From a virus (lineage: Duplodnaviria > Heunggongvirae > Uroviricota > Caudoviricetes): a DNA stretch of 64,000 bases. The position numbers and the translations under genes are program-made. Shown here piece after piece: positions 1 to 64,000 of this stretch. A model generated the notes under the pieces. It made no database searches and was not told where the DNA came from. It worked only from the letters and a program-made list of their open reading frames with translations. Positions within the stretch are counted from its first letter, which is position 1; each line of letters starts with the position of its first letter. The DNA is taken from the IMG/VR virus record IMGVR_UViG_2690316068_000002, one strand, 5' to 3'.

Positions 1-243
1 ATTGGTGGTGCTATGAAAACCATCTGAGAACTCGCGTTCCTCACCACGATACTGGAGAACGATACCGTAACCGCCCGGGCCACCCGGATTTTTAAGGCAA
101 GAGCCATCACTAAAGATTTTCACGGTTTTGAGCTGGGGATTGAACTCTACGACAGGCGTTGTGGGATTGGTGCGGGGAGATTTTTTGTTTTTGGCTTTTT
201 TGCGAGTTTTTGCTTGCGATCGGGCTGGTGTCTTCGTCGTCAT
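1..243 (-). CDS. rnhA: RNase H (RnhA-like); N-terminal part only, gene continues past the window edge
   Basis: Minus-strand translation from ATG at 241-243 gives [81 protein letters not shown]; the [19 protein letters not shown] block matches the RNase HI N-terminal signature; AGGAG upstream. Confidence 0.7.
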
Positions 244-825
244 ATAAACTCCTGAATCAAGCGCCGCGCCGATTTTTTCCTCGCGCGTGCGCACACGCGT
301 GCGTGTTAATAATTATTAAAATAAACAAATTACTTCCCAGAACAGGTTTTTATAAACCTGAACTGAACGAACGAAGTGAGTGAAGTTCACCTCGAACGAA
401 GTGAGAGGTTGTCTTTTCAGGTAATACTCTCCCAGGGAGGTGAGTATAAAATTCCTCACCAACCTGGTCGTTTCATAACCTGAAAAGCTATGGTCTAAGT
501 CTACTGCCAGCTTAGACTTGGGAAGTTATGGATGACAGCACCCCAGAACCGAGATCTTCCCACACTTTATGAAGGGGAGTACTGGATTCAACCTCTCGAA
601 ACACCCCAGACTCGACAATCATAAAGTGACCCTTGTCTCTGCTCACTTTGGTTCCCCCTTCCCCGACACCTAAACGGCACCGGTTCTACGCTGGTAGTGA
701 GCTTTTTTAAACCTGACGCCAGTGACGCTTACCCCCACCCATCAGGTCGAGTCTCCAGTCTACGACTGGAAACTATCAGATCTTAGCACTTACAATTCAC
801 TTTATAAATAGTTTGTACTTATCTA

Positions 826-1056
826 TCATTGTGATTGATTATTTTCTCGACCATGTAGTTGAACATTCAAGGCAAACACCTCATTGATCAACTCACCTAA
901 AAGCTGTTCAACAAGTTCGCGATGCTCGCCAAGATGCAAGCACTTAATTGCCCACTCGTACAAGTTGAAAGCCTGCTCACGATCTTTCATCATTTCACGA
1001 GCCTGGGCCAGAAAATCGCTCTCTACGAGCGCAACGACATTAGTCGGGTATGACAT
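826..1056 (-). CDS. hypothetical protein
   Basis: ORF 826..1080; internal ATG at 1056 is preceded by AAGGAA, so preferred start. Confidence 0.45.
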   Translation of the reverse strand: MSYPTNVVALVESDFLAQAREMMKDREQAFNLYEWAIKCLHLGEHRELVEQLLGELINEVFALNVQLHGRENNQSQ

Positions 1057-1162
1057 GTTGGTTTCCTTAAAGTGGTTCATAAAATCGATTTTAAAGCGTC
1101 TGGGAAGGGGTTCTAGTGGATTCTGTAGTGATGTTCAGGTCTGGAGTCTCTGATACAAAACA

Positions 1163-1220
1163 GCCTGCTTCCGTATATTAATAATTAATATGTAGTTATT
1201 TATATATACAGAAGCAGGCT
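1163..1220 (-). terminator. large hairpin (10-15 bp stem, AT-rich loop) downstream of methyltransferase gene
   Basis: agcctgcttc...gaagcaggct inverted repeat followed on minus strand by GTTTTGTAT; near-identical element at 48235-48290. Confidence 0.4.
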
Positions 1221-1241
1221 AATTACAGACGCCAGAACAAA

Positions 1242-1835
1242 CTAAGCAGCCTTCTTTGATGGTCTTTTTTTCCTGATCACATTCGCAGGATCATACCCTC
1301 CCAGACTTTTCATGACGTCCAAAGGGATCTTGCTTATAGAGTGCCCAGCGTCCTGACAGAATCCTCGAAAAACAACGAGCATACTGCCACCGGGGTTGAT
1401 GTTTACTTCTACCTGACCCAAATTGACGTCAGGCTCGACAAACGCTACGCGGCCACCAGACAGAATAATCGTCTCATTCGCATACTCTGTTGCACGCTCA
1501 TACCACTTTGTATCGAGGGATTGAGGAATTAGCATCACTGTTGTAACTCCGCGAGCCTGCTCACGTATAGCAGCATCAATCCAGGGGGAGATTTTGGAGT
1601 AGGGTGGATTGAGGAAGGCAATTGTACCTGGCTGTCCCCATTCAGATTTCAAAGCATCACGCTCAATGCCTATGAAATTAGGCAGCTTTGCGTTGTCCTT
1701 GTTGCAGGCAACGTCAACATCAAATGTCACTCCAAGATAACGTTGAATGGCAGAAAACAGCCAATCAGGTGTTCTCCAGAGGTCACGAAGAGAGTTGTCG
1801 CGCTTTCGCTGTTTGATTTTTTCGGCTGCAATCAT
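1242..1835 (-). CDS. DNA N6-adenine methyltransferase (phage Dam-like)
   Basis: FLNPPYS motif (NPPY/DPPY catalytic motif IV of N6-adenine MTases); 197 aa. Confidence 0.7.
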   Translation of the reverse strand: MIAAEKIKQRKRDNSLRDLWRTPDWLFSAIQRYLGVTFDVDVACNKDNAKLPNFIGIERDALKSEWGQPGTIAFLNPPYSKISPWIDAAIREQARGVTTVMLIPQSLDTKWYERATEYANETIILSGGRVAFVEPDVNLGQVEVNINPGGSMLVVFRGFCQDAGHSISKIPLDVMKSLGGYDPANVIRKKRPSKKAA

Positions 1836-1898
1836 CTTCTTTCTCGATAGGTAAGTGATTACCTATTTTTGCATTTGATTTTATGTCTGGCAATCAAA

Positions 1899-1945
1899 TA
1901 AAACGCGCCAGAAATGCAAACGAGAAGCTCTCTGGCGCGTTTTTG
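1899..1945. terminator. bidirectional rho-independent terminator candidate
   Basis: acgcgccag...ctggcgcgt stem with T-runs on both sides. Confidence 0.45.
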
Positions 1946-2018
1946 TGGTGCTGGATATGTGATTGGCTTACCCAGCACTATAAAGCTCTCTATGGGCTTT
2001 ATTTTCAGTAGGGGGACG

Positions 2019-2828
2019 TCATCCAATAGTGTACTCCGCTACAAACTTCTTAACGATCGGTGATTCTTCGTTCAATGTTAGATTTCCACCGTCTCTAACG
2101 GCAACTCCTGTCGCTGGAAATACAGCCATCATTTGCCCAGCCTGAGTTGACGCAGTGTTAAGCGGATACGGTTTTTCTGGATTGCTCATTAAAGCAATCT
2201 TAATACTATTACTTGTAGCCTTCTTTTCTGTGAGAAGGTGTCTCATGGAAATTACCGTGTAAACACTAATATCTGGACCTCCGCTAAACCAATTAAGAAG
2301 GTTTAATATCTTATCCTTTGCTTTGACAGGCGCGTTTTCGTAAGCGTCTAAGAAAATATCTGTTTCTAATCCTGCTTTATTGAAAAACGAATCATCTTTA
2401 TCACTTAAAGTAAAACGAGGACCTCTTGCAGTACGCGCTTTTTTATTTGTGTTGCTATCATTTGACTGTTGAACTTTTAATTCATCATTAACATCAACAC
2501 ACTCTTCAACCTCAATCAATCCCAATTGTTCTGGCTCGTTTTCGGCAGATTCAACACTTTCAGCGTTAATTACGTTTATAGGCTCATGCGCTAACTCCAA
2601 CTCATTTAAAGCAGAGCTGAAATCACCTGCTTTTTCTTCATTGAACAGTTCTTCGGCAACATCATCAGAACTCATGGCTACGCCAGCATCGAGGCCGAGC
2701 AGCAGATCGTCAATATCATCAGTATTTTCAACCTGTGCGGCTTTTTTTACTGGTTCATCAAGTGATTGCAACATGGCTGTCAGCTCGTCCAGATCATCAT
2801 TTGTCATTACATTTTCAACCGAACTCAT
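2019..2828 (-). CDS. hypothetical protein with strongly acidic N-terminal half
   Basis: 269 aa ORF; N-terminal ~130 aa very rich in D/E. Confidence 0.5.
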   Translation of the reverse strand: MSSVENVMTNDDLDELTAMLQSLDEPVKKAAQVENTDDIDDLLLGLDAGVAMSSDDVAEELFNEEKAGDFSSALNELELAHEPINVINAESVESAENEPEQLGLIEVEECVDVNDELKVQQSNDSNTNKKARTARGPRFTLSDKDDSFFNKAGLETDIFLDAYENAPVKAKDKILNLLNWFSGGPDISVYTVISMRHLLTEKKATSNSIKIALMSNPEKPYPLNTASTQAGQMMAVFPATGVAVRDGGNLTLNEESPIVKKFVAEYTIG

Positions 2829-2942
2829 GTAAGTCTCCTTCTGCTTGGTTACATTTGCGTTTCGATAGCTACATTTTGACTAAACCTATCAGGCGGAAAA
2901 GTATTAAATACAGGCAGGAAATGATTGAAAGGCGGCTGTTCT

Positions 2943-2983
2943 TTAAAAGAAAGCCTGCTTTAAACTCTCTTTAAAGCAGGCTT
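2943..2983 (-). terminator. rho-independent terminator candidate after exonuclease gene
   Basis: aaagcctgctttaaa...tttaaagcaggcttt stem followed by T-rich tract. Confidence 0.45.
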
Positions 2984-2988
2984 TTGTT

Positions 2989-3543
2989 TTACACAATTTC
3001 AGAGGGTAATTTAAAAAATCCGTACTTATTACGTGCCTTAAAGAAGCATTGCATCATTAAGTTTGTGTCATATAAGGCACTATGTGCTTTAGTATGATCG
3101 TACATAAAGCCAAGAGAGAAGGCCAACTCTTCAAGGCGGGGACGTTTACCGTCTTCTGTGGCCCACAGGGAAAATATAGTGTCAATCAATGGGATGTCTG
3201 GAAGCGAAAAACCGTAACTTTTCAGCTCATGCCTAATAAACGGAATATCGAACGCTTCGCCGTTGTGGGCTATCCAAATATCGGAAGAAGAGAGATACGA
3301 AGCGACAGATGAAGCGTGATCGGCTAGTAACGGCTCGGCGGCTAAATCTTCAAGACTGATGCCGTGTACCGCTTGCGCTTTCGGATCGATACTGCGACGC
3401 GGGTTGAACCGCATTACAAAACTATCAACCATTGTCTGTGTCTCCAGTTCATAGCGGGTAATTGCGATTTCAATAATTTTATGACCAGCAAGGAAATCCA
3501 GTCCCGTAGACTCGATATCGATGCCTGCAACAATCGTTGTCAT
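2989..3543 (-). CDS. DnaQ-like 3'-5' exonuclease (DEDDh family, Pol III epsilon-like)
   Basis: Exo I motif VAGIDIESTGL near N-terminus; H-x4-D motif (HSALYD) near C-terminus; 184 aa. Confidence 0.75.
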   Translation of the reverse strand: MTTIVAGIDIESTGLDFLAGHKIIEIAITRYELETQTMVDSFVMRFNPRRSIDPKAQAVHGISLEDLAAEPLLADHASSVASYLSSSDIWIAHNGEAFDIPFIRHELKSYGFSLPDIPLIDTIFSLWATEDGKRPRLEELAFSLGFMYDHTKAHSALYDTNLMMQCFFKARNKYGFFKLPSEIV

Positions 3544-3552
3544 CAGAACTCC

Positions 3553-3972
3553 TTACAACTTCTTAGCGCCCTTAAGTAGTGCGCTACGTACAAATTGAGC
3601 CGCTTTTTTCAAAGTTTCTTCACTGGTTTCACAGACAATCGGATCTTTCCACTTACCTGACGCAGTGTTGAGAATATTGATTTGGTTGCTATCCAGACAA
3701 ACAGAGATATAAAGCACCGTGCCACCAGCCAGCATCAAATGCATAGGAAACAGAGGCTTTTTACTGTCTTCACTGAACTGAGACATGGCGATGTTAATGG
3801 CTTCACCTACTTGTGCGCCAACAAGCCCTTGCGCAATTTCGAATACGGTACGAATAGCCAGACGAGCCTCTCGATCGCTCATAAGCGACCGGGAATGTTC
3901 GTCCGCTACACGAATCAAAGCCTCTGTTGTTTTCCGATCCAGTTCATCTTCAAGTAACATTTCACTAAACAT
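3553..3972 (-). CDS. hypothetical protein
   Basis: 139 aa ORF in operon context. Confidence 0.5.
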   Translation of the reverse strand: MFSEMLLEDELDRKTTEALIRVADEHSRSLMSDREARLAIRTVFEIAQGLVGAQVGEAINIAMSQFSEDSKKPLFPMHLMLAGGTVLYISVCLDSNQINILNTASGKWKDPIVCETSEETLKKAAQFVRSALLKGAKKL

Positions 3973-4033
3973 TTTTTATCCTTAACCCATTTTGAGAGTT
4001 TTATTGTCGCAATGTCGAAGAGGCGAACAATTT

Positions 4034-4678
4034 CTAATGAACGGTTACTCGGCCACAGAACCGGTTTTCTATCTTTTCTACAGCGTTATCTAGCATTCTC
4101 ATCACTGATCTGGCTCTTGCTTCAACCGTGCGATATCGGTTGGAAACGACGAAGGTTTGCAGATCTCCCCTTTGCGGATGCAGGTGAATTTTTGTCAGTT
4201 CCCCGCACATCAACGCATCAATACGAGCGACATACAGACGGTCTAATGATGCTCGTTGTGATCGCAAGTAATCTCGCTCTGAGAGAGCGACCCCCGGGCG
4301 TAGGCCAGCAATGGCGTTAAAGTTTGAAATAGCAGTTTTGTGGCAAAACTTTTCGATATCGAGGGCTAACTCAATACACCGATCTTCATTTGTATGGCCA
4401 ACCAAATCCAACGTGTAGGCCATAACATCAGCAGGTGTGCGATCGATAACAAAGCCTTCAACACCACGTGTAAGTAGCTCTATATGCTTTGCTATTTCCA
4501 TTTGAATCTGAAGCCGCTCATATAGAGGCATAGACTCACCTACTCGAACACCGAGGCGGCTCATCAAACTTCCGACACCAGCATCCACGTAAGGGATTCC
4601 GTAATGTTTGTCGATATATTTAGCCAGGGTTGTTTTCCCACTGCCCTGAGCACCAGTGATCCCAATCCGGTAATCCAT
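4034..4678 (-). CDS. P-loop nucleotide kinase, putative deoxynucleoside monophosphate kinase
   Basis: Walker A GITGAQGSGKTTLAKY at N-terminus; sits in nucleotide-metabolism cluster next to DHFR/ThyA. Confidence 0.55.
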   Translation of the reverse strand: MDYRIGITGAQGSGKTTLAKYIDKHYGIPYVDAGVGSLMSRLGVRVGESMPLYERLQIQMEIAKHIELLTRGVEGFVIDRTPADVMAYTLDLVGHTNEDRCIELALDIEKFCHKTAISNFNAIAGLRPGVALSERDYLRSQRASLDRLYVARIDALMCGELTKIHLHPQRGDLQTFVVSNRYRTVEARARSVMRMLDNAVEKIENRFCGRVTVH

Positions 4679-5154
4679 TACGACCTTCTGTATACGATCT
4701 GCGAAAAGCCAGGCTCTTCCTCGCTGGCTCGTTGGGTATAAGCTGTTTCAACAGGCACAAAGCCTAAGTTACGCATCATGCTTGCCGGGAAGAATGCATC
4801 GGCGTTTGGTACATCAACGCCGATGTGGGAGAGCCAAATCTCTTCAACATGCGGCATGAATAGCGAGTAAATTTGTTCCCCGCCAATCACCCACACAGGC
4901 TCTGGTAATCGCAACACATCATCCACACCAGCAGGGTAGAATCCATTTGGTACAAAGCCATGAGAGCGCGTCAAAACGAGGTTATGACGCTCTGGAAGAG
5001 GGCGTTTGAGACTTTCCATCGTTTTACGCCCCATAACGACAGTGGCGTTTTTGGTGAGTCTCTTAAATAGCTTCAGATCGGTAGAACAACGCCAGGGCAG
5101 TTCGTTCGCTATGCCGATCTCATAGTTACGGCCAACAGCAGCGATCATCTTCAT
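4678..5154 (-). CDS. folA: dihydrofolate reductase
   Basis: N-terminus MIAAVGRNYEIGIANELPW resembles DHFR; GRKTMESL and VIGGEQIY motifs; 158 aa. Confidence 0.8.
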   Translation of the reverse strand: MKMIAAVGRNYEIGIANELPWRCSTDLKLFKRLTKNATVVMGRKTMESLKRPLPERHNLVLTRSHGFVPNGFYPAGVDDVLRLPEPVWVIGGEQIYSLFMPHVEEIWLSHIGVDVPNADAFFPASMMRNLGFVPVETAYTQRASEEEPGFSQIVYRRS

Positions 5155-5552
5155 TTGCTCACCTCATAGATGACCGGTCGATGGTGAGAGTCGGCTAAAG
5201 CGGCACGGAGTCGAGGATCGTGCACCAGCGCAGCGATAAGCAGATCGCCTTTATGCTCCGCTAATGTGCGCTTAATATGCTTCTCATAACTGGTGCCATT
5301 CGGTACGAGATGAAGCCAGTCATAATCAACGCCAAAATCTTTCAGCCATCGTTTAGTTGGCGCTTCAAGAGTTTCAGAGCGGCTACTGATAAGCACCACT
5401 TCAGCCCCTGAGCGAGCAAAACCACGCAACATACGGCTGGTGGGGAAAATGAGTTCATCACCGGCAATGAGCTGGCCTGCATCCGCGTCAGATACTGATT
5501 TACGATGGCTGGCATTTGCCAGCACACCTTCAATTTCGCATAAGACATACAT
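5151..5552 (-). CDS. hypothetical protein, possible HAD-like phosphatase
   Basis: ORF 5151..5612; ATG at 5552 has GAGG RBS and avoids overlap with thyA; degenerate CEIEGVL N-terminal motif. Confidence 0.4.
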   Translation of the reverse strand: MYVLCEIEGVLANASHRKSVSDADAGQLIAGDELIFPTSRMLRGFARSGAEVVLISSRSETLEAPTKRWLKDFGVDYDWLHLVPNGTSYEKHIKRTLAEHKGDLLIAALVHDPRLRAALADSHHRPVIYEVSK

Positions 5553-5565
5553 ACCTCTTGCCATA

Positions 5566-6669
5566 TCACACCGCCACTGGAACCTTGATCCACGGTAGAG
5601 GGTCATAGCCAAGAATTAAAACCTCGTCCCATTTGAAATCATCCAACTCTGACCATTCATGAGGGAAAATAACGACCGGATCTGAATGCTCTGGAGCCTG
5701 TCGTTTCATTAGCTCACACACACCTTCCATGTGGTTGTTGTACAAATGCACGTCAAAGCCAAAATGCACAAATGCACCGGCCATGTGACCCGTAATCTTC
5801 GCGAGAAAATGAGTGAGAATGCCATAGCCAGCAATATTGAATGGCATACCAACAAAAGTGTCTACGCTACGCTGTACGAGGCAGGAGTTGAGGATGCGTT
5901 TGGGGATTCCAAGTTCATCCAGTTCAGCTTCAGTAACACTGCCGTCCATCTCCAGATCGTATAGCATCTTGGTGTAGATAGACTCGTAACCGAGGCGACT
6001 GTGTTGAAGACCAATGTCAGTTGCCATCGTTAAACGGGTTTCAAAATCCAGCTCACGACTCCACAAAGAGAAGACAAAGTGGCAAGGTGGCAGTTTCATA
6101 TCCTCAAGCTCGCCTACGTTCCATGCGTTAAGCATGATGCGACGATCGGTAGGGTTCGTGCGCAGTGTATCGACAATACGCTGTAGCTGATCGATTTCAC
6201 GGGACAGCACTACGCGATCTTCACTGATACCCAGGTATCCCTCGACTTTGTACCCGCGTTCACGGAAAGTAGCGATCTTGCTCAGATATTCACTATGGCT
6301 CACGATGCGGGTATCTTCCCATCGACGCCACTGCTTACCGTAAACCGGCCCCAAATCGCCATTCTCATCGGCCCATGCATCCCAAATCTTAACGCCGTTA
6401 TCCTTGAGAAATTGGATGTTGCCCGTGCCTTTCAGATACCACTCAAGTTCGACAAGTAGTGGCTTAAGATTTACCGCCTTTCCAGAAATAAGCGGCACAG
6501 TCCCACCAGTAAGCATGTAGTAAGAGGGAACGTAGCAGGTGCTTAAAGTGCCAGTGCCTGTGCGATCATCAGCCTGCACGCCGCTTTTAAGCACCGTCTC
6601 AATAACTTTTGCATACGATGCGTTTGTTACCTGACCGTTCGTATGCTCTCGATTCAAAAGGAGTGACAC
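5566..6669 (-). CDS. thyA: thymidylate synthase
   Basis: DRTGTGT motif, catalytic PPCH motif; 367 aa; non-ATG (GTG) start at 6669 with GAGG RBS. Confidence 0.9.
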   Translation of the reverse strand: MSLLLNREHTNGQVTNASYAKVIETVLKSGVQADDRTGTGTLSTCYVPSYYMLTGGTVPLISGKAVNLKPLLVELEWYLKGTGNIQFLKDNGVKIWDAWADENGDLGPVYGKQWRRWEDTRIVSHSEYLSKIATFRERGYKVEGYLGISEDRVVLSREIDQLQRIVDTLRTNPTDRRIMLNAWNVGELEDMKLPPCHFVFSLWSRELDFETRLTMATDIGLQHSRLGYESIYTKMLYDLEMDGSVTEAELDELGIPKRILNSCLVQRSVDTFVGMPFNIAGYGILTHFLAKITGHMAGAFVHFGFDVHLYNNHMEGVCELMKRQAPEHSDPVVIFPHEWSELDDFKWDEVLILGYDPLPWIKVPVAV

Positions 6670-6684
6670 AAAAACCTCACAAAG

Positions 6685-6700
6685 ATAAGTAATTACTTAT
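6685..6700. promoter_or_regulatory. promoter-proximal palindrome ATAAGTAATTACTTAT (member of recurrent operator-like family)
   Basis: Perfect 16-bp palindrome 16 nt upstream of thyA start. Confidence 0.4.
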
Positions 6701-6744
6701 TCATCGTGTGAGTTTACATTCATTGAGAGAACAAGACCAGACAG

Positions 6745-6768
6745 ATAAAAAAATGGTGGCCATAGGCC
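6745..6768 (-). terminator. rho-independent terminator
   Basis: GGTGGCC-ata-GGCCACC stem followed on minus strand by TTTTTTT. Confidence 0.55.
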
Positions 6769-6839
6769 ACCAAAACGAATAGTCATTCCAGAGTTTTATT
6801 ACGCATGTTAAATATACACAGATAGATAACTACCTACAA

Positions 6840-7709
6840 TTATTTTTTGATCATTCCGTACATTGCTGAGGCTTTAGCTTGCTCAACAAAGGAGGATAAA
6901 TCGACATCACTATAGGTTGGAGACTTCAGAATCTTTCCATCGGAAATTCGAAAACCGATCATCTTATCGGTGCCATCAGCATGGCGGAATCCCAGATCTG
7001 AAGAGTCGTATTTGCAGTTGGCCACAGCCTGGCGACGTTCCTCAACATCAGCAGGCCATAATTTTGTCATGTTAGACCGATGAATTTCGCCAACCAGCTC
7101 GACGACATTGATACCGAGGAAATCAGCCAGTCGATAAGTCATCATGCACGCCACATAGATTTTGTTCATTACACGGCGCAGTTCCTGAATCAGCTCAGAA
7201 TCCTTAACAGTCTTCTTCTCAAGTTTATCTGCCAGCTCTTCGAGCATACATGACGCCTCACGAGCTTCCTGAAATGGCATTGCCATATCATCGAAAACAG
7301 TGTTACCGGGCACAAAAATTGTCTGCATAAAGCGATCAATGCTCTGTTCCTGCGTGTAATAGGTCATGCCGGTAGAAATACCACCTTTGATGGAGACCAT
7401 CGTACCAACACCAACGTATAAAAAGTCGGCCATTGCATCCAGCAGTTGCTCAATATCCCCATTCATTGCGGCTGGAATACCTTCCACTACAGCTTCTTCA
7501 TGAATCAGGCTTGCACGGAGACGAAGCAGCTCTGGTGTCGGCATAACGCGTCTCGGATGCTGGAAGAGTTCATGAAACTGATCGACCATCTTGTAAATAC
7601 TTTCAGTGGCTACACCATGGCCTTCATGCAACTCATATGGTTCTGGCTTAAATCCAATGAGTCGATCGGTGGCAAGTTTCAGGTGGTCAGTCAGTTTGGT
7701 AAAGTTCAT
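6840..7709 (-). CDS. hypothetical protein, possible MazG-like all-alpha NTP pyrophosphohydrolase
   Basis: ORF 6840..7907 trimmed to ATG at 7709 (AAGGAAC RBS; avoids overlap with nrdB); EE-x-D-x-LLDA-AD-LY acidic helical motif resembles MazG/HisE. Confidence 0.4.
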   Translation of the reverse strand: MNFTKLTDHLKLATDRLIGFKPEPYELHEGHGVATESIYKMVDQFHELFQHPRRVMPTPELLRLRASLIHEEAVVEGIPAAMNGDIEQLLDAMADFLYVGVGTMVSIKGGISTGMTYYTQEQSIDRFMQTIFVPGNTVFDDMAMPFQEAREASCMLEELADKLEKKTVKDSELIQELRRVMNKIYVACMMTYRLADFLGINVVELVGEIHRSNMTKLWPADVEERRQAVANCKYDSSDLGFRHADGTDKMIGFRISDGKILKSPTYSDVDLSSFVEQAKASAMYGMIKK

Positions 7710-7786
7710 GCTAGTTTTGTTCCTTCTTAATTCTTGTGATCCATTGTGGCCCAGCGTTGCCAGGCCACATAATGCTTTGTATCGGT

Positions 7787-8929
7787 TTACAGGTCTGCAA
7801 ACTGGCTTAGAGAAGCCTTGTCCACGGTAGAATCGATCTGACCTACCAGATATGTGCTTTGCTCTGCCTCTTGTGGTGCAATTTGCAGTGTGTCGGTTAA
7901 CAACCACTTGTTCATCCAGACCAGCGGATCAGTGGTAACTTCTGGAAATAAAGCCTTCAGGCCAAGACGATTCATAGCCAGATTGGTTCGGTATTTTACA
8001 TAGGTCTTCAGAATATCCGCGTTTAAACCAATCATCGAACCGTCTTTGAAGAGATAGTCTGCCCAGTTCATTTCTTGTTCGGCGACTGATTTCATGGTGT
8101 CGTAAATGACGTTTTCTTCATCAGCAGCAATCTCTTTCCACAATAAACCTTCGCGACCGGTACGCATGAAGCGGATCATGCGTTCAGTTCCTTCGCAATG
8201 CAGAGCTTCATCACGGGCAATAAAGCGCATAATTTTGGTGTTACCCTCAAGCAACTTCCGTTCGCCAAAGGCAAACGTACATGCAAAACTTACATAGAAA
8301 CGGATCGCCTCAAGCGCATTAATGGACACTAACGTGCGGAAAAGCTGACGGTGCAAAGGATATGGCTCCCAGCCATATTCATTTACGTACAGACGCTCAA
8401 ATTCCTTCTCGCCTAACGACTGGCGATCGCAGGTCATCCCATAAAGCCTGTCATATTCAGCAGAGATACTGATGGCTCGGTTGATGATTTCTTCATCCGT
8501 AACAATACCGTCAAAAACAATACTCGGATCGTCCACCATGCCACGAATAATGTGGGTGTAGCTGCGGCTATGGATAGTCTCAGAGAAAGACCACGTTTCA
8601 ACCCACGTTTCCAGTTCAGGAATAGAGATAAGCGGCAGCAGAGTTGCGTTTGGGCTACGTCCCTGAACTGAATCGAGCAACGTTTGATAACGGAGATTAC
8701 TCAGGAAAATGTGGCGTTCGTGGTCCCGCAGCTTCGTATTGAAGTCGATGCGATCGCTCGAAATATCAACTTCTTCCGGCCGCCAGAAGAAAGACAATTG
8801 ACGTTCAATCAACTTTTCAAAATCACGGTATTTTTGTTGATCGTAACGAGCCACGTTGACAGATTGTCCGAGGAACATAGGCTCTTTGGTTGCATCATTA
8901 GCACCCAAACGGAACGTTGAATATGACAT
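7787..8929 (-). CDS. nrdB: ribonucleotide reductase class Ia small subunit
   Basis: N-terminus nearly collinear with E. coli NrdB ([41 protein letters not shown]); 380 aa. Confidence 0.92.
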
Positions 8930-9007
8930 GTGTTTTTCCTTTTTTGATGTGTTTAAACAAGTTGTTATCTTATGTGTTTAAACAAGGCTTACAAATCAAA
9001 GATAAGG

Positions 9008-9027
9008 TGGGGATATACCCCACCATA
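9008..9027 (-). terminator. rho-independent terminator after nrdA
   Basis: GGTGGGG-atata-CCCCACC followed on minus strand by TTATCTTTGATTTG. Confidence 0.5.
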
Positions 9028-9029
9028 TG

Positions 9030-11345
9030 TCAGATTTTGCAGGCTCCGTCGCACTCATCTTCTGGCTCGACGGCTACAGCTTGCGTAAGTGGATTCTGCG
9101 CTTCGTCGTCATCACGCTTTCCTGCACCATCTCTGGTGTTGTGGTAGTAAAGCGTTTTAACTCCCATCTTGTAGGCGAGAAGCAAATCTGACAGTAGCGT
9201 CATCATTGGGACTTTATCGCCTTCAAAGCGAGAAGGGTCATAGTTGGTATTAGCTGAAATAGCCTGGTCAAAGAACTTCTGGATGATCGCCACCTTTGTC
9301 AGATAGCCGCGGTTGTCCGGCATATCCCACAGGTATTCATACTGTTCCTTCAGTTTTTCAAACTCAGGCACGACCATCTTAACGATGCCGTCCTTAGAAG
9401 ATTTCACCGACACCGGGCCACGAGGCGGTTCGATGCCGTTGGTGGAATTAGTGATCTGGCTGGAAGTCTCGCATGGCATTTGTGCCGTCAGAGTGGAGTT
9501 GCGAAGGCCGTATTTTGCAATACGTTCACGCAGTTCTTCCCACGGCATCTTTAACTCAAAGTTGGTTTCGCCGCTTTCGTCTAATGAAGAACGGTAATGG
9601 TCGATCGGCAACTGACCAATTGCGTATTTGGTCTGCTCAAACCAGTCACACTCACCTTTTGCTTCAGCAAGTCGGCAGCTGGCGTCAAGAAGGTAATACT
9701 GGATAGCTTCGAACGTTTCATGCACCAGTTTATTGCCAGCGGTATCAGAATAACGAACGCCATTCTTTGCCAGGTAATAAGCAAAGTTGGTTACACCAAT
9801 TCCCAGGCTACGACGAGCTTTGGCAGGCACTTCGGCTGCCTCCATCGGATAGTCTTGATAATCCAGTAACGAATCCAGTGCAGCAACGGCATAGAACGCC
9901 ACCTCTTTAAGAGACTCCAGTGAACGGATGGCTCCGAGGTTAAAAGCGGATAAAGTGCATAGCGCGATCTCACCGTTCGGGTCGTCGGTAAATGCCAGTG
10001 GACGGGTGGGTAGAGTGATCTCCATGCACAGGTTTGACTGGCGAACAGGTGCAAGAGCAGGAATGAAAGCGCCATGCTCGTTAATATGATCGACGTTCGC
10101 AATATAAATTCGGCCCGTGGACGCTCGTTCCTGCATCAGAGATGAGAACAGCTCAATGGCAGGTACTGACTTCTTGCGAATTGAATCATCGGCTTCGTAT
10201 TTATGGTACAGCTTTTCAAACAGATCCTGGTCTGTGAAGAAGGCTTCGTACATATCAGGCACATCATGCGGGCTGAACAGAGTGATGTTCTCGCTTCTGA
10301 CGAGTCGACGGTACATTAGACGGTTACTCATGACGCCGTAATCAAGATGGCGAACGCGGTTTTCATCAATACCACGGTTATTTTTCACCACCAGCAGACT
10401 TTCAACCTCAAGATGCCAAATCGGGTAAAACGCTGTTGCTGCGCCACCACGAACACCACCTTGCGAACAAGATTTAACAGCCGTCTGGAAATGCTTCAGG
10501 AATGGAATAACTCCGGTATGGGTGGCTTCACCATTGCGGATCTCGCTGCCCAGCGCACGGATACGGCCAAAACCAATACCAATTCCAGCACGACGTGAAA
10601 CGTAGTCGATAATTGCGGCTGAAGCTGCACTAATCCCTTTCAGACTATCGCCAGACTCAATCAGCACACAACTGGAGAACTGACGGGTTGGAGTACGGAC
10701 GCCGGCCATGATTGGTGTGGGCAGAGACAGTTTGAACGTACTTGTAACGTCATAGAAACCTTTGACCATCTCCATACGTGTTTTGCCAGCGCAGTCGTCT
10801 TCCCAATTCTGGAACAGACACATGCCTACCAGCATATAGATATGTTGCGGCCCCTCATGAATCTCACCAGTAACACGGTTTTGAACGAGGTATTTGCTTT
10901 GCAACTGCACCGTAGCTGCATAGCCAAAAAGATCGTCACGTTTCGGCTTAATGTAATTGCCGAGTTCTTCGATCTCTTCAAACGAATAATGTGTCAGCAA
11001 ATCCTTGTCATAAACGCCCTTGTTAACGTTCTTGACAATGTGTTGGTAGAAGTTCGGATAGTCGTAACGACCGAAGGCATCTTTGCGGATTTTAAAAATG
11101 TTCAGGCGGGCAGCCACCTGTGAGTAATTTGGTGCTTCTGGTGAGATCAAATCAGCGGCAGATTTAACCAAAGCCTCATGCAACTGGCTGGTGGTAATCC
11201 CATCAAAAATGCTGGCCGCAGCTCCCATTGCTACAGCGGATGCGCTTACACCACGAATGCCTTCTACGCCATACATTACGACGCGGTTGTATTTTTCTTC
11301 GGATAACGGCTCTGTTTGGCCGTTACGTTTTACGATGCTTATCAT
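9030..11345 (-). CDS. nrdA: ribonucleotide reductase class Ia large subunit
   Basis: 771 aa; RNR catalytic-core motifs including C-terminal cysteine pair; adjacent to nrdB. Confidence 0.92.
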   Translation of the reverse strand: MISIVKRNGQTEPLSEEKYNRVVMYGVEGIRGVSASAVAMGAAASIFDGITTSQLHEALVKSAADLISPEAPNYSQVAARLNIFKIRKDAFGRYDYPNFYQHIVKNVNKGVYDKDLLTHYSFEEIEELGNYIKPKRDDLFGYAATVQLQSKYLVQNRVTGEIHEGPQHIYMLVGMCLFQNWEDDCAGKTRMEMVKGFYDVTSTFKLSLPTPIMAGVRTPTRQFSSCVLIESGDSLKGISAASAAIIDYVSRRAGIGIGFGRIRALGSEIRNGEATHTGVIPFLKHFQTAVKSCSQGGVRGGAATAFYPIWHLEVESLLVVKNNRGIDENRVRHLDYGVMSNRLMYRRLVRSENITLFSPHDVPDMYEAFFTDQDLFEKLYHKYEADDSIRKKSVPAIELFSSLMQERASTGRIYIANVDHINEHGAFIPALAPVRQSNLCMEITLPTRPLAFTDDPNGEIALCTLSAFNLGAIRSLESLKEVAFYAVAALDSLLDYQDYPMEAAEVPAKARRSLGIGVTNFAYYLAKNGVRYSDTAGNKLVHETFEAIQYYLLDASCRLAEAKGECDWFEQTKYAIGQLPIDHYRSSLDESGETNFELKMPWEELRERIAKYGLRNSTLTAQMPCETSSQITNSTNGIEPPRGPVSVKSSKDGIVKMVVPEFEKLKEQYEYLWDMPDNRGYLTKVAIIQKFFDQAISANTNYDPSRFEGDKVPMMTLLSDLLLAYKMGVKTLYYHNTRDGAGKRDDDEAQNPLTQAVAVEPEDECDGACKI

Positions 11346-11362
11346 GTATCACCAAATAAAGA

Positions 11363-11384
11363 GGGCCACTAAATATAGTGGCCC
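11363..11384 (-). terminator. rho-independent terminator
   Basis: GGGCCACT...AGTGGCCC stem followed on minus strand by TCTTTATTT. Confidence 0.55.
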
Positions 11385-11418
11385 ATGTTAATAGATAAGC
11401 ACTTACCTATCAATGAAA

Positions 11419-11988
11419 TCAAATGAGAGACTTAAGAACATCGCGCACCTGGCGGAACTGATCTGTTTGCATACCGGTATGGATGGCAGCCACCGCATCA
11501 GCCAAATGTTCGTTTTTGTTCACGAGAACATCCTGTCCAGATTGCTTACGACGCAGCCACGGTGCTTTAGGGTGTTTTTTCGTAGCCCACTGGATAATCT
11601 CTTCTTTCGATGTAGTAAGTTTATTGCCGACAAAATGCTTGATTTCGTTTGGAGTAACCTGGATCAATGGCTTATCCACACACGCAAGTACACCGATACA
11701 AATACCGTAAGACGTCTGCGAACGAGAGTTTTGGCTCCCAACCGGTAGCTCACAAAAAACCATATTTGCCTTATCAATGATTGGCTTCGCAACACGCCAT
11801 ATTTCACTGGCGCGGCGCAGATCGTCACTGTTCACACGAACGGTCTTTTTGTTACTCCCCGCTTTAGTCTCAACAAGAGTAAGGCCGTGAATCTCAAGTT
11901 CGTCCGTCTCAAGGTCTAAAGTGCCCACAGCAAGCCCAAAGTTGCTCATTGAGGGATCAACACCAACTACGCTGATTTTTTTACTCAT
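11419..11988 (-). CDS. RuvC-like Holliday junction resolvase
   Basis: N-terminal VVGVDPSMSNFGLAV and C-terminal EHLADAVAAIHTG resemble RuvC catalytic motifs; 189 aa. Confidence 0.55.
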   Translation of the reverse strand: MSKKISVVGVDPSMSNFGLAVGTLDLETDELEIHGLTLVETKAGSNKKTVRVNSDDLRRASEIWRVAKPIIDKANMVFCELPVGSQNSRSQTSYGICIGVLACVDKPLIQVTPNEIKHFVGNKLTTSKEEIIQWATKKHPKAPWLRRKQSGQDVLVNKNEHLADAVAAIHTGMQTDQFRQVRDVLKSLI

Positions 11989-11997
11989 ATAGTCTCC

Positions 11998-12741
11998 TTA
12001 CCATGTTCCCCATATAGGGTTTTCCAATAATCTCGCCTCCAACGAATTGGCTACTATTGCCGTTTGCAACGTTGGTTGGGGATAGTTTGCAAAGTCTGAA
12101 TACTCATTTTCCTGCGTGACACGTTTATCTGCGGCATGTTTAACACCACTTGCTATGAAATGACGCATGATGCCCAATAGCCTCCGACTGTCTGCACTAT
12201 CGTTTGCTAAAACATGAGGGAGCTGAAGTTCGATTTCTACCATTTCTCCATACTTACCAACAAACTGTAGTTTGTCCGCACTGTACTTTTTATCCCTCCT
12301 TTGGATAAGGAAACCAGTAAAAGCATCACCTGGCGATGCCAAACTATCCACCCGCTTATTGGCAAGTCGAATAAGGTTCGTGAAAGCCATACAGTGATGC
12401 GCACCCATTCCCCCAAAGAACCCTTCGCTATTAATGTTAAGATCTTCAGTTTCATGGGATGCAATAAACCCAGGCCCGACGTTGGGAAGATATCCCCCCT
12501 CAACAAAAGGATTAATCAGGATCGGCGCAATACATCCAGGTGGTAGTGATTTCAAACTTTGCATCAATGGCGTCTCGGATATTAGACCAAGCAACGCGGC
12601 GAATTGTACTCCGTCAATATTGTTGCTGCCCCACAGAATACGTGGAGCCGCACCATTGGAAGTATGCCCATTGATCAGTTTTATCGACTGCATCACTGCA
12701 AATACCTGCAAAAACTGCGAGCGGCTTAATTTAAACGACAT
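11998..12741 (-). CDS. hypothetical protein
   Basis: 247 aa ORF between resolvase and SbcC-like gene. Confidence 0.5.
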   Translation of the reverse strand: MSFKLSRSQFLQVFAVMQSIKLINGHTSNGAAPRILWGSNNIDGVQFAALLGLISETPLMQSLKSLPPGCIAPILINPFVEGGYLPNVGPGFIASHETEDLNINSEGFFGGMGAHHCMAFTNLIRLANKRVDSLASPGDAFTGFLIQRRDKKYSADKLQFVGKYGEMVEIELQLPHVLANDSADSRRLLGIMRHFIASGVKHAADKRVTQENEYSDFANYPQPTLQTAIVANSLEARLLENPIWGTW

Positions 12742-14647
12742 AGCTGCGCCCCTCTTTAACTTCCAGCGTAATAGTTTCCCGGAACCATGACTTCATCTCT
12801 TTATGGGAGATAATCAGCACAGTACCTCGCTCGCGAGCTTTGGACTCCAGAATACCCATGAGACGTTCAAGACCGGCTGTATCGAGTGCATCGTCAATTT
12901 CGTCGCCGATAAACAAATCGATGTTTTTACTCGCCCGGTTACTAACCAGATCCTGCAATGCCAAAGAACACGCAATGCGAACCTTCCGCTTCTCACCACC
13001 AGAGAGGGTTTGGAACGACTTACTTGAACCTTTCTTCTGCACACTAATGTTGAATTTGTCGCGATACTCACCTTTTTTAGTGACATCCATCGTCGACCAC
13101 TCAGCAGTAATATTCCCGTCAGACAACGTATTGAGATACTCGGCAGTGCGTGTATTCAGGAAAGGCGTAACAGACGTCAAAATATGAGAACGCACCCCGG
13201 CAGGAGAGTAGACCTGACGAGCTTTTTCCAATAGCAACGTTTGTTCCTGAATAGCCTTTAACTCATCTTTTAAGGACTTGAAGGTAGACTTACTGGATAC
13301 CAAGTTATCTTCGTGTCTGGCGATAAGAGCAATAAACGGATTAATCTCTTTTGATATACGATCGACCTCAGTACGAGCACGAGTCACAAGAGACTCAATA
13401 GCAACAACCTCCTTCTCACGATGACGCAAAGATGAGAGTTGTTTCGTAAGCTCTTCAATCCGGGCAATGATAGCCGTTACATCAGGTGTCGTTTTAACAA
13501 GGGCAGACTCAATGCTTAACGCTTTCTCAAGATTCGTTTTGTGTTTAGCCATTGCCTCTGCAAGTGTCTTCGCCTGACCAATTTCCTGACGTGCTTGTTC
13601 AATGAAATTCTCCTTCACCGTTGATAGATCTTCTTCGCAGTAGGCTTTGCCACAAGTAGGGCATGGTGATCCCACTTTAGTACCAACCTCTTCTGCTTTG
13701 GTCTTAAAATTACGCGCGCGGTTCATTGCATCAGCCTGACTATTTTCTGTAGCTTTGATGCTTGCCCGAATATCAGTTATCGCACCACGAACTTTGAGCA
13801 ACTTGGCGTCATGTTCTTCTTTTGAGGCTAACTTTTTGCGCTCACTTTCGATTGCCTTCTCGGTATCACGTATCTGTTCGGGAAGAGTGCGGATCTCAAG
13901 TTCAACTTCCGTTAACTCAACTTCGGCACTGGCCAGCCCAGCCAGGGCATCGTCATAACGTTTAGAACGCTCTTGCTCCCATGATTCAGAGGAGGCTTTC
14001 GCTGACTCAATTTCTGACTGTGTTGCCTCAATGGTCGAGATTGTCGACTCCAATTTGGTTTTAACCACATCCATACGTGCGGCAGCTGCATTAGCTCGCT
14101 CACGAGCAATAGCGTAGGCGCGTGTCAGTCTGTCAACGCCAGCGGCTTCTTCTACGATGGTTTTGAGGTTTTTGTCGGACATTCCAGGTAAATCTGGCAT
14201 AGCTTCTTGGCTCGCATAGATGGAAGCCATGAAAACCTCTTTAGATGCACCGATCAGACGCTCGACGAACTCCTGCGTCAGCGCATCTTTGCCTTTCGTC
14301 ATATCGCCATCTTCACCACGAACGATAAGACGATTTTTGAACTCTTTGTGTTTACGGTGACGAATGATTGCGTATCTCTTGCCTTCATCCTCGATGGTTA
14401 CTGCAACACGACAGTTCTTTTCATGGTCGGTAGACAACACATCGTCACCCTTCACACCATGAGCTGTTTCGCCATAAAGACACCACATCAGGCTATTCAT
14501 TAGAGTTGACTTTCCAGAGCCATTACTTGATGCGGAACTATCATCACTATTAACACCCTGAATGAGCACTAAACCACGCTGATCTAACTCGACCTCCGCG
14601 CTGGCGATAGCCATAAAATTCTCAACCTGGAGTTTTAAAAACTTCAT
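12731..14647 (-). CDS. sbcC: SbcC/Rad50-like recombination ATPase
   Basis: Walker A NGSGKST at N-terminus, central coiled coil with CPTCGK zinc hook, C-terminal LSGGEKRK signature and DEIDDALD Walker B. Confidence 0.8.
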   Translation of the reverse strand: MKFLKLQVENFMAIASAEVELDQRGLVLIQGVNSDDSSASSNGSGKSTLMNSLMWCLYGETAHGVKGDDVLSTDHEKNCRVAVTIEDEGKRYAIIRHRKHKEFKNRLIVRGEDGDMTKGKDALTQEFVERLIGASKEVFMASIYASQEAMPDLPGMSDKNLKTIVEEAAGVDRLTRAYAIARERANAAAARMDVVKTKLESTISTIEATQSEIESAKASSESWEQERSKRYDDALAGLASAEVELTEVELEIRTLPEQIRDTEKAIESERKKLASKEEHDAKLLKVRGAITDIRASIKATENSQADAMNRARNFKTKAEEVGTKVGSPCPTCGKAYCEEDLSTVKENFIEQARQEIGQAKTLAEAMAKHKTNLEKALSIESALVKTTPDVTAIIARIEELTKQLSSLRHREKEVVAIESLVTRARTEVDRISKEINPFIALIARHEDNLVSSKSTFKSLKDELKAIQEQTLLLEKARQVYSPAGVRSHILTSVTPFLNTRTAEYLNTLSDGNITAEWSTMDVTKKGEYRDKFNISVQKKGSSKSFQTLSGGEKRKVRIACSLALQDLVSNRASKNIDLFIGDEIDDALDTAGLERLMGILESKARERGTVLIISHKEMKSWFRETITLEVKEGRSYVV

Positions 14648-14876
14648 ATAACACCTCTGATACCGTGTGTTAGTTTTTGGCCTTCTTTCAATCTGAACTC
14701 CGTATGCGCCGGGAAGGATCTGCGCCTCAATACGCCTTTTCTGGTTAACCTTCCAAGATAAAACGCTACGGGATTTCCTTGTGGCGGGTAGGGCTTGTGA
14801 AACATCACCGTCTGGCCTCGTTCAAGTCTTTTCATCGTGATGGCAAAGTCTCGAAAGCTCCCATAACGACTTTGCC

Positions 14877-15962
14877 TCACACAGCCTCCGAACTCTCCGC
14901 TTCGGTGAGGATTTCCTGACACAAAATATCCAACTTGCTCAGATCAAATCCGCCGTCAGTATCGTGGACAATCTTGCAATAAGCAGATACCGACTCTCCC
15001 AGGCTATCGATTTTGCTGGTTTCCGTTGTGCTTGCTGTCCCTTCCATCATTGATGACTTACGGATGAAGTTGCACACAACACCTTTTGCACCCATTGTTT
15101 TGAGGATGTTCTGGTACTTAATGCCTTCTTCGTCGTTCTCGATTACGGCGCGGAAACGCACGTAGTTGCCGCGAATTTGGTCATCAGCAACATAATCTTC
15201 CAGGTTAATGAATTTAGGCGCACTAGTTTCGTAGTGACTAAAACTGCCGTCCGGGTTTACGATCATGTAACCAGCCAGAGAGCCAACATCCCCCCAATTT
15301 TGATGGGTCAGTGCACCGACACTGATAACTCCAGGAATGACCTCTTTGTGGTTGTGGTAATGCCCACTAAGCACGAGACGAAAGCCGATATCCTTTAACT
15401 CCTGCGCATCAATACCGACGTCAGGCATTGTTGGAATGGCTTTGTTGATGGATGTATGGATAACAACGTCATGGTTATCACCTTCTACGCTCTTACGTAA
15501 CGTTTTCAGATCGCTGATAAGCTCCGCATGATTGTTACGCCAGCTAATCAGGTGGACAGTGACATCACCAATTTTTATTGAGTGTGGGCGTTTTCCACAT
15601 ACGATTACCACGCCGATAGAACTCAGCGATGCTGCTGCGTTGGCGCTATATACTGAATCGTTGGTTTCAAGATCGTGATTACCGGCCAGCATTACTACTG
15701 TCAGATCAAGCTCGTTGATAATCCACTTGTACGTTTCAGTTACGTAATGCAGAACAGAAGGGGACACAGTTCCTCGGACGTGAAATGTATCACCGGCAAC
15801 CAACATGTACTTACAACCAGCCTTCTTCATGGCGATGGCGGCTTCTTTCGTTGCTTCCAACTGTATTTCAAGTCTGGAGTTAAGCCCCTCAGCGTTCGTC
15901 GTGGAGAACGCATCCCATTTGTGGTAGTGGCAGTCAGAAATGACGCCGTATGGCAAAGTCAT
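14877..15962 (-). CDS. sbcD: SbcD/Mre11-like metallophosphatase nuclease
   Basis: ORF 14877..16058 trimmed to ATG at 15962 (AAAGGAAAAACAC upstream); DCHYH, GDTFH and GNHD phosphoesterase motifs. Confidence 0.75.
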   Translation of the reverse strand: MTLPYGVISDCHYHKWDAFSTTNAEGLNSRLEIQLEATKEAAIAMKKAGCKYMLVAGDTFHVRGTVSPSVLHYVTETYKWIINELDLTVVMLAGNHDLETNDSVYSANAAASLSSIGVVIVCGKRPHSIKIGDVTVHLISWRNNHAELISDLKTLRKSVEGDNHDVVIHTSINKAIPTMPDVGIDAQELKDIGFRLVLSGHYHNHKEVIPGVISVGALTHQNWGDVGSLAGYMIVNPDGSFSHYETSAPKFINLEDYVADDQIRGNYVRFRAVIENDEEGIKYQNILKTMGAKGVVCNFIRKSSMMEGTASTTETSKIDSLGESVSAYCKIVHDTDGGFDLSKLDILCQEILTEAESSEAV

Positions 15963-16075
15963 GTGTTTTTCCTTTGTGGTTATTTTGATACAGATATTAA
16001 GTGTGTTTGAGAGGCGAACAATCCAGATAACACGGCCATTAAGAATGTTCACAGACACATGATTATGGCAAATTC

Positions 16076-16095
16076 ATAGGTAAGTGAATACCTAT
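16076..16095. promoter_or_regulatory. promoter-proximal palindrome ATAGGTAAGTGAATACCTAT
   Basis: Member of recurrent palindrome family; ~115 nt upstream of sbcD start. Confidence 0.4.
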
Positions 16096-16188
16096 TTTTA
16101 TGGGCAGCAAAGATTTCTAGATGTTACAAGCCACTCTATAATCGCAGTCACTTAATGATGACAACCAAACGAAAAAGGAGAACTGACG

Positions 16189-16692
16189 GTGAAACGCGTA
16201 ATTATAGGGACGATGGCCATTGCTCTGATCGGATGCGTACCAAAACCACCTCAAGATGAAAAGTCAGCTGGCGGGTACGTTGATATTTACTCCACTTCAA
16301 GCGTAGCAATTGCCCAAGACAGAGCCGACAAATTGTGTGGAAGCCATGCCTATTATGTCTCTAACGACAATGATTTAACCAAAGTCATGGGTAGATACGC
16401 GCCTTCATTCCCAAAAATCAGGTTCAACTGTGATCTTGAAATGGCCGCTTATCTGGGCAGCAAAGAGGCAAAGGAGATCAAAATGAAACGCATAGAGGAA
16501 GCCTACAAGGAGATGTACAAGGCCCAATATGAGCTGAAAGAAGTGCGCCGTAAGAACGCTGATCCGAAGAAGCTGGAGTCTTACACAGAACGCGATCCGG
16601 ACGGTACTATTCGCAGCTACAGCTTCTTGAATGGCAAGTCGTGCGAATCAATCGTGTACCCAGACGGCACGGGCAAAACGACTTGTGATTAA
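16189..16692 (+). CDS. putative lipoprotein
   Basis: Signal peptide with lipobox LIGC; plus strand amid minus-strand genes; followed by terminator. Confidence 0.6.
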   Translation: MKRVIIGTMAIALIGCVPKPPQDEKSAGGYVDIYSTSSVAIAQDRADKLCGSHAYYVSNDNDLTKVMGRYAPSFPKIRFNCDLEMAAYLGSKEAKEIKMKRIEEAYKEMYKAQYELKEVRRKNADPKKLESYTERDPDGTIRSYSFLNGKSCESIVYPDGTGKTTCD

Positions 16693-16701
16693 TTCTTCAG
16701 G

Positions 16702-16733
16702 AGCACCTCGTATGGGGTGCTTTTTATTTTGGG
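16702..16733 (+). terminator. rho-independent terminator
   Basis: AGCACC-tcgtatgg-GGTGCT followed by TTTTTATTTT. Confidence 0.6.
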
Positions 16734-16735
16734 TC

Positions 16736-17164
16736 GCGAAACAGCATGTCGGCCATTTGCGAGGATTTGACGTAGCACTTTGCCATCATCGGCTGACTAG
16801 GGTTTGATGCGATCATGTCGGACACCAGCATTGACCCATAGCCTTTTCCGCGAAGCTCTTTGACAATACTGACGGCACGGAGTTCAAGTCAAGGTGCGCC
16901 AGTCGGATCGAGTGCGGCACAGAACCAGATTAGTCCTACTTTTTGTCATCAGAACGATGCAGCAGGATGTAGATAAAATGCCCGGAGTATTGGCCCCGCT
17001 CGTTCGTCTTGATTGCCAGTCTGGTCTGCTGCTCAAAGGTTTTACCCCCCCTTTGATGTGAGGATCTCTTCGTAGAAGTGACCTTTGCGTGCGCCGTCCT
17101 CGAACTCAGCCATGATAAAAGGCATGTCTGTCACAGTTGCTGCCCTTGAATAAAATTCACTCAT
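16736..17164 (-). pseudogene. disrupted GNAT-family N-acetyltransferase
   Basis: Minus-strand fragments in three frames: MSEFYSRAATVTDMPFIMAEFEDGARKGHFYEEILTSKGG*, FEQQTRLAIKTNERGQYSGHFIYILLHRSDDKK*, ELRAVSIVKELRGKGYGSMLVSDMIASNPSQ...; the RGKGYGSML block is GNAT motif A; no intact ORF. Confidence 0.45.
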
Positions 17165-17239
17165 GTATTAATCCTAAAAGCCCTCAGTGTCTTTCTAATG
17201 CACCATATTTTATGCCTCGGTTAAACCCTGAGATTACGT

Positions 17240-17884
17240 TTAAAACGTCTCAGTGGGCTTTTTACGCGCTGCGTTTATGCTTATGACGCCAGCTTTTGGA
17301 CGTGGGTCAACAAGGTTAAGCTCTTCTTCACTGTGGTATTCGAGGTCGAACTCACGTTTTACATGTCTGATGTAGATTGCGGTGAGCAGGCTATCTTTGG
17401 TCAGAAAGTGTCCGTAGGATTTGCGGATCACTTCTTCTACCTTCTCGATTTTCTCACCACCCATACAGAGATGATTAAACCGGCTGTGTTTCCGCAACAT
17501 TTCGTCTACTGGGCCTGAGTAAACCTTGTCTACTTTCCCAAAACGGATGATTTTCCCTGTGTCTGCGGATACGAGGCAAATCAGCTTGTCTGGTGATAAA
17601 CGATCTCGCCACGTCACACCTGAACGGAGTGTGTTGAAGTAGGGAGCATCCAATCCGATGATCGGTTTACGAAATGCGAGTAATGGAACGTACCTGATGC
17701 AACTGTTTAAATGAAAATTCACACCAGCCTTATCAAGTTTAATTCTGGTTTCGTAGATCGGGCACTTCGCCGCTATACCGCAGATGTCACAAAGCAACTT
17801 CTGCTTATTCAGGTTGGAATTCGATTCGATAGTGTAGGAGCCGTCTTCAAGACGACGAACCCAGCGCGTGCGTTTTAGATCCAT
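17240..17884 (-). CDS. hypothetical protein
   Basis: 214 aa ORF divergent from the replicon. Confidence 0.5.
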   Translation of the reverse strand: MDLKRTRWVRRLEDGSYTIESNSNLNKQKLLCDICGIAAKCPIYETRIKLDKAGVNFHLNSCIRYVPLLAFRKPIIGLDAPYFNTLRSGVTWRDRLSPDKLICLVSADTGKIIRFGKVDKVYSGPVDEMLRKHSRFNHLCMGGEKIEKVEEVIRKSYGHFLTKDSLLTAIYIRHVKREFDLEYHSEEELNLVDPRPKAGVISINAARKKPTETF

Positions 17885-17971
17885 ATGTCATTTTTCTGTG
17901 ATTGTTAGCCGAGGCAACGATAACCCACCAGGTGCGCCGAAGGTAGTAAATGCCTGTTTTAATTATTCACA

Positions 17972-18044
17972 TTATCCACAGGATAGATCCTAATAAAGAG
18001 ATCCATAGATAGATCCTTGTATAGATCAAATAAGATCCCCGATC
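17972..18044. promoter_or_regulatory. origin-associated DnaA box plus GATC cluster
   Basis: TTATCCACA (17972-17980) matches DnaA box consensus; six GATC sites at about 17986, 18000, 18012, 18024, 18034, 18041. Confidence 0.6.
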
Positions 18045-18084
18045 GCTGTAAGCCGCGCCACGACTGGTCTGAAGCCATGTTCAT

Positions 18085-18186
18085 GTATGCTGTCAGCGGT
18101 AATTGATAGTCTGTCAGCGGTTCACCGTATGCTGCCAACTGTTTTTGGTATTCTGTCAGCGGCAAATCAAGTATGCTGTCAGCGGT
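18085..18186. repeat. iteron array upstream of repA (5 copies)
   Basis: GTATGCTGTCAGCGGT-like 16-mers at about 18085, 18107, 18127 (degenerate), 18148, 18171. Confidence 0.8.
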
Positions 18187-18206
18187 TGAATGACAAAGGT
18201 GTCCAC

Positions 18207-19301
18207 ATGTCCACAAAAAATAAAAAAGGTAAAAATAACAAAGAAGTAGAAGATAACATCGACAACTTTGAAGAAGGTTCCCTTGAATTGTACACAGGGG
18301 AACTTGTCCCTAATAGCAACAATACAGTCCAACCAATTGCGTTGATGCGACTGGGGTTGTTCGTCCCCACGCTTAAGGGAACAAAATACAGTAAACGTAA
18401 CAAGCCAAATGAGATCGATGCTTCAAAGGAGCTTGTCCAGCTCGAAGTAGCCCGTTCTGAAGGCTATTCCGATATCAAGATAACCGGCCCTCGCCTGGAC
18501 ATGGATCATGATTTCAAAACGTGGGTGGGCGTTGTGCGTTCGCTGGCAGAATACGGCGAACCTAATGGTCGTGTCGAGTTAAGCATCACGAAATTTGCGA
18601 AGTTTTGTGGCTATCCATCGTCACAGATCCGCAAAACACTCCGCGACCGGCTTACAAACAGTCTTTTGAAGATCATGCGTACAACTCTGTCTTTCCAGAG
18701 AACGTATGAAGAAAAGAACGTCGACGGCTCTAACAAGATCTCGCTTCTGATGGTGCACCTCATCAATAGCGTGGACTACAACGAGCAGAAAGATACGGTG
18801 GTGTTCTATGCAGAACCGAAGCTGGCCGAACTATATCGCTTTGACCATAAGGTTCTTTTGCAGTTAAAGGTTATCAATAAGCTACCACGCAAAGAAACAG
18901 CACAGGCTCTGTACACCTTCATCGAAAGTCTTCCAACCAAGCCTGCGCCGGTATCGCTTGCTCGATTGCGTGCGCGACTCAATTTGAGTAGCAGGAATGT
19001 CAGCTCGCAGAATCAGACTATACGTAACGGCTTAAAAGCTCTCCAAGATTTGGGCTATCTCGAATACAGCGAGATTAAGCGTGGGCGGTCGATCTATATC
19101 CAGATTCACAGCCGCAATCCAAAACTCAAAGTCGCACCGCCAAAACCTGAAGACATCGAACCCAAAAAACCAGATGAGAAAGCTGGGGAAATTGATGCCA
19201 AACAGAACATTATCAACAAGATAACCGAACTTTCGCAGAATTTGACGCCTGAAAATATCAAGATGATTGAGATCCTTTCCAATAGTCTCAAACTGCTTTG
19301 A
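18207..19301 (+). CDS. repA: plasmid-type replication initiator (RepA-like)
   Basis: ORF 18087..19301 trimmed to ATG at 18207 (AAAGG RBS; longer ORF would run through the iterons); assignment rests on flanking iterons, DnaA box and GATC cluster, not on recognised protein motifs. Confidence 0.6.
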   Translation: MSTKNKKGKNNKEVEDNIDNFEEGSLELYTGELVPNSNNTVQPIALMRLGLFVPTLKGTKYSKRNKPNEIDASKELVQLEVARSEGYSDIKITGPRLDMDHDFKTWVGVVRSLAEYGEPNGRVELSITKFAKFCGYPSSQIRKTLRDRLTNSLLKIMRTTLSFQRTYEEKNVDGSNKISLLMVHLINSVDYNEQKDTVVFYAEPKLAELYRFDHKVLLQLKVINKLPRKETAQALYTFIESLPTKPAPVSLARLRARLNLSSRNVSSQNQTIRNGLKALQDLGYLEYSEIKRGRSIYIQIHSRNPKLKVAPPKPEDIEPKKPDEKAGEIDAKQNIINKITELSQNLTPENIKMIEILSNSLKLL

Positions 19302-19418
19302 TATGCTGTCAGCGGTGAAATGTATGCTATCAGCGGCTATTTTTCTGAAAAGTATGCTGTGAACGGTTAAAGATATGCTACCAGCGGTATAGTGAGATAA
19401 ACGTATGCTGTGAGCGGT
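19301..19418. repeat. iteron array downstream of repA, cluster 1 (5 copies)
   Basis: 16-mers (G/A)TATGCT(G/A)(T/C)(C/G)A(G/A)CGG(T/C) at about 19301, 19322, 19342, 19373, 19403. Confidence 0.8.
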
Positions 19419-19577
19419 AAATCATCTATCACCACTCAATGCTCTGGCATACCTCCCCAGTGGTTACTAACCTCGAAGAGTGCATTCCATATAGGTTTGC
19501 GCTCACTAACATTCTATTGCCGTTGCGCTGATTGCTTGTAGTGAAAGGCATTTATTGCCTGCTGCTCCCTGATAGAA

Positions 19578-19832
19578 CGTATGCTGTCAGCGGTGTTTTA
19601 TTGAGGAATTTTTGTTTGGATATGCTATCAGCGGTAATTAATGGTATATGTCAGACCTTCGTATGCTGCCAGCGGTAATTTTGTTCTGGTTATACCCATA
19701 CCGGTACACATTATTCATGCAATGTCTTAAGTATGCTGTCAGCGGTAAAAAATCGAGTAAAGTATGCTGTGAGCGGTGAGATAAACTCTCGATATGCTAT
19801 CAGCGGTAATTGATTGTGTATGCTGTCAGCGG
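19578..19832. repeat. iteron array downstream of repA, cluster 2 (7 copies)
   Basis: Same 16-mer family at about 19578, 19619, 19660, 19730, 19761, 19791, 19817. Confidence 0.8.
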
Positions 19833-19845
19833 TGACGACTATGAA

Positions 19846-19867
19846 ATATGACTGCGGCACGTGCCGC
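19846..19867. repeat. perfect 22-bp palindrome GACTGCGGCACGTGCCGCAGTC
   Basis: Seen directly; sits at end of iteron field between convergent units; hairpin or protein-binding site. Confidence 0.6.
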
Positions 19868-19880
19868 AGTCAGTTTGCAT

Positions 19881-20093
19881 TTAGTGTATTTTCTTTAACA
19901 GACCCCAAAGTGTTCCGGCTTTTGTAGTCAGTTTTCCTGTTTCTGGATCGTACATACGCCATTCACGCCGCTGGTGGACGATATACCCATCTTCACGTTC
20001 CAGACGCTCAAGAATGCCAGGCTGCTTGAAACCCTTAGCACGCCAGTAGCCGCTTGTTTTCTCGATTTCCAGACCTGCCAGTGTTAATGCCAT
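19881..20093 (-). CDS. hypothetical protein
   Basis: 70 aa ORF. Confidence 0.4.
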   Translation of the reverse strand: MALTLAGLEIEKTSGYWRAKGFKQPGILERLEREDGYIVHQRREWRMYDPETGKLTTKAGTLWGLLKKIH

Positions 20094-20428
20094 TATCCAA
20101 CCTCCTTGCAGTCATCGAAAAGGTAGCTTTGCTGAGAAGCGTGAACGCCATAGAAGCCCTTGTATTTGTTGTATACGAAGTGGTCTTCTCCTACGCCGGT
20201 TAATTTGCCATTACGGTTTGTGAGATATGGGGATGACAATACTCGATCGTCACGCACTACATAGAACTGGTCGCCGCTGTCTACGACCATCGCGCCATAT
20301 GGTGCTTTTATGACGTCGGTAAAAGCGCCATTCTTAATGTCGGCTACAGACATTTCACACTGATAAACAGTGGTGTCGGCCACAACGATCGAAGAAAGGA
20401 ACAACAGAGCGAATGGGATGGCCTTCAT
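20093..20428 (-). CDS. hypothetical secreted protein
   Basis: N-terminal signal peptide MKAIPFALLFLSSIVVA. Confidence 0.5.
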   Translation of the reverse strand: MKAIPFALLFLSSIVVADTTVYQCEMSVADIKNGAFTDVIKAPYGAMVVDSGDQFYVVRDDRVLSSPYLTNRNGKLTGVGEDHFVYNKYKGFYGVHASQQSYLFDDCKEVG

Positions 20429-20604
20429 GCTGCCACCTCTTTGATTACATCAAATGCTGAATTAAATACGAGCACGATAGCCAAAGCGTTTATGACTACT
20501 TCGTTCACCGGGGAAAAGACTTTACGAATGACACCAGTGAAAATGCAGTCGATGACAAAAGCTATTGACACGATGAGTAACAAGTATTCAATAAAAATCT
20601 TCAT
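20425..20604 (-). CDS. small hydrophobic membrane protein (59 aa)
   Basis: Below the 60-aa ORF cutoff, found by manual translation: MKIFIEYLLLIVSIAFVIDCIFTGVIRKVF...; ATGA overlap with downstream gene. Confidence 0.35.
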   Translation of the reverse strand: MKIFIEYLLLIVSIAFVIDCIFTGVIRKVFSPVNEVVINALAIVLVFNSAFDVIKEVAA

Positions 20605-20643
20605 GATAGGTAGATACTAACTTATATAAATTTTACTGTAAAC

Positions 20644-20919
20644 TCACTCAAAAGTGCTGATGCTTAAAATACGCTCAAGATGTGCGGCATCTTCATCACT
20701 GATTTGTTGAGTCTCTTCTACGTACCAACAGTTGCCGTTATGCCAACAAACACCATCATCATCAACCATCACTGAATCAGCGTCATGACCTGTATATTCA
20801 ACGAGAATGCGCTGGATCAGCGCGTCAGTTTCTTCGTCGTTAAGGCCATCGGCTTTGACCATAAAAAGCGGAAACACGTCATAGACAGTGCTGGTAACGA
20901 TTCGAACTAAAACTCTCAT
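20644..20919 (-). CDS. hypothetical acidic protein
   Basis: 91 aa ORF; conserved TIR AAAGGAAAAACAC before ATG. Confidence 0.5.
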   Translation of the reverse strand: MRVLVRIVTSTVYDVFPLFMVKADGLNDEETDALIQRILVEYTGHDADSVMVDDDGVCWHNGNCWYVEETQQISDEDAAHLERILSISTFE

Positions 20920-20974
20920 GTGTTTTTCCTTTTGTGGTTAGTGTTTACTTATTTTGTTAGTTATGAATAGGCGA

Positions 20975-21400
20975 TCAATCTTCTTGTTTAGGGAAAAACT
21001 GTTCAATAACTCTGTCAACGGCTGTGTCTATATGGAGTAGATGCCACACAACCATATCTTTGCTTCCCATGCCTTGTGTGAATATCACGTCATACTTACG
21101 CCATGCGCAGTGGAACCAATATGCTGAGTCATCAATTGGTAAATCCTCTCCCGCCTCTTTGAAGTATTTCAGCAGCATTGCCTGCTCTGCCGTTGGCGTT
21201 GGACCTATTTCCTGAGCGTACATACGGATGAATCGCTGCCAGTCTGTCTCGTCGGGGGTTGGATCTGGTGGGGTCATTTCTGCGATAGCGTTTCGTAGCT
21301 GATGCGCCCAATCAGGTTCAGGAAAGCCTTTTGCTACTTCATCATCAATAACATCCAGAGCCACGTTTGCGGCATCGTAGAGTTTCTTAATAGCTGTCAT
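20975..21400 (-). CDS. hypothetical protein
   Basis: 141 aa ORF. Confidence 0.5.
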   Translation of the reverse strand: MTAIKKLYDAANVALDVIDDEVAKGFPEPDWAHQLRNAIAEMTPPDPTPDETDWQRFIRMYAQEIGPTPTAEQAMLLKYFKEAGEDLPIDDSAYWFHCAWRKYDVIFTQGMGSKDMVVWHLLHIDTAVDRVIEQFFPKQED

Positions 21401-21450
21401 GTTTTCTTATCCTTTTAAACAAATTGTTTTCTTAATAAGATAATTGCGAT

Positions 21451-21476
21451 AAAAAAGGCGTCCAACTGGACGCCTG
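21451..21476 (-). terminator. rho-independent terminator (AGGCGTCC...GGACGCCT family)
   Basis: Stem AGGCGTCC/GGACGCCT followed on minus strand by TTTTTTAT. Confidence 0.6.
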
Positions 21477-21491
21477 AACTTTTTAGGGGAG

Positions 21492-22322
21492 TTATTTCAC
21501 TGTAATGAAAGGAGTGTTAGCCCCTTGAGTCATGTACTGCGGTAACTGGCCATTCCATTTATTGATGGCTTCCAGTTCCATAACGTTCGGGTTTTGACGC
21601 AGAGCTTCACCGCGCAGACGAATGGCGTCTGCTTCTGCTTGCGCACGAGCACGGATAGCATCAGCTTCACCATTAGCCTGTTCACGTAGCATATTCGCCT
21701 CAGCTTTACGCTGTTCAACTTCCTGCTGACGTTGCAGAGTACGCTGGTTAGCCGTTACTTTGGCGTTAATAGATTCAATGACGGTTTTTGGGTAATCAGG
21801 CTTTCCAACCCATGACAGGCTCAGTACCTCAATACCAACCGGAGACATCTCTTTCTGAATATCTTTCAGTGCGTTGTCCAGCAATTGTGCCTTACCACCG
21901 TCGATAAATGAGTCAGTGGTCATACGGCTGGCCAAACGGTTTAGAGAGTCGGCAATTTTCTGACGCAGATCTGATTCGGTGATATCGTCTACGCCTTTGC
22001 GATAGGTCTGGAACACCGTCGTTACCTTGTCACGATTAACCAGATACGCAACGCCAATTTTGTGACCAATAGCAGTACCGTCACTCATCTGGAATGTGAA
22101 CGGCTCGTCGTAGGTCTTCATTTGTTTGAAGGTCGGGAATACGTAAAGTTCGGTGTTAAGACCTGTCCATTGGCGACCAACGCCAACCACTTCACCAATC
22201 CCTTTGTCTTCACCTAATTTGTTTACTTTGATGCCAACGTATCCAGGCTCCACGCGATCACAGCCAGTAAGACCCATTGTGCAAATAGCCGCCAGAGCAA
22301 CTGCAAGTAAACCTTTCTTCAT
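21492..22322 (-). CDS. SPFH (band-7/stomatin/prohibitin-like) domain lipoprotein
   Basis: Lipobox LTGC after signal peptide; SPFH-like core with C-terminal coiled-coil Ala/Glu/Arg-rich tail. Confidence 0.55.
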   Translation of the reverse strand: MKKGLLAVALAAICTMGLTGCDRVEPGYVGIKVNKLGEDKGIGEVVGVGRQWTGLNTELYVFPTFKQMKTYDEPFTFQMSDGTAIGHKIGVAYLVNRDKVTTVFQTYRKGVDDITESDLRQKIADSLNRLASRMTTDSFIDGGKAQLLDNALKDIQKEMSPVGIEVLSLSWVGKPDYPKTVIESINAKVTANQRTLQRQQEVEQRKAEANMLREQANGEADAIRARAQAEADAIRLRGEALRQNPNVMELEAINKWNGQLPQYMTQGANTPFITVK

Positions 22323-22325
22323 TAC

Positions 22326-22526
22326 TTATTTCCCCTTTGCTTTGATTAATGAGTTGATAAACTTACGACCAGCAATAAGACCGATTACAGGAGCACCAAA
22401 ACCAACGATAACTCCAAACATGACGGCTAAATCACTCTTGGTAGAAATCAGCGACGGAACCAGTAAACCGTAGATGAGAGCCACTGAAAGGCCTGTGGCT
22501 ACTGCCAATAGATAGATTTTGATCAT
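22326..22526 (-). CDS. small two-TM membrane protein
   Basis: 66 aa, two hydrophobic helices; immediately upstream of SPFH gene. Confidence 0.45.
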   Translation of the reverse strand: MIKIYLLAVATGLSVALIYGLLVPSLISTKSDLAVMFGVIVGFGAPVIGLIAGRKFINSLIKAKGK

Positions 22527-22590
22527 GTGTTTTCCTATGTGGTTGTTATGCGAAAATAATAAGTAAGTGCTTATATATTTTCAAGAGATA

Positions 22591-22615
22591 AAAAAGGCGT
22601 CCTGTGGACGCCTTG
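22591..22615 (-). terminator. rho-independent terminator (AGGCGTCC...GGACGCCT family)
   Basis: AAGGCGTCC-acag-GACGCCTTTTTTA on minus strand after recA-like gene. Confidence 0.6.
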
Positions 22616-22618
22616 TGT

Positions 22619-23692
22619 TTACTCTTCTACTGACTCGGTGGGGTTGTCTTTTGCTCTTCGGTCGTCGATTGCCTGCAAAGCCGCAATGATTTCAGCCAGT
22701 GGCTTCTCCCGATACATCTCGACGATCTGCGATTTGGTGTATTTCTTGTCACCAATTTCAACTCGCCCGCTGGCGTTCTTTGGCAGGTATCCTTCTTCCA
22801 GCATGTACTCGACGAGCGATTCGATAACGTCGAGGCCACGAGTAGGATCGAAGTAGAATTTCCAGGTGCATTTGCCATACGGTGGTGCAACTTTGTTTTT
22901 GATGCATTCTGCGCCTACGTCCTGGCCGATCTTCTCTTTACCATCCTTCATCACCGATGCACCAAGACGGATACGTACAGAAGCGTAGAACTTCGGTGAA
23001 TCTCCACCTGGCGACGTAGTAGGGTCGCCAAACATTACACCGATTTTTGTGCGAACCTGATTCAAGAAGATGATGCAGGCGTTGTATTTGCGTGCCCACA
23101 AAGCCAGAGTAGGGAAGTTCGCACTCGTCGCACGAGCCAGTGCCGTATTGTCGTTCATGTTTAGCTGATCTTTGTCTTTGGCAGTGCCTTCAGCCATCTT
23201 TTCGAACTTCTCGGCTTTGGAGTTCGGAACCATAGACGCAAGAGAGTCAGCCACGATACAGATTGGTGCTGATTCGGGGATAAGCTCTTCATCACGAACC
23301 AATTTAAGTATTGTGCCGATCAACTCTACAGAGTCTTCGAAGGTATCTGGCTGCTTGTATACCCACTGACCGTCATCCTCATCTGCGTTCAGGCCATTGG
23401 CGACAGCCAGGCCAACGTCAAAACTGTTTTCATGATCGAGGAATACCGCCAGACCATCTTGTTTTTGAGCGGAGATCATCGCTGCTGTTGCAAGGAACGT
23501 TTTCCCTGCACTTGGAGGACCGAATACTTCGACGATACGACCACATGGGAAGCCGCCATCGTAACGACCAGAAATAGCTTTGTTTAACGGTGGAAAGCCT
23601 GTATCAATCCAATGAGTTACTTTCTGAATTTCGTCGTTGCTACCGATTTTCTTTTTCAGAGCAAGTGCCAGTGCGGATTTTCCTTTTGCCAT
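22619..23692 (-). CDS. recA: RecA-like recombinase
   Basis: Walker A GPPSAGKT; block LIFLNQVRTKIGVMFGDPTTSPGGDSPKFYASVRIRLG nearly collinear with E. coli RecA L2-loop region. Confidence 0.85.
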   Translation of the reverse strand: MAKGKSALALALKKKIGSNDEIQKVTHWIDTGFPPLNKAISGRYDGGFPCGRIVEVFGPPSAGKTFLATAAMISAQKQDGLAVFLDHENSFDVGLAVANGLNADEDDGQWVYKQPDTFEDSVELIGTILKLVRDEELIPESAPICIVADSLASMVPNSKAEKFEKMAEGTAKDKDQLNMNDNTALARATSANFPTLALWARKYNACIIFLNQVRTKIGVMFGDPTTSPGGDSPKFYASVRIRLGASVMKDGKEKIGQDVGAECIKNKVAPPYGKCTWKFYFDPTRGLDVIESLVEYMLEEGYLPKNASGRVEIGDKKYTKSQIVEMYREKPLAEIIAALQAIDDRRAKDNPTESVEE

Positions 23693-23694
23693 GA

Positions 23695-23967
23695 TCAGGC
23701 TCCTTTTGTTTCGTTGATTCGTTTTAAAGCGGCGGATTCATCGAATACAATCGCATCGTGGTTAAGGAGTCTGGATACACGAGCGAGGATTTTTACGACC
23801 TGCTCGCTGACTAATCCAAACTCGCGATCTGTCGCTTTCATTCCGGCAGCGCCTAGAATTGACGGCAGTGCGATGACAGCGTACTCACCGTGATAAAAGA
23901 CAATCTCTTTTGCCAGTTGGGCAGGGGTGGTTGTAGCGCCATTGATAATCGATTTAAGCATTAGCAA
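23695..23967 (-). CDS. hypothetical protein
   Basis: 90 aa ORF. Confidence 0.4.
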   Translation of the reverse strand: MLMLKSIINGATTTPAQLAKEIVFYHGEYAVIALPSILGAAGMKATDREFGLVSEQVVKILARVSRLLNHDAIVFDESAALKRINETKGA

Positions 23968-24905
23968 TACCTTTCGAATGGAAGAACAAACACTTCAAGG
24001 TCTTCAAGGAACGAACGGAAATTCAGCTCGTAGCACAGTTGCTCGAATGCTTTCACGTCACGATTGCCTTTGATTGTTTCGATTTCGGTAGGCGGAAACT
24101 TCGTCTCAATCAGGTTCATTAGCGTGATGTTTCTCTTGAACGCTTCGAGCATTCGACAGCCTGTTTTCTCGTTGAAGGCATTCTTCGCTAGTTTGTTGAA
24201 GGCGGTCTTATGACGCCCTTTATTAACCACGATTGAGCCGTCGTTGATGCCGCGTACCATCGTTGCGACACTTCCCCATTCATGCAGCAGCTCTTTCGCA
24301 CCGCCAGCACCAATGCCACCAACACCGCTAATGTTGTCCGAGTTATCGCCTTGTAATGCTTTTGCTTCCAAAAATGCGCGAGGCGTGGCGAATCCTGTCA
24401 GCTCCGCAAATTGCTCAAAATTAACCTGCTTGTTTTTGGCGTCTTCACGCAGGCTTACCCAGCTTACGTTTTCACGAACTAACTGAAGCCAGTCGCTATC
24501 GCCTGTTAACAGATAGATGTGTTCAACGGTTGGCTGCGGTGCCATGCGGGATACCAGCAGCCCGGCCAGATCATCCGCTTCTGCATCTTTTGCAATGAGT
24601 TGGGTAACTCCAAGCGCGGTCATCATTTTGAGGATGTATGGCTTCTGGATAGCAAAGCCTTCCTTCATCTTTTTCATATCAGGATCGTCGTCGCGATTTG
24701 CTTTGTAGTCCGGGTAAAAGTCGCGACGCTTGTCACTAAATCCATCCCAAAGAATCATAGGTCGGGCATGGAGGATGGAGGCATAACGACGGACGTTCTT
24801 AACAAAGCCGAAAGCAGCCTGTACTTCCATTTCGCCGTTGTGCAATTTGTCAGATTGTTGATGGTAATAACCCAGGCTATTGCCATCTACGAAGAGATAA
24901 TTCAC
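23961..24905 (-). CDS. flap endonuclease / 5'-3' exonuclease (FEN, T5 D15-like)
   Basis: VDGNSLGYY N-terminal motif and GVGGIGAGGAKEL helix-hairpin-helix motif; ORF begins with GTG at 24956, but GTG at 24905 with GGAAGGAA RBS leaves the upstream terminator outside the CDS. Confidence 0.75.
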   Translation of the reverse strand: MNYLFVDGNSLGYYHQQSDKLHNGEMEVQAAFGFVKNVRRYASILHARPMILWDGFSDKRRDFYPDYKANRDDDPDMKKMKEGFAIQKPYILKMMTALGVTQLIAKDAEADDLAGLLVSRMAPQPTVEHIYLLTGDSDWLQLVRENVSWVSLREDAKNKQVNFEQFAELTGFATPRAFLEAKALQGDNSDNISGVGGIGAGGAKELLHEWGSVATMVRGINDGSIVVNKGRHKTAFNKLAKNAFNEKTGCRMLEAFKRNITLMNLIETKFPPTEIETIKGNRDVKAFEQLCYELNFRSFLEDLEVFVLPFERYC

Positions 24906-24924
24906 CGGTACATTCCTTCCAAAA

Positions 24925-24950
24925 AGTAAGGCGTCCGTAGACGCCTTACT
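24925..24950 (-). terminator. rho-independent terminator (AGGCGTC...GACGCCT family)
   Basis: TAAGGCGTC-tacg-GACGCCTTAC followed on minus strand by TTTTTGG. Confidence 0.55.
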
Positions 24951-24965
24951 GGTCACGTAATGGGA

Positions 24966-25994
24966 TTACAGAGAGTCCAGCTCTCTCAGTAGGTCATCCA
25001 GACCTTCATCTTCCGTCGCAGATGCGGTTGCTACAGATGTCGCTGCGACTGCTTCAGACTCTTTGACTGATACGGCAACGGCAGCGGAACTTGCCTCTGG
25101 TTTAAATTCAGTTTCAACGGCACGGAGGATTTCTTCATCAACCAGACTGGTTGGTTCAGAAGCCGGTGTGTGCGCGGTTGCTACAGCCGTCGCTCCTTCT
25201 GTATGACCAGTGACAGAGCCAAATCCAGGTAGTGCCGCAGCCGATGTTTTCGCGGTTGAGGAAATTGCTGGTGCAGATGCTGCGGCAGTTGGTGCAGCGA
25301 TGCCAATCAGACGACCCATAGTGCGAACTGTCGACAGAAGACGAGTTTCATCAGCCTGATTTGCGTATGCGATCAGATCATGCTGGGTGTTCCAGAATTT
25401 ATCTTCGATATCGCCTTTGTAGACTTTACGCTTAGGCGAGACGTCATATTTGGTATCGCGACCAGAGCCAGTACGTTTAATCAGGAATGCGTAGCCTTCC
25501 TCTTTGCTCAGTGGATTGCCGATATCATCAGCGATGTCTTCGGTGATTGCTTTGCAGATATCATCGAATACAGTAGACGGCAGCTCGATTAACTGGCATT
25601 TCTCAGCATCTGCGAAATCCTCACGAGCAGAAAGAATGCCGTTGACCAGGTAGCGAGGAGTGGCACGCATTTGACCGATGCGTTCTTCCATTGCTTTGTT
25701 ACCCTTGTGACGAGCGCGACCTTCCATAACCATTTCGCATAGCTGACAAGCGCGACCGTGAGTATGTTGCTCACAAATATAAGCGTTGGTTGCTTCTTTA
25801 CCTTCCTCGTTCTGATACTTAACGTAGTGCATACCGAAAGTCTGGAAGAACTTACCGTTTGGGTCGTCTTTATTCGGGAAGATGCGGATATAGTTGACGC
25901 CGTCTTTTAAGCGAGTCAGATCAACGTTGTTGCCACGTTTGGCGGCAATGTCTTCACGAGTTTTGTTAAGCAAATCAAGTAATGTCTTAGACAT
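24966..25994 (-). CDS. putative ssDNA-binding protein (gp32-like)
   Basis: Cys/His cluster CEQHTHGRACQLCE, Ala/Ser/Thr-rich linker and acidic C-terminal tail EDEGLDDLLRELDSL typical of SSBs. Confidence 0.5.
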   Translation of the reverse strand: MSKTLLDLLNKTREDIAAKRGNNVDLTRLKDGVNYIRIFPNKDDPNGKFFQTFGMHYVKYQNEEGKEATNAYICEQHTHGRACQLCEMVMEGRARHKGNKAMEERIGQMRATPRYLVNGILSAREDFADAEKCQLIELPSTVFDDICKAITEDIADDIGNPLSKEEGYAFLIKRTGSGRDTKYDVSPKRKVYKGDIEDKFWNTQHDLIAYANQADETRLLSTVRTMGRLIGIAAPTAAASAPAISSTAKTSAAALPGFGSVTGHTEGATAVATAHTPASEPTSLVDEEILRAVETEFKPEASSAAVAVSVKESEAVAATSVATASATEDEGLDDLLRELDSL

Positions 25995-26111
25995 GTGTTT
26001 CTCCTTGTTGTGATTTGGCCGATGGCGCTATGCGCGTTGGGCTTTCGTTCATTCGTGGCTCTTTCGAGCTGTTAAATGATAGATCAGTACTTACTTATTA
26101 TCTATCAAAAA

Positions 26112-26543
26112 TCAACGGGGAGTAATAAAGCGTTCAGAGCCTAATCGCTCTAATTCAACGATGGCCATCTTTGACGCCTGAACGATCATGTCTCGGCGAT
26201 GCGAAAAGGCGGCGACAGCATGTTTGTATATGTCTGCGATGTGCCGTGCTTCATCCAACTTCTGCCGTTTAGACAGATACTGTGGGTTTGTTTTAACCTT
26301 AGCGTCCAGTACAGACTCGTTGAACTTAATGCCGTTCATACTCAAGTTCTTACGCTCTGTGTCGTATAGCTTTGCTTCAACAGCTTCAAGGTTAAGTTTT
26401 GCCTCTGCGACATCTCGATCTGCCTGCGCTAGTTTTGACCCATACTCCATTAAAAGCCGTGGCTGTTTACGCCATACTTCCTCAAGGTTGTCGCGGTCGA
26501 ACTCCAGATCGGCCATGATTTTAGAAAAAATATCAGTGTTCAC
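26112..26543 (-). CDS. hypothetical protein
   Basis: 143 aa ORF. Confidence 0.5.
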   Translation of the reverse strand: MNTDIFSKIMADLEFDRDNLEEVWRKQPRLLMEYGSKLAQADRDVAEAKLNLEAVEAKLYDTERKNLSMNGIKFNESVLDAKVKTNPQYLSKRQKLDEARHIADIYKHAVAAFSHRRDMIVQASKMAIVELERLGSERFITPR

Positions 26544-26797
26544 TCTAATAGGTTCCTACTTATAAAATCTGTATCAATTATATCAAACAGAGAACGGGTT
26601 TATGGCGTCATGTCAACTTTGTTCAGGGGAAAATATTGAGATCACCGAAGATAATTAGTTGTCTTATTTTGGTAAGCTGTGCTGACCATCTTTAGGTCAC
26701 ATACATGAGATGGATGGGGGTGTGGCATGAACGGATGAAATTCAGTCGCCGTTGACAGATGTCAACACTGTGAATAGAATACTATTATCGGAGGCGA

Positions 26798-27022
26798 ATG
26801 AAGCAACATCCGAATAAGCATATTCAAGCAGCCATTGACTATGCATTAAGTAAAGGCTGGATCTGGGTAGCTGCTGGTGGTGCTGCACATTGTTTTTGCA
26901 GACTGCGATGCGGTAATCCAGAAGGTGAACACAAAACTCACCAAATGAGCGTATGGTCGACTCCGGGTAATCCCGAAAACCATGCCAAACAGATCAAACG
27001 AATGGTTGATCGTTGTAAATGA
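26798..27022 (+). CDS. small Cys/His-containing protein, possible HicA-like toxin
   Basis: 74 aa; KGW-x-GG-x-H...H-x-MSVW-x-PG pattern loosely resembles HicA/YcfA fold; followed by hairpin. Confidence 0.4.
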   Translation: MKQHPNKHIQAAIDYALSKGWIWVAAGGAAHCFCRLRCGNPEGEHKTHQMSVWSTPGNPENHAKQIKRMVDRCK

Positions 27023-27028
27023 TTTCAA

Positions 27029-27050
27029 GGCGGCATTAGCCGCCTTTTGC
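27029..27050 (+). terminator. hairpin with T-run between the two plus-strand genes
   Basis: AGGCGGC-atta-GCCGCCT-TTTG. Confidence 0.4.
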
Positions 27051-27082
27051 AGAAACTGTCCAACTATCTTCAAAGGAAAACT

Positions 27083-27646
27083 ATGGCGCTTTATAACTTC
27101 ACTCTGACGCTCTCAGGCGTATCGTATGAGACGGAAGGACTGGAAGACGCGCTGTACCAAAACGGCTGTGACGATGCGCTAATTTGCGCATATGGAAACT
27201 CCGTCTATGTAGAATTTGACCGCGAAGCACAATCACTTGATGCAGCTATCGCATCTGCGGTCGACAATATTGAATCAGCCGGTATCGGTGCAATTGTTGA
27301 ATCCGTCGACTCGGCTCTTGTGGGCTTAAGCGATATCGCGGAACTGACAGACCTGTCTCGCCAGGCAGTGGCGTTGCTCAAAGACGGTAAGCGCGGAAGC
27401 GGCGACTTCCCTTGCCCTGTACAACGCATAAAAGGCCAGTCTCCTCTCTGGGATTGGGCTGATGTGGCTGAATGGCTCATGAATAACGGACGACTTAAAG
27501 AGGGCGATCAAATTGTCCAAAATGCCCGAACTTTGAGTAAATGGAATCTGGCGCTTCGAAACAGCGTCTCGAAAGATTTCAACGAAATAGAGCAAATTGC
27601 GGAGAAACTGATTAAACGCCGCAAAGATATTGCGAAATGCGCATAA
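27083..27646 (+). CDS. hypothetical protein with C-terminal helix-turn-helix, possible HicB-like antitoxin
   Basis: ORF 27047..27646; ATG at 27083 preceded by AAGGAAA; HTH-like IAELTDLSRQAVALLKDG. Confidence 0.4.
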   Translation: MALYNFTLTLSGVSYETEGLEDALYQNGCDDALICAYGNSVYVEFDREAQSLDAAIASAVDNIESAGIGAIVESVDSALVGLSDIAELTDLSRQAVALLKDGKRGSGDFPCPVQRIKGQSPLWDWADVAEWLMNNGRLKEGDQIVQNARTLSKWNLALRNSVSKDFNEIEQIAEKLIKRRKDIAKCA

Positions 27647-27975
27647 TGATGCCCGCCAATTGGCGGGCATCTGTTCTCTGTAAAGGTGTCTGGCATCGTC
27701 TGGTTCGTTAACGTTTACTAAACCAATGGTGACAAAAATTAGTTATCTTTGAAAAATAAAGGTTGCATGAAAAGAAGGGGTATGCGTTAATAGCATCGTT
27801 GGTTTGCAAGACAGACCTTATGTAAGCAGTTTTAGTAAAGCAGTCTCAGTTCAGTGTTATCTTCTGATTTCCCTTCTTCGTGAGTCTCCTCCTTAAGTGC
27901 CTAAGTAAGTCCCAATCTATACAGATCAAATTCTCGCCGCACTATGTGGCTCACAAAATTAAGAAGGTAATATCT

Positions 27976-28191
27976 ATGTCTAATAAAATGACTGGTTTAG
28001 TAAAATGGTTTAACTCTGATAAAGGCTTTGGCTTTATTTCTCCTGCTGATGGCAGTAAAGATGTTTTTGTACATTTTTCGGCAATTCAGAGTAATAATTT
28101 CCGCACTTTGGAAGAAGGCCAGCAGGTCGAATTCTCTATCGAGAATGGGGCTAAAGGCCCAGCAGCAGCAAATGTCGTTGCTCTAAGTTGA
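27976..28191 (+). CDS. cold-shock protein (CspA family)
   Basis: [71 protein letters not shown] is near-identical in pattern to E. coli CspA/B/G; RNP1/RNP2 motifs present; AAGAAGG RBS; long leader. Confidence 0.9.
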
Positions 28192-28461
28192 TTCAACGCT
28201 GATGATCCTCATTTCTACAATAACGAAGACGGTGTAAGCCTGAGTGGATAGATTTGTAGGATTGTACAAGTTGAATAAATTAGCATGGTAAGGCCATGCT
28301 AATTAAATCGACACAACGGCCAGTTTATTCCATAAAAGTGAATTGCCCATTGTGGCGAAATGCGGGGTTGCCGCATGAATAGTCAAAGGCAGAAGCTAAC
28401 TGCCGGCATGGCAAAACAAAGTGCGTAAGAGGAGTGACTTCCTCAACAAGCGCCATAATTC

Positions 28462-28490
28462 TTTATAAACCCGCCAACAGGCGGGTTTTC
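28462..28490. terminator. bidirectional terminator
   Basis: CCCGCC-aaca-GGCGGG with T-rich tracts on both sides. Confidence 0.6.
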
Positions 28491-28494
28491 TTTA

Positions 28495-31400
28495 TTACTT
28501 ATTTATTGTCTCCGCGATATCAGCCAGAATGGCCTCCAGTCGCTCTCCTTCTTCCGGTCGGAAGTACAGGATATTCGGGTTAAATCCGTAGAAGACGGTT
28601 GCATCAAGCTCTGGGAAGTACTCCTTACGACCAATCAGATCTGATGGTTTACTCTTATTGTTAAATAGTGCGGTTGAACGACTACCACACGTCAAAATGT
28701 AGGTCGGACGCACCAGATTGATCTCTTCACGCATAAAGTCGGTGAACTGGCCGATCTCGTCTTTGGTGTAGTCTTTTTCTTTGTCTTTAACCTTCTTGCA
28801 AACGCCTGTGACATAGAGATCGCCCATGCGTAAATCTCCAGCCGTCAATAGCTTGGCCTTAAAGTCGTCGTATCCGTTCTCCATGAAGTAACCGGTTCGA
28901 GCATCATTGCCGTTCGCATTGTCCAGAATGATCATGATTTTCGGCTTAATACCAATGTTGGGGCGGATTAGTTCATCACCTAAGCCCATTTCAGCCGCCA
29001 TCCGTGTCATGAGCACGTTAATCTCAGCCGAACGTTTGGGGTTCATCTCAAACGGACGTGAGGCTTTAACTGCGTCTATGACAAGGTTTCCCATCAATTC
29101 AGCCTGGTCGCGTAGGCGCTCTGGATCAGTTGCTGGCAGACTACCTGGCTCGATGGATGCAAACGCCCCTACTTTTTGCAGCGATTCGCGCACTCGACTA
29201 TTACAGGCACGTTTCTCGACAGCTTCTTCGAATTGCGCCAGTGACTCGAATTTGCCGCCAACTTTTTCTCGCGCTCTCATGATGGCTTGGCAGCCATTCT
29301 CAGAACACCCCTTCACAGCAGAGAAGGGCGCATACAGCACCTGGCTGCCATCTTCAAGCGTGCGGATCTCGATTCGGTTAGATGACACGTTAACGTCTGG
29401 TGGCAATACGCGAATACCATAGGTCAGCGCATCTTTAACCAGCCCCTGGTGTTTATCTTCGCCAAGAATAGTGAGAGCAGCAGCGAAAAACTCTGCGGGA
29501 TAATGAGTTTTCAACCACATAGATTGATAACTGATTAAGGAGTAGGCAACAGAGTGTGATTTATTGAACTGGTAGGCACCATTTTTTTCGAATGCGGTCC
29601 AGATCTCCTTCGCTTTCATCTCTGATAGCCCTGGATGTGACGCTGTAACGCGTACTGCGTTTATAGGTAGTTTTGCGCCGTGCTCAAGTGCCTCTTCGAC
29701 AGTTTTCAGAGTTCCGTCTTCGCATTTAAAATGTTCCGCACGGTGAATGCGCTGTGTAGTGCCATCTTCCAGCTCAACGTCTATCCAGCCAGCTTGAGCC
29801 TGAACGATGAACTTCTCGCCCATGCTCTTCATTTTTTCCATGTTCTTCTTACCGATTGCGGAACGCACACCGTCAGCTTCAGCCATTGTGAAGCCGGCAA
29901 GCAATCGAGTCGCGTTCATCGTCTGTTCCTGATAGAGAATCACGCCATTTGTTTCCGCGGTAAGTTCATCAAGAACGGGGTGTAATGATTCCGGCGTCAT
30001 AAAGCCTTTGGCGACAGAAACATAGTCGTCCAACATGCCGGATTGGATCGGGCCAGGTCGGAAGAGTGCGGTCGTGGCGACAACGGTTTTAAAGCTCATT
30101 GGCTCAATGCCACCGCCTAGATCTTTAAGCAGCTTGCGCATGGGGCCGGACTCCAGCTGGAATACGCCCTGTGTATACCCTGCAGCAAAACCATCCAGCA
30201 CCTTGCGATCTTCAAGAGAAATGGCATCAAGATTGATATCTTCACCTGTGTTCTCTTTTATGTAGCGTTTTGCACTATCGAGCAAATCGAGAGTTGCCAG
30301 GCCAAGCACGTCCAGCTTAATTAGGCCCATAGCCTCGCAGTAACGCTTGTCAAATGCGATACAACGCGCGTCACCACGGCGCTCAACCGGTGTACGTTCT
30401 GTCAGAGGAACACCTGCTACAATCATCCCTGCCGCATGTCTACCAAAGCCACGCATAAGGCTTTGTAACTTGCAGGCTGCATTGAATGCATCAGGATATT
30501 TTGTTGCGTATTTGTCGAGACTTGCCAGTTGTTCGCGCAGCTCTTCCAATGGAAGGCTATCATCCTCGACGTTCTTCAGTTCTTTTGATACCGCCATATC
30601 TGCGGACTCCACACCATAAATACGAGCGGTGTCACGTAGTGCAGAGGCTGCGCCCAGGTAGGTGAAGTTCGGAATGCCTGCAACGTAATCTTCGCCGTAG
30701 CGTTCATTCAGATACTCGATCACCTCATGGCGACGTGCCTGGCTGAAGTCCAAGTCCGCATCCGGCAAGTCGAGACGCTCAGGGTTGATGAAACGCTCAA
30801 ACAGAAGACCGTGACGGATTGGGTCGACGTTGGTTATGCCTATGCACCACGCCACCAGAGAACCGGCAGAGGAACCACGACCAGGCCCGACAGGAATGCC
30901 AGTTTCACGGCTGTGATTCATCAGATCGCGTACCATCAGGAAGTAACCACAAAATCCCAGGCGAGTCAGCGTGTTCATTTCGTACTTTAGCCGCTCAACA
31001 TAAACCCTGTTCTCAGAAGCAGGTGGTGTGTATCCAAACTCTTTTGTGGTAAGACGTTTACGCAGCCCTGCAACAGCCAGTTTCATCAGCGTTGCAGGTT
31101 CGTCGTCTGCCATCTTGGGCAGTGCTGGTGGCAATTCATGCCAGCGCCATGTGCAGGCATCGATAATGGAGTCCTGCGTTGTTGAGGCCATTGCAGCTGT
31201 TACCGGCACATCCATGCGAACGGAGAAGGCTTTAAGCGCCTCAAGGAGATGGCGACGACCATTGATGGCGTTATCTCGCTGGTGGGGGATACGCAGACGA
31301 TGCGGCTGGTCGATTTTTATGTTGTTCGTAACCATGTGCGCAATGTCTTTAATGTCTGCATCGTCGATCGATTCGTAATAAGCGGGATAGAACGCTACTG

Positions 31401-32013
31401 GCTCTATTTTCAGTGCGCTGGCTACTTTCATCGCTCGGACGTTAATCTGGTCGTAGAATGGGGTAGGGTGCGGATAAACCACGCTATAGAAGTTGTCTTT
31501 CCCGCCCGCTGTAATCAGTGAGCTTATGATTTTTGCAAAATCGTTGCGTTGGAACACGCTACCGATGTCGGAAGTGAGCAGGATGATGTTGCCTTTGGCA
31601 TATGTAGAAACCAACTGTTCGAGCGAGAGACGCGGTACAAAGTAGAACTGTTCTCGTGTGTTGGCCACCGTCATTAGTTCGCAGATGTCGCGATATCCTT
31701 GCTCATTTTTAATTAGAGCGGTAAACGAGTAGTTACGTCCCCGCTCTAATGATTCCATACATCTCATAGATTCTTTAGCAAGTTTAGCCCGGTGCTCGTA
31801 TGTGGGATCATCAACGATATTTAGTTTCACACCACAAATAACCGCCATGTCGTCACCAGCGGCACGTTGTAGTGGAATAACGCTCGCAATATTCATGCTA
31901 TCTGCTGAAATTACAGCGGTGTAGCCAGCTTCTCTGGCAATCTTCACCGCGTTTTCTGCTTTTAGAGCCGACTCCCCAAGTGAGAAGTCAGTTCGAACCA
32001 TCAGTGCCTTCAT
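28495..32013 (-). CDS. dnaE: DNA polymerase III alpha-like replicative polymerase (DnaE family)
   Basis: 1172 aa; block GYFLMVRDLMNHSRETGIPVGPGRGSSAGSLVAWCIGITNVDPIRHGLLFERFINPER matches the DnaE palm-domain signature; N-terminal PHP-like region. Confidence 0.85.
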   Translation of the reverse strand: MKALMVRTDFSLGESALKAENAVKIAREAGYTAVISADSMNIASVIPLQRAAGDDMAVICGVKLNIVDDPTYEHRAKLAKESMRCMESLERGRNYSFTALIKNEQGYRDICELMTVANTREQFYFVPRLSLEQLVSTYAKGNIILLTSDIGSVFQRNDFAKIISSLITAGGKDNFYSVVYPHPTPFYDQINVRAMKVASALKIEPVAFYPAYYESIDDADIKDIAHMVTNNIKIDQPHRLRIPHQRDNAINGRRHLLEALKAFSVRMDVPVTAAMASTTQDSIIDACTWRWHELPPALPKMADDEPATLMKLAVAGLRKRLTTKEFGYTPPASENRVYVERLKYEMNTLTRLGFCGYFLMVRDLMNHSRETGIPVGPGRGSSAGSLVAWCIGITNVDPIRHGLLFERFINPERLDLPDADLDFSQARRHEVIEYLNERYGEDYVAGIPNFTYLGAASALRDTARIYGVESADMAVSKELKNVEDDSLPLEELREQLASLDKYATKYPDAFNAACKLQSLMRGFGRHAAGMIVAGVPLTERTPVERRGDARCIAFDKRYCEAMGLIKLDVLGLATLDLLDSAKRYIKENTGEDINLDAISLEDRKVLDGFAAGYTQGVFQLESGPMRKLLKDLGGGIEPMSFKTVVATTALFRPGPIQSGMLDDYVSVAKGFMTPESLHPVLDELTAETNGVILYQEQTMNATRLLAGFTMAEADGVRSAIGKKNMEKMKSMGEKFIVQAQAGWIDVELEDGTTQRIHRAEHFKCEDGTLKTVEEALEHGAKLPINAVRVTASHPGLSEMKAKEIWTAFEKNGAYQFNKSHSVAYSLISYQSMWLKTHYPAEFFAAALTILGEDKHQGLVKDALTYGIRVLPPDVNVSSNRIEIRTLEDGSQVLYAPFSAVKGCSENGCQAIMRAREKVGGKFESLAQFEEAVEKRACNSRVRESLQKVGAFASIEPGSLPATDPERLRDQAELMGNLVIDAVKASRPFEMNPKRSAEINVLMTRMAAEMGLGDELIRPNIGIKPKIMIILDNANGNDARTGYFMENGYDDFKAKLLTAGDLRMGDLYVTGVCKKVKDKEKDYTKDEIGQFTDFMREEINLVRPTYILTCGSRSTALFNNKSKPSDLIGRKEYFPELDATVFYGFNPNILYFRPEEGERLEAILADIAETINK

Positions 32014-32197
32014 GTGTTTTTACCTTTCTGGTTTTTTTGATTTTGTCATTTGGGAAGCCTACGAACTTCCCATGCATCGAAATCGCAACTTCTTTTGCTG
32101 ATTGGTGACAATCGGGCTTGTCTGGACACACCAGACAAGCCTTACCAGTTTCAGAAGCAGCGATAAGAGAGCCGAAACATCCTTTACGCACGATCAA
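31988..32197 (-). CDS. small Cys-rich hypothetical protein
   Basis: 69 aa; CLVCPDKPDC motif; ATGA overlap with upstream AAA ATPase gene. Confidence 0.35.
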   Translation of the reverse strand: MIVRKGCFGSLIAASETGKACLVCPDKPDCHQSAKEVAISMHGKFVGFPNDKIKKTRKVKTHEGTDGSN

Positions 32198-33429
32198 CCA
32201 AATATTTTTTGAACAACTTCACGAGCCGCTTGTGCAGAAGCTGAAGGGAGTTTGTTAATGAAAGAACGCTCAATACCTGTCACAAAGTCGCCTCGCATCA
32301 TTCCAATCTTGGCCGACAACAAAAGTTCACGAGGGCCAATTGGCTGACTGATAAGGTGTTCTTCGTATCCATCGCGAACGATACCGGCAAACTTAACCAT
32401 CTTTTCTGCGTATTCATCCACGATACCGGCATTTATCAACATGTTGATCTCTGCCTCTTTGCTCATGTATTTCACATTCGAAACGATGCCAAAACGCGAA
32501 AAGTTCGCGGCGTTCTGGATGTTTGTACCCTGGTACAAGCCGGTTTCATCACCAGATCCGTTCGTGTTGCCAGTGCCAATGAAAGCAAACCGTTCATGCG
32601 GAGTAATGCGACGCCATTCTGGAGTCGCCTCTTTGATGACCAACGCTTCACCTTCCAGCACTGGCTGATACACGCCAAGAATCTGTGGAAACGCAAAGTC
32701 GTATTCATCCGCGAGGTAAACCCAGCCATGCTTCATTGCGAGCGCAAGCAAGCCAGGCTCGAAATACGTAGAGCCATCACGCGCCAGAATTTGTCCCGTA
32801 ACATGAGCCTCTTCCATTGATGCTGTATGTTGGGCACGGATTAACGGACGATTGAGCAAAGCACATAGTTGTGTAGGCAATGAAGATTTGCCTGTTCCTG
32901 CATGACCCCACAAATAGCCAGGTATGCCAAGTTCAAGCATCATGAAAATGTCTTTGATCAGTTCGAAGTCGCCATATACGTATCCCTTCTTCACTTCTGG
33001 AACGAACTCTGGAAACGGCGTATTGACGTTGACGCTAACCATGAGCGGCGTCCCACGTTTTGTTCCGAGTTCTTTCACCGTTACATTTAGCAGTTCGTGA
33101 GCTGCGACCAGATCTGTCTTGTACTCAACTGTGCCTGTGTAGCCTGGGCTACTGGTCACGCCAGATGATTTGGCCATTTCGCTTTTTTGCTCGGCACGTT
33201 TAGCTTGAATTGCATCAAGTGCCTTTTTCGATAGCGTTGGCTCATCTGGAAACTGTGTTGTGTACATTTTCAGTACGGTGTCAGGATCGGCATCTTTTAC
33301 TGACTCAGGAATGCCCTCGCAATTACCATTGGCAACATGGGACTTAAAATAGTGAAATGATTTTCCGCACCACTTGCAAACAAGGTAATCAGAAGGATTT
33401 TTTTCATTTTGCAGTGCAGTAGTAGTCAT
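32194..33429 (-). CDS. MoxR/CbbQ-type AAA+ ATPase (CobS-like)
   Basis: Walker A GHAGTGKSS and Walker B VYLADEYD in MoxR-like arrangement. Confidence 0.7.
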   Translation of the reverse strand: MTTTALQNEKNPSDYLVCKWCGKSFHYFKSHVANGNCEGIPESVKDADPDTVLKMYTTQFPDEPTLSKKALDAIQAKRAEQKSEMAKSSGVTSSPGYTGTVEYKTDLVAAHELLNVTVKELGTKRGTPLMVSVNVNTPFPEFVPEVKKGYVYGDFELIKDIFMMLELGIPGYLWGHAGTGKSSLPTQLCALLNRPLIRAQHTASMEEAHVTGQILARDGSTYFEPGLLALAMKHGWVYLADEYDFAFPQILGVYQPVLEGEALVIKEATPEWRRITPHERFAFIGTGNTNGSGDETGLYQGTNIQNAANFSRFGIVSNVKYMSKEAEINMLINAGIVDEYAEKMVKFAGIVRDGYEEHLISQPIGPRELLLSAKIGMMRGDFVTGIERSFINKLPSASAQAAREVVQKIFG

Positions 33430-33524
33430 GCGTTTTTCCTTTGTTTTCTAATGAGCGTTCAACTTCTTATATAAATATATCATTATCTATCGTAAGTGGT
33501 TACTTATCATTAAGGCTGTTTTAT

Positions 33525-35633
33525 TCACTTCAAAATGATACGAGATAGTTCAGTAACTACAGATGAACCAAGACTATCAACGCTCGTTACCAGGGCATGA
33601 TTTGAGTAAAATCTCTCCGGTGCGTCAGTCATGATGCCAATTGCCATCAAATCAATGTCAGTCTGCGTTTCAATTTGCTTCGCAACCGAACGCAAATGAG
33701 CGTCAAAACCTCTCCCAACAGCCCACGGCTCGCCATCGCTCAGAACAAGCATGATCTTCCTGTCCTCCATGCGACCGGAAAATAACGATGCAAGGCTGGC
33801 TATGCTTTCACCATCCACGTTATTAAGAAGTGGGAATGTGTAGCCTACGCACCCCATACGTGAGCGAACTTCGCGAGAATTTACCTTTTCATTCCAATTT
33901 TTGATGATAGGTAGCATTAAAGATTCAAAGCGAGAGAACTCATACTTGACAGCCTTAAGTTCTCCTGCCGCCATATGACTACCAAATGTAGTGAAGCCGG
34001 TGATAATGTTGGGAACATTTATTCGATCAAGGGCATCGGCGATGGTATATGCACTTGCAAGAGCCAATTGTATCGTTATACCCCTCATTGAACCTGATAA
34101 ATCAATCACTTGTTGAACACAGGCGTTAACGGCTTTAGATTCTTCTTTTTTACGAAACACGCGATCATCATTCATTGCTAATCTGTAGATACTAGAACCA
34201 TGAATGCGCCCCCGACGCTGGCCCGGTATAAACTGAACTCTGTTTCTGCTTGCTATTGCTCGCTCCAGGTCTTTTGCCAGCGTCGACGAAACACCTGACG
34301 AAAGATGCTTTTCAATATATTTGTCGAAGAGCTGGTTGCCTTCAGGAACGATGCGATAGCGGCTGATTGGACATCCTCCTAAATCAATATCGGAGAATGT
34401 TTTAATAAGCCGTTTGATATGGGCTTCTGCCTGATCAATCGAGCCGATGAAGTCGTATGAGCGATTGTATGGCCTGTATTCGCTTTTCGAGCTTTCTGTT
34501 AACTCGCTTTTAATCGTTTCGGATAGAGCATCTTCTGTCATGCCTCCGACTTCATCTTCTATGCTATCCAGCTCCTCTAAAGCCTCTTCCAGACTCATTT
34601 TTGACGGAGTTGGAATATCTGAAGAGCCGTCTTCTGTCGTTTTTCTTTTTTCGTGGTCAGCGGTTAATGATTCTGACGCCGCGTTATCAGAAGCATCAGA
34701 ATCTGATACCTCTTTATCATTTTCTGTATCATCGAATATTGTTTCTGATGATTCAGAATTATCTGAATCATCACTGTCGTTATTATCATGTTTGTGCTTA
34801 CTGTGTGATTCTGATTTGATAGATTTGTGATTATCTAACGATGAGGGTGTCTCATGATCTTCGTTGTCTTCATTGTTTTCTCCAGAGGCATCCGTCTGGT
34901 CAGCGTCTGAAGGATCGGAAGTTTTTCCCGGAGCTGACTCCTTACCTTTGCTTTCACTTTCAGTGTCTTTGAGGATCTTAGCTATGGTCGCAGCCACCTT
35001 TACACAATCCTCGGTGCAAGACATGTTACGCACGGCCACATCGATACCATGTTCTTTTAATAATGAAATTGGTTTCTCAATGACAGGCCAGTATTCATCC
35101 ATGAAATCTACGAACGGTGCTTGGCCATCCCAGGCTCTTACAACCGGACAGAGAAAGAAGTTTAGAAAAAGCGCGCGCTGATCTTTGCCACAATAAGCAA
35201 TAGCCTCTGAAGCCTTTGGTTTAAAGACTTTTTCGATTATAAGGCGCTGAGTTGCCATCAGATTACGTCTTGTTCCGTTAAAGACCTGACCCATTTTTCG
35301 CTCGATGAACACGTCTTCTAAGGCATTCCATAGCGACCAGGAAGGAACGCGTCCTTTTTCTCTCATTTTGTTGGACACACGAATATCGGTAAACAAAATG
35401 TGAGCAACCTCATGATCGAGAAATCCGCGCACAGCATTCATCAATGCCGGTGTTGCGTTATCCGGGATTGATGGGATGTTTACGAGAATTGGCTCTCCAT
35501 CATCGTTATAGCGTACATAAGCGTCGTCCCCTCGTTCTGCAACAGGGATGTTTTTACCTGAAAGGAGAGCGACTACTCGTTTTACACTGTCACGGAAGTC
35601 CTGAACCTCTTTGATGGAACGTTTTTTAGACAT
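33525..35633 (-). CDS. von Willebrand factor A domain protein (CobT-like)
   Basis: C-terminal vWA with VIDLSGSMRG motif; central Ser/Asp/Glu-rich low-complexity acidic region. Confidence 0.65.
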   Translation of the reverse strand: MSKKRSIKEVQDFRDSVKRVVALLSGKNIPVAERGDDAYVRYNDDGEPILVNIPSIPDNATPALMNAVRGFLDHEVAHILFTDIRVSNKMREKGRVPSWSLWNALEDVFIERKMGQVFNGTRRNLMATQRLIIEKVFKPKASEAIAYCGKDQRALFLNFFLCPVVRAWDGQAPFVDFMDEYWPVIEKPISLLKEHGIDVAVRNMSCTEDCVKVAATIAKILKDTESESKGKESAPGKTSDPSDADQTDASGENNEDNEDHETPSSLDNHKSIKSESHSKHKHDNNDSDDSDNSESSETIFDDTENDKEVSDSDASDNAASESLTADHEKRKTTEDGSSDIPTPSKMSLEEALEELDSIEDEVGGMTEDALSETIKSELTESSKSEYRPYNRSYDFIGSIDQAEAHIKRLIKTFSDIDLGGCPISRYRIVPEGNQLFDKYIEKHLSSGVSSTLAKDLERAIASRNRVQFIPGQRRGRIHGSSIYRLAMNDDRVFRKKEESKAVNACVQQVIDLSGSMRGITIQLALASAYTIADALDRINVPNIITGFTTFGSHMAAGELKAVKYEFSRFESLMLPIIKNWNEKVNSREVRSRMGCVGYTFPLLNNVDGESIASLASLFSGRMEDRKIMLVLSDGEPWAVGRGFDAHLRSVAKQIETQTDIDLMAIGIMTDAPERFYSNHALVTSVDSLGSSVVTELSRIILK

Positions 35634-35731
35634 GGCTAATCCTTTGTTATGAAAACAAATTATTTACTAGTGTGTTTAATGTAGCACTGCGCGAACAGGG
35701 AACTAAGCCATTCGCGCAGGGAGAAGAGGGG

Positions 35732-35944
35732 TTAACAGATTCTGACGGCTAAAGACCAGGAGCCGGTATTGAGAAGCGTGAAGCGTTTGTTGTTAAGTTC
35801 GAATATAAAGCCAGTTGTGTCATTCACACCAACCTGAATCTGCTCATTCGGTAGATCGGTGAGGATGTCAGCTACACACTCATCAGCTAATTTCTGTACG
35901 TGTCCGATCTCAAGAGCGATTAGGCTGGAAATAGTGGTGTTCAT
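35732..35944 (-). CDS. hypothetical protein
   Basis: 70 aa ORF. Confidence 0.4.
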   Translation of the reverse strand: MNTTISSLIALEIGHVQKLADECVADILTDLPNEQIQVGVNDTTGFIFELNNKRFTLLNTGSWSLAVRIC

Positions 35945-36122
35945 TCAATCAATCCATTCTAACTTATACTATGGTAAGGAATACTACTAAAATTTGTATC
36001 AATACTGAATACATTCATATCATATGCAAGTTGATTTTCTTACCTGTTTTGGGCTAATTTTTCTCCGTGCAATGGCCTTTAACCGGTCTTTTAAGTGCCT
36101 ATCGAAAAAAATGATAATAGCT

Positions 36123-36164
36123 TTACAACCCTAACCTTTGATGTAATATCGGTAAGCACTTACC
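36123..36164 (+). promoter_or_regulatory. sigma70-like promoter with operator-like palindrome at the predicted start site
   Basis: TTTACA-16 nt-TAATAT followed directly by GGTAAGCACTTACC (36151-36164), upstream of the HTH regulator. Confidence 0.5.
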
Positions 36165-36195
36165 AGAGAGAATTGAACGCGCAAAGGTTGTAACC

Positions 36196-36582
36196 ATGTC
36201 TGATAACAAGATTGAATTTATAGAAAGTCGCTACGCTGCTTTTATCGCAGGGTTGATTGAATCCTCACCTATGAGCCAGGCCCAGATAGCCAAAACAATT
36301 GGGTATAAAAACGCCAACAACCTTTCTTTAATTAAAAGCGGCAAAATTCCTTTGCCTATCGATAAGGTTCGTCCGCTGGCGCTGGCACTGGGCATTGAGC
36401 CAAGTCGTCTTATGATGATGGTGCTGGAAGAACGCCAACCCGAACTCGCAGCATTTTTATACAAAGAAGGCACTGCTCCTCTTAACGAGGACGAAAAACA
36501 GGTTCTTGCTGCATATAACGAGCGATTCGGTAAAGAGAAAGGCGCATCACAAAAGGTTGTTGAGGCCATAAAGTCTCTATGA
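36196..36582 (+). CDS. helix-turn-helix (XRE-like) transcriptional regulator
   Basis: HTH-like segment SQAQIAKTIGYKNANNLSLIKSGK; 128 aa; convergent with recombinase gene. Confidence 0.6.
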   Translation: MSDNKIEFIESRYAAFIAGLIESSPMSQAQIAKTIGYKNANNLSLIKSGKIPLPIDKVRPLALALGIEPSRLMMMVLEERQPELAAFLYKEGTAPLNEDEKQVLAAYNERFGKEKGASQKVVEAIKSL

Positions 36583-37680
36583 AAAATTTACACGAATAAG
36601 CTCTGTTGATAGACGATCTCCCTTAAATTTGTGGTCAATTTCGTCTAAATCCGGTTGCTCTACGATTGATGCGATGTACGTCGAGAAACTTTCTAAGGCG
36701 TCTCGCATCTCGTCCATATAATCGTGCCGGTCGTAGACCCGATCTATCCCCTCAAGACTGTGGTTCATGATTTTACGTGATACCTCCTGGCTTATGCCTA
36801 ATGCTGGGAAGTAACTACGCGCAGTACGGCGCAAATCTCGGGGTGTAAATGGCTCAAGCTCCATCAGTTCTGGTCGTTCCAGAATACGACGTAATGCCTG
36901 GGCTATTGCCACTTTAGACATAGGAAGGTCTTTCCCGATTTTTTTATTCGAAGGCACGAGCCACTGGCTGTCTTTACCATATTCGAACAACTCTTCAATA
37001 CAAGTGCGCATTAATGAGCTTAAAGGCAGAGAATGCTCACGGGCAGATTTGTTCCTCTTGCCTTGATTCCAAACCCCACGCTTAAGATTGAACTCACTTT
37101 TTTTAGCCCGCAGTACTTCGTCAGGTCGTCTTGCGGATACAAGACATAGCCTGGCCGCCCATTTTGTACCAGCACACACATTGAAGTAGTCCCATATATT
37201 CCAGAACACCCATACCTCTGCGTCGGTCAGCTTCCGCTCGCGAGGTGTGGGCTTTGCGCCACCGGCAACTTTGTTAAGTGACATATCGTTTAACGGTGAC
37301 ACGTCTATCATCCCCTGGAAGGCGCACCAGCTAAGGAACTGCTTCATCAGAGAGAAAACGCGGCGGCCCATAACAATTTTGCCATCCAGTATTAGTGGGT
37401 TGACCAGTTGGTTCACCATGAACCTATTAATGTCACTTACTTTTACATCGGCAATGTGCGGCAAAACATGTATCAAAATACAATGAACAGCGATCTCTGG
37501 CCGACGTCTGGTTATCAGCAGAGATAAGCGAGTGAATAACATGAATGCGTCCGAGAATCTCATGTCATTGCTGACCTGGGAGATCATAACGGCCTGCATT
37601 TGAGATGCTCTTTCGAGATACTCTATCGCCTCTTTTGAGGTGTTCTCCGCAGCGCGTGCTCTGTCAAAGCTATTTTTCAT
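36577..37680 (-). CDS. tyrosine site-specific recombinase (phage integrase family)
   Basis: C-terminal catalytic domain with RPDEVL (Arg I), box II variant FTPRDLRRTA, and HSLEGIDRVYDRHDY containing candidate Tyr nucleophile. Confidence 0.8.
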   Translation of the reverse strand: MKNSFDRARAAENTSKEAIEYLERASQMQAVMISQVSNDMRFSDAFMLFTRLSLLITRRRPEIAVHCILIHVLPHIADVKVSDINRFMVNQLVNPLILDGKIVMGRRVFSLMKQFLSWCAFQGMIDVSPLNDMSLNKVAGGAKPTPRERKLTDAEVWVFWNIWDYFNVCAGTKWAARLCLVSARRPDEVLRAKKSEFNLKRGVWNQGKRNKSAREHSLPLSSLMRTCIEELFEYGKDSQWLVPSNKKIGKDLPMSKVAIAQALRRILERPELMELEPFTPRDLRRTARSYFPALGISQEVSRKIMNHSLEGIDRVYDRHDYMDEMRDALESFSTYIASIVEQPDLDEIDHKFKGDRLSTELIRVNFS

Positions 37681-37778
37681 ATGACAATCACCGAGTTACG
37701 CCGATGCACTGTATAAGTAAACAGTATATTAGGCATAGATTCTTATAGGATCAAGAGTAAAAGTAACTCATTTTCAGC

Positions 37779-37811
37779 AATGATTCCATACATAGTAGGT
37801 ATGGAATCATT
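37779..37811. other. candidate recombination site: perfect 13-7-13 inverted repeat
   Basis: AATGATTCCATAC-atagtag-GTATGGAATCATT, ~100 bp upstream of the recombinase gene; architecture like loxP/dif/FRT. Confidence 0.55.
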
Positions 37812-37892
37812 TAGACGTCGTTTTTTAAATTTTAAGGTAAACAGGAGTGAGTTTGGTGGGGAATAAAAAACGGCTCCTGTGAGCCGTTAAAA

Positions 37893-38141
37893 TCAGAGGG
37901 TGCTGACGTATGCAGCCAGTTCTGTGTATCCGCCAATCGGCTGGCCATCGATCAGCACCTGGGGGATAGTCTCTACCGGTTTATCAACAATTTCACTTAG
38001 TTTTTCCTTGTCGATACCGGCAGTGGTGATGTCGATGTACTCATAATCACCGTAGCCATGTCCCTTTAGTTGCTTCGCCAGCTCAACCGCACGTTTGCAG
38101 TATGAGCAGTTATCTCGTCCGTAGATAACGACTTTCATCAC
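37893..38141 (-). CDS. glutaredoxin-like protein (NrdH/Grx)
   Basis: CSYC redox motif after VVIYGRDN beta strand; 82 aa. Confidence 0.75.
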   Translation of the reverse strand: MMKVVIYGRDNCSYCKRAVELAKQLKGHGYGDYEYIDITTAGIDKEKLSEIVDKPVETIPQVLIDGQPIGGYTELAAYVSTL

Positions 38142-38263
38142 TTCACCTCGTGCAACTGCTGTTCATTAACGATGATTGTGTCAATTTCGTAGCCGTGGAT
38201 GCGTGGCTTTGGCTTCACTGCCTGACGAGCTGCGCGACGCGCCTGTTTACGTTTGTTTCCCAT
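38138..38263 (-). CDS. small basic protein (41 aa)
   Basis: ORF 38138..38323 trimmed to ATG at 38263 (AAAGGA RBS); the longer ORF would start inside the upstream palindrome; ATGA overlap with grx. Confidence 0.35.
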   Translation of the reverse strand: MGNKRKQARRAARQAVKPKPRIHGYEIDTIIVNEQQLHEVK

Positions 38264-38310
38264 ATAGAGTCCTTTCAAGTGAGTAAGTGTCGTGACTATA
38301 GCTAAAATGA

Positions 38311-38330
38311 ATAGGTGAGTCATTACCTAT
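38311..38330. promoter_or_regulatory. promoter-proximal palindrome ATAGGTGAGTCATTACCTAT
   Basis: Member of recurrent palindrome family. Confidence 0.4.
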
Positions 38331-38469
38331 TTAATGTGTTTGGTTACTAAGCAGAAATGGCTTTGTGAGGTTGACACATTAGAAACGGCAAGACAGCTTT
38401 AAACTAGCTGAAATGGTATGGTCGATTAGGTATCATTCAGTTTCAAAATTAACCAAAGACACTGATAAA

Positions 38470-39702
38470 ATGCCTGTTTTGTTAATCCTCATACTTGGGA
38501 CAGTGATGATTATTTTCTGGGATACCGTCAAGGAAAACGTAGAGGTCATAGGTACACTTGCCACTTCACTTGCATTTTTCGCCACAGCATGGGCCGCTTA
38601 CGAGGCAAGGCATAGTGCAAAGGCAGCAATGAGGGCCACTAGGCTGACGGCAGCTTCACTCCTTGAAATGAAAAAAGCCTCTTTTAAGGAATGGTACGGC
38701 ATATTACTTGAACAGCATAATAGATTACTTGAGGATGTTAACAAGACCTTGCAGGATGATAGGGAACTTAATGCAAAACTGGGAACGAATCTCATCAAGG
38801 CTATTTATTACCATGTAACCAAAAACTCCGTTTACATTAAATATATTAACCACATAGTTTTAATTCTTGATTATTTAGATAAAGACTTCTATTCGCCGTC
38901 ATCAGCCGATTATGAAAAGAGAGCTTACATAGAACAGCTGCGCAACAGCATTAGTCCTAATGTAAGCCTGCTGATAGCTACATTCGGCCTTAATATTGAC
39001 ACTAATAAAACCTATGACGCAAAGAGGCTTTACAGCCTGCTAAGCAAGTATAACTTCTTCGAAGGCCAACTTTTTTTTGAAGAAGCAATATCGAAAGTTC
39101 ATTATTTGGACTCTTATGCTGCTGTGATATTTGATAACGAATACCGAAAAGATGTAGAGTTTTATGTTGAAGAAATGGTTCGAGGTCGTGAGACCCCTAA
39201 AATCGATTCAAGATATCGTCATTTAAGGGCTACGTTCGCAATTCTGTGGTCTTACAACAACCCCTGCCGACAACATTTGCTTCAAAGATTTAATGACCTA
39301 CCTATGCATATGCGAAACAGCATTGAGCTGAGGATGGAAAATGCAGCCGATAAAGTAGCTGAGTTCAACTCTTTGTTACTTGGTTTTATAGGCTGGGAGC
39401 TTAGAATCGCAGGTAATAAAGTGAGGGTGATCAAGGATGAAAAACATTTAAAGAGGCTAATAAAACTCAACGATAAGTATCCAATTCCCCCCCGAGAGAA
39501 AGGTATTCTGTTAACCAATGGTTTCACCAATAGATTCGCTGATGAGATTAAAAATAGTCTGTCTATGTATAAGTTAGAAAATGCCTATTTAGCACTCAAC
39601 TCTAATCAACACAAAGAAAAGGTGATTGATGAAATTGTTGTTGAAGTTGAGAAAATTGTCGATAAATTTAAAGCAGAACTTGATTCTTTGGATTTCAACT
39701 AA
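38470..39702 (+). CDS. low-GC membrane-anchored protein of unknown function
   Basis: ORF 38413..39702; two N-terminal TM helices; K/N/I/Y-rich composition unlike neighbours; plus strand; followed by terminator. Confidence 0.55.
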   Translation: MPVLLILILGTVMIIFWDTVKENVEVIGTLATSLAFFATAWAAYEARHSAKAAMRATRLTAASLLEMKKASFKEWYGILLEQHNRLLEDVNKTLQDDRELNAKLGTNLIKAIYYHVTKNSVYIKYINHIVLILDYLDKDFYSPSSADYEKRAYIEQLRNSISPNVSLLIATFGLNIDTNKTYDAKRLYSLLSKYNFFEGQLFFEEAISKVHYLDSYAAVIFDNEYRKDVEFYVEEMVRGRETPKIDSRYRHLRATFAILWSYNNPCRQHLLQRFNDLPMHMRNSIELRMENAADKVAEFNSLLLGFIGWELRIAGNKVRVIKDEKHLKRLIKLNDKYPIPPREKGILLTNGFTNRFADEIKNSLSMYKLENAYLALNSNQHKEKVIDEIVVEVEKIVDKFKAELDSLDFN

Positions 39703-39707
39703 GCAAA

Positions 39708-39737
39708 AAGGGGCCGAAGCCCCTTTAATTATTTGCG
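39708..39737 (+). terminator. rho-independent terminator
   Basis: AAAGGGGC-cgaa-GCCCCTTT followed by AATTATTT. Confidence 0.6.
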
Positions 39738-39881
39738 CTGAAAAAAGTGTTGCTAGGATGTTAGCAAGCTATGGTTAAGAACGTCTGCCGCAATTGTCTA
39801 TCACAGCGTTGAGCGGTCTGGTTTATGTTAGCGGAGTCTTAATCTGGGTGATTAAAAGGCCAAACCGCTCAACGCTGTGTC

Positions 39882-39968
39882 TGGCGGAGAGTAATGGAAT
39901 CGAACCATCATCGCTTGCGCAATGGGACGGTTTTCAAGACCGCTTGAGCACCATGCTCCCTACTCTCC
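39882..39968 (-). tRNA. tRNA-Ser (anticodon UGA), type II with long variable arm
   Basis: Minus-strand GGAGAGT...CTTGAAA...GGTTCGATTCC...ACTCTCCGCCA; 7-bp acceptor stem, T-loop TTCGATT, anticodon loop CUUGAAA; D-arm atypical. Confidence 0.6.
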
Positions 39969-40181
39969 AGTTGTTGTGGTGCCGGGGGCTTCCCGGTGTC
40001 CTTTGGCTGGTTATCCACCGTGGACGGAGCCAATAGTCATCACAAAGGATCAATATAACCATTTCCCCGCGTGCGCTTAGCCGCATTCACCACAACGAAA
40101 AGAGCACTGTATGACGTTTGCACGGACTTACGCTTAAAACAGGGCAGTCTCGGCGGTTCTCAATGCTCTTTCCTGTTGTGT

Positions 40182-40257
40182 TGGTGCCGGTTAACGGATT
40201 CGAACCGCCGACCATTCGCTTACAAGGCGACTGCTCTACCAACTGAGCTAAACCGGC
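40182..40257 (-). tRNA. tRNA-Thr (anticodon UGU)
   Basis: GCCGGTTTAGCTCAGTTGGTAGAGCAGTCGCCTTGTAAGCGAATGGTCGGCGGTTCGAATCCGTTAACCGGCACCA; perfect acceptor stem; canonical D and T loops. Confidence 0.8.
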
Positions 40258-40261
40258 AATT

Positions 40262-40348
40262 TGGTGGGGAGTGATGGAGTCGAACCACCCGAGTCGCAAT
40301 GACAGTAGATTTACAGTCTACACCGCTACCTCTACGGACTAACTCCCC
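40262..40348 (-). tRNA. tRNA-Tyr (anticodon GUA), long variable arm
   Basis: GGGGAGT...GTAGACTGTAAATCTAC...GGTTCGACTCC...ACTCCCCACCA; anticodon loop CUGUAAA. Confidence 0.7.
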
Positions 40349-40353
40349 TAAAT

Positions 40354-40428
40354 TGGCGATGGTGGGTGGATTCGAACCACCGACCAGTTGGTTAACAGCC
40401 AACTGCTCTACCGCTGAGCTACACCATC
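40354..40428 (-). tRNA. tRNA-Asn (anticodon GUU)
   Basis: GATGGTGTAGCTCAGCGGTAGAGCAGTTGGCTGTTAACCAACTGGTCGGTGGTTCGAATCCACCCACCATCGCCA; perfect 7-bp acceptor stem. Confidence 0.8.
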
Positions 40429-41206
40429 AATTCGGCACTGCCAGTATTTATTACTCAACAGTGCCAATCGCGACGGTTTAGTTTCTGCCAGGAAACGCAC
40501 CGCTACTTGCACTTTTCGTTAGTGCCAGACGCTTTCGACTTCGCTCAATAGTAGAAGGCAAAATCTTTAAGTAGATGATGTTTCTGAGGACAGCACCTAC
40601 TTTGTAATTTATACAATGTGATGTATGGAATCATTTGTTGTGAAAACAGGCACCAATGGCAACAGTGGTTAAACCTACACAACAATCCTGTCTTCACAAC
40701 GTTGAGGCCACTACTCCGATTGAATGTTTGCCCAACATGTTACATATCAACGCTCGCCGGTATCTCTGTGAATAGAACCTTAGAATTGATAAAAATGTAA
40801 TGGCCTCAACGTTGTGTGCTGGCTAACCATACCAGCCGGGCTACGTCGCCGCTTTTTAACCCAGTATAAACGACATAATTGAACAAAATGACGTAACAGG
40901 ATGGGCGGTCAGTGGCTAAGAATCCGGGAGTCATATGGAGTTGAAAATATACCAACCGCCCATTCTGTTACTTCATCGGAGGGAACATGAATGTTCCCTC
41001 CTGCGTTCTGCAATCACACTCGCTCAGTGTGTCCCATTTCGGTAACGAGGCTGGAAACTGACCTCGCTGGTGTTTGGCTTATTAGGCTACTGCCAGATAG
41101 ACTTCTTCGTTTGCACTTGTATTTAAGTTCAAACAGTCGCGTCTCAACGAAAACAAAGTCATCTTATACATAAAAGATAAGTAAGTAAATACTTATTATT
41201 GTATTT

Positions 41207-41497
41207 TTATTCGGTTGTGACTTTTTTGATCAAGGCCACTCTACGACTAGGTGTTCTTGTGATGGTGGCAGTGAATCGTTTCGCTTGGATAGTAATGGTT
41301 TCGTTCTCCTTAAGTTGCCCGTAGCGAGTTTCCACCAGGGTGCCAAGACGCCACAGACCATCATCGATACGTTTATGACTAGCAAATTTAATCAGCAACA
41401 GTTTTACGACTAACTGACCTACGTAAAAGGCGAATGCGACTCCGGCCGCTAAGCAATAGGTGGCCAACCACCAGTCCCAAGAAGTTAAATTGCTCAT
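41207..41497 (-). CDS. hypothetical membrane protein
   Basis: 96 aa; N-terminal TM helix WWLATYCLAAGVAFAFYVGQLVV. Confidence 0.5.
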   Translation of the reverse strand: MSNLTSWDWWLATYCLAAGVAFAFYVGQLVVKLLLIKFASHKRIDDGLWRLGTLVETRYGQLKENETITIQAKRFTATITRTPSRRVALIKKVTTE

Positions 41498-41646
41498 TTT
41501 CTAACCTTTGTTTCATGAACTACCCGATACACACGCTTTCCGATGCACAGTGTTTTGGTTTTAAGTTCCTGCTTAATTAAATCACGACAGATGCCGAAGC
41601 CGATAAGGAAGCCACTCATAAAAGCTAATGAGATGTATGGAATCAT
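41494..41646 (-). CDS. small membrane protein (50 aa)
   Basis: Below ORF cutoff, found manually: MIPYISLAFMSGFLIGFGICRDLIKQELK...; AGGAG RBS; ATGA overlap with downstream gene. Confidence 0.35.
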   Translation of the reverse strand: MIPYISLAFMSGFLIGFGICRDLIKQELKTKTLCIGKRVYRVVHETKVRK

Positions 41647-41858
41647 TTTAACACTCCTGATTCTACTAATTGCTGTAGCAATACTTTCCCTTTATCAGTT
41701 AACTGGTAGTTGGCCGAACACTTCGTTTCAGAAACGTTTGCAACCAACCCTAACCGCTCTAACTTAGCCCGCGTTTTAGGCTTCCAGTACTCAGGGAACT
41801 CTGACCACTTACTGATTTCATGAAGCGTTTCCTTCTCCCGCTTACTTAATACGATCAT
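41643..41858 (-). CDS. hypothetical protein
   Basis: 71 aa ORF. Confidence 0.4.
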   Translation of the reverse strand: MIVLSKREKETLHEISKWSEFPEYWKPKTRAKLERLGLVANVSETKCSANYQLTDKGKVLLQQLVESGVLK

Positions 41859-42017
41859 CCTTAATCTCCTTCACTGTGTGGGTTATTTCTACAATGCGAT
41901 AAATACGACCGCGTCGTTCTATAACACCGCTTTTAATGTAGTCATTGATGCAACTGGACATCACCACAATACCGATTAAAAAACCAACCGCTAAAAATGC
42001 AATCATCCAGCCGAGCA

Positions 42018-43340
42018 TCATTCTTTATCTCCGATTCGATCTTCTGTATCGCGTAAGCAACGCGGCCATTTCAGTCGTGGGTGGCGTAAGCTGCCGTCCG
42101 GTGTTTTCTCGTGACAATGAACCTCGACAATACGACCACGGTACTTCTCTTTGTTGTTCCAGATCTCGTCCAGATATTTATGCTTAATGCCGCTCGCACG
42201 AACGATGACGCCGTTTTCAAGACGAATAACAATTTTTCCAAGTGTGTTGGCAAAACCAGAGTCCGGGTCGCCCGGCTCAAAGTCGATAATTTCACCATCT
42301 TCTGAATCTTCGTCTTTTAACTTCCACCAGCTGCGGGTACGTTTAAACTCGTAAACAGAGTTCGGATCTTTGCCCATCTCCCCTTCTTCGTTATCGTCCA
42401 GGCGTTTCATGAAGCGTTCGATGAAGTCTTCGTGGCTATGGATGATGTAGAACGGATGTAGGTGAATGTCTTGCGCGTAGTCTTCACTGCGATCGTTTTT
42501 GAACAACGCCACGAGAATAGCCAGGCGCTCTTTCAGCTTCATACCTGTCTTTGCATACTCTTTGGATTTAGCCTGTGCCCGCCATTCCGGTAGGAAGAAG
42601 TCGAAAACATGATAAATAGCGCCAATTGCCTGCACGTTCTTTTTGCGCAATGCAGATACGGACTGGTTAAATGAACCGGCTGTTCCTTCACCATCGAAGA
42701 AGATGTGTTTGTGGCCTGAAAGTTTGCCTAATTCGAGCATGGCTGGCTTTAGGTGATCGAGAGACGTGATTGGATTACCAGTACGAGAAAGGAAGTTCAC
42801 CTCTTCCTCGTCAACAATAACCTCACAAATTACTCGCAAACCATCGAGCTTAAGGCTGCCAATCATCGGCCATTTGGCTTTAGGATTTGGCTTGAAGGGG
42901 TATTTGTCGCCTTTTTCTTTATACGGTGACGCCAGCTGCACCTCAAATTTCGGAATGGGATTTTCAAAAACCTTGTTGCATAGGCTAATCCCAACGCCAG
43001 CTTTCGGATCTTTTAAGAGGAAACGACGGAACACGTCCTGCCCATCGGCGCACATTGACGCCACGATAGACTCAACAGCAGCTATTGCTGCGTTCCCCGT
43101 CAGCTCGCGAGAGGCCAGCTTATTCAGTATATCAATGGCTTTTTCGTCACTTGGGACGGACTCACTAAGCGGCTCTGCCACTTTGTATTTCTTTACCCCA
43201 AAACGGATGAAAGGGTTGAGCATCAATGAAACCATGCTTTGCTCGAAGTCATCCATGTTGGCCAATGCCTCTTTTTTTGCATTGGTTCCCATAGCTTTCA
43301 TTTCGTCCAGCTTATGCTTAAGTGCGATCAACTTTTTCAT
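42018..43340 (-). CDS. ATP-dependent DNA ligase
   Basis: Nucleotidyltransferase motif I SLKLDGLRV (KxDGxR) with active-site lysine; 440 aa. Confidence 0.7.
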   Translation of the reverse strand: MKKLIALKHKLDEMKAMGTNAKKEALANMDDFEQSMVSLMLNPFIRFGVKKYKVAEPLSESVPSDEKAIDILNKLASRELTGNAAIAAVESIVASMCADGQDVFRRFLLKDPKAGVGISLCNKVFENPIPKFEVQLASPYKEKGDKYPFKPNPKAKWPMIGSLKLDGLRVICEVIVDEEEVNFLSRTGNPITSLDHLKPAMLELGKLSGHKHIFFDGEGTAGSFNQSVSALRKKNVQAIGAIYHVFDFFLPEWRAQAKSKEYAKTGMKLKERLAILVALFKNDRSEDYAQDIHLHPFYIIHSHEDFIERFMKRLDDNEEGEMGKDPNSVYEFKRTRSWWKLKDEDSEDGEIIDFEPGDPDSGFANTLGKIVIRLENGVIVRASGIKHKYLDEIWNNKEKYRGRIVEVHCHEKTPDGSLRHPRLKWPRCLRDTEDRIGDKE

Positions 43341-43819
43341 TGTTGTTTTGCCTCCATATGTTGATCGATTTGCTCATGTGTTTCTTTTGTTGTTTCTTCA
43401 AGCAACGCCGCATACACGTCAGTGATCGCTGTTTGTGATGTGGTGCTCTTCTTAACCATGCCATTAATCGTTACACTGTCACGTTTTCGTTTTATAGTTC
43501 TGGCTTGTTTATTCCGTTCTTCAACCTCCTTAATGAGCGCGGTCATATCTTCGAAATACAGAGATTCTCCTTTACGAATCTCTTCAACCATCATTTTTAA
43601 CGCCTTGCATTTGCCTGCTTTGATAGCGGTTGCGCACGACTGGAATGAAGTTCGAGGAAGACGGTTTTCTTTGAAGGCAAGAATGGTGTGCTGGCAAACG
43701 GAGTAGCTGCAATATGCCGACTCACCGTTTATCTTTACTTCCTCACAACGAAGTGAATAACCATTATTTCCTGAAATAGAGGGGATTTTTGACAAATCAG
43801 CTTTCACAACTACCGCCAT
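43337..43819 (-). CDS. hypothetical protein
   Basis: 160 aa ORF. Confidence 0.5.
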   Translation of the reverse strand: MAVVVKADLSKIPSISGNNGYSLRCEEVKINGESAYCSYSVCQHTILAFKENRLPRTSFQSCATAIKAGKCKALKMMVEEIRKGESLYFEDMTALIKEVEERNKQARTIKRKRDSVTINGMVKKSTTSQTAITDVYAALLEETTKETHEQIDQHMEAKQQ

Positions 43820-43873
43820 AAATAATCTTGTACTTACCTATCGTTATTTGCGTAAAAACGACGCACGGAGAGA

Positions 43874-44656
43874 TTACCAACTTCCCCAGCTAACCATCTT
43901 GCGCTGATTGCTTTCTAAGCGATAGGGGACAAGAAGCTCTGTGACATGATTGGTGGCGTATGATTTAGCCTCTTGCTCTATCATCGGTAATTCGTTAGCA
44001 ATCCTGACCATCTTCCCAGCAAATTCCGCCATTACGCCATCACATGCCTTCCCAGCATCAATAACGATATGCACCAGATCCAACTGGCTTTTGCACATGT
44101 CGCAAAGAGACGCATACTCACTCTCTCTGATTACATTTACGGCATCATTAGCCCCTTTATTAAGCAAGACTTCCAACAGGTTTGTCGGGGTAACGAAATC
44201 GGCTTTAAGTGACAATGTTCTCTCACCTTTTATCGACCGTAAGTACTCTTCGTAGTTTTGCTTGTCTTCCAGCAAAACTAAGCTATGCATAGTTAGAAGT
44301 GATTCCTGAATAGCCTCTTCAATAATACTGTCGTTTGGCGCACAAAAAACGGTATTTGTGTAGATCACTTTGCCATCCATCCATGCACCAACCTGCACTT
44401 TAAGACTGAGCGGGTTTTCTTTGCTAATAAAAACAACTAATGCAGAACGCCGTGCACAAGAAGGTTCACCCCATACGTGTAACTCAACTTTCAGATAAGG
44501 TAGCCCTGGTAGCGGGATCTCAACCAAACGAGTGGCGATATGATCCATTGCTGTTTTTACCGCTTTTTCAATGATGTCTAGTCGATTGCTCTCGCTGATT
44601 TCTAAACCAGTTTTATCAATGATGTCGCAGGCTAATTTCTGAATTTCGTCTTTCAT
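43874..44656 (-). CDS. hypothetical protein
   Basis: 260 aa ORF. Confidence 0.5.
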   Translation of the reverse strand: MKDEIQKLACDIIDKTGLEISESNRLDIIEKAVKTAMDHIATRLVEIPLPGLPYLKVELHVWGEPSCARRSALVVFISKENPLSLKVQVGAWMDGKVIYTNTVFCAPNDSIIEEAIQESLLTMHSLVLLEDKQNYEEYLRSIKGERTLSLKADFVTPTNLLEVLLNKGANDAVNVIRESEYASLCDMCKSQLDLVHIVIDAGKACDGVMAEFAGKMVRIANELPMIEQEAKSYATNHVTELLVPYRLESNQRKMVSWGSW

Positions 44657-44731
44657 ACCAACTCCTAGCTAACAGATGAAAGTATTCTCACAGAAAGATA
44701 AGTAATCATCTACTTATTTTAAAGGTGATTG

Positions 44732-45913
44732 TTATGATAGAGCCTTAATGCCCAAAACCTTGCTTTGCAACTCCAACTGTTTGGTATACGGTTTTGCCCG
44801 ATAATAGGCTTTGATAATTTGTTCTGGCGTTGCACCGCCCGGGTCGAGTCCTTCCTCACCCAAACACGCAACTTTGACATTAAGACCGATACTGGTCAGT
44901 CGCCTGGCTGCGGCCATAGTGTTGCGTATAGCTTGCTTTTCACTATCCCACATCATGATCACATTACGTAACCCACGCGCCTTGAGCGTCAGGAACGCGC
45001 CTAACTGATCTTCTGCATCCTGAGTGGTGTTACCAGATAGATGCATCCCGAACGTTCCTATTGGTTCCACGTAATCACGTAATGTTTCTTCGTCAAAAAT
45101 AGCTCGTTTAACCCCCATAACATCGAACGCCCCCTCACAGACAACTACAGTCTGTTTGCCGACTGCATTATGGCCGTTGTAGAGAAACTTACCTGAAGCT
45201 GGAAGTTGCATAGGAAAGAGGTAGCGGCGTTCTGCTGTACCGGTAATGTCTCGTCCCTGAAATGTCTTCATTACCCCATCCAGATCGTAAACCGGTATCA
45301 GTATTCGCATATCGAATATCTGTCCTTTAACCTGATCTGTATACGGATCTACATAAGCGTGCTTGCCTTCGACGCAGTATCGTAGGTCAAAATACTTTGC
45401 CATTTCAGGTGATATGTTTCGTTCAACCAGATAGTCTGGAAGACGGCCATCTATAGGAAGTTCGTAATGACGAGGGAGTGCAAGTGGTCCCTCTAACTCG
45501 ACTGTGCTTGCAAGCACTATCTCTTCTTTCTTTGGTGCCCACCCCTGGGAAAGAAGGGCGTTCTGCACATATTCCTCGAACTGTCGTCGTGATTTGCCGC
45601 TGTAGTGCTTGAGGAAGACCAGCTTATTGAACTGAATCTCTTCGGGATGATCACCAGCAAAGCATTTGCCGACGCCACTGGTCAGATTGAAATATACCTT
45701 CCAGTTGGAGCTGCCGCATACCGGACATTCCTTGATATTCACTTCACGACCGCGAGCACTCACGCCTCCACGTCGATAAACGATACCTTCAGTATCCAAC
45801 CATTGTTCAAAATCTAATTCGGCAATTAGCTCTTTCAGCTCGCTCACGATAATTCCACTTTTAACAGGCAATATTGTGACCAACCTAAATGTTGATATAA
45901 CATAAAGGCTCAT
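44732..45913 (-). CDS. DNA primase (zinc finger plus TOPRIM)
   Basis: ORF 44732..45985 trimmed to ATG at 45913 preceded by conserved AACCACAAAAGAAAAACAC leader; CPVCGSS...C zinc ribbon; TOPRIM VVVCEGAFD. Confidence 0.7.
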   Translation of the reverse strand: MSLYVISTFRLVTILPVKSGIIVSELKELIAELDFEQWLDTEGIVYRRGGVSARGREVNIKECPVCGSSNWKVYFNLTSGVGKCFAGDHPEEIQFNKLVFLKHYSGKSRRQFEEYVQNALLSQGWAPKKEEIVLASTVELEGPLALPRHYELPIDGRLPDYLVERNISPEMAKYFDLRYCVEGKHAYVDPYTDQVKGQIFDMRILIPVYDLDGVMKTFQGRDITGTAERRYLFPMQLPASGKFLYNGHNAVGKQTVVVCEGAFDVMGVKRAIFDEETLRDYVEPIGTFGMHLSGNTTQDAEDQLGAFLTLKARGLRNVIMMWDSEKQAIRNTMAAARRLTSIGLNVKVACLGEEGLDPGGATPEQIIKAYYRAKPYTKQLELQSKVLGIKALS

Positions 45914-45961
45914 GTGTTTTTCTTTTGTGGTTTGGCAAAAGAAAAGTTGTTTCACAAATGA

Positions 45962-45994
45962 ATCAAGCGTGGAGGTGTTCTCCACGCTTATTTT
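45962..45994. terminator. hairpin terminator candidate
   Basis: AAGCGTGGAG-gtgtt-CTCCACGCTT followed by ATTTTTT on plus strand. Confidence 0.45.
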
Positions 45995-47335
45995 TTAGGT
46001 AACGTCTAAGATTCGCTCAATGAAACGCATTTGTTCGAGGTTTTGTTTAACGCGAATGCTGATCCCACCCTGCTGGTTACGTGAACCAGCAAAGTAGAGA
46101 CGAGCCTCTCCTTTCGCTTCTTCTTCTTCGGTTTTGTTGATCGTTATTACCAGGTCAGCAATACGTACTTTTTCGATGTTATCGGCGGCGTGCATCATTG
46201 TGGCAACTTCTGACGCGCCACCTTCACGGTTTGTCTGCGATGCCGTGATCCCAGCAACGTTATGCTTGTCATAAAGAGCACGTAAATCGGTGTAGATACT
46301 ACGAATGTTGGCGCGATCATCACGAAGGTCATAACTGGCACGCATCAAATCTGCGTAGTCGACAACAACCATGTCAGGCACCATGCCGTTGGCTTTCATG
46401 CTGTTAAGCATACGGTCCAGATCTGCCGGTGACATACTTCCTGACGGACGCTCAACAACCCACAAACTACCAATCCCCTTAGAGGCTCCCAACTCTGCCA
46501 ACTTACGATGAACTTCATCGCGCCGTTCCACCAACTTGGACATTTCCGTCTCCGACAATCTTGCATCAAAACGGTCGGACAAAATGTTGGTGTGAACCTC
46601 CAGCGAGAGATACAGAACATTGTAGCCAGCAAGCGTTGCGTTTATGGAAAACTCACCCATTGCGGTCGATTTACCGGATTTAGCGAACCCCATGAAGAGC
46701 ACCATTTCACGCTTCGCCCAGCCTTTTTGGTACAGCAACCTATCGAGCAGAGGGAGTCCAGTTGTAATGCTGTTTGGCACATACTCCTCTGAGGCCTCAT
46801 ATTCACGCGCTTTCAGTCGCTCACTTGCTGAGGTGTAGTAGTCATAGATTCCGGTTGCTTCGTTCGAGCCTATCTGCTGAACCTTGGCCATGATTGCCAT
46901 CGCCCCCTGAAAGTCGCCCTTCTCTTTCAGTTCAGCAGCCTTAATCAGAGCATCATCAAACGCTACGCTTTTTGCGAAGGTTGATACCTGGTCAACCATG
47001 TACGAGGTATCGGACAATTTTTCTGCAAGGATGCGCTTAAACGCAGCAACAACATCGGCGAATAGTTCCTCACGGATAGTCTTATCGCGTTTCGCACGCT
47101 TAAGCATATCCAGAATTGCAGATGAAGAGGGCGCGCTCTTGTACATACGGTAATAGCCCGAAACCATATTAACCAATATGGCATTGGCCGCATTGGCAAA
47201 TTGGTTAGGCACAACCAGATCTCCCGCACGAGTAAGAAACTCGTGATCACGACAAAAATATGCCGTCAGTCTGTTCTGGAAATCTTCATCAAACTCTTCG
47301 GACAGCCCGCGTCCTGTATGGCAAAGTTCGGTCAT
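45995..47335 (-). CDS. DnaB-like replicative helicase
   Basis: Walker A GFAKSGKST in RecA-like C-terminal domain; 446 aa; adjacent to primase. Confidence 0.75.
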   Translation of the reverse strand: MTELCHTGRGLSEEFDEDFQNRLTAYFCRDHEFLTRAGDLVVPNQFANAANAILVNMVSGYYRMYKSAPSSSAILDMLKRAKRDKTIREELFADVVAAFKRILAEKLSDTSYMVDQVSTFAKSVAFDDALIKAAELKEKGDFQGAMAIMAKVQQIGSNEATGIYDYYTSASERLKAREYEASEEYVPNSITTGLPLLDRLLYQKGWAKREMVLFMGFAKSGKSTAMGEFSINATLAGYNVLYLSLEVHTNILSDRFDARLSETEMSKLVERRDEVHRKLAELGASKGIGSLWVVERPSGSMSPADLDRMLNSMKANGMVPDMVVVDYADLMRASYDLRDDRANIRSIYTDLRALYDKHNVAGITASQTNREGGASEVATMMHAADNIEKVRIADLVITINKTEEEEAKGEARLYFAGSRNQQGGISIRVKQNLEQMRFIERILDVT

Positions 47336-47378
47336 GTGCTTTCCTTTGTTTTTTAAACAAATTGTTTTCTAGTATTAG

Positions 47379-48128
47379 TTAATTAGATAGGGGATCAATA
47401 AACCGCCGTGCTTCTTCCAGTTCTTCTGGAAAGTGGGCGGAAATAAGGCGTTCTGGAACGATTTCCATTAGCCAGATAGCGGAGAAAATTGCGCGTATGC
47501 GCTTGCTGCGAGGGATGGTGCGCAAACGCTCCAGAATCCACTCAAAATAGCTTTCCTGAATCGGGTTGAACTGCATGTCTCCCATATGCTTAAAGCTAAC
47601 CAGAGAGTCATCCAGACGGGTTGTTGCGCGTCTGGCTAATTTCTCTTCAAATATCTCAATCAGTTCTGGCTGCCACAAATGCTGTGGGCGCGGCAGCTTG
47701 TCCCACAGCCGTCGTGCAGCTGCGGAAAGAACGGTGGAGATAAAGTAGTCGTATGAGCAGCAATAGCGATCCGCAAACTGGCGTGCTTTCCATAGCGACG
47801 TTTTATTGGCAGTCGACAACTCCTGATAAGGCAGGCGTTTTAACCCGGTGGTGAACGGAGCTGTTTCAAAGTGTTCGCGACCGTGCGTCAGCATGATATT
47901 TGAGTACTGACGTTTGTATGCCTCCGTAAAAAGACAGGTGGCCATGAGAGGATGCATGTCGCGGTAATCAAACCACTTCGTCTCGAAGAGTTCAGCCTCG
48001 TCTTTACAGCGCGACAAACCAATGTTTTCAGCGACCCACTTGTCCATAACAGCGGTATTCCACTCTGTCATGAAGTCGTACTGGTCGTTGTCGATGGTAT
48101 CGAAAAAGATTTGGCTCATGTGGCTCAC
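47379..48128 (-). CDS. hypothetical protein
   Basis: 249 aa ORF. Confidence 0.5.
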   Translation of the reverse strand: MSHMSQIFFDTIDNDQYDFMTEWNTAVMDKWVAENIGLSRCKDEAELFETKWFDYRDMHPLMATCLFTEAYKRQYSNIMLTHGREHFETAPFTTGLKRLPYQELSTANKTSLWKARQFADRYCCSYDYFISTVLSAAARRLWDKLPRPQHLWQPELIEIFEEKLARRATTRLDDSLVSFKHMGDMQFNPIQESYFEWILERLRTIPRSKRIRAIFSAIWLMEIVPERLISAHFPEELEEARRFIDPLSN

Positions 48129-48234
48129 CTGGTAGGTAGTTACTTACTTATCACAATGAGCGGATGATAGCGACTGGTGGCAGTTTTTGGAAGTGGAAAC
48201 GGAAGGGACTTGTTCTGGTGGGTGTCTTTAAAAG

Positions 48235-48290
48235 ACCTGCTTCTGTATATATATAAATACTAATTTACTTATTATATACAGAAGCAGGTC
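48235..48290 (-). terminator. large hairpin with AT-rich loop, paralogous to element at 1163-1220
   Basis: GACCTGCTTC...GAAGCAGGTC followed on minus strand by TCTTTTAAAG. Confidence 0.45.
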
Positions 48291-48312
48291 ATAATTGTTG
48301 ATACTACCAATA

Positions 48313-49116
48313 CTAGTATCCAAGAAAATCAGTATCTTTCTCTAATCTTATTTTTTCCAGCTTATACGATCCTGGAGGGCACTTCATTTTGTAGATTTCG
48401 ATACCTGAATCAAATAGTTGATGAACATAATTTTGAAGTTGACTGCTAGCCTTACAACCTATTGTTATTTCCTTAATTAAGGATTTATCAAATAATTTCA
48501 CGCCACAATTCTCGGTTACGATTCTAACCTCCTCTTCATATTCCCAGACATCGCTTTTATTTAGGCAAAGAGCCGCTGCAATCTCTTTATCTGAGTCGGT
48601 AAAAAAATTTACAACCGGAACATCAGAGGAATATTTGACCTCACCGCGAACAAAAAAACCATCATCAAACGCATTTATAAAACCATCATCAAATCCGATG
48701 CAAAAACCAGAGTGAGAATGCGCATAATGCGACCACATAAGATAATTATCTGGTCTTTTTGTCAAACAAATAACTCCCCGACACTGCAGAAAAGTTGTTC
48801 TAATCATATAGTTATCAAAACTGCGACTATGTTCTGTTTGACTCAATAACCAGCGTTCAAATTCATCATTGTGATGATTAGGCCAAAGCTCAAAAAATCT
48901 TTTCTTAATGGCGTCTATATCAGCATCATAATCAAAATTAACTTTAAACTCGGCAGGATCGTTGAAATCATTCGGACGAGTTGCTCGAATTTTCCCATCT
49001 TCTAAGTAATACTTTAAATACTTTATTGTGTCTTCCGGGACGCTACTTCCAACATATTTGTAAAGCATAAATATACCTTTTAAGAGAAGGCGTCTAATCA
49101 CGCCTTCTCTTATCAA
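48313..49116 (-). CDS. hypothetical protein, DUF2971-like pattern, low GC
   Basis: 267 aa; YLKYYL...NDFNDPAEF...W-HYA-H-G-C-GF resembles DUF2971 as I recall it; AT-rich codon usage. Confidence 0.45.
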   Translation of the reverse strand: MIREGVIRRLLLKGIFMLYKYVGSSVPEDTIKYLKYYLEDGKIRATRPNDFNDPAEFKVNFDYDADIDAIKKRFFELWPNHHNDEFERWLLSQTEHSRSFDNYMIRTTFLQCRGVICLTKRPDNYLMWSHYAHSHSGFCIGFDDGFINAFDDGFFVRGEVKYSSDVPVVNFFTDSDKEIAAALCLNKSDVWEYEEEVRIVTENCGVKLFDKSLIKEITIGCKASSQLQNYVHQLFDSGIEIYKMKCPPGSYKLEKIRLEKDTDFLGY

Positions 49117-49472
49117 CCTTTCTTCATCAACTCGCGTTTGATTTCATCGGTACGCATCGTTACGTCGGCAGCTGTGATCGCCTCGTTAAGTTTCACGATG
49201 TCCTCGATTTCCTGCGGTGACTTCTCTGCCAGATGGAAAATGGCTGCTCGAATCACGTCAGAACGAGTGAACTTCTCGAAGCGAGGGATGAACTTCATCA
49301 TCTCCAGCAGTTCGAAGTATTCGTCCTCCAGTGACATTGTGCGGCTTTTAATTTTCTCTTTGCCACGAGTCGGGCGTCCCTGTGGTCTGACTGGTTGGCG
49401 CAAAGGAGTTGTGTTCTTAGCCGGTGCATCAGGCTCTTTGCGCTTTGCTAGGTCACCCATTTTCATGGACAT
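49113..49472 (-). CDS. putative partition protein (ParA partner, ParG/ParB-like)
   Basis: 119 aa basic N-terminus; translationally coupled downstream of ParA-like gene. Confidence 0.45.
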   Translation of the reverse strand: MSMKMGDLAKRKEPDAPAKNTTPLRQPVRPQGRPTRGKEKIKSRTMSLEDEYFELLEMMKFIPRFEKFTRSDVIRAAIFHLAEKSPQEIEDIVKLNEAITAADVTMRTDEIKRELMKKG

Positions 49473-50140
49473 TATTCTTCTTCCTCCAGACTCAACAGAT
49501 AATCTACAAATTCTTCAAACTCGGCTTCCGCCTTTTTGTCGCGCTCGCTACCGGTCATTTCAAAGATAGAACGACCAGACTCTTCCGCATCATCATAGAC
49601 GTTGCGGTTATATAGATTGACTGGCGCAGACTCGATTCCAAACGTCTCAACAATCTCTTTAGCCGCCAGAATGCGAGACACTTGTGATGGCAAAGCCGGG
49701 CACTGGTTCATGACCGCGCGGACCTTCACTTTATCGTTTACATTGCGAACATTGTCGATAATAGGATCGATGTCACGTAAAGATTTCAAATCACGACGCT
49801 TAGGACGCAGCGGGATAATGATAACGTCAGCCATCAGCATCGCTTGTCGCTGAATTTCGGAGTCGAAGCCACCAGCATCTACCACTACAAACTCAGCTCT
49901 ACCCTGAAGCGATTTTAGGTGCTTAATGATGTCATCCTGAACGTATGCAAAAGGAATCAGCTCAAGGTCTTCGTTCTGTCGACGGTCTTCACACCAGCTC
50001 GTTGTCGTGCGCTGAATATCTATATCGGTAATATAAACCTTCTTCTTCTTTTTGACTTTCAGGCAAACGGCAATTTGCTGGGCAACGGTGGATTTGCCAG
50101 GCCCGCCCTTTGTGCCGCCAACCACAAAGATCTTGGTCAT
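49472..50140 (-). CDS. parA: ParA/ParF-type partition ATPase
   Basis: Deviant Walker A TKGGPGKST (KGGxGK[ST]T with signature lysine); VVVDAGGFD; 222 aa. Confidence 0.7.
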   Translation of the reverse strand: MTKIFVVGGTKGGPGKSTVAQQIAVCLKVKKKKKVYITDIDIQRTTTSWCEDRRQNEDLELIPFAYVQDDIIKHLKSLQGRAEFVVVDAGGFDSEIQRQAMLMADVIIIPLRPKRRDLKSLRDIDPIIDNVRNVNDKVKVRAVMNQCPALPSQVSRILAAKEIVETFGIESAPVNLYNRNVYDDAEESGRSIFEMTGSERDKKAEAEFEEFVDYLLSLEEEE

Positions 50141-50321
50141 TGGAGAGTTCCCTTTGCGTATATAATTATCGTCTGAAACAACTTGTTTTCTTATATGTGA
50201 TATAGCCTAAATGCCTACGGCTGCGGTGTAAAGGTTAAATGGTAGGTTGTGATTAACAATTGGCAATCATAGCTTGTATTTGTCTGTTGAAAAAAGTAAC
50301 AATGACCTCTATATTACAAGT

Positions 50322-50340
50322 ACGGTGATATGCCGTACAC
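50322..50340. promoter_or_regulatory. palindrome GTACGG-tgatatg-CCGTAC upstream of toxin-antitoxin operon
   Basis: Inverted repeat in the promoter region, candidate antitoxin operator. Confidence 0.35.
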
Positions 50341-50458
50341 AATTTGATAATGCACACGTAATGGGCTATAGCCTTTTAAAGTAATTTTTGAGTCGAAAAC
50401 TCAGTTTGAACAGAGGAGATTGATGGCCTTCCTACATCACGGCCATCAGGAGGAATAC

Positions 50459-50728
50459 ATGTCAGCACTAAAAAAGCAGCGCATCGATTTGAGATTAACC
50501 GATGACGATAAAAGCATCATCGAGGAAGCTGCCGCAATGTCTAACCAGAGCATTACTCAGTTTATGGTTAGCAGTGCATCTGAACGTGCCGTGAAAGTTA
50601 TAGAGCAACACCGTAGACTAGTTCTGAATGAAGAATCCTGGAATCTGGTTATGGACGCTATAAGCAATCCTCCGGCACCGAACGACAAGCTGAAACGAGC
50701 TGCTGATCGTCTGAAAAGCATGGAGTAG
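50459..50728 (+). CDS. DUF1778-family antitoxin (TacA/KacA-like, RHH)
   Basis: ORF 50420..50728 trimmed to ATG for MSALKKQRIDLRLTDDDKSIIEEAA (AGGAGG RBS), a typical DUF1778 antitoxin N-terminus. Confidence 0.75.
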   Translation: MSALKKQRIDLRLTDDDKSIIEEAAAMSNQSITQFMVSSASERAVKVIEQHRRLVLNEESWNLVMDAISNPPAPNDKLKRAADRLKSME

Positions 50729-50735
50729 TTTACTC

Positions 50736-51257
50736 GTGAGCAATACAACGATAGAGATTTTCTCTGGAGAGAAAGATTATGATCTAAACGGTTTTGATTG
50801 CGGCGAAGAGTCACTAAACGCCTTTTTAGCCAACCACTTAAAAAGGCAGCATGAGGGAAAAATTCTTCGTGCTTATGTGCTTTGCACTCAAGAAGAAAGG
50901 CCAAAAGTGTTAGGATATTACACTTTGTCAGGTAGTTGTTTTGAAAAGGAGTCCTTACCTTCAAGAAGCAAACAAAAGAAGGTTCCTTATCGGAATGTTC
51001 CAAGTGTTACTTTGGGTAGGCTGGCTTTGGACAAGTCCCTTCAAGGTCAAGGATTTGGCTCAATGCTTGTAACACATGCAATGCGCGTTGTGTACAATGC
51101 ATCTCTTGCTGTAGGCATTCATGGACTTTTCGTTGAGGCGTTAAATGACAAAGCCAAGGCGTTTTATAAAAGTTTAGGCTTTATCCAGCTGGTTGGTAAC
51201 AACGAGCGTTCTTTGTTCTATCCTACAAAATCTATCGAAAAATTGTTCGAAGAATAA
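50736..51257 (+). CDS. GNAT-family acetyltransferase toxin (TacT/KacT/AtaT-like)
   Basis: 173 aa, 8 nt downstream of antitoxin; GNAT motif A LQGQGFGSMLV; C-terminal AFYKSLGF; non-ATG start. Confidence 0.75.
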   Translation: MSNTTIEIFSGEKDYDLNGFDCGEESLNAFLANHLKRQHEGKILRAYVLCTQEERPKVLGYYTLSGSCFEKESLPSRSKQKKVPYRNVPSVTLGRLALDKSLQGQGFGSMLVTHAMRVVYNASLAVGIHGLFVEALNDKAKAFYKSLGFIQLVGNNERSLFYPTKSIEKLFEE

Positions 51258-51258
51258 T

Positions 51259-51281
51259 GTGTTCCCCTCATTTGAGGGGAA
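51259..51281. terminator. hairpin terminator between convergent toxin and spanin genes
   Basis: GTTCCCCTCA-ttt-GAGGGGAAC. Confidence 0.5.
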
Positions 51282-51289
51282 CTTCGACA

Positions 51290-51475
51290 TCACCAACCAC
51301 AAACCCTCTCTCCCATCGTATTGTGAAAAAGGATTTGGCGTTCGGTTTCTTCAGTCATTACATCATTATTGCTGATATAGATAGGCTCAGCCCCATCGCA
51401 GAACAACACGCTGGCTGTTTGTGGTTTAATGACGCACCCACTTATCATACAACTCACGATGAACGGCAGAAGCAT
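51290..51475 (-). CDS. putative o-spanin (Rz1-like lipoprotein)
   Basis: Lipobox ISGC after hydrophobic N-terminus; starts inside the 3' end of the upstream gene in another frame. Confidence 0.35.
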   Translation of the reverse strand: MLLPFIVSCMISGCVIKPQTASVLFCDGAEPIYISNNDVMTEETERQILFHNTMGERVCGW

Positions 51476-51677
51476 CTTTCTGACGTATTTTACTGCTCGT
51501 CTCATTCACCACTTTCACTGTGTTTTGAAGTCGTTTTCTGTCTTCCTGTTTTGCCTTCTCTTCCATTGCTCGTCGCGCCGCATTCCCGCCCATCGTGTAA
51601 GCGCCGACAAGAACGAAAAGAACGGCAGCCAGCGTAATCAAAGCAACTTTTAGCTTTGTCATCAGGCTGCCTAGCAT
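51426..51677 (-). CDS. putative i-spanin (Rz-like)
   Basis: N-terminal TM anchor followed by charged coiled-coil segment; downstream of endolysin candidate. Confidence 0.4.
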   Translation of the reverse strand: MLGSLMTKLKVALITLAAVLFVLVGAYTMGGNAARRAMEEKAKQEDRKRLQNTVKVVNETSSKIRQKDASAVHRELYDKWVRH

Positions 51678-51678
51678 A

Positions 51679-52371
51679 TTAGACCATCCCTTTCTGGTGT
51701 TTTCTTACCTGCGACCAGGCAATGAATCCTGCCACAACAATAGTGGCAATACCGAAGATGATGCGTACTGTATCCCCGCTAGAGATATGACCTTGTGCTT
51801 TATCCATAGCAGCGGAAACCTGCGGCATAACATCGGCCAGCTGCGCCAGACCAATACCTGCTGTAACAGTTGCGCCTGCGGTTTCTTTAGTTACAGGAAC
51901 AGCCTTCACGGTTTTCACCGGCTTAACAACGCCAGCTCGACGCAGACCTTCCTCAATAACTTCTGCCGCATACCAGGTGTTCAGCGTTTTTAGCGGGCCT
52001 CGGCCATTCTCGTGGCGAATGATTGCCTCAACCAAAGGTCGAAGGATGTCGTAATCATGCAGATCGATGATCATGTCTGCGGTTACACCAACGGCTTTAG
52101 ACACCTCATTAATGTAGGCGTCAGTATTGTTTTCATTCGGCGGTGCCCAGCGTTCAATAACTTCACGAATGGTATCGATACTTGTGCCGTCTTTTGCGCG
52201 ACGTTTATCGTGGTAGGTAATTAGAGTCACCGCCAGCGCACGAATCCCCCAAACAGGGTCTTTAAACGTGCAAAAGCGCGGTTCGTCTGGATTCGCAACC
52301 AGACCTTGCCACGGTGATCCTTTATCAAGATTACCGGGGTTATTATTACGAATGCCTCTCGGAGTCTTCAT
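51679..52371 (-). CDS. putative peptidoglycan hydrolase (endolysin candidate) with C-terminal hydrophobic segment
   Basis: ORF 51679..52398 trimmed to ATG at 52371 (AGGAG RBS); N-terminal RGIRNNNPGN motif; position between holin-like and spanin genes. Confidence 0.4.
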   Translation of the reverse strand: MKTPRGIRNNNPGNLDKGSPWQGLVANPDEPRFCTFKDPVWGIRALAVTLITYHDKRRAKDGTSIDTIREVIERWAPPNENNTDAYINEVSKAVGVTADMIIDLHDYDILRPLVEAIIRHENGRGPLKTLNTWYAAEVIEEGLRRAGVVKPVKTVKAVPVTKETAGATVTAGIGLAQLADVMPQVSAAMDKAQGHISSGDTVRIIFGIATIVVAGFIAWSQVRKHQKGMV

Positions 52372-52384
52372 CCTTGATCTCCTG

Positions 52385-52720
52385 TTATTGCAGTCCACTT
52401 TTTACGCCATACGCGGCTAACCCCAAAAGCAGTGCGGTAATAATGAACGACGTTATTTTAGAAACAATGCCGCCAAAGAACCCACTTGAGATGGAATCTA
52501 ACCGGTTAAGGAGTTTGTCCAGATTGGAGTGTTGAATACTATGTTGCGCCGGGGTCATATCACCAAAGTAGGTTTTCAGCTGATCATTGACCTCCTGGCC
52601 AATTTCTTCACGTAGCTCTTTACCTAATTTGCCAACAACCTCCCGAGCAACGATCGCGGCAATACGCTCAACTTGCTCTGTTGTAACGCCCGCCATCTCG
52701 TTCGACATGTTTTCCTCCAT
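52385..52720 (-). CDS. putative holin or lysis membrane protein
   Basis: 111 aa with single C-terminal TM helix; first gene of lysis cluster. Confidence 0.35.
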   Translation of the reverse strand: MEENMSNEMAGVTTEQVERIAAIVAREVVGKLGKELREEIGQEVNDQLKTYFGDMTPAQHSIQHSNLDKLLNRLDSISSGFFGGIVSKITSFIITALLLGLAAYGVKSGLQ

Positions 52721-52910
52721 GAAAAGTCAAATCGGGATGGCGGATTTATATCACACTTCTCCTTTCAATTATAGGTATATACTTACCTACCTATGCATAT
52801 ACCGTTTAACGGCTGTTCAAATTCGTATCTAGTAACTCACTAATATATCCCTATGATTGCGGCTGTGAGATCGCATTTTAAACCTCACAGCCATATAAAT
52901 AATGTCTAAA

Positions 52911-55900
52911 TCAGTTACTTGTTGCCCCAACAGTACCTGCAAATTTCAGCCATTGACCTGACGGACTTCTATTACTACGGTAGTGATAAACGAGGATTGC
53001 GTTTGTAACTCCACCGTAGTCAGCTTTATGTGACGTTGTTAAACGAATTGTATAATCACCGTTAGGTAGATTAAAAACTTCGATTATAGATTCTGCTAAT
53101 TCTACAGCACCAAATCCCGTTATATTGTTGATACTGCCAGCATTGAATCCCATAGCATCGCCAAAGCCAATCCAATAACTTTTGCTAAACGCCCCATTTG
53201 ATTTTAGGTGGCTAATGAATGTGGACAAACTCATGCCCATATCCCCACCTGAAACAGAGGAAGTTCGCACAGTCATACTTGGAAGAGCACTGCTCTTCAC
53301 ATAGGAACTTAGAAGGTTTGTTACCTCTGTTTTCGTATAGGCATTAAGGTTAGCCGCAGTCAAAGTAATATCGGCAGAGCCATCAAACGCCACACCAGCA
53401 ATTTTCCTTGCTGTCTGCAATTTTGTGGCGGTGGCAGCATTACCAGTAGTGTTCTGATTACCGGTTGTATTCACACCAGGTATTGAATCCTTAGCGGTAT
53501 ATACCTGCGCCCACGCTGACCATGCCGCATCAGTGGTATCTCTTCGGGAGCGAATGAAAACCGGCGCATGTGCACCGCTCGTACCACTCCAGCCAATAAG
53601 CAACTCGCCCTCACCAGCAGCACTCGCACCTTTCATGTGCAATACGTTGCCATACGTGGTCGGGTAGCTATTGCTGTACGCCTCGTACATTTGAATGCCA
53701 GCAGTACCTTGAGCAGAACCGCTTAACGCCGTAACTCGGCCACGAGATACCAATGTATTAATGTTGATATCGCCTGAGCCATCAAACTTAACACCATTGA
53801 TGTTTCTCGCTGTTTGCAACTTCGTAGCTGTTGAAGCATTACCGTTCAAACTACCATTTACGCCACCAGTCACATTTAGTCCATTACCAATTGATACAGC
53901 ACCGCTGGTATTATTAATTGTAATAGGTCGCAAACCGTTCCATGAACCTAATGTGTCTCCTGATGCTGTTAGCATGAAATATGTGTTCGATCCATCATTA
54001 CGGATAAAGAACCCAAAGCTACCGTAAGCAATGCGGAAACCATTTGCATATTTTGAAATGATCTCGCCAGAAGATGTCAAACCTCCAGATAATGTACCAC
54101 CGGTAAGAGGTAATGCACCGACATCAGAGGCTGTTGGTTTGTTTTTCGTGTTATATACTCTTCGCCATCCTGGAGAATAATCTGTGCCATTAAATACATA
54201 GATAAACTCCGCATTAGTGAGAGCACCAGAGACACTCGTCGTTGTGGCCGTTGTTATACGGATCGTATAATTGTTTGAGCTACTACCGTTATTAAATACC
54301 TCTATAACAGCTCCTGCCAATGGAATAACGCCACAACCAGTTTCACTATTTGGTATGGTTGCACTATTGGCATAGGCCCACGCACATCGAGCAATCCATG
54401 ACTTTGTGTTAAATGCTCCATTATTTTGCAATAACGTCACTAACTGTGCTGTTGTTATTGCTCCGCCATTACTTCCTGTAGTTAACCAACCAGTAGGAGA
54501 TGCCGGGCAACCTATATTTGCTGGCGACAAGGAAATATTTGCCGAGCCGTCAAACGACACCCCATTAATAGTACGCGCAGTCTGCAACTTCGTAGCAGTA
54601 GCCGCGTTGCCCGTTGTATTCTGATTACCAGTCGTATTAACACCTGGCAAATTAATATTCGCAGTACCATCAAAGCTCACGCCGCCGATAGTTCTTGCCG
54701 TCTGAAGTTTTGTAGCAGTTGCAGCATTACCAGTGGTGTTCTGATTACCCGTAGTATTTACACCTGGAAGGTTGATATTTGCAGAACCGTCGAAACCAAC
54801 TCCACCGATAGATCTTGCCGTCTGCAATTTCGTTGCTGTACTTGCATTACCATTTAATGTTCCGGTGATCCCACCAGTAACAGACAACGGACCTGAAACT
54901 GTTCCTCCGGTTGTTGGCAGTGCACCAATATCTAACGGCGTCGGTTTCTGATGTGTGCTATACATCGTATAAACAACACCATCGGTAACGCTGGAAGGCT
55001 TACTCGCTGAATATGTTGGCGATGTATAAATAGAAACTGTCGCATTTGCAGTACAATCCCAATGGATATTTACACTCGTCGCATAATTGCCAATCTCAAC
55101 GTAAATATCATATGTATCGCCGGATGTGTTGATCCAGGCGAAATTCGTTAATCCGACAGCTGTACGCTTCCACAAAGCACCTGTAATCCCTTTGGGGTTT
55201 CCATTGCCTGCTCGTAGAACCAGTTCTGAAATGCCTGCCTGATGTGGGGAGCCGACGTTGTAACCAGCGCCACCAATCAATGCGATGTAAACGATGGAAC
55301 TCGCTTGTGGCATGGTAACCGTAGCCAGTTTGAACCACCCAGCCCCGCCAGAGAAAGACATCGTTACTGAATTTAAAGTACCAATATCTTTCGGCGTTAA
55401 TGTGATATCCGCAGTCAGTGCTTTACCGTTAACTTTTCGGTTAGATGGCACCCTGCTATTCGCATTGTCATTGGCTGCTTTAACTGCTTTTGGCGTTGCG
55501 GCCAGCGATTCACTGGTGCTGTCGACAGCACTGCTAAGTTTCACAACACCTTTAGTTGTAAGGCTTGCGTCTTCCATCGCAACTGCACCGGCAATCTCTT
55601 CAGCACGATCAGCAGCAGCTTCCGCACGGGTCGCAGCGGATTCAGCAGCAGTTTTGCTCTGAGATGCTGCCGTCGCACTGCCTGCCGCCTCTGTTGCTTT
55701 CGTGGATGCCGTCGTGGCACTGCCCTTCGCTGCTGACGCCTGTCTGGTCGCCTCATCTTTTGAAGCAGACGCAGATGATGCCGATGACGCTGCCGAACTG
55801 GCGGACGATGCGGCTGCCGTTTTTGAGGATTCTGCACGGGTTTCCGACGCTTTCGCGTTCGTTTCGGATGTCTTCGCTGCGGAAGCAGACCTCGCTGCTG

Positions 55901-56939
55901 CGCTGGCCTGTTCAGTGGCTTCGCCAGCCTTCGTTGTGGCTGTTGAAGCAGACGATGCGGCACTTTCTGCCGATTTTCCGGCGGCGGTGGCACTGGCTGA
56001 GGCCTGCCCGGCACTTGTTGACGCGGCACTGGCAGACGACGCAGCCGCTGTTTTTGAGCCTGCCGCAGCTGAGGCGCTCTGTCCCGCTGCCGTCTCAGAA
56101 GACCTGGCGTTCGTCTCGGACGTTTTTGCCGCCTTCGCGGAATTTCCTGCCGCCGTTGCCGAGGAAGCTGCGCTACTGGCGCTCAAGGATGCGTTCGTTT
56201 CTGATGATTTCGCTGCCTCTTTTGAGGCCGCCGCATCCCGGGCTGAGGTGGCAGCTTCTGACGCTTTCGTGGTCGCGGTGGATGCAGAAGTGGCTGCTGA
56301 TTGTTGTGACGCTGCGGCATTCGTTTCAGATTTTTTCGCAGCAGTTGCACTCGCACTTGCGGCACTTTGTGAGGATGCCGCAGCGGATGCACTTTGAGAC
56401 GCTTGAGAGGCTTTTTCTCCAGCGGTATTGGCGCTTTCTGCTGCTGCGGCAGCACTGGCCGCCGCCTCACGAGCTTTGTCGCCAGCAGCATCAATCGCGT
56501 CAGTGTTATTTTTATACCACTCAACGTTTTCGTTGTGCTCGTTGACGATCTGCATTAGCGGCTTAACGGTTACTTCTGTACCGTCTTCACGCTCGATTGT
56601 CACCTCATCCAGAGCAGTCAACCAACTGCGCATAGACTTGGAATCAGCCGACATACGCGACATTAGTGCTGTAAAGCGCGCGCTAAACTGTGTTAAGTCG
56701 CCTTCATAGGTCGTAATGATTCGGCACGGAACTTCAGACTGAGTTTCGCCGGTATAAGGTTCTGAGAGAACAATGTTCGTATCACTGGTTACGCGCTTGA
56801 TCTCATACAGCTTATTGTCGGGGCCAATGACGATCATCCCCGGCAACACACCATTAGCTGTTACGTTCCAGGCTGTCCCTGCCCCAACCAGAGTATTGCT
56901 ACCCTGTGTAAATGTGATAGTACCTTCCCTGTACCACAT
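52911..56939 (-). CDS. side tail fiber protein
   Basis: 1342 aa; long Ala/Ser/Thr-rich SETNA-type heptad low-complexity region; C-terminal tandem tail-fiber repeats GVNTTGNQNTTGNAATATKLQTAR-x-GVSFDGSANI. Confidence 0.8.
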   Translation of the reverse strand: MWYREGTITFTQGSNTLVGAGTAWNVTANGVLPGMIVIGPDNKLYEIKRVTSDTNIVLSEPYTGETQSEVPCRIITTYEGDLTQFSARFTALMSRMSADSKSMRSWLTALDEVTIEREDGTEVTVKPLMQIVNEHNENVEWYKNNTDAIDAAGDKAREAAASAAAAAESANTAGEKASQASQSASAAASSQSAASASATAAKKSETNAAASQQSAATSASTATTKASEAATSARDAAASKEAAKSSETNASLSASSAASSATAAGNSAKAAKTSETNARSSETAAGQSASAAAGSKTAAASSASAASTSAGQASASATAAGKSAESAASSASTATTKAGEATEQASAAARSASAAKTSETNAKASETRAESSKTAAASSASSAASSASSASASKDEATRQASAAKGSATTASTKATEAAGSATAASQSKTAAESAATRAEAAADRAEEIAGAVAMEDASLTTKGVVKLSSAVDSTSESLAATPKAVKAANDNANSRVPSNRKVNGKALTADITLTPKDIGTLNSVTMSFSGGAGWFKLATVTMPQASSIVYIALIGGAGYNVGSPHQAGISELVLRAGNGNPKGITGALWKRTAVGLTNFAWINTSGDTYDIYVEIGNYATSVNIHWDCTANATVSIYTSPTYSASKPSSVTDGVVYTMYSTHQKPTPLDIGALPTTGGTVSGPLSVTGGITGTLNGNASTATKLQTARSIGGVGFDGSANINLPGVNTTGNQNTTGNAATATKLQTARTIGGVSFDGTANINLPGVNTTGNQNTTGNAATATKLQTARTINGVSFDGSANISLSPANIGCPASPTGWLTTGSNGGAITTAQLVTLLQNNGAFNTKSWIARCAWAYANSATIPNSETGCGVIPLAGAVIEVFNNGSSSNNYTIRITTATTTSVSGALTNAEFIYVFNGTDYSPGWRRVYNTKNKPTASDVGALPLTGGTLSGGLTSSGEIISKYANGFRIAYGSFGFFIRNDGSNTYFMLTASGDTLGSWNGLRPITINNTSGAVSIGNGLNVTGGVNGSLNGNASTATKLQTARNINGVKFDGSGDININTLVSRGRVTALSGSAQGTAGIQMYEAYSNSYPTTYGNVLHMKGASAAGEGELLIGWSGTSGAHAPVFIRSRRDTTDAAWSAWAQVYTAKDSIPGVNTTGNQNTTGNAATATKLQTARKIAGVAFDGSADITLTAANLNAYTKTEVTNLLSSYVKSSALPSMTVRTSSVSGGDMGMSLSTFISHLKSNGAFSKSYWIGFGDAMGFNAGSINNITGFGAVELAESIIEVFNLPNGDYTIRLTTSHKADYGGVTNAILVYHYRSNRSPSGQWLKFAGTVGATSN
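53340..54900 (-). repeat. tandem ~123-bp repeats inside side tail fiber gene
   Basis: Four or five copies of the ~41-aa tail fiber repeat visible at DNA level. Confidence 0.6.
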
Positions 56940-56983
56940 GTTGAATATGCTCCTTGATTTGGCGGGCTATCCTTGCCCGCCAT

Positions 56984-57002
56984 TAGGTAAATACTTACCT
57001 AT
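56984..57002. promoter_or_regulatory. promoter-proximal palindrome TAGGTAA-atac-TTACCTA
   Basis: Perfect inverted repeat between J-like and side tail fiber genes. Confidence 0.4.
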
Positions 57003-57032
57003 TTTTACCGATATAAAAATTTTTTTCCACCA

Positions 57033-60000
57033 TCACAGACGGCCAATTCTTACTCGTAGGACGTTGTTATCGTCATAAACGTCAATCCGCTGACCATTTA
57101 TAACCAATCGCCCATTGCCGCCGCTATTACCGTTGATCTCAAGCGTTCCATTTTTGCCGAACCGCCATCCAGATCTACCGCTAACAAAATTGGTAGATTG
57201 CAGATCGCCTACTTTTGCATTGGTGATTGTGCCATCCTTGATATACGCTCCATTCATATAGGCGATACTGTTTTCGATAACAAATGGCGTTGTGATCTTC
57301 CCGTTAACAGAGTTGACCAAACCAAACCTGTCCGCCTGAACCAAAAACTGAGATAGCCCAGTGGTGTCAATACCAAGCGCAATACCGGCAACATACTTCT
57401 GCCCTCCGCTCGTTGAAGTCTCCATTTTCAACGTCCACGCGGTTGATACTTTTTTGTTGGTATCAGCAATAGCTGTTGCCTGCTGTTGAATTATCGCGGT
57501 ATTTCCATCCACCTCTGCTTTCAGAGTATCGATTCGCCCACTCAGAGCATTATCTGCCTGCGTTCTCGCTGTCGTTTCAGTTGTTACCGCCGCGGAAATG
57601 TTGGCTGCCGTTTGAGACTCTAAGTTTGTGATTTGAGTCGCCAATGCAGCATCTTGCTCTGTACGCGTTTTCGTTTCGGTTGCTACAGCCGCTTTAATAT
57701 CCTCTTTGTATTGAGAGGTCAGCTTGGTGATCTGAGATGACAACGCCGAGTCAGCATCAGTTCGAGCCTGCGTTTCAACTGCAACGGCCGCACTAATATC
57801 TTTCGCAGTCTGTGCTTTTAAACTTGAAACCTCTTTTGTTAAAGCGGTATCACCATCTGCACGAGCCGTTGTTTCTCTGGCAAGAGATGCCTCGAGATCA
57901 TTAGCTTTTGCTGTAAGAGACGTAATCTGAGTGGACAATGCACTATCGGCATCAGTCCTTGCCTTTGTCTCTACAGCAACCGCTGCGGCAATATCAGTTC
58001 CGGTCTGTGCTCGCAGGCTGTTAATTTCTCGTGAGAGCGCCTGGTCAGCACTTGCCCTGGCCTCCTGCTCCTGAGTGATGGCGGCGGATATATCACCGTC
58101 AACCTTTGCTTGAAGCTGGTTTATTTGTTTGGCTAAGGCAGAGTCCCCGCTTGCTCGAGCCTCCTGCTCACTACGTATTGCAGCAGAAATATCATCATCA
58201 ACCTTTGCCTGAAGTTGGGTGATCTGGCTTGCCAGAGCCGAATCTTCCGTTGCTCGGGCTTCTTGCTCCTCCTTAATAGCTGCGACGATATCGTTGCTTA
58301 CTTTCGACTCAAGCTGAGTGATCTGTGTCGTCAGAGCTTCATCGGCAGATGTACGAGCCTCCTGCTCTGTACTAATCGCCGCGCTGATATCTCCTTCAAA
58401 CTTAGATTGCAGCTGAGTGACACGCTTTGCCAACGCTTCATCGCCATCGGCACGAGCGGTGGACTCTTCCAGAATACTGGCCTTAATGTCTTCGCCAATT
58501 TCTACGCGAATTTCCTCAACCTTCGTGGCCATTGCAGACATATCATCAGCAAAGGTTTTCTGTGTTGTTGCGATCTTCGCGTTATTGACCATCTGCTTGT
58601 GCTGGTCTTCATCTTGACGAAGAGCCAGGTCAATATTTGTTTTGGCTAACGCCTCAATGTTCGTAGTCAGTTCTGCACTGGCACGATCGACCTCTGCAAC
58701 CGTCTTTTTCATTTCTTCAACGGCAGCGGAGCTTTCCTCTACCGTTGACTGCAACACTTCCAGTTGTTTAGCGTTTGCAGCATCGCCTTCAACACGAGCC
58801 TCGCTTTCCTTAGCAATAAGAGCCGCCGCTTCATCTCTTGCAGCCTTTATTGCCTCGACTGTATTAGCGAGAGCTTTATCGTGTTCAGATACGGTGTTTT
58901 CGATTTCAACAATTGCAGCATCAGTAGCATCAATTTTTTCAAACGCTTCATTGACCTTGTCGATCGTTGCCGAAACCTCACCTTTAAGCTCGGTTTGTGC
59001 GTTCTCCAAAGCATCGCTACGCTCGTTGAATTTTATTTCAAAATCCGCGAGGTTATCGCTGAACTGCTTATCTAATTCAGCTATATCTTCCTTAACGTCG
59101 TTTACCGCCCCCTCCAAAGATTCGACGCTCTGGTTGATATGCTCATTTAACTCGTCAACTGCCTCTTGAGAGGCTTTGCTGTTGATGTCCTCAAGCAGAG
59201 CCTGACCAAGCTCGGAAGATGTAATTTTGCCAGTCAGGAACGACAGTACATCGCGAGTTGTCGCCTCTGTACCCAAGTTTGAGTTCGGAGGACTTAACAT
59301 GCCGCGCTTGTTCGATGCTCGAACCCAGTAATACCACGTTTCACTATCCCCAAGACCAGCATGTGTAAAGGTGGTGCTTGCAGACTCTGCGATCAGTTTC
59401 GCCGTATCCAGATTGTTGGTCTGGGATGCGTAAACATTAATGTGATCAAGGTCTACCGAATCTGGATTAACCCAATTCAGTATCACATTACGATAGTCTC
59501 CAACGGCCGTTAATGACGTTGGTGCATCCGGCGGTGTCATTGTGCCCAGCACCTGATAAACGGTACTGATAATCTCTGTTTTTTTACCGTTGAATGAAAC
59601 CGCATACAGTTGGAAGTCGTAGCGTCCATTCTCCGCGACATTAACGATTTCGTATTGCTCTTCGGTTACACGCGCCGATTGCCAGTTCGATACATTGTTT
59701 TCATCAGAACGTCGCCAACTGATCCAATACTCTGGAGATTTCCCTTCCCATGTTGCAGTCAGTTTTACTGACAGGTTGCCCGGGCTTGAGAGATAAGTCC
59801 CTTCAGTGATTTGCAGATTAGATGGCTTGGAGTAAGTTGGGTCCAATACCGTCGTATTCTGCGGGATCAGCGTTGCACCATTGTCGATTGCCTCATATTT
59901 AGACGGATTGTTCTCAACAGCGGTGATGTCAAAGCTACCCGGCGTTTCCCCCTGCGCGATGTTAACGATGCGAACGCGCATAGGTTCGAGGTCTGGTTCT

Positions 60001-61766
60001 GTAATAGTCCAGACGCCGTTCAAAACAGGCGTTTCCGCTGACGACAGAGCTTTTGAAAACGTAACCTTTGTTATGCTTTCGCCAGTTTCAAGAACATCGC
60101 GTTCAACGATTTTGCCTTCCTGATTCAATATCCGAATAAAGCTGCCGCTTTTAGCTAACGACACAGGCGCATCGAGAGTGATGCTGTTTTTGGTAAACTC
60201 CACAATTCGACCGGAGTTACGTTTACCTGCACGATATTTGTTCTGAATCAGAACGGTTTCACCGGGCATCAGAAATGAGGCGTCTAAACCGGCAGTAAAT
60301 GTAATTACATCCGACTCCATTCTGGCGGTATACAAAAGCCACAAACCAACTCGGTGAGCTTGGCCTCGACTTGTACATCCAAATGCTACGACTTCTGTTT
60401 TACGCTCACCATAACGGCGCATTGCGTCCTGATCTTCAACGTACTCAATGTTTTGCTTATAACCGTCCTCCTTGTTGTTGTAGGTTACGAGCGCAACGGA
60501 TGGGCGATCTTTACGCGCAGAACCTTTATAGGTAAACAATCCATCTTTGACGTTCGAGTTGGTAAACATCATTACCGGATCTGATGGGCTATCCTGCATG
60601 ATGTTAACCATGCCACCAGCCCAAAACACCATACCGCGGAATGCACCGGCAATATCCTGAATTAATCGGTATGCGTCCTGTCGACTGGTGATCTGCGTAT
60701 TGATTGCAAAGCGTTTCTCTTTACTACCAAAGCCATCATCAACCTCTTCGTCACAATATCGACCGATCTGGTATAGCTGGCCGAGGTCAATCATAGATTC
60801 CGACACATACTGACCAAGGCCATATCGAGCATTGGTAAGCAAATCAAAGAGAATCCACGCGGGGTTTGAAGAAGACAACAGCTTAAAAGTGCCATCCCAT
60901 ACACCATCATAAGTGTTGCTGGCCTCGTTGTAGTTTGACGGCACGCGAATTTTTAATCCACGTACCAAATACGAACGAGATGGCATGGTGCTACCAAACT
61001 GCTCAGAATTAACCTTCAGACCCACCAGCACAGAGTTTGGGTAGTTCATCGGTGTATCTACAATCTCACCTATTGAGTCCACCCATGTATCGTTATAGAG
61101 ATACTGGCTGCTGTTATCATCGGTAATACGGACTACACGAACCTTGTACGCGCGTCCAGGCTTAGGCAGCTTCAGCTCATAGCTACGGTAATAAACACCT
61201 GTCTTCTTTGCTGTTAGCTTAATGCCAACGCTTTTTTCACCTTCCGCGACCACATCTACAAATGTTGAGTCGCCATTTGCTATCTGGAACTTGTACTCAA
61301 CAGTCGTACCGTTCGTGTCACCAGTTTTTTTATCTATGCTTCGCAAAGAAGGAAACTTCATGATGACACGAACCCGATCAGCTTCATCGTTATCGATTGA
61401 AACCGTTACATAATGTGTTTTTTTTAACTGGATATTGACGGATTTAGGCGTTTCAACGAAATCAAAGCCAGACATTGGAGTCTGGTCTTGTGAACCGTCG
61501 CGAAAATCCCATGTGATTCCGCTGAAGTTGGAGGAACCGTCTTCATTTACAATCGGCAGATCGTCGATAAAAATAGATCTTGCGCCATTTACTAAGCCGC
61601 CAATTACCCCTTCCCCAAGAAGATCGAGGATAGCGGCCATTGCACGAGAATTTACGGTATCGTCGGCTTCAACCGGTGTACGGCTGGAGCTTTTGCTGCT
61701 TTTTTTACCACCCGCACCGGCAATAAACAGCGGTAGCTTTTTCTTCTTGAACTGTTCCATGTTCAA
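57033..61766 (-). CDS. lambda gpJ-like central tail fiber / host specificity protein with long coiled-coil insertion
   Basis: 1577 aa; FGCTSRGQAHRVGLWLLYT and N-terminal region collinear with lambda J; C-terminal SQFLVQADRFGLVN resembles lambda J. Confidence 0.85.
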   Translation of the reverse strand: MNMEQFKKKKLPLFIAGAGGKKSSKSSSRTPVEADDTVNSRAMAAILDLLGEGVIGGLVNGARSIFIDDLPIVNEDGSSNFSGITWDFRDGSQDQTPMSGFDFVETPKSVNIQLKKTHYVTVSIDNDEADRVRVIMKFPSLRSIDKKTGDTNGTTVEYKFQIANGDSTFVDVVAEGEKSVGIKLTAKKTGVYYRSYELKLPKPGRAYKVRVVRITDDNSSQYLYNDTWVDSIGEIVDTPMNYPNSVLVGLKVNSEQFGSTMPSRSYLVRGLKIRVPSNYNEASNTYDGVWDGTFKLLSSSNPAWILFDLLTNARYGLGQYVSESMIDLGQLYQIGRYCDEEVDDGFGSKEKRFAINTQITSRQDAYRLIQDIAGAFRGMVFWAGGMVNIMQDSPSDPVMMFTNSNVKDGLFTYKGSARKDRPSVALVTYNNKEDGYKQNIEYVEDQDAMRRYGERKTEVVAFGCTSRGQAHRVGLWLLYTARMESDVITFTAGLDASFLMPGETVLIQNKYRAGKRNSGRIVEFTKNSITLDAPVSLAKSGSFIRILNQEGKIVERDVLETGESITKVTFSKALSSAETPVLNGVWTITEPDLEPMRVRIVNIAQGETPGSFDITAVENNPSKYEAIDNGATLIPQNTTVLDPTYSKPSNLQITEGTYLSSPGNLSVKLTATWEGKSPEYWISWRRSDENNVSNWQSARVTEEQYEIVNVAENGRYDFQLYAVSFNGKKTEIISTVYQVLGTMTPPDAPTSLTAVGDYRNVILNWVNPDSVDLDHINVYASQTNNLDTAKLIAESASTTFTHAGLGDSETWYYWVRASNKRGMLSPPNSNLGTEATTRDVLSFLTGKITSSELGQALLEDINSKASQEAVDELNEHINQSVESLEGAVNDVKEDIAELDKQFSDNLADFEIKFNERSDALENAQTELKGEVSATIDKVNEAFEKIDATDAAIVEIENTVSEHDKALANTVEAIKAARDEAAALIAKESEARVEGDAANAKQLEVLQSTVEESSAAVEEMKKTVAEVDRASAELTTNIEALAKTNIDLALRQDEDQHKQMVNNAKIATTQKTFADDMSAMATKVEEIRVEIGEDIKASILEESTARADGDEALAKRVTQLQSKFEGDISAAISTEQEARTSADEALTTQITQLESKVSNDIVAAIKEEQEARATEDSALASQITQLQAKVDDDISAAIRSEQEARASGDSALAKQINQLQAKVDGDISAAITQEQEARASADQALSREINSLRAQTGTDIAAAVAVETKARTDADSALSTQITSLTAKANDLEASLARETTARADGDTALTKEVSSLKAQTAKDISAAVAVETQARTDADSALSSQITKLTSQYKEDIKAAVATETKTRTEQDAALATQITNLESQTAANISAAVTTETTARTQADNALSGRIDTLKAEVDGNTAIIQQQATAIADTNKKVSTAWTLKMETSTSGGQKYVAGIALGIDTTGLSQFLVQADRFGLVNSVNGKITTPFVIENSIAYMNGAYIKDGTITNAKVGDLQSTNFVSGRSGWRFGKNGTLEINGNSGGNGRLVINGQRIDVYDDNNVLRVRIGRL
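57450..59200 (-). repeat. tandem ~84-87 bp repeats encoding ~28-aa coiled-coil units within J-like gene
   Basis: Repeating units D-x-ALA-x-QITQLQAKVD-x-DISAAI-x-EQEARA, more than 12 copies; boundaries approximate. Confidence 0.6.
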
Positions 61767-61777
61767 AAAATCCTTGT

Positions 61778-62371
61778 TTACATTAGCTGGTCAATCGTGA
61801 TTGAAGAACTCACAACCTGTGAGCCAACCAGAATTTCCTCGCCATAGATAAGTTGTACTGGGTTGCCCTGGTTTTCTGTATTTTGAGGGCCGTCGAAATA
61901 ATAAGAGTTCGAGTTATCTGCCTGTCTCACACTTTCGTTAGTGGCTTGCGGCGATATGATTTGTGATATGCCGCCCATCATCAGTGACAAACCGAGAGGT
62001 GCTAAAGCAGGCATCACTACCGCCGATACAACCAACAAAGCGGCCCCTACTACCGTCTGAAACCACCCAAAAGCAGATCCACCGCTTCCTCGCGGAACAG
62101 GTGTAATGCGGATTTTGGCAATGTTGTCAGACTGCCCCATCATCTGATATTCACTTTCGTCAACAGACCACTTGTGGCCCTGTTTATTGGTGATCTGGAT
62201 GTGGTAACGGTCATAGGTTTTGATATTGCGCTTCATCCATGCTTTAAACCCAGGCTTGTTGGCCTCAATTAAATCCAGAGCCTGTTTTGTATTGCGCACC
62301 TTTAGATGCCAGTGGCGGCCAAAATGTTTGGCCATAGGGCCGCCAAGCTGCACATGAACTAACTCAGACAC
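61778..62371 (-). CDS. lambda gpI-like tail assembly protein
   Basis: 197 aa; hydrophobic Gly/Ala-rich segment VVGAALLVVSAVVMPALAPLGLSLMMGG and C-terminal LIYGEEILVGSQVV resemble lambda I. Confidence 0.7.
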   Translation of the reverse strand: MSELVHVQLGGPMAKHFGRHWHLKVRNTKQALDLIEANKPGFKAWMKRNIKTYDRYHIQITNKQGHKWSVDESEYQMMGQSDNIAKIRITPVPRGSGGSAFGWFQTVVGAALLVVSAVVMPALAPLGLSLMMGGISQIISPQATNESVRQADNSNSYYFDGPQNTENQGNPVQLIYGEEILVGSQVVSSSITIDQLM

Positions 62372-63117
62372 GTCTCATCTCCCTTGAGCAAGTCTCTGTG
62401 ACGCAAGTGATGCGTCGTATGTTTCTGATACATTCCGCCGTAATAAGCACGACAACTAAGGCGGTCGATCTGGTGATGAAGAATCATTCCATCGCCGATA
62501 TAAACCGCGCAGTGGTCGGGCATTTTCCCGTATTGGATAAAGAAGATGTCCCCACGTTGAGGCTCTGTTCCGGGCGCAAGACGCACCAATCCTTCGTTAC
62601 GGTAGTTCTGATCGAGAATGTCGTTATCGCCGGTGTACCACGATGGAATATGCAGGTGTGCGTTCGGGTTTAGTTCGACGTTAAACTCACGCTTCAAATA
62701 GTCCCGACACAACATCCAGCAATCGAATACGCCAAATACATACGGTCTGCCCAGGTATGGCATTTCGAAACCATCAGGTGTGATCACATTCATCTCGCTA
62801 AAATGGAAAGGGGCATCTCCCTCAACATTCTTGCGAATAGCCAGAATCATCCACGGAACTTCCGTCGCTTCGCAGCCTGCACGATCGGCATCAGATGCTT
62901 CTGCTGATTCATCAGTATGTGAATGCCAGATTGCGATAACATCACCCGCATCCTCTGCCGCCATAATGTCGTCAACGTGCATTACAAAAGTGTTCTGCGG
63001 GTTCTCCGAAACATTCCGCGCTTCCATAAAGCGATATTTGTCGCCATTAGTTCTAACCAGAAAGCCACACGCTTCATTAGGGTAGCGATTTATGGCGCAG
63101 AGATAGATTTGCTGCAT
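62359..63117 (-). CDS. lambda gpK-like tail assembly protein (MPN/JAMM plus NlpC/P60 domains)
   Basis: ORF 62359..63183 trimmed to ATG at 63117 by alignment to lambda K N-terminus; JAMM-like HSHTDES motif. Confidence 0.7.
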   Translation of the reverse strand: MQQIYLCAINRYPNEACGFLVRTNGDKYRFMEARNVSENPQNTFVMHVDDIMAAEDAGDVIAIWHSHTDESAEASDADRAGCEATEVPWMILAIRKNVEGDAPFHFSEMNVITPDGFEMPYLGRPYVFGVFDCWMLCRDYLKREFNVELNPNAHLHIPSWYTGDNDILDQNYRNEGLVRLAPGTEPQRGDIFFIQYGKMPDHCAVYIGDGMILHHQIDRLSCRAYYGGMYQKHTTHHLRHRDLLKGDETCLS

Positions 63118-63148
63118 AACGTCAGAGCCAAGCTCAGGGATTGCTTTA

Positions 63149-63847
63149 TTACCCATACCGCGTAGCTCCAATAAATCCGCCAAAATGGATCACACCGTCG
63201 GCAAAATAATTCCGACGCGCATTACAGGCGTCATAACGTTTTGTGCAGTAATCCGCACCAGACATAGACGTCTGCTGGTTATTTTTGTCGAAATATGGAC
63301 CGGTATAGCCGCATTCTGGCCCTCGGTATTTCCACGGGCAGGTGTTTTTAATGATCTGACGATACGGCAGTTGCACCCCCATCAAATCGAACACACTGGA
63401 CAATTCAAACTCGACAACCTTATGAGTTTCGAGAGTTTTCTGTTCGATAAACCACATTTCATCCGGGAAATGTTGGTTTGGATCTGCTGTTGGGTTGCCG
63501 TCTTTAAAATTAACGGCATCGAGGAAGCGAGCCAGCGTCATCTTGCGAATAATGCGGCAGCCAACAAGATCGTCGTTCGCCTGAACTTCCGCAGAGACGG
63601 TTCCGGCAAAGTTCGATACCTGAATTTTTGGACGTGGCAACGTTCCCTGGCCCGTTTTGTCAAAACCTGATGCTTTGATTGGCCACGGCTCGTATGTCAC
63701 TCCTTGCCAGACGACCGGTTGCATCAGTTCGTTTGTTCCGGCGTGGAAGAATAGCTTCCCCCCTGAAGTTGTGTTCGACATATCCAGTACGAACAACTCA
63801 ATGAGTGCAGAGGGAGATAAGCTCTGAATATCAGCTTTAATTCCCAT
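63149..63847 (-). CDS. lambda gpL-like minor tail protein
   Basis: ORF 63149..63880 trimmed to ATG at 63847 (AAGGA RBS); ARFLDAVNF and C-W-YRG-ECGY-GP cysteine motif as in lambda L. Confidence 0.75.
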   Translation of the reverse strand: MGIKADIQSLSPSALIELFVLDMSNTTSGGKLFFHAGTNELMQPVVWQGVTYEPWPIKASGFDKTGQGTLPRPKIQVSNFAGTVSAEVQANDDLVGCRIIRKMTLARFLDAVNFKDGNPTADPNQHFPDEMWFIEQKTLETHKVVEFELSSVFDLMGVQLPYRQIIKNTCPWKYRGPECGYTGPYFDKNNQQTSMSGADYCTKRYDACNARRNYFADGVIHFGGFIGATRYG

Positions 63848-64000
63848 TGTTTCATCCTTGAAATAAGTAGGCGCTAACATCCTGTCAGCGCCACAATGAT
63901 AGTAAATTAGTACTTACTTATCCAGATACTTAAGCCTCAAATACTTGTCTGAATGTAGCAGTTAAGACACAGTACCCCTGATATCGCTTGACCGTATGAC

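Follow-up and report, generated by a model that had tools for sequence, protein, structure and literature searches.

A coupled parA–partner operon

In the window (the whole 64,000-nucleotide stretch of viral DNA that was analysed) two adjacent genes lie on the complementary strand. The first, parA (49472–50140), encodes a 222-aa ATPase of the ParA superfamily, short and ParF-like (type Ib) as judged from its ORF, its Pfam, PHROG and NCBIfam matches and an alignment to ParF. The second (49113–49472) encodes a 119-aa partner, presumed to bind a centromere, and was delimited by its ORF, its junction with parA and family alignments. The parA stop and the partner start share one base (TAATG, GAATAATGTCC), which fits translational coupling. 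The first-pass annotation had described a ParA coupled to a small basic protein, the arrangement of type I partition operons; this is borne out by the one-base overlap and by a coupled pair made up of a small ParA and a small partner with a pI of 9.6. At every locus examined (from Escherichia, Salmonella, Klebsiella and Xenorhabdus, from metagenomes and from Pseudomonas and Acinetobacter plasmids) the partner gene lies directly downstream of a ParA of 221–229 aa. A small, co-inherited partner gene immediately 3′ of ParA in the same operon is thus found here, as in type Ib systems.

Immediately 3′ of the partner stop codon, on the same strand, RNA folding predicts a perfect 13-bp stem-loop without a U-tract (49081–49112; −25.3 kcal/mol, z = −6.0, with none of 200 shuffled sequences equally stable). 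It received no score as an intrinsic terminator, and may mark the 3′ end of the operon or stabilise its mRNA. The stem-loop sits at the junction with a DUF2971 cargo gene, and homology to PhiR41_1 and SSU5 starts only at the partner stop codon.

The window is about 98–99% identical to the Escherichia phage-plasmid Cyrano (pLF82), a relative of SSU5. The operon is carried by a siphovirus-type phage-plasmid of 108 kb. The Cyrano counterpart of the window ParA already carries a ParA annotation, as do those in SSU5 and PhiR41_1. Cyrano is present at about 5.5 copies per cell, with transcripts of both CYRAN_29 and CYRAN_30 in the lysogen; the partner gene, as CYRAN_29, reaches 9-fold over the prophage background in the LF82 lysogen, and ParA is absent from the genes that exceed 5-fold (PMC9928086). 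Taken with the near-identity to Cyrano, the copy number and transcription point to a low-copy plasmid lifestyle, which we count in favour of a partition function; the absence of ParA from the more strongly expressed genes weighs against it. A PADLOC search with ParA and the partner for membership of a defence system returned nothing meaningful.

A small ATPase related to ParF

As the earlier annotation had stated, the 222-aa protein has a deviant Walker A motif with the signature lysine: the P-loop begins at residue 8, and KGGPGKS occupies residues 11–17 (Lys11 and Lys16). Four Pfam families match ParA above their cut-offs (MipZ, AAA_31, CbiA and ParA), and its match to PHROG 164, ‘ParA-like partition protein’, has an E value of 4e-51. 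The closest solved relative is ParF of TP228 (4dzz; E 1e-10, residues 9–199 aligned). This alignment keeps the Walker A motif, the DxD (A′) motif (TDIDIQ, for VDTDPQ in ParF), Walker B (VVVD88; FVVVDAGG for FAIVDGAG) and D117, the equivalent of ParF Asp-111. The deviant Walker A pattern xKGGxxK[ST], the A′ and B aspartates and the fold-length likeness to a solved member place the protein in the ParA/MinD superfamily. Its length falls within the type Ib range (about 200–230 aa), and Pfam finds no additional domain that could correspond to the N-terminal DNA-binding or regulatory domain of type Ia ParAs. On these grounds we assign it to the small, type Ib, ParF-like ATPases of the ParA superfamily. 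Against the NCBIfam equivalog NF041546 (ParA_partition) it scores only 115.7 bits (E 1.9e-33), below the 180-bit cut-off, a difference from TP228 that places it in a subfamily related to, yet distinct from, ParA_partition.

Two alternatives to partition by this gene pair bear on the ATPase. In the first, ParA would work with the ParB/Srx-domain proteins CYRAN_119/120 encoded elsewhere, leaving the adjacent small protein as a transcriptional regulator only. The Cyrano annotation at 105144–106492 does list a ‘ParB protein’ and a ‘ParB-like nuclease domain’ protein, and SSU5 ‘parB’ serves as a marker gene in a surveillance study. ParAs that pair with large HTH ParBs typically have an N-terminal domain; the window ParA is short and lacks one. 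The CYRAN_119/120 genes lie tens of kb from parA, by the packaging genes and outside the window. The small protein, by contrast, shows translational coupling to ParA, and the two are inherited together in every lineage, even in non-phage plasmids equipped with this pair alone; the N-terminal peptide of the small protein is conserved in the manner of ParA-stimulating tails. We judge a pairing with CYRAN_119/120 very unlikely. Outside the window Cyrano encodes, besides ParB-domain genes, a MinD-like ATPase, which weighs against the present pair as the partition cassette.

In the second alternative the pair would not serve partition at all: the ATPase would be a MipZ-like division regulator, or the small protein a toxin of the RelE/ParE type, as it is annotated in Cyrano. 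MipZ, the division-site ATPase of Caulobacter, is the top Pfam match of ParA, solved MipZ structures are found with E values of about 7e-10, and the name is used by PGAP in some RefSeq plasmids. The Pfam match is nevertheless confined to the N-terminal, P-loop half of the protein (residues 4–132, profile positions 2–150 of 262), and against MipZ itself, a protein of about 290 aa, only residues 2–132 of the 222 align; ParF aligns along the whole protein. The best PHROG and NCBIfam matches are partition ParAs, and the gene sits with a small partner in an operon of a mobile element, a phage-plasmid, rather than in a chromosomal division-site context. A MipZ identity was accordingly rejected, and the product name ‘MipZ’ given to RefSeq plasmid copies seems to have been taken over from the best match. 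The toxin identity fares no better. None of 12 members of the partner family matched ParE or RelE models, even at E≤10, and the predicted structure, a disordered basic tail followed by four helices, does not fit a compact alpha/beta toxin. That the pair has a function other than partition therefore seems to us scarcely credible.

The partner protein

The partner is markedly asymmetric in charge, with a pI of 11.4 for its N-terminal 46 residues and 5.0 for the remainder. It consists of an N-terminal MGDLAK(R/K) peptide, a disordered basic arm (RPQGRPTRGKEKIK), a core of the form SRTMSLEDE...FTRSDVIRAAI with a ribbon-helix-helix (RHH)-like pattern, and two extra C-terminal helices. In the family alignment L8, I41, R44, S47, E49, R70, D72, R75 and L81 are invariant and K10 nearly so. 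An AF2 model gives no regular secondary structure for residues 1–47 (pLDDT below 50 for 1–24, rising to 51–65 over 21–50) and predicts helices at 48–59, 70–82, 86–97 and 101–118.

The family is narrow. The partner belongs to PHROG 5111, of unknown function, and a profile search of 1.84 billion representative proteins returned only 18 clusters; there and in a second search of 5.8 billion sequences the members came only from SSU5-like elements and from Acinetobacter and Pseudomonas, all of them ‘hypothetical’ and without a Pfam annotation. It is an uncharacterised orphan family. No Pfam family was matched by the window partner, and none of the 12 members matched an RHH or ParG family even at E≤10. 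Among PDB sequences neither phmmer nor hmmsearch found a significant match, and three fold searches gave nothing. Comparison of the partner alignment by hhalign with a ParG sequence that may be inexact yielded a probability of 0.1%, and a comparison with an omega sequence of the same standing was negative.

What points to an RHH-like fold is a set of sub-threshold matches: aCcr1 (E 2e-4), RHH_3 (E 0.012) and RHH_1 (E 1.6) on an Acinetobacter homologue, which is related to the family with an hhalign probability of 97.5%, and RHH_1 (E 0.11) on the family member P0035. All of them cover one and the same segment, in register, as does a weak hhalign match to a CopG sequence that may be inexact. In the PDB searches the top profile match was SREBP-1a bHLH-Zip (E 0.075), with basic region, helix, loop and helix aligned, and was treated as chance. 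The partner is likely to be a centromere-binding protein, a point of use for annotation, where the gene after parA is labelled ‘hypothetical’ or, in Cyrano, ‘RelE/ParE toxin’.

A predicted promoter and a conserved upstream block

Upstream of parA we read a predicted sigma-70 promoter on the complementary strand (50204–50232), with a −35 element TTTACA (50227–50232), a 17-bp spacer and a −10 element TAGGCT (50204–50209). A consensus promoter scan did not list it, TAGGCT agreeing with the consensus at only 3/6 positions. The hexamers and their spacing persist in divergent lineages while the spacer sequence varies (TTTACA-17-TAGGCT in L010 and L017, TTTACA-17-TAGTAT in L019, TTGACC-17-TACCAT in L011), and we infer that this is the promoter of the par operon.

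The promoter is overlapped by a 56-bp block (50192–50247) that stands out by its conservation and its uniqueness. Across 50172–50247, 74 of 76 positions are identical to both Klebsiella pJN2-26 and SSU5; in the same comparison parA is 77–84% identical (third codon positions 50–61%) and the 31-bp leader 58–84%. The block is thus 97% conserved where parA is only 77% conserved. Homology to SSU5 and PhiR41_1 ends at 50247. Both GCCGTAGGC and TAGGC-N3-TAGGC from the block occur once in the window and once in Cyrano. Its GC boxes (ACC at 50241–50243, 50233–50235 and 50225–50227, GCC at 50219–50221, TAGGC at 50213–50217 and 50205–50209) recur at an 8-bp period, separated by AT spacers, although these boxes measure only 3–5 bp and form no clear-cut repeat array, and the GC/AT autocorrelation at lag 8 (p=0.002 uncorrected) is marginal after correction for 16 lags. 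An RNA explanation finds no favour, the block having no Rfam match and a folding energy no better than that of shuffled sequence.

The parS-like repeats that one might look for beside such an operon were not found: searches for direct, inverted and tandem repeats, TRF among them, revealed no array adjoining the operon, and none was seen around par in divergent loci, including the 316-bp spacer 3′ of the partner gene in L011 and L013. We infer that the block is the best candidate for a centromere and/or autoregulatory operator, better than the palindrome that adjoins it. L011 and L013, two of the more divergent lineages, have other sequence in place of the block but an unaltered putative DNA-reading strand in the partner, which argues against the block as the partner’s only site. 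As a defined 56-bp candidate cis site, the block bears on plasmid-curing and incompatibility work.

A palindrome repeated at many promoters

The AAACAA-N-TTGTTT palindrome noted upstream of parA in the first-pass annotation is present at 50176–50188 (AAACAACTTGTTT), within a longer palindrome GAAAACAAGTTGTTTC (50175–50190, complementary strand) that begins 13 nt downstream of the par −10 element and is an exact member of a larger family. A second exact copy, AGAAAACAATTTGTTT (47355–47370), lies 20 nt upstream of the start codon of a DnaB-like helicase (47335), and a third (21417–21432) precedes the start codon (21400) of a 141-aa ORF by 16 nt and lies directly 3′ of a terminator-like hairpin. 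A copy with one mismatch, AGATAACAACTTGTTT (8955–8970), is found 25 nt upstream of a 380-aa gene (7787–8929), the counterpart of the Cyrano ribonucleotide reductase beta subunit gene, and a copy with two mismatches, AGTAAATAATTTGTTT (35653–35668), precedes by 19 nt a gene (702 aa, start 35633) that corresponds to CYRAN_47; all are on the complementary strand. The pattern AGAAAACAANTTGTTT with at most two mismatches has 6 matches at 5 loci in the window (0.34 expected), a number reached in none of 100 shuffles. Within the window the palindrome thus precedes the helicase gene and nrdB-like, cobT-like and further genes; the complete genome of Cyrano has it at about 20 promoters, each time just downstream of the −10 element. 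Its copy at the parA promoter is kept in most SSU5-like lineages, and the copy at the helicase promoter in SSU5, PhiR41_1, Kpn1825, L010, L011, L013 and L019.

With about 20 copies in Cyrano and five in the window, each by a −10 element, the palindrome is better seen as a genome-wide class of operator than as a par-specific centromere, and it looks like the operator of a genome-wide regulator. The suggestion that the region upstream of parA holds the centromere may therefore still hold for the location, but not for the palindrome as a par-specific repeat. The family offers a handle on the regulatory circuit of SSU5-type phage-plasmids. Other palindromes in 50141–50400, namely TGATTAACAATTGGCAATCA (50250–50269), GTACGG-N7-CCGTAC (50320–50338) and GGCTATAGCC (50364–50373), fall within the section that forms part of a neighbouring TacA/TacT toxin-antitoxin insertion rather than of par.

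The genome-wide regulator could in principle be the partner itself. GAAAACA-N3-TGTTT would then be its binding site, and the partner both a binder of dispersed centromere sites and a global repressor of some 20 phage promoters, an arrangement reminiscent of pSM19035 omega or of N15 with its scattered SopB sites. Apart from the −35 and −10 hexamers, the palindrome alone in the parA promoter has persisted in nearly all lineages, even in L010, L011, L013 and L019 with their diverged upstream block; the SRTxS strand and RSDV helix of the partner are invariant across the lineages that keep it; and the lack of a repeat array adjoining par, like the transcription of the partner in the lysogen (PMC9928086), would also favour it. 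A type Ib partner normally regulates its own promoter (PMC7308502), a further point for such binding.

Against this, isolated palindromes of 13–16 bp at a fixed distance from the −10 element resemble the classic operators of a dedicated phage repressor, and the genome encodes several other DNA-binding regulators. The RHH partition proteins that are known use short repeats in clusters, and so does the Pseudomonas relative described below. L017 keeps the partner and its TTTACA-17-TAGGCT promoter but has lost the parA palindrome, and L021 too is without it. Moreover, the genomes that bear the palindrome are all SSU5-like, so its co-occurrence with the partner is inseparable from shared ancestry. 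On balance we regard binding of the palindrome by the partner as unlikely.

The broader proposal, that SSU5-type phage-plasmids have no compact centromere and that the partner binds about 20 scattered palindromes at early and replication promoters and acts as a global repressor, is distinctly unlikely in our view. If true, it would link plasmid partition to the phage developmental programme and make the partner a type Ib, RHH-based counterpart of N15 SopB. Precedents for such dispersed sites and global regulation exist in N15 Sop and in the delta-omega system. Omega, a partition protein of the RHH kind, doubles as a repressor of several promoters; it binds tandem heptads, however, and not isolated palindromes, and palindrome binding by the partner is here only a proposal. 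In N15 the centromere sites are dispersed. This phage-plasmid has as its centromere four separate single palindromes, IR1-4 (PMC7205306), which serve a type Ia SopA with a large, spreading HTH SopB, unlike the present pair.

Proposed mechanism

The locus is best explained as the partition operon of an SSU5-type phage-plasmid, a system of an ordinary kind, and we think it likely that it acts as a type Ib ParA cassette that keeps the low-copy plasmid prophage in both daughter cells. Direct observation covers the gene pair with its motifs and coupling, the way conservation is distributed, the single occurrence of the block in the genome and the multiple copies of the palindrome; the steps below build on these, with the ParG/ParF mechanism as precedent (PMC3130281, PMC7308502).

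By homology to ParF and other small ParAs, ParA would dimerise on ATP and coat the nucleoid. The 119-aa partner would dimerise through its RHH-like core and bind the cis site, its disordered basic arm supplying extra DNA contacts, and its invariant N-terminal GDLAK(R/K) peptide would dock on ParA and stimulate ATP hydrolysis, as the ParG tail does on ParF. The cis site would be the genome-unique block 50192–50247. Because this overlaps the operon promoter, a single complex would do double duty as centromere and autorepressor, like that at TP228 parH/OF. The palindrome at 50175–50190 may in addition put par expression under the phage-wide regulator. In the literature on partition and operators of SSU5, pHCM2 and Cyrano we found no experimental reports, including any of stabilisation by the cassette.

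Comparison with known partition systems

The nearest characterised system is ParF-ParG-parH of TP228. Both have a small ParA without an N-terminal domain, ParF being the best solved relative, and directly downstream a small partner whose N-terminal tail is flexible and whose C-terminal core binds DNA (in the present partner, by prediction); in both, one expects the cis site upstream, where it would overlap the promoter and also serve as operator. TP228 parH spans about 100 bp, with tetramer boxes and AT-rich spacers at an 8-bp period (PMC3130281), a period seen weakly in the block 50192–50247. The two differ in that the window partner has no detectable similarity to ParG, is longer (119 aa against 76 aa) and has two additional C-terminal helices and a longer loop between the two core helices; the window locus lacks ACTC boxes or an obvious repeat array, and its host is a siphovirus-type phage-plasmid. 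In the type Ib ParA-ParB system of pCXC100 from Leifsonia, the crystal structure of ParB has an RHH fold. That system is unrelated in sequence and comes from a Gram-positive host, and the evidence for the fold of the window partner is less strong.

Closer in sequence are uncharacterised operons of Pseudomonas avellanae p1NCPPB3491 and A. baumannii p2DB053, with ParAs 43–45% identical to that of the window, the same gene order and partners homologous to the window partner (hhalign probability 96–97.5%). These plasmids lack the GAAAACA-N3-TGTTT palindrome. The Pseudomonas operon differs further in having arrays of a 9-bp repeat, TGCATACCG, on both flanks, a textbook type Ib centromere that SSU5-like loci are without; the arrays offer a precedent within the family for putative centromeres beside the operon.

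A partition specialist would not be surprised by the operon, an expected system in an expected place. ParAs at least 60% identical to that of the window are found in about 760 PLSDB plasmids, and phage-plasmids of the SSU5/pHCM2 type are frequently met with in clinical E. coli, Salmonella Typhi, Shigella and Klebsiella.

A predicted type Ib partition cassette in an SSU5-type phage-plasmid

Positions 48300-50450 share 99.2% identity with Escherichia phage Cyrano (OV696614), which is the pLF82 phage-plasmid carried by E. coli LF82, and 80–87% with Salmonella phage SSU5 and Klebsiella SSU5-like phage-plasmids. The entire window is collinear with Cyrano 15450-79303, reversed, with few segments replaced. 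Its most Cyrano-divergent part, 16001-19881, spans the Cyrano repA region (89% match or none); a 42-bp tandem repeat of 2.5 copies in the replication region (18081-18186), which includes TGTCAGCGG, possibly represents iterons. On the minus strand the gene order is tail fibre, holin/endolysin/spanins, par locus, DUF2971 gene, 249-aa gene, DnaB-like helicase and primase, with a TacA/TacT toxin-antitoxin pair upstream of par in divergent orientation.

The first-pass annotation described a 222-aa ParA with a deviant Walker A motif, coupled to a small basic protein as in type I partition systems, and these points hold. parA (49472-50140, minus strand) encodes 222 residues with KGGPGKS at residues 11–17, and the ATG of the 119-aa partner ORF (49113-49472, minus strand; pI 9.6) uses the A of the parA stop codon (TAATG). 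In every context retrieved, a partner family member is encoded directly 3′ of a ParF-like ParA of 221–229 aa. ParA scores over the cut-off for Pfam MipZ, AAA_31, CbiA and ParA, matches PHROG 164 ‘ParA-like partition protein’ (E 4e-51) and reaches 115.7 bits against NCBIfam ParA_partition, under the equivalog cut-off of 180. The closest solved structure is ParF of TP228 (4dzz/5u1g; E 1e-10, residues 9–199 aligned), with Walker A, the DxD motif and Walker B kept and D117 equivalent to ParF Asp-111, while MipZ structures align to the N-terminal half only. Being short and without an extra N-terminal domain, the protein belongs to the type Ib, ParF-like ParAs. Judged by sequence, the locus is a genuine type Ib partition cassette, of an ordinary kind, in a phage-plasmid family already known.

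The ParA annotation is already known, being present in Cyrano, SSU5, PhiR41_1 and pJN2-26; the partner is unnamed or mis-named in public records. By tblastn the ParA occurs in 2904 PLSDB plasmids, with identity of 60% or more in about 760, and its copies are frequently named ‘AAA family ATPase’ or ‘MipZ’ by PGAP. The name ‘division plane positioning ATPase MipZ’ on several RefSeq copies is a probable mis-annotation.

The partner is probably a ribbon-helix-helix protein

The partner matches no Pfam family and belongs to PHROG 5111, which has no assigned function. [quoted passage not shown] The family is very narrow: searching 1.84 billion representative proteins with its profile gave 18 clusters, and a broader profile search of 5.8 billion sequences gave 75, all unannotated, from SSU5-like elements of Enterobacterales and from Acinetobacter. 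The contexts retrieved are usually SSU5-like in synteny, with the tail fibre and lysis genes preceding parA and the partner, and the helicase next if the contig extends that far. Behind ParAs of 43–45% identity on Pseudomonas avellanae and A. baumannii plasmids there is likewise a small ORF, which hhalign connects to the partner family with a probability of 96–97.5%.

Four modules emerge from the alignments. The N-terminal peptide, M-G-D-L-A-K-(R/K) (L8 invariant, K10 almost), leads into a linker that varies in sequence and is acidic or Pro-rich; after it come the basic arm, RPQGRPTRGKxxIK, and the core, SRTMSLEDEyxeLlxxl...ftRSDViRAAIxxL, with two more helices C-terminal to it. The entire positive-charge excess falls within residues 1–46 (pI 11.4). 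In the AF2 model (mean pLDDT 70; core 80–90) residues 1–47 have no regular secondary structure and helices span 48–59, 70–82, 86–97 and 101–118.

In the core, a short alternating strand precedes a helix and then a second helix of the form h-(S/T)-R-S-D/E-h-h-R-A-A-h. Strand-helix-helix patterns of this kind are typical of ribbon-helix-helix (RHH) proteins such as CopG, Arc and ParD. Several independent RHH matches fall on this one segment: the NCBIfam RHH regulator family aCcr1 (E 2e-4, residues 54–79), Pfam RHH_3 and RHH_1 with an Acinetobacter homologue (E 0.012 and 1.6), RHH_1 with protein P0035 (E 0.11), and CopG by hhalign, in register (E 0.018). Since these matches are in register but all sub-threshold and none significant, we grade the RHH fold as probable, with odds fairly in its favour, and the partner as probably an uncharacterised centromere-binding protein of this fold. 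Three structure searches with the partner model gave noise alone, as might be expected when an obligate intertwined dimer is modelled as a monomer.

The top PDB profile match of the family, which is not significant, is the bHLH of SREBP-1a (E 0.075), aligned over partner residues ~32–91 (window 49200-49379) from the basic arm through helix 1 and the loop to helix 2. This likeness is probably convergent, but a long loop separates the helices and the palindrome upstream of parA is centred on CAA-N-TTG, which makes bHLH a curiosity to recall should the RHH call fail.

Comparison of the partner with ParG and omega gave no similarity. In organisation it is like ParG, with a flexible tail, a basic arm and a putative dimeric DNA-binding core, encoded 3′ of a ParF-like ATPase. 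The ParG tail, which has an arginine-finger-like motif, docks on ParF (PMC7308502), a role for which the invariant GDLAK(R/K) peptide of the partner would be the candidate.

Three histories upstream of parA

The region upstream of parA consists of three parts whose histories differ. Homology to SSU5, PhiR41_1 and pJN2-26 stops at 50247. From 50248 outward lies a divergent insertion, a TacA plus GNAT toxin (TacT/KacT-like) module (50420-51257, plus strand; Pfam TacA1 E 9e-26), which is missing from those three elements, where other genes or cargo occupy the junction. This part holds a predicted promoter (TTGAAA-17-TATATT, 50287-50315) and two palindromes, GTACGG-N7-CCGTAC (50320-50338) and GGCTATAGCC (50364-50373), plausibly the toxin-antitoxin operators.

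The second part, 50172-50247, is almost invariant: 74 of 76 positions are identical in SSU5, and likewise in Klebsiella pJN2-26, against parA identities of 84% (61% at third codon positions) and 77% (50%), respectively. The comparison argues that this non-coding DNA is under strong purifying selection. An RNA element was ruled out here by Rfam and folding checks. The third part (50141-50171), a leader of low conservation, contains the ribosome-binding site; the 31 bp from palindrome to ATG are 84% identical in SSU5 and 58% in pJN2-26.

Within the second part, comparison with the more divergent SSU5-like loci L010, L011, L013, L017 and L019 allowed recognition of a predicted σ70 promoter. The −35 (TTTACA, TTGACC or TTGTCG), a 17–18 bp spacing and the −10 (TAGGCT, TACCAT or TAGTAT) are kept across lineages while the spacer sequence varies. 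In the window these are TTTACA (50227-50232) and TAGGCT (50204-50209), and the palindrome starts 13 nt downstream of the −10.

A genome-wide palindrome and a par-specific block

The palindrome noted earlier in the possible centromere region, AAACAA-N-TTGTTT, is indeed present as AAACAACTTGTTT (50176-50188), but copies of it are found genome-wide. Exact AGAAAACAANTTGTTT has three copies in the window: in front of parA (50176; family site 50175-50190), 20 nt before the helicase start codon (47355-47370) and 16 nt before a 141-aa ORF (21417-21432). Copies with 1–2 mismatches precede the nrdB-like (8955-8970) and cobT-like (35653-35668) genes. The expectation was 0.34 copies, and none of 100 shuffles matched the observed count. 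The complete Cyrano genome has about 20 good copies, eight of them at 93–98.5 kb amid small early-type genes, and almost all are in the orientation of the gene, with a GATAAT-like −10 lying 11–13 nt upstream of the palindrome. A second Cyrano set has another conserved context, TTCACAAAT.AGA.AAGGCA. The parA and helicase palindromes are conserved in SSU5, Klebsiella and metagenomic lineages with a common core GAAAACA-N3-TGTTT. Sites of the (A)GAAAACA-N3-TGTTT family precede start codons by 16–36 nt, and the genes concerned include those for replication and nucleotide metabolism, par and small early-type ones. The palindrome does not look like a centromere of this operon and bears the signature of an operator of a genome-wide regulator, covering roughly +5 to +20 at many promoters. 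The family looks like the regulon of an SSU5-type phage-plasmid master regulator, and recalls to us the scattered operators of phage P1, which has many for C1. A literature search found no description of it.

The unique 56-bp block just upstream of the palindrome (50192-50247) is par-specific and a better, testable centromere candidate. Here GCCGTAGGC occurs once in the window and once in the Cyrano genome, as does TAGGC-N3-TAGGC; ACC-N5-ACC-N5-ACC occurs twice in each, the second copy unrelated to par. GC boxes (ACC three times, GCC, TAGGC twice) alternate with AT-rich spacers, and GC/AT content is most strongly autocorrelated at a lag of 8 bp (p=0.002 uncorrected, ~0.03 corrected), the period of the parH array of ACTC boxes and AT spacers (PMC3130281). 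L010 keeps the box positions at −35, −10 and GCC though the bases between differ, and L017 retains GCCGTAGGCT, moved 8 bp. The parS-like repeats sought next to the operon were not found as an array, nor was a repeat array found beside other SSU5-type operons, a result that covers, in L011 and L013, the 316-bp spacer 3′ of the partner gene.

On these comparisons, the best reading is that the block would serve as joint centromere and operator of this lineage. This reading is weakened by L011 and L013, in which the block is replaced yet the putative DNA-reading residues of the partner are retained, and so a rival survives in which the palindrome is the partner's target and the partner a global regulator; with the palindrome resembling the operator of a genome-wide regulator, we regard this as unlikely. 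The Pseudomonas relative has arrays of the 9-bp repeat TGCATACCG on both sides of its operon, likely a two-sided centromere. These arrays, on the conjugative plasmid p1NCPPB3491, lie at 2330-2445 and 3521-3615, with direct and inverted TGCATACCG, and this operon is a good system for probing DNA binding by the partner family.

Expression and flanking genes

A literature search found no experimental partition work on SSU5-type elements. Cyrano is present at ~5.5 copies per cell, and RNA-seq of LF82 placed CYRAN_29 (the partner) 9-fold and CYRAN_30 (the DUF2971 gene) 6-fold above prophage background, with the ParA gene not over the 5-fold threshold (PMC9928086). The par operon is thus active while Cyrano is a plasmid, and its modest expression is consistent with autoregulation. 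The TacA/TacT module is strongly expressed in the LF82 lysogen (35–60 fold; PMC9928086). Outside the window, Cyrano encodes two ParB/Srx-domain proteins beside packaging genes (105144-106492) and a 366-aa MinD-like ATPase (89738-90838), the latter 9-fold above background in the lysogen. They are unlikely partners of this ParA because it is strictly coupled to the small gene.

The DUF2971 gene directly 3′ of the operon (48313-49116, minus strand) scores E 3e-41 against PDC-S31, a candidate defence family of PADLOC, and in the related locus L017 ApeA-HEPN and Abi_2 genes flank par. Together with TacA/TacT, these suggest that both flanks are hot spots for defence or addiction cargo. A perfect 13-bp stem-loop (49081-49112, minus strand; −25.3 kcal/mol, z = −6; no U-tract) starts one base past the partner stop codon, exactly where PhiR41_1 and SSU5 homology ends, and may mark the 3′ end of the operon or a cassette junction.

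Follow-up and report, generated by a model that had tools for sequence, protein, structure and literature searches.

Phage-plasmid Cyrano carries an AtaRT/KacAT-type toxin–antitoxin pair as an optional cassette with a plausible role in plasmid addiction

The phage-plasmid Cyrano (pLF82), an SSU5-like element of E. coli LF82, carries an intact copy of a well-studied and already known type of toxin–antitoxin (TA) pair beside its partition genes. We analysed a 64,000-nucleotide stretch of DNA (hereafter the window) that corresponds to Cyrano with 100% identity, and conclude that two of its genes probably form a functional type II TA operon. It belongs to clade A of the GNAT/DUF1778 family (the AtaRT/KacAT group), is an optional cassette of the element and has a putative role in addiction. 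An antitoxin of the DUF1778/TacA family, AtaR/KacA type, is encoded first (positions 50459–50728, plus strand, 89 amino acids, ATG start and TAG stop), followed by a GNAT acetyltransferase toxin of the AtaT/KacT clade (50736–51257, plus strand, 173 amino acids, GTG start and TAA stop). The original prediction had described two plus-strand genes 8 nt apart; the strand holds, and the distance from stop to start is 7 nt. Its placement of the pair between partition genes and a lysis cassette agrees with the flanking genes, which are a ParA-type ATPase gene (49472–50140, minus strand) with a small partner gene on one side and Rz1, Rz, endolysin and holin genes, all on the minus strand, on the other, Rz1 being convergent with the toxin gene. 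The pair is annotated in record OV696614.1 as 'KacT acetyltransferase-type toxin / putative antitoxin' and has been listed as a KacT-type moron expressed in the lysogen (PMC9928086); because it is already annotated and published, we regard it as an ordinary member of its family.

The first gene encodes the DUF1778 protein of about 90 residues that had been anticipated. Its product, with the N-terminus MSALKKQRIDLRLTDDDKS, matches PF08681 over profile positions 1–79 of 80 (E = 5.7e-26, 90.7 bits against a cut-off of 21) and aligns over its full length with the solved structures of KacA (E = 6.6e-42) and AtaR (E = 1.3e-40), to which it is 80.5% and 76.1% identical, respectively. An N-terminal ribbon-helix-helix (RHH) DNA-binding part is joined to a C-terminal toxin-binding part; the Cyrano antitoxin keeps R8, D10 and R12, which contact DNA in KacA, and also M65 and I68, which contact the toxin in neutralisation. 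With N at position 70 and K at position 77 it follows AtaR, whereas KacA has Q and R there. The 89-residue form is preferred because AtaR and KacA align from its residue 1, and its start at 50459 because a Shine–Dalgarno sequence, AGGAGG (50448–50453), lies 5 nt before the ATG and the RefSeq start is identical. A longer form of 101–102 amino acids, starting at TTG 50420 or ATG 50423 as in OV696614.1, was rejected because the extension is not conserved among related cassettes.

The second gene encodes the predicted 173-residue GNAT protein, including the motifs AKAFYKSLGF and Q-G-Q-G-F-G, and four Pfam GNAT families score above their cut-offs in it. Kinship with AtaT and KacT was addressed by a search against solved structures, which returned full-length matches to AtaT (6gts_A, E = 1.4e-79) and KacT (5zgn_C, E = 3.9e-75): residues 1–172 align with AtaT at 69.4% identity, and residues 4–172 with KacT 5–173. 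Neither the Q-G-Q-G-F-G acetyl-CoA motif nor Tyr144 varies when the toxin is aligned with AtaT and the phage-plasmid alleles. Tyr144 aligns with KacT Tyr145, and the structure of KacT alone was solved as a Y145F variant. Among 28 related toxin open reading frames (ORFs), 27 are full length and one is a single codon short. For the antitoxin the dN/dS ratio is about 0.035, and for the toxin it is 0.05–0.15 in those alleles whose synonymous divergence is appreciable; both genes are under purifying selection. Antisense ORFs over the pair (for example 50557–51003, minus strand, 148 amino acids) were treated as spurious because the plus-strand genes have full-length homologues and are under such selection.

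Upstream of the pair, the best sigma-70-type promoter of the region, TTGAAA-N17-TATATT (50287–50315, plus strand), agrees with the consensus at 10 of 12 positions, and 4 nt downstream of its −10 box lies the palindrome GTACGG-N7-CCGTAC (GTACGGTGATATGCCGTAC, 50320–50338) that the original prediction had placed in the promoter region. A promoter of the form TTGAA(A/T)-N17-TATA(T/G)T stands at an equal distance from the palindrome in both phage-plasmid alleles of the pair, within surrounding sequence that differs. With one mismatch allowed, the palindrome is the sole match in the 64 kb window, where shuffled sequences lead to an expectation of 0.04. Its half-sites and their spacing equal those of the 27-bp KacA operator duplex AAATGTACGGTTATTAACCGTACATGA (PDB 5ZGN) and also those of the O157:H7 ataRT promoter. 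All 42 TA-bearing phage-plasmid slots have the palindrome (40 exactly, two with one mismatch) with six different spacers, and it is absent from all 37 TA-less slots; of 65 enterobacterial chromosomal loci, 63 have it in exact form, and 47 distinct spacers occur over all 64 loci that carry it. We predict that this palindrome is the operator of the antitoxin–toxin complex, with half-sites as in KacAT, and that it would accommodate two antitoxin RHH dimers.

Between operator and antitoxin start runs a 120-nt 5′ leader (50339–50458, plus strand) that ends in the Shine–Dalgarno sequence. A regulatory RNA in this leader was considered and rejected: its fold energy does not differ from that of shuffled sequences (z = −0.30) and all Rfam matches are sub-threshold. 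In relatives, the palindrome and the ATG are 14 to 165 nt apart. At the other end of the operon, a G+C-rich 9-bp hairpin (GTTCCCCTCATTTGAGGGGAAC, 51261–51282) between the convergent toxin and Rz1 stops is a likely terminator; it receives a terminator score on the minus strand, on which it has a T-rich tail, and the plus-strand tail is T-poor. The interval of the original prediction begins at 50322, 2 nt inside the palindrome, and ends at 51281, on this hairpin.

Promoter, operator, leader, both genes and hairpin together make up an accessory cassette of about 1 kb (about 50248–51289) that extends from the parA upstream region to the Rz1 stop. Homology to SSU5 and SSU5-like elements ends after about position 50247, and across 79 aligned related slots the shared backbone consists only of the first ~100 nt past parA and then resumes from the Rz1 3′ end. 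The slot between parA and Rz1 exists in at least six states in these 79 loci, containing either of two GNAT/DUF1778 alleles, an unknown two-gene operon of phrog_3307 and phrog_2594 that is fast-evolving with very divergent alleles, one of two unknown single genes, or nothing; each alternative cassette has its own hairpin at the position of 51261–51282. The GNAT pair is missing from 37 of the 79 related SSU5-like loci, and the slot is empty in two, so the pair is dispensable for maintaining this type of element. In the related plasmid pTIC a resistance gene stands in place of most of the pair. The second GNAT/DUF1778 allele (for example in SSU5-like L047, L081 and L146 Kluyvera) shares slot, orientation, promoter–operator layout and half-sites with that of Cyrano, but while its antitoxin is 83–88% identical its toxin is only 60–63% identical; its leader is longer (140–241 nt from palindrome start to ATG), with a variable number of GAAAACT-like repeats in some elements, and its terminator differs.

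We also examined the genes around the slot. Annotation of a 119-residue neighbour as a 'RelE/ParE' toxin is unsupported because the protein has no Pfam match and a comparison with solved structures gave nothing significant; alternatively, its position and conservation suggest that it may be the centromere-binding partner of ParA. Just past the partition genes lies a 267-residue DUF2971 gene that matches the candidate defence family PDC-S31 (E = 3e-41).

The Cyrano allele is tied to plasmids. In 5,426 complete E. coli genomes all 175 places with a near-identical Cyrano cassette are on plasmids and none is chromosomal, which agrees with the low-copy extrachromosomal replicon that an addiction module calls for. 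The cassette occurs in 145 PLSDB plasmids, mostly of 105–125 kb and non-mobilizable, and the E. coli that carry it come from dogs, pigs, poultry, soil, river water and humans. Chromosomal ataRT, with 66% nucleotide identity to the Cyrano allele, is present in about 1,626 of the 5,426 E. coli chromosomes (~30%). LF82 has nothing but a 187-bp gap at the livJ–panM site, where ataRT lies in O157:H7, a result that covers that site only. Scanning genomes with the toxin alone returned nothing because exact 8-mers are too allele-specific, and a five-sequence alignment was used instead; with it, species-representative genomes contained nothing above 76% identity. Of 66 enterobacterial loci, only one, which has the second allele, contains phage-plasmid genes in its 4-kb flanks. 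Given the 30% background, about 90 of the 299 plasmid places should lie in a genome that also has a chromosomal copy, and no more than 71 do. This count is too crude for conclusions, since it mixes plasmid types and is made without phylogenetic control.

The relatives suggest how the pair would act, and we infer toxicity, neutralisation, tRNA targets, antitoxin lability and an addiction role for the Cyrano proteins by analogy with them. [quoted passage not shown] Acetylated tRNAs would be unusable by the ribosome, and translation would stop. The C-terminal part of the antitoxin would wrap the toxin and block both acetyl-CoA binding and toxin dimerisation, in an assembly predicted to be a T-A2-A2-T heterohexamer. 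Immediately downstream of the −10 box, each GTACGG half-site would receive one RHH dimer of this hexamer, and the resulting repression of the operon would follow the toxin:antitoxin ratio. A KacA4KacT2 hexamer, operator binding and conditional cooperativity have been described for KacAT (PMC6698736), the only one of these systems for which conditional cooperativity is demonstrated.

In the plasmid state the pair would be expressed constitutively, and in Cyrano lysogens of LF82 the toxin transcript is 35-fold and the antitoxin transcript 60-fold above the prophage background (PMC9928086). Cyrano has a copy number of about 5.5 per cell (PMC9928086); on loss of this roughly five-copy element a protease-labile antitoxin would no longer be replaced, and the toxin would arrest the cell (post-segregational killing), supplementing the adjacent ParA partition system. 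The literature that we searched contains no experiment on the Cyrano pair, and plasmid addiction is plausible by analogy, because GmvA–GmvT of the Shigella plasmid pINV provides a functional precedent. GmvAT is likewise a GNAT/DUF1778 system on a large low-copy plasmid with partition systems, and it makes both pINV and a test plasmid more than 100-fold more stable; this effect depends on Lon, a dependence demonstrated for GmvAT alone (PMC6519299). It is likened to the Cyrano pair by family and setting; unlike Cyrano, its replicon is not a phage, and its effect is temperature dependent (21 °C). Further TA candidates on Cyrano include HicAB (PMC9928086), so any stabilising effect of the pair is possibly redundant.

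The closest characterized systems include chromosomal members of the group. AtaR–AtaT of E. coli O157:H7 (PDB 6GTS, 6AJM, 6AJN and 6GTO–6GTR) is also antitoxin-first, with a 6-nt gap against 7 nt in Cyrano, proteins of similar size (88–89 and 173–175 amino acids), and the same operator half-sites, tyrosine and acetyl-CoA motif. By contrast, ataRT is chromosomal, between livJ and panM, whereas the Cyrano allele is plasmid-only, and the distance from operator to start is 27 nt in ataRT but 120 nt in Cyrano. KacA–KacT of Klebsiella pneumoniae (PDB 5ZGN and 5XUN) is a chromosomal clade-1 locus (PMC9431474). Phd–Doc of P1 is a type II pair that serves as the addiction module of a low-copy phage-plasmid (cited in PMC7969092 and PMC6698736). 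Phd–Doc is persistent in P1-like elements, whereas the Cyrano pair is optional, and the proteins are unrelated. Doc is a Fic-type kinase that acts on EF-Tu.

The polymorphism of the slot bears on what the pair is selected for. The original prediction favoured addiction and gave phage–phage competition as an alternative, which is a reasonable proposal. In its behaviour the slot resembles an accessory or defence hotspot, a pattern that fits a role in competition or defence as well as it fits addiction. The same pair might be selected for conflict between mobile elements instead of post-segregational killing, an explanation that we consider rather improbable. It could act by abortive infection, in which a lytic phage stops host transcription and the antitoxin decays, or by exclusion or displacement of competing SSU5-like phage-plasmids with a different cassette. 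A slot with six or more states in 79 loci and with divergent two-gene alleles is typical of conflict genes; the nearby PDC-S31 match, the DUF2971 gene, has its place taken by a GIY-YIG nuclease gene in a near-identical relative; varied defence systems have been reported on SSU5-group elements (bioRxiv 10.1101/2025.09.12.675607); and the lysogen expresses the pair (PMC9928086). However, neither protein matches any of 5,027 PADLOC models (PADLOC-DB 2.0, E ≤ 0.01), a full-text search combining GNAT, DUF1778 and abortive infection yielded just two papers, one of which names it in a reference title alone, and plasmid stabilisation is the only tested role of a plasmid-borne family member (PMC6519299).

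A benefit to the host is considerably less probable still. As a moron, the pair would generate non-growing LF82 cells tolerant of antibiotics and macrophages through stochastic or stress-triggered toxin activity, as has been suggested for Salmonella TacT and Klebsiella KacT. Antibiotic tolerance does follow KacT overproduction (PMC9431474), and LF82 forms intramacrophage persisters and has the pair among its listed expressed morons (PMC9928086), but the tolerance phenotypes of the relatives are overexpression results. Moreover, the allele follows the phage-plasmid and neither host lineage nor niche, occurring in E. coli from dogs to river water, and Cyrano-like plasmids are missing from the other AIEC strains studied (PMC12931692). 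That the toxin gene encodes an ordinary non-toxic acetyltransferase or an inactive remnant, with the small gene a transcription factor only, is highly improbable: NCBIfam gives weak sub-threshold matches to RimI and other acetyltransferases and the RefSeq name is simply 'GNAT family N-acetyltransferase', but the protein is 69% identical over its full length to a proven toxin with key tyrosine and cofactor motif intact, both genes are under strong purifying selection, the operator is retained, and RefSeq gives the chromosomal homologue a toxin name, AtaT.

The family, structure, operator and enzymatic mechanism of this type of TA system are known, and alone the Cyrano pair matters little. Its modest value is comparative, in the presence of the exact operator of the family, which is family-wide with invariant half-sites and a free spacer, and in the finding that a recombination slot beside SSU5-like partition genes can hold this pair or other cargos instead. 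As half-sites and DNA-contact residues are near-invariant across the group, chromosomal AtaR would be expected to repress the phage-plasmid copy; AtaR might also neutralise the Cyrano toxin (anti-addiction), and if so, the effect of the module would vary with host genotype. Tentatively, and with a chance that we put as low, the parA–Rz1 slot may be a conflict hotspot whose swappable cassettes decide between coexistence and displacement, with chromosomal AtaR repressing an incoming phage-plasmid copy. SSU5-like phage-plasmids are common in clinical Enterobacteriaceae, and the slot and its possible cross-talk with ataRT offer a tractable system for the function of toxin–antitoxin pairs in phage-plasmids.

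The pair lies in a known phage-plasmid and has itself been annotated before. Over the surrounding 1.1 kb the sequence agrees at 100% identity with Escherichia phage Cyrano (OV696614.1; the E. coli LF82 plasmid pLF82, NC_011917.1), and also with many further E. coli plasmids of ~105–125 kb. Cyrano is an SSU5-like phage-plasmid present at ~5.5 copies per cell (PMC9928086). The Cyrano-type cassette occurs in 145 PLSDB plasmids, 140 of them from Escherichia. We regard the Cyrano pair as already known because OV696614.1 labels its genes 'KacT acetyltransferase-type toxin' and 'putative antitoxin', RefSeq labels them 'TacA family antitoxin / GNAT family N-acetyltransferase' and the Cyrano paper lists them as a moron (PMC9928086). 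The SSU5-type shell genome is likewise already listed as including toxin–antitoxin systems (PMC7969092).

Both genes lie on the plus strand as originally predicted, although 7 bases apart instead of 8: the antitoxin gene (89 aa) spans 50459–50728, with AGGAGG 5 nt before its ATG start, and the toxin gene (173 aa) spans 50736–51257, with a GTG start. The Cyrano GenBank record starts the antitoxin at ATG 50423 (101 aa, an extension covering 50423–50458), but the 89-aa form, from ATG 50459, is the one that agrees with homologues, RefSeq and the ribosome-binding site. The best match to a promoter in this region (TTGAAA-N17-TATATT, plus strand, 50287–50315) is followed 4 nt later by the palindrome GTACGGTGATATGCCGTAC (50320–50338), which confirms the palindrome claimed in the promoter region. 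A G+C-rich hairpin (51261–51282) lies between the toxin stop and the convergent Rz1 stop. The proposed position between partition and lysis genes also holds, with ParA (49472–50140, minus strand) and a small partner gene on one flank and minus-strand Rz1, Rz, endolysin and holin genes on the other.

Several neighbouring annotations merit comment. In the Cyrano record, the 119-aa gene overlapping the ParA stop codon (49113–49472, minus strand) is labelled 'RelE/ParE putative toxin'; its product has no Pfam match and no significant match among solved structures, and the gene is 92–100% conserved in 78 of 80 related loci, the fetched DNA of the other two ending before its position. Rather than a toxin, this gene more likely encodes ParA's centromere-binding partner. 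Next to it, the 267-aa DUF2971 protein CYRAN_30 ('hypothetical'; 48313–49116, minus strand) has a PADLOC match to the candidate defence family PDC-S31 (E = 3e-41), and just 3 of 80 related loci contain close copies of it (≥99% identity); the near-identical relative NZ_CP082122.1 carries a GIY-YIG 'LEM-3-like' gene at this position, which appears to be a second accessory slot flanking the partition genes on their far side. The annotated Rz1 is 39 aa long (51290–51409, minus strand) and lacks its signal peptide. Its frame runs on upstream (region 51290–51505), overlapping the Rz 3′ end, to a start giving MLLPFIVSCMISGC... and a lipoprotein box ISGC, and this longer predicted form is more plausible as the outer-membrane spanin. 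Further on, a 1,342-aa tail fibre protein (52911–56939, minus strand), annotated in the record as a P1 S-fibre homologue, contains a long low-complexity stretch rich in Ala and Ser, together with repeats of a 'NTTGNQNTTGNAATATKLQTAR' unit.

The 89-aa protein covers the whole Pfam TacA1/DUF1778 profile (E = 5.7e-26) and matches the solved antitoxins KacA of Klebsiella pneumoniae (6.6e-42; 80.5% identity) and AtaR of E. coli O157:H7 (1.3e-40; 76.1% identity) from first through last residue. It keeps the KacA DNA-contact residues R8, D10 and R12 as well as M65 and I68, two of the residues required for neutralization, and it has N at position 70 and K at position 77, the same as in AtaR. The 173-aa protein aligns at full length with the toxins AtaT (1.4e-79; 69.4% identity) and KacT (3.9e-75). 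Across AtaT and the phage-plasmid alleles, the Q-G-Q-G-x-G cofactor motif and Tyr144 are invariant, the latter aligning with KacT Tyr145, the residue changed in the Y145F variant used for the solved toxin-alone KacT structure. These full-length matches bear out the assignment to a DUF1778 antitoxin and a TacT/KacT/AtaT-like GNAT toxin. All sequence-level defining features of the AtaRT/KacAT group are present, and at this level the locus is a real, intact toxin–antitoxin pair, rightly read by the original prediction.

GTACGGTGATATGCCGTAC has no other match in the window even at one mismatch, with 0.04 expected by chance. The ataRT promoter of E. coli O157:H7 carries GTACGGTGACATACCGTAC 27 nt ahead of the start codon, and the DNA crystallized with KacA4KacT2 (PDB 5ZGN) is AAATGTACGGTTATTAACCGTACATGA, or GTACGG-N7-CCGTAC (PMC6698736). 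Among 79 SSU5-like loci from IMG/VR, the palindrome is present in all 42 bearing a GNAT/DUF1778 pair (exact in 40, with one mismatch in 2; six spacers) and in none of the 37 without the pair at up to two mismatches. A toxin-alignment scan of species-representative genomes collected enterobacterial loci; the exact palindrome lies upstream of the antitoxin in 63 of the 65 having an antitoxin gene, and 47 different spacers, mostly A/T-rich, occur among the 64 scanned loci bearing it. Because the half-sites are invariant and the spacer is free, the palindrome resembles a protein-binding site. In both phage-plasmid alleles the promoter hexamers hold a fixed position relative to it while the surrounding DNA differs. 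The palindrome is the predicted operator of the AtaRT/KacAT family. In a T-A2-A2-T hexamer, KacA stops KacT acetyl-CoA binding and dimerization, and the hexamer contacts both operator arms, with promoter control by conditional cooperativity (PMC6698736). By close homology, the Cyrano pair would be expected to share this neutralization and promoter control. AtaT is counteracted by peptidyl-tRNA hydrolase (PMC9177977).

At the nucleotide level, the 28 Cyrano-type cassettes surveyed comprise 16 alleles of the toxin and 5 of the antitoxin. The toxin reading frame is full length in 27, the remaining one being shorter by one codon, and starts with GTG in all alleles examined. Relative to the window allele, dN/dS is ~0.035 for the antitoxin and 0.05–0.15 for the toxin, the latter counting only alleles with appreciable synonymous divergence. 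In LF82 lysogens, toxin and antitoxin transcripts stand 35-fold and 60-fold, respectively, over the local prophage background (PMC9928086). Some cassettes (L004, L014, L025 and L040) have an antitoxin gene identical to that of Cyrano (dS = 0) yet a toxin dS of 0.15–0.18 (compared with window 50459–51257), a pattern that indicates recombination inside the cassette.

Cyrano–SSU5 homology ends at window ~50247, some 107 nt upstream of where parA starts, and restarts at the Rz1 stop (~51290), and SSU5 has two unknown genes in place of the pair. Across the 79 loci this slot holds the Cyrano-type pair (28), a second GNAT/DUF1778 allele (14; antitoxin 83–88% identical, toxin only 60–63%), a minus-strand two-gene operon of ~130 aa and ~250 aa (30), a single ~400-aa gene (3) or a single 183-aa gene (2), or is empty at ~310 bp (2). 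The two-gene operon, the commonest alternative to the pair, comes in at least five strongly divergent versions (phrog_2594 and phrog_3307; SSU5_031/032 in L002, 6096–7252), and its ~130-aa gene overlaps the ~250-aa gene (L005, L010, L012, L016 and L062). It has no Pfam or PADLOC match and could be an uncharacterized toxin–antitoxin or defence pair. Between operator and start codon, the second-allele 5′ leader (L067, L072, L078, L079 and L081) contains GAAAACT/GAAAATC-like heptamer repeats in variable number, so that leader length differs among otherwise near-identical elements. In one related plasmid, pTIC (L168, MF554642.1), aac(6′)-Ib-cr (2819–3507) replaces the last 53 antitoxin codons and the entire toxin gene, equivalent to window 50566–51254, with equal length (689 nt) and an end exactly at the toxin stop codon; promoter, operator and a 37-codon antitoxin stub are retained. 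This replacement may be natural or engineered.

The biological role is less certain. A plasmid addiction module would fit an allele found only on plasmids, in 175 of 175 places among 5,426 complete E. coli genomes, and situated beside partition genes on a low-copy replicon; GmvAT, a GNAT/DUF1778 pair of Shigella, stabilizes pINV and a test vector >100-fold in a Lon-dependent manner (PMC6519299). As the whole story, however, addiction sits less easily with a pair that is optional, a slot resembling a conflict hotspot and further toxin–antitoxin candidates on Cyrano (PMC9928086). A literature search turned up no phage defence reported for the GNAT/DUF1778 family, and PADLOC returned no match for antitoxin or toxin.

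The closest relatives in species-representative genomes are 61–76% identical and spread across Enterobacterales, and phage-plasmid genes lie near only one enterobacterial locus, a Kluyvera contig with the second allele. Of E. coli chromosomes, 1,626 carry ataRT, which is 66% identical to the cassette at the nucleotide level; in LF82 the livJ–panM site lacks ataRT. Throughout the AtaRT/KacAT group, conservation is higher in the antitoxin than in the toxin and the operator is shared, which makes it likely that chromosomal and phage-plasmid copies would engage in transcriptional cross-talk, and possible that they would cross-neutralize. A reading of the slot as a conflict hotspot, in which cross-talk via the shared operator would depend on the host, seems improbable; if true, this would be of moderate interest.

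Follow-up and report, generated by a model that had tools for sequence, protein, structure and literature searches.

A predicted, greatly lengthened alpha-helical shaft built partly of 33-residue units in the TipJ-type central tail fibre of an SSU5-like Escherichia coli phage-plasmid

Introduction

The source of the energy with which non-contractile tails open and breach the cell envelope is an open question. In 2026 a switch in which a coiled coil becomes a beta-prism was proposed for the F-type pyocins and was predicted to operate in related phages. The central fibres of the F-type pyocins of Pseudomonas aeruginosa (F2 PyoF10, PDB 25vf; F7) share the order J-like hub, two FN3 domains, long alpha-helical shaft and beta-prism tip. 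In F2, the side fibres are borne by a shaft in the form of a three-stranded coiled coil (PMC13455828). In the F7 pyocin a 163-residue coiled coil converts to a beta-prism, the motif SxSxxMxxLxS was reported for the switch, and AF3 predicted a beta-prism in 30% of related central fibres (PMC12874032). The terms 'SSU5' and 'repeat' are absent from the main text of that paper, which analysed 24 phages. The F7 2Q mutant assembles normally but has lost infectivity. The shaft of lambda gpJ is short (residues 809-861, ~53 aa) and partly turns into beta-sheet on binding to LamB (PMC11101478). In gp33 of phage T1 (1172 aa), residues 821-1172 were not resolved and are represented by an AlphaFold3 model only (PMC11945409).

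Described here is a region of the central tail fibre gene in a stretch of 64,000 nucleotides of viral DNA (the window; IMG/VR record IMGVR_UViG_2690316068_000002), to which all coordinates refer; all features named are on the minus strand. With a probability of roughly 0.7, the region is a greatly lengthened alpha-helical shaft of the TipJ-type central tail fibre in an SSU5-like E. coli phage-plasmid, with the reach, side-fibre docking and refolding proposed below. The alpha-helical shaft recently described in lambda J, in T1 gp33 and in the central fibres of F-type pyocins is present here in an expanded form; built partly of repeats, the shaft is a long version of that structure and not a new kind. 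The SSU5-like phage-plasmid family is common: 168 of 5426 complete E. coli genomes contain a member, and it occurs also in Salmonella (phage SSU5), Klebsiella and, as pMT1, in Yersinia pestis.

Comparison with described systems

The closest system is that of the F-type pyocins. Their central fibres, like the J-like protein of the window, are without a receptor-binding domain of the lambda type, and the F2 fibre (25vf_A) aligns directly across the distal units and the tip of the J-like protein. The motif SxSxxMxxLxS with Arg/acid pairs at i+/-4 is common to the pyocin fibres and the array (PMC12874032), and the neighbouring pyocin side fibre has an N-terminal domain homologous to that found here. 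The shaft measures ~570 aa here versus ~163-260 aa in the F-pyocins, and ten 33-aa units are clearly recognisable, whereas those of F2 are few and degenerate. An acidic, Gly-containing kink like the DDADDGNG of F2 and F7 was not found in the J-like protein, nor in its counterparts in SSU5, PhiR41_1 and pMT1, when 13-aa windows with at least six D/E were sought. Unlike in the F-pyocins, no PyoF11- or PyoF12-like genes lie between the J-like gene and the side fibre. The F-pyocin is a tailocin, whereas the window represents a complete temperate phage-plasmid, in which any switching is predicted from sequence. The SSU5-like phage-plasmid family carries the longest and most regular version of an F-pyocin-type shaft found in this analysis.

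The best PDB match to the distal part of the protein is T1 gp33 (9l9p_S, E 2.9e-30), which contains about three copies of the 33-aa unit found here (e.g. DDIQASLTDIREVIATETEALSREIDQLKAQIG) and shares the C-terminal end ...RVQIGRL. The hub, FN3 and central straight fibre domains of lambda gpJ (PDB 8iyk, 8xcj and others) are homologous to those of the J-like protein and its short helical shaft stands at the equivalent position, but the unit HMM finds no 33-aa unit in lambda gpJ. SSU5-like phage-plasmids (SSU5, pMT1, Cyrano, PhiR41_1) carry the same gene in the same tail module, with hubs 76-100% and tips 89-97% identical. The proteins of pMT1 and pLAO4 diverge over the final ~75 aa and have ~120-140 aa extra after the tip domain, and in the Klebsiella relatives the shaft is replaced by a 1650-aa mosaic of helices and globular domains. 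The present result explains the length variation of proteins annotated as 'DUF1983 / phage tail tip fiber'.

Gene and domain features

The J-like central tail fibre (tail-tip) gene occupies 57033..61760 and encodes 1575 aa from an ATG at 61760. The ORF caller starts it at a TTG at 61766 (57033-61766); the ATG, which is the annotated start in phage Cyrano, is the likely one, and the Cyrano counterpart is named 'tail host specificity protein J'. The J homologue which the initial annotation had placed over the region is thus present, and its estimate of ~450 aa in excess of lambda J agrees with the measured 443 aa (1575 aa versus 1132 aa). Pfam matches comprise FNIII-A_GpJ, Phage-tail_3, fn3 and Phage_Tail_Tip, the first two (E 1.5e-29 and 7.5e-34) identifying a hub of the TipJ family. 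Residues 19-861 align with lambda J 3-837 (E 3e-123) and residues 1420-1548 with lambda J 840-971, the shaft sitting between these two aligned segments.

The last FN3 domain (aa 745-824; 59289..59528) scores 25.1 bits against a Pfam fn3 cut-off of 25, lies directly upstream of the shaft and can be aligned to the FNIII regions of lambda J and the F2-pyocin fibre. The Phage_Tail_Tip domain (central straight fibre, beta-prism; PF09327, DUF1983; E 2.3e-41) spans aa 1424-1557 (57090..57491), and its Foldseek matches are the open-state lambda central fibre (8xcj/8xci) and phage SU10 (7z4b). The protein terminates 18 aa past this domain. The C-terminal Ig-like receptor-binding domain of lambda J (~972-1132) is absent, no alignment passing lambda J residue 971; because these ~160 aa are missing, the net excess over lambda J is smaller than the ~570 aa of helical material. 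Against the NCBIfam model lambda_TipJ (NF049904) the protein scores 521 bits, below the cut-off of 1950. Judged by these matches, it belongs with the TipJ-type proteins but is not the equivalent of lambda J.

The helical shaft

The whole predicted alpha-helical shaft comprises aa 836-1405 (~570 aa; 57546..59255). Two monomer AF2 runs with different alignments predicted helix over these residues and strands from aa 1408-1409; pLDDT across the shaft was moderate (~45-93 for the monomer), and the helix was interrupted by two low-confidence breaks at 1052-1065 and 1248-1256. The prediction and the flanking alignments together place a long helical segment between the second FN3 domain and the beta-prism tip. 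No proline occurs in aa 845-1415 (571 aa). The interval that had been described as a repeat array (57450-59200, aa 854-1437) coincides almost exactly with the predicted helical segment; repetition was recovered in its distal 329 aa, whereas the proximal 250 aa are helical and non-repetitive. A coiled-coil-type helical array as the source of the extra length over lambda J is supported by AF2, periodicity and alignments. The array had also been termed an insertion; it instead expands an element which lambda J already has, the alpha-helical shaft at 809-861 (PMC11101478).

The proximal shaft (aa 836-1086; 58503..59255) is predicted to be helical and has no lag-33 signal; its residues 845-1086 carry a net charge of -30. 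Hydrophobic periodicity is 3.56 residues in the proximal shaft and 3.66 residues (= 33/9) in the array, both above the 99th percentile of shuffles. A canonical heptad coiled coil was rejected, power at 3.50 being at background (1.9) and the peaks lying at 3.66 (array) and 3.56 (proximal). Few Gly, 20% Ala, the amphipathic period of 3.66 residues and a charge triad at i/i+4/i+8 are helix-typical features of the array. Searched on its own against Pfam at E values up to 10, the shaft matched merely sub-threshold, generic coiled-coil families (e.g. SF-assemblin), and no curated Pfam family describes the 33-aa unit. From the amphipathic period of 3.66 and the homology to the solved F2 and F7 shafts, the shaft is probably a parallel three-stranded coiled coil.

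The ten-unit array

Lag-33 identity and a unit HMM delimit an array of ten tandem 33-aa units at aa 1087-1415 (57516..58502), the distal 329 aa and more than half of the ~570-residue shaft. The unit consensus is k...DIsAAi..Et.ARa.aD.AL..qIt.L.a. The protein identity is 0.49 at lag 33, whereas the best lag in 2000 shuffles gave 0.147 +/- 0.009 (z ~40), and each unit scores 44-57 bits with the unit HMM (E 1e-13 to 1e-19). The period is therefore 33 aa and not the ~28 aa first proposed, identity at lag 28 (0.096) being at background, and the count of more than 12 is replaced by ten tandem units (one of 32 aa) and one isolated degenerate copy. Between units, identity is ~48% in protein and on average ~52% in DNA (range 37-65%), and the longest identical DNA stretch in register is at most 14 bases. 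Because of this low identity, Tandem Repeats Finder, the check suggested with the initial annotation, reports no repeat in the array DNA; the repeat is visible at the protein level only.

Each 33-residue unit has nine core positions, giving a hendecad-like periodicity of 3.67 residues. An 11-residue sub-repeat was not found in the unit (sequence autocorrelation at lag 11, -0.47), so that the hendecad pattern is one of hydrophobicity only. E13, R17 and D21, a buried charge triad at core positions, are invariant across units. Alanine stands at the non-core positions 8, 16 and 23 in 10/10, 9/10 and 10/10 units, respectively.

The array contains 15 forward and 11 reverse matches to SxSxxMxxLxS, versus 2.4 +/- 1.4 in shuffles (26 against ~5 expected). 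The motif occurs in all ten units, twice in each, reverse at positions 8-18 and forward at 23-33. R17 sits four residues from both E13 and D21, which matches the description given for the M positions in F7 (PMC12874032); the array thus has copies of the motif that alternate in orientation and in which acidic M residues have an Arg partner at i+/-4. From aa 1408 onwards, within the last unit, strands are predicted; these resemble the 'seed' strands described for F7. Both AF2 runs gave helix only for the array and no beta alternative; as monomer predictions, which cannot form a three-chain prism, they are uninformative on such a prism, and the case for a fold switch therefore consists of the motif and the homology to F7.

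Copy number and DNA stability

Unit counts, taken from full-length genes in phage and plasmid records, are 10 in the window, 10 in Cyrano, 9 in PhiR41_1, 6 in Y. pestis pMT1 and 5 in SSU5. Matches in the protein database were fragments of up to ~925 aa, so that copy numbers from that source are a rough guide only. Copy number differs among relatives in whole 33-aa units only, as the suggested comparison of relatives brought out (10, 9, 6 and 5 units). Since copy number varies and the segment is predicted to be helical, the initial annotation is not contradicted on either point. In the relatives the shaft diverges (38-80% identity) whereas the hub and the tip on either side of it are conserved, the tip domain being 89-97% identical among relatives that differ in copy number.

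In close relatives, exactly one unit (99 nt) has been deleted at units 4 and 5 (58008..58205) on two independent occasions. In AH02 units 4 and 5 are joined into a chimera across a clean 99-nt gap and HCP30S3_I2 is wholly missing unit 4 (99 nt), each being left with nine units; a 99-nt loss was also seen in AH04. Array length was sampled in 60 rows spread over the 168 matching complete E. coli genomes. The full 1501-nt span (10 units) was present in 56 of the 60; two of the others had an exact 99-nt loss, one had an IS insertion and one was cut by the end of the record. The claim that the array is prone to expansion and contraction does not agree with these counts, nor with the ~52% DNA identity and the shared stretches of at most 14 bases. 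An unstable DNA tandem repeat (VNTR or contingency locus) was accordingly rejected, Tandem Repeats Finder being blank, DNA identity reaching 65% at most (mean 52%) and ten units being nearly fixed among close relatives. The array is not a fast-switching repeat locus. In the explanation preferred here, changes in copy number are rare and consist of the deletion or duplication, in register, of exactly one unit, and copy number plausibly sets fibre length at an estimated ~4.9 nm per unit.

Relatives with different exact unit numbers but near-identical hubs and tips provide a natural experiment in which length is separated from tip specificity. This copy-number series could test whether the switch exists in a real phage.

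The side fibre

Immediately downstream of the J-like gene lies a side tail fibre gene (52911..56939) encoding 1342 aa, with Mu/P1 S-like and T4 gp34-like domains. The N-terminal domain of its product (aa 2-107; 56619..56936) is a homologue of the domain by which the F2-pyocin side fibre PyoF13 docks on the shaft; the role of that domain in the F2 and F7 pyocins has been described (PMC13455828, PMC12874032). In a phmmer search of the PDB, aa 2-107 matched 25ve_A 3-104 (E 3.7e-4); with a profile of 11 homologues, 25ve_A was still the top match (E 4.2e-5). The similarity is weak, at 24-26 bits. The side fibre is the probable partner of the shaft.

Proposed function and alternatives

The most likely function of the region is that of a trimeric shaft which sets the reach of the fibre and anchors the side fibres. 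Three copies of the protein would form a parallel coiled coil that starts under the FN3 domains closing the tail tip and ends at the beta-prism tip. At ~4.9 nm per unit, the shaft would hold the tip domain ~85 nm from the hub, and the side fibres would dock on it as in the F2 and F7 pyocins. [quoted passage not shown] By analogy with F7, such refolding on receptor binding is considered probable; the shaft is ~3.5 times the length of the switching segment of F7. The Cyrano virion has a tail of 259 nm, versus 230 nm expected from the tape measure (PMC9928086); these dimensions are uninformative on a thin distal fibre and neither show nor exclude one of 85 nm.

One alternative is a coiled coil that stays folded. 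The shaft would then be a stable trimeric spacer that sets tip reach and carries the side fibres with no alpha-to-beta refolding, and the tail would open as in lambda, via a short segment adjoining the tip domain. The helix-only AF2 prediction for the array in both runs agrees with this, as does the stability of copy number within the lineage; moreover, lambda refolds just ~50 residues (PMC11101478), and a switch of 330-570 aa is without precedent, the F7 segment having 163 residues (PMC12874032). What a permanent coiled coil leaves unexplained are the two copies of the F7 fold-switch motif in every unit, the near-invariant Ala at the non-core positions 8, 16 and 23, for which a plain coiled coil has no need, and the strands already predicted in the last unit and where the tip domain begins, like the 'seed' strands of F7. 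A shaft of this kind is regarded as possible but rather unlikely. The opposite extreme, an array that is beta-structured already in the mature virion (as a long beta-prism or beta-helix), the predicted helix being an artefact of modelling a monomer, could draw on the strand motif in the repeat, on the inability of monomer AF2 to form an inter-chain prism and on the AF3 beta-prisms for 30% of related central fibres (PMC12874032). It is very improbable, since the solved pre-ejection structures of the homologous F2 and F7 shafts are coiled coils (PMC13455828, PMC12874032), and the absence of Pro, the few Gly, 20% Ala, the 3.66 period and the i/i+4/i+8 charge triad also speak for helix.

A different kind of explanation concerns the DNA and not the fold, namely that the array is a hypervariable repeat of the contingency type, in which frequent slippage or recombination brings about rapid variation of fibre length and host range in populations. 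Relatives do differ by exact units, and two independent one-unit deletions are found in close relatives. The units nevertheless share only 37-65% of their DNA sequence, with at most 14 identical bases in register and a blank Tandem Repeats Finder result; 56 of 60 E. coli rows have the full span against two with a 99-nt loss, and the tip domain is conserved whatever the copy number. Of the explanations considered, this one is the least credible.

Within the preferred reading of a lengthened shaft that refolds, a more specific proposal is made tentatively: each 33-residue unit could be a modular 'spring element' with two alternative states, a three-helix bundle ~4.9 nm long and a pair of antiparallel beta-prism strands of 11 residues each. 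If this were true, no known fold-switching segment would come near the array in size (at least 329 aa versus 163 aa in the F7 pyocin), and the array would collapse from ~49 nm to roughly 10 nm on receptor contact, pulling the opened tail tip to the membrane. The natural alleles of 5, 6, 9 and 10 units would then form a series in which stored energy and stroke could be compared with unit number.

Irregular units

Unit 7 (57813..57908) is the sole irregular unit of the array, with 32 aa (one residue short) according to the unit coordinates and HMM. Its counterpart is degenerate in PhiR41_1 and CMS-2020a SCU-175, and in the HMMER alignment unit 7 lies, with low confidence, opposite the kink (DADDGNG) in the shaft of the F2 pyocin. 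From its sequence, unit 7 is a candidate discontinuity in the shaft. The isolated degenerate copy of the unit (aa 979-1005, AALIAKESEARVEGDAANAKQLEVLQS; 58746..58826) scores 12.6 bits with the unit HMM (E 3.8e-5) and is conserved in SSU5, pMT1, pLAO4 and E. marmotae.

Gene and source element

The J-like gene, encoding the central tail fibre (tail-tip) protein, occupies 57033-61766 on the minus strand when counted from TTG, or 57033-61760 from the ATG annotated in relatives. The ORF call opens the gene at TTG 61766, and the Cyrano and AH02 annotations use ATG 61760, two codons downstream; residues are counted here from this ATG, which gives a protein of 1575 aa. The minus-strand gene order is tape measure, M, L, K, I, J, side fibre and lysis genes. 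E. coli plasmid CP057251 carries an identical (100%) J-like gene, Escherichia phages CMS-2020a and Cyrano (the latter being pLF82, the phage-plasmid of strain LF82) match it at 97.5-98.5%, and the 5' two-thirds of the gene share ~78% identity with Salmonella phage SSU5 and Yersinia pestis pMT1. Judged by these identities, the window is part of an SSU5-like phage-plasmid tail module.

Shaft and repeat array

The region 57450-59200 (aa 854-1437), initially annotated as a coiled-coil repeat insertion, frames a real and well-delimited feature, a predicted helical shaft whose distal part is a ten-unit array. The feature is best read as an alpha-helical shaft of a TipJ-type central fibre that has been expanded and built from repeats. 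In Pfam, the first 825 aa contain FNIII-A_GpJ, Phage-tail_3 and fn3, and aa 1424-1557 (minus strand) contain Phage_Tail_Tip, with no domain assigned between them, even at E = 10. In a PDB sequence search the protein aligns with lambda J in two blocks, aa 19-861 against J 3-837 and aa 1420-1548 against J 840-971, leaving ~560-570 residues without a lambda counterpart. The protein is indeed longer than lambda J, as had been claimed, but the net excess is only 443 aa despite the addition of ~570 aa, because the lambda receptor-binding domain (972-1132) is absent.

AF2, run with alignments of 106 and 73 homologues, predicted a continuous helix at aa 836-1405 with two low-confidence breaks, and strands starting at aa 1408-1409. 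No proline occurs in aa 845-1415. Hydrophobicity recurs every 3.66 residues along the array and every 3.56 along the proximal shaft (aa 836-1086); both periods exceed the 99th percentile of shuffles, with no power at 3.50 residues. A helical array of coiled-coil type, as in the initial annotation, is supported. By homology the shaft would be a trimer.

Protein autocorrelation gave one dominant period, 33 residues, limited to aa ~1087-1415, with a lag-33 identity of 0.49 versus a best shuffle lag mean of 0.147 ± 0.009 (2000 shuffles; z ~40). Lag 28 in the array is at background, so that the unit of ~28 aa initially annotated is replaced by one of 33 aa. Set in register, the array at 57516-58502 on the minus strand resolves into ten units placed head to tail, all of 33 aa except one of 32 aa, with a single isolated degenerate copy at aa 979-1005 (minus strand), rather than more than 12 units; the proximal 250 aa of the shaft are not repetitive, and the repeat does not fill the whole span. 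Tandem Repeats Finder reported no DNA array in the J repeat region, because the units average only 48% amino-acid and 52% nucleotide identity (maximum 65%), a divergence which shows the duplications, on sequence grounds, to be old. All ten units have D5, A8, E13, R17, D21, A23, L24 and L31, and I6, I/V10, A16 and I/V28 are almost invariant. Positions V2, I6, I10, E13, R17, D21, L24, I28 and L31 (spacing 4-4-3-4-4-3-4-3-4) can be read as core positions, nine to each 33-residue unit, in a hendecad-type pattern.

Copy number and divergence in relatives

Ten tandem units are found in the window, Cyrano and CMS-2020a isolates SCU-107 and SCU-175, nine in PhiR41_1 (exactly 33 aa shorter than SCU-175), six in Y. 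pestis pMT1, five in SSU5, E. coli pLAO4 and an E. marmotae plasmid, and none in lambda J. E. coli plasmid AH02 (95% DNA identity) has a clean 99-nt gap producing a chimeric unit 4/5, and strain HCP30S3_I2 has lost unit 4 entirely, at a different junction; these are two independent losses. The array occurs in 168 of 5426 complete E. coli genomes, plasmid-borne every time and matching at ≥95% identity in 167. Among 60 rows spread over the ranking of these 168 genomes, the full 1501-nt span was present in 56, with a 99-nt loss in two, an IS element in one and the record end in one. Copy number thus evolves by whole units and is not unstable, given the exact-unit series, the 99-nt losses and the predominance of the full span. 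Among SSU5-like elements the hub (the conserved N-terminal part of J) is 76-100% and the tip domain 89-97% identical, apart from the final ~75 aa in pMT1 and pLAO4, where identity falls away; the shaft is 38-80% identical and contains all length differences. Since the tip domain is conserved, it is unlikely that copy number directly sets receptor specificity.

Similarity to relatives breaks at two recurring points, the shaft start (aa ~870) and the array start (aa ~1094), near 59154-59146 and 58486-58453 (e.g. J-gene query positions 2121-2129 and 1421-1453), a pattern suggestive of modules being swapped there among SSU5-like elements. Y. pestis pMT-pPCP (six units) and E. coli pLAO4 (five) have ~120-140 extra residues beyond the tip domain, the last 75 aligned residues of the pMT1 and pLAO4 homologues are just 42-48% identical, and in pMT1 a DUF4376 gene separates J from the side fibre. 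Distal receptor binding is probably arranged differently in pMT-pPCP and pLAO4 than in the window phage. The J homologue of Klebsiella SSU5-like elements (vB_KpnS_p4727, vB_Kpn_1825-KPC53) has 2534 aa. Its hub is conserved to aa ~870, followed by helical stretches alternating with several globular domains of ~150-200 aa, without a terminal Phage_Tail_Tip domain and with the 33-aa unit barely detectable; this looks like a wholesale swap of the shaft and tip module. The J gene is IS-interrupted in E. coli plasmids NZ_CP085184.1 and NZ_CP029421.1 (IS3-family IS1203 and ISEc52), suggesting a loss of infectious virion production in some of these phage-plasmids.

Known fibres and a possible fold switch

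Lambda J carries a short alpha-helical shaft, residues 809-861, in precisely the same place, and on LamB binding its residues 841-861 form beta-strands atop the central straight fibre (PMC11101478). The much longer shaft of the F2-pyocin central fibre is a solved three-stranded coiled coil (PMC13455828). The distal J-like protein finds its best PDB sequence matches in T1 gp33 (9l9p_S), which also contains the 33-aa unit, and the F2-pyocin fibre (25vf_A); the C-terminal 350 residues of T1 gp33 are not resolved (PMC11945409). From its likeness to lambda, F-pyocin and T1 fibres, the shaft is no new kind of element: it belongs to a class first described in 2024-2026, of which it is a new and unusually long representative.

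In F7 pyocin, cell contact turns a 163-residue coiled coil into a triangular beta-prism; mutations of small 'S' residues in its recurrent SxSxxMxxLxS motif abolish killing with assembly unaffected, and 21 of 24 siphophage central fibres are predicted to switch similarly (PMC12874032). Scanned with the residue classes of that paper, the array has 15 forward and 11 reverse matches, versus 2.4 ± 1.4 each in shuffles; neither hub nor tip domain is enriched. A reverse copy occupies unit positions 8-18 (A-x-I-x-x-E-x-x-A-R-A) and a forward copy positions 23-33 (A-L-x-x-x-I-x-x-L-x-A) in 10/10 units. E13 (acidic, M-type) and D21 each lie four residues from R17, the arrangement given for buried salt bridges in F7 (PMC12874032). 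As strands, a unit could form either two 11-residue strands with turns or one long strand.

At ~0.15 nm per residue (4.9 nm per unit), three chains would form a parallel, nearly straight coiled coil ~85 nm long, holding the FN3 plug clamped from beneath, as lambda and the pyocins do, carrying the side fibres and presenting the beta-prism tip to the cell. On receptor engagement, the strands at the end of the last unit may seed conversion of the repeat region to a beta-prism, whereby the fibre would shorten, the side fibres be shed and the tip open. This triggered conversion is tentative, at roughly one chance in three. Its main rival is a shaft acting as a static spacer only, a role for which the predicted helix would serve; alanines 8, 16 and 23, conserved outside the coiled-coil core positions, suggest a second structural constraint. 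The rapidly varying repeat of the initial annotation agrees with the relatives in that copy number differs, and is poorly supported beside the 56 full spans; likewise poorly supported is beta-structure already in the free virion, which the motif copies could accommodate and the coiled-coil shafts solved for F2 and F7 pyocins speak against. The array is valuable mainly as a natural series of alleles on which the fold-switch model can be tested in a phage-plasmid widespread among enterobacteria.

Side fibre

Directly downstream of J lies the side tail fibre gene (52911-56939, minus strand; 1342 aa), with Mu/P1 S-like and T4 gp34-like distal domains. Its first 107 residues (56619-56936, minus strand) correspond along the entire domain to the N-terminal part of the F2-pyocin side fibre (PyoF13, 25ve_A) in the PDB sequence search, as top match both with the single sequence (E 3.7e-4) and with a profile of 11 homologues (4.2e-5). 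In F2 pyocin three side-fibre trimers dock on the shaft via their N-terminal OB and stem domains, the part that binds the shaft (PMC13455828). This homology argues that the side fibres probably hang from the J shaft and not from the distal tail protein. No acidic glycine kink resembling the pyocin docking site was found in the J-like protein; for that site, irregular unit 7 (32 aa) and the break predicted at aa 1052-1065 are no more than candidates. A weaker match of the side-fibre N-terminus is to distal tail protein gp20 (PDB entry 23gd). The side fibre also contains an Ala/Ser-rich low-complexity stretch of ~300 aa (aa ~150-450), and the motif NTTGNQNTTGNAATATKLQTAR occurs in it four times.
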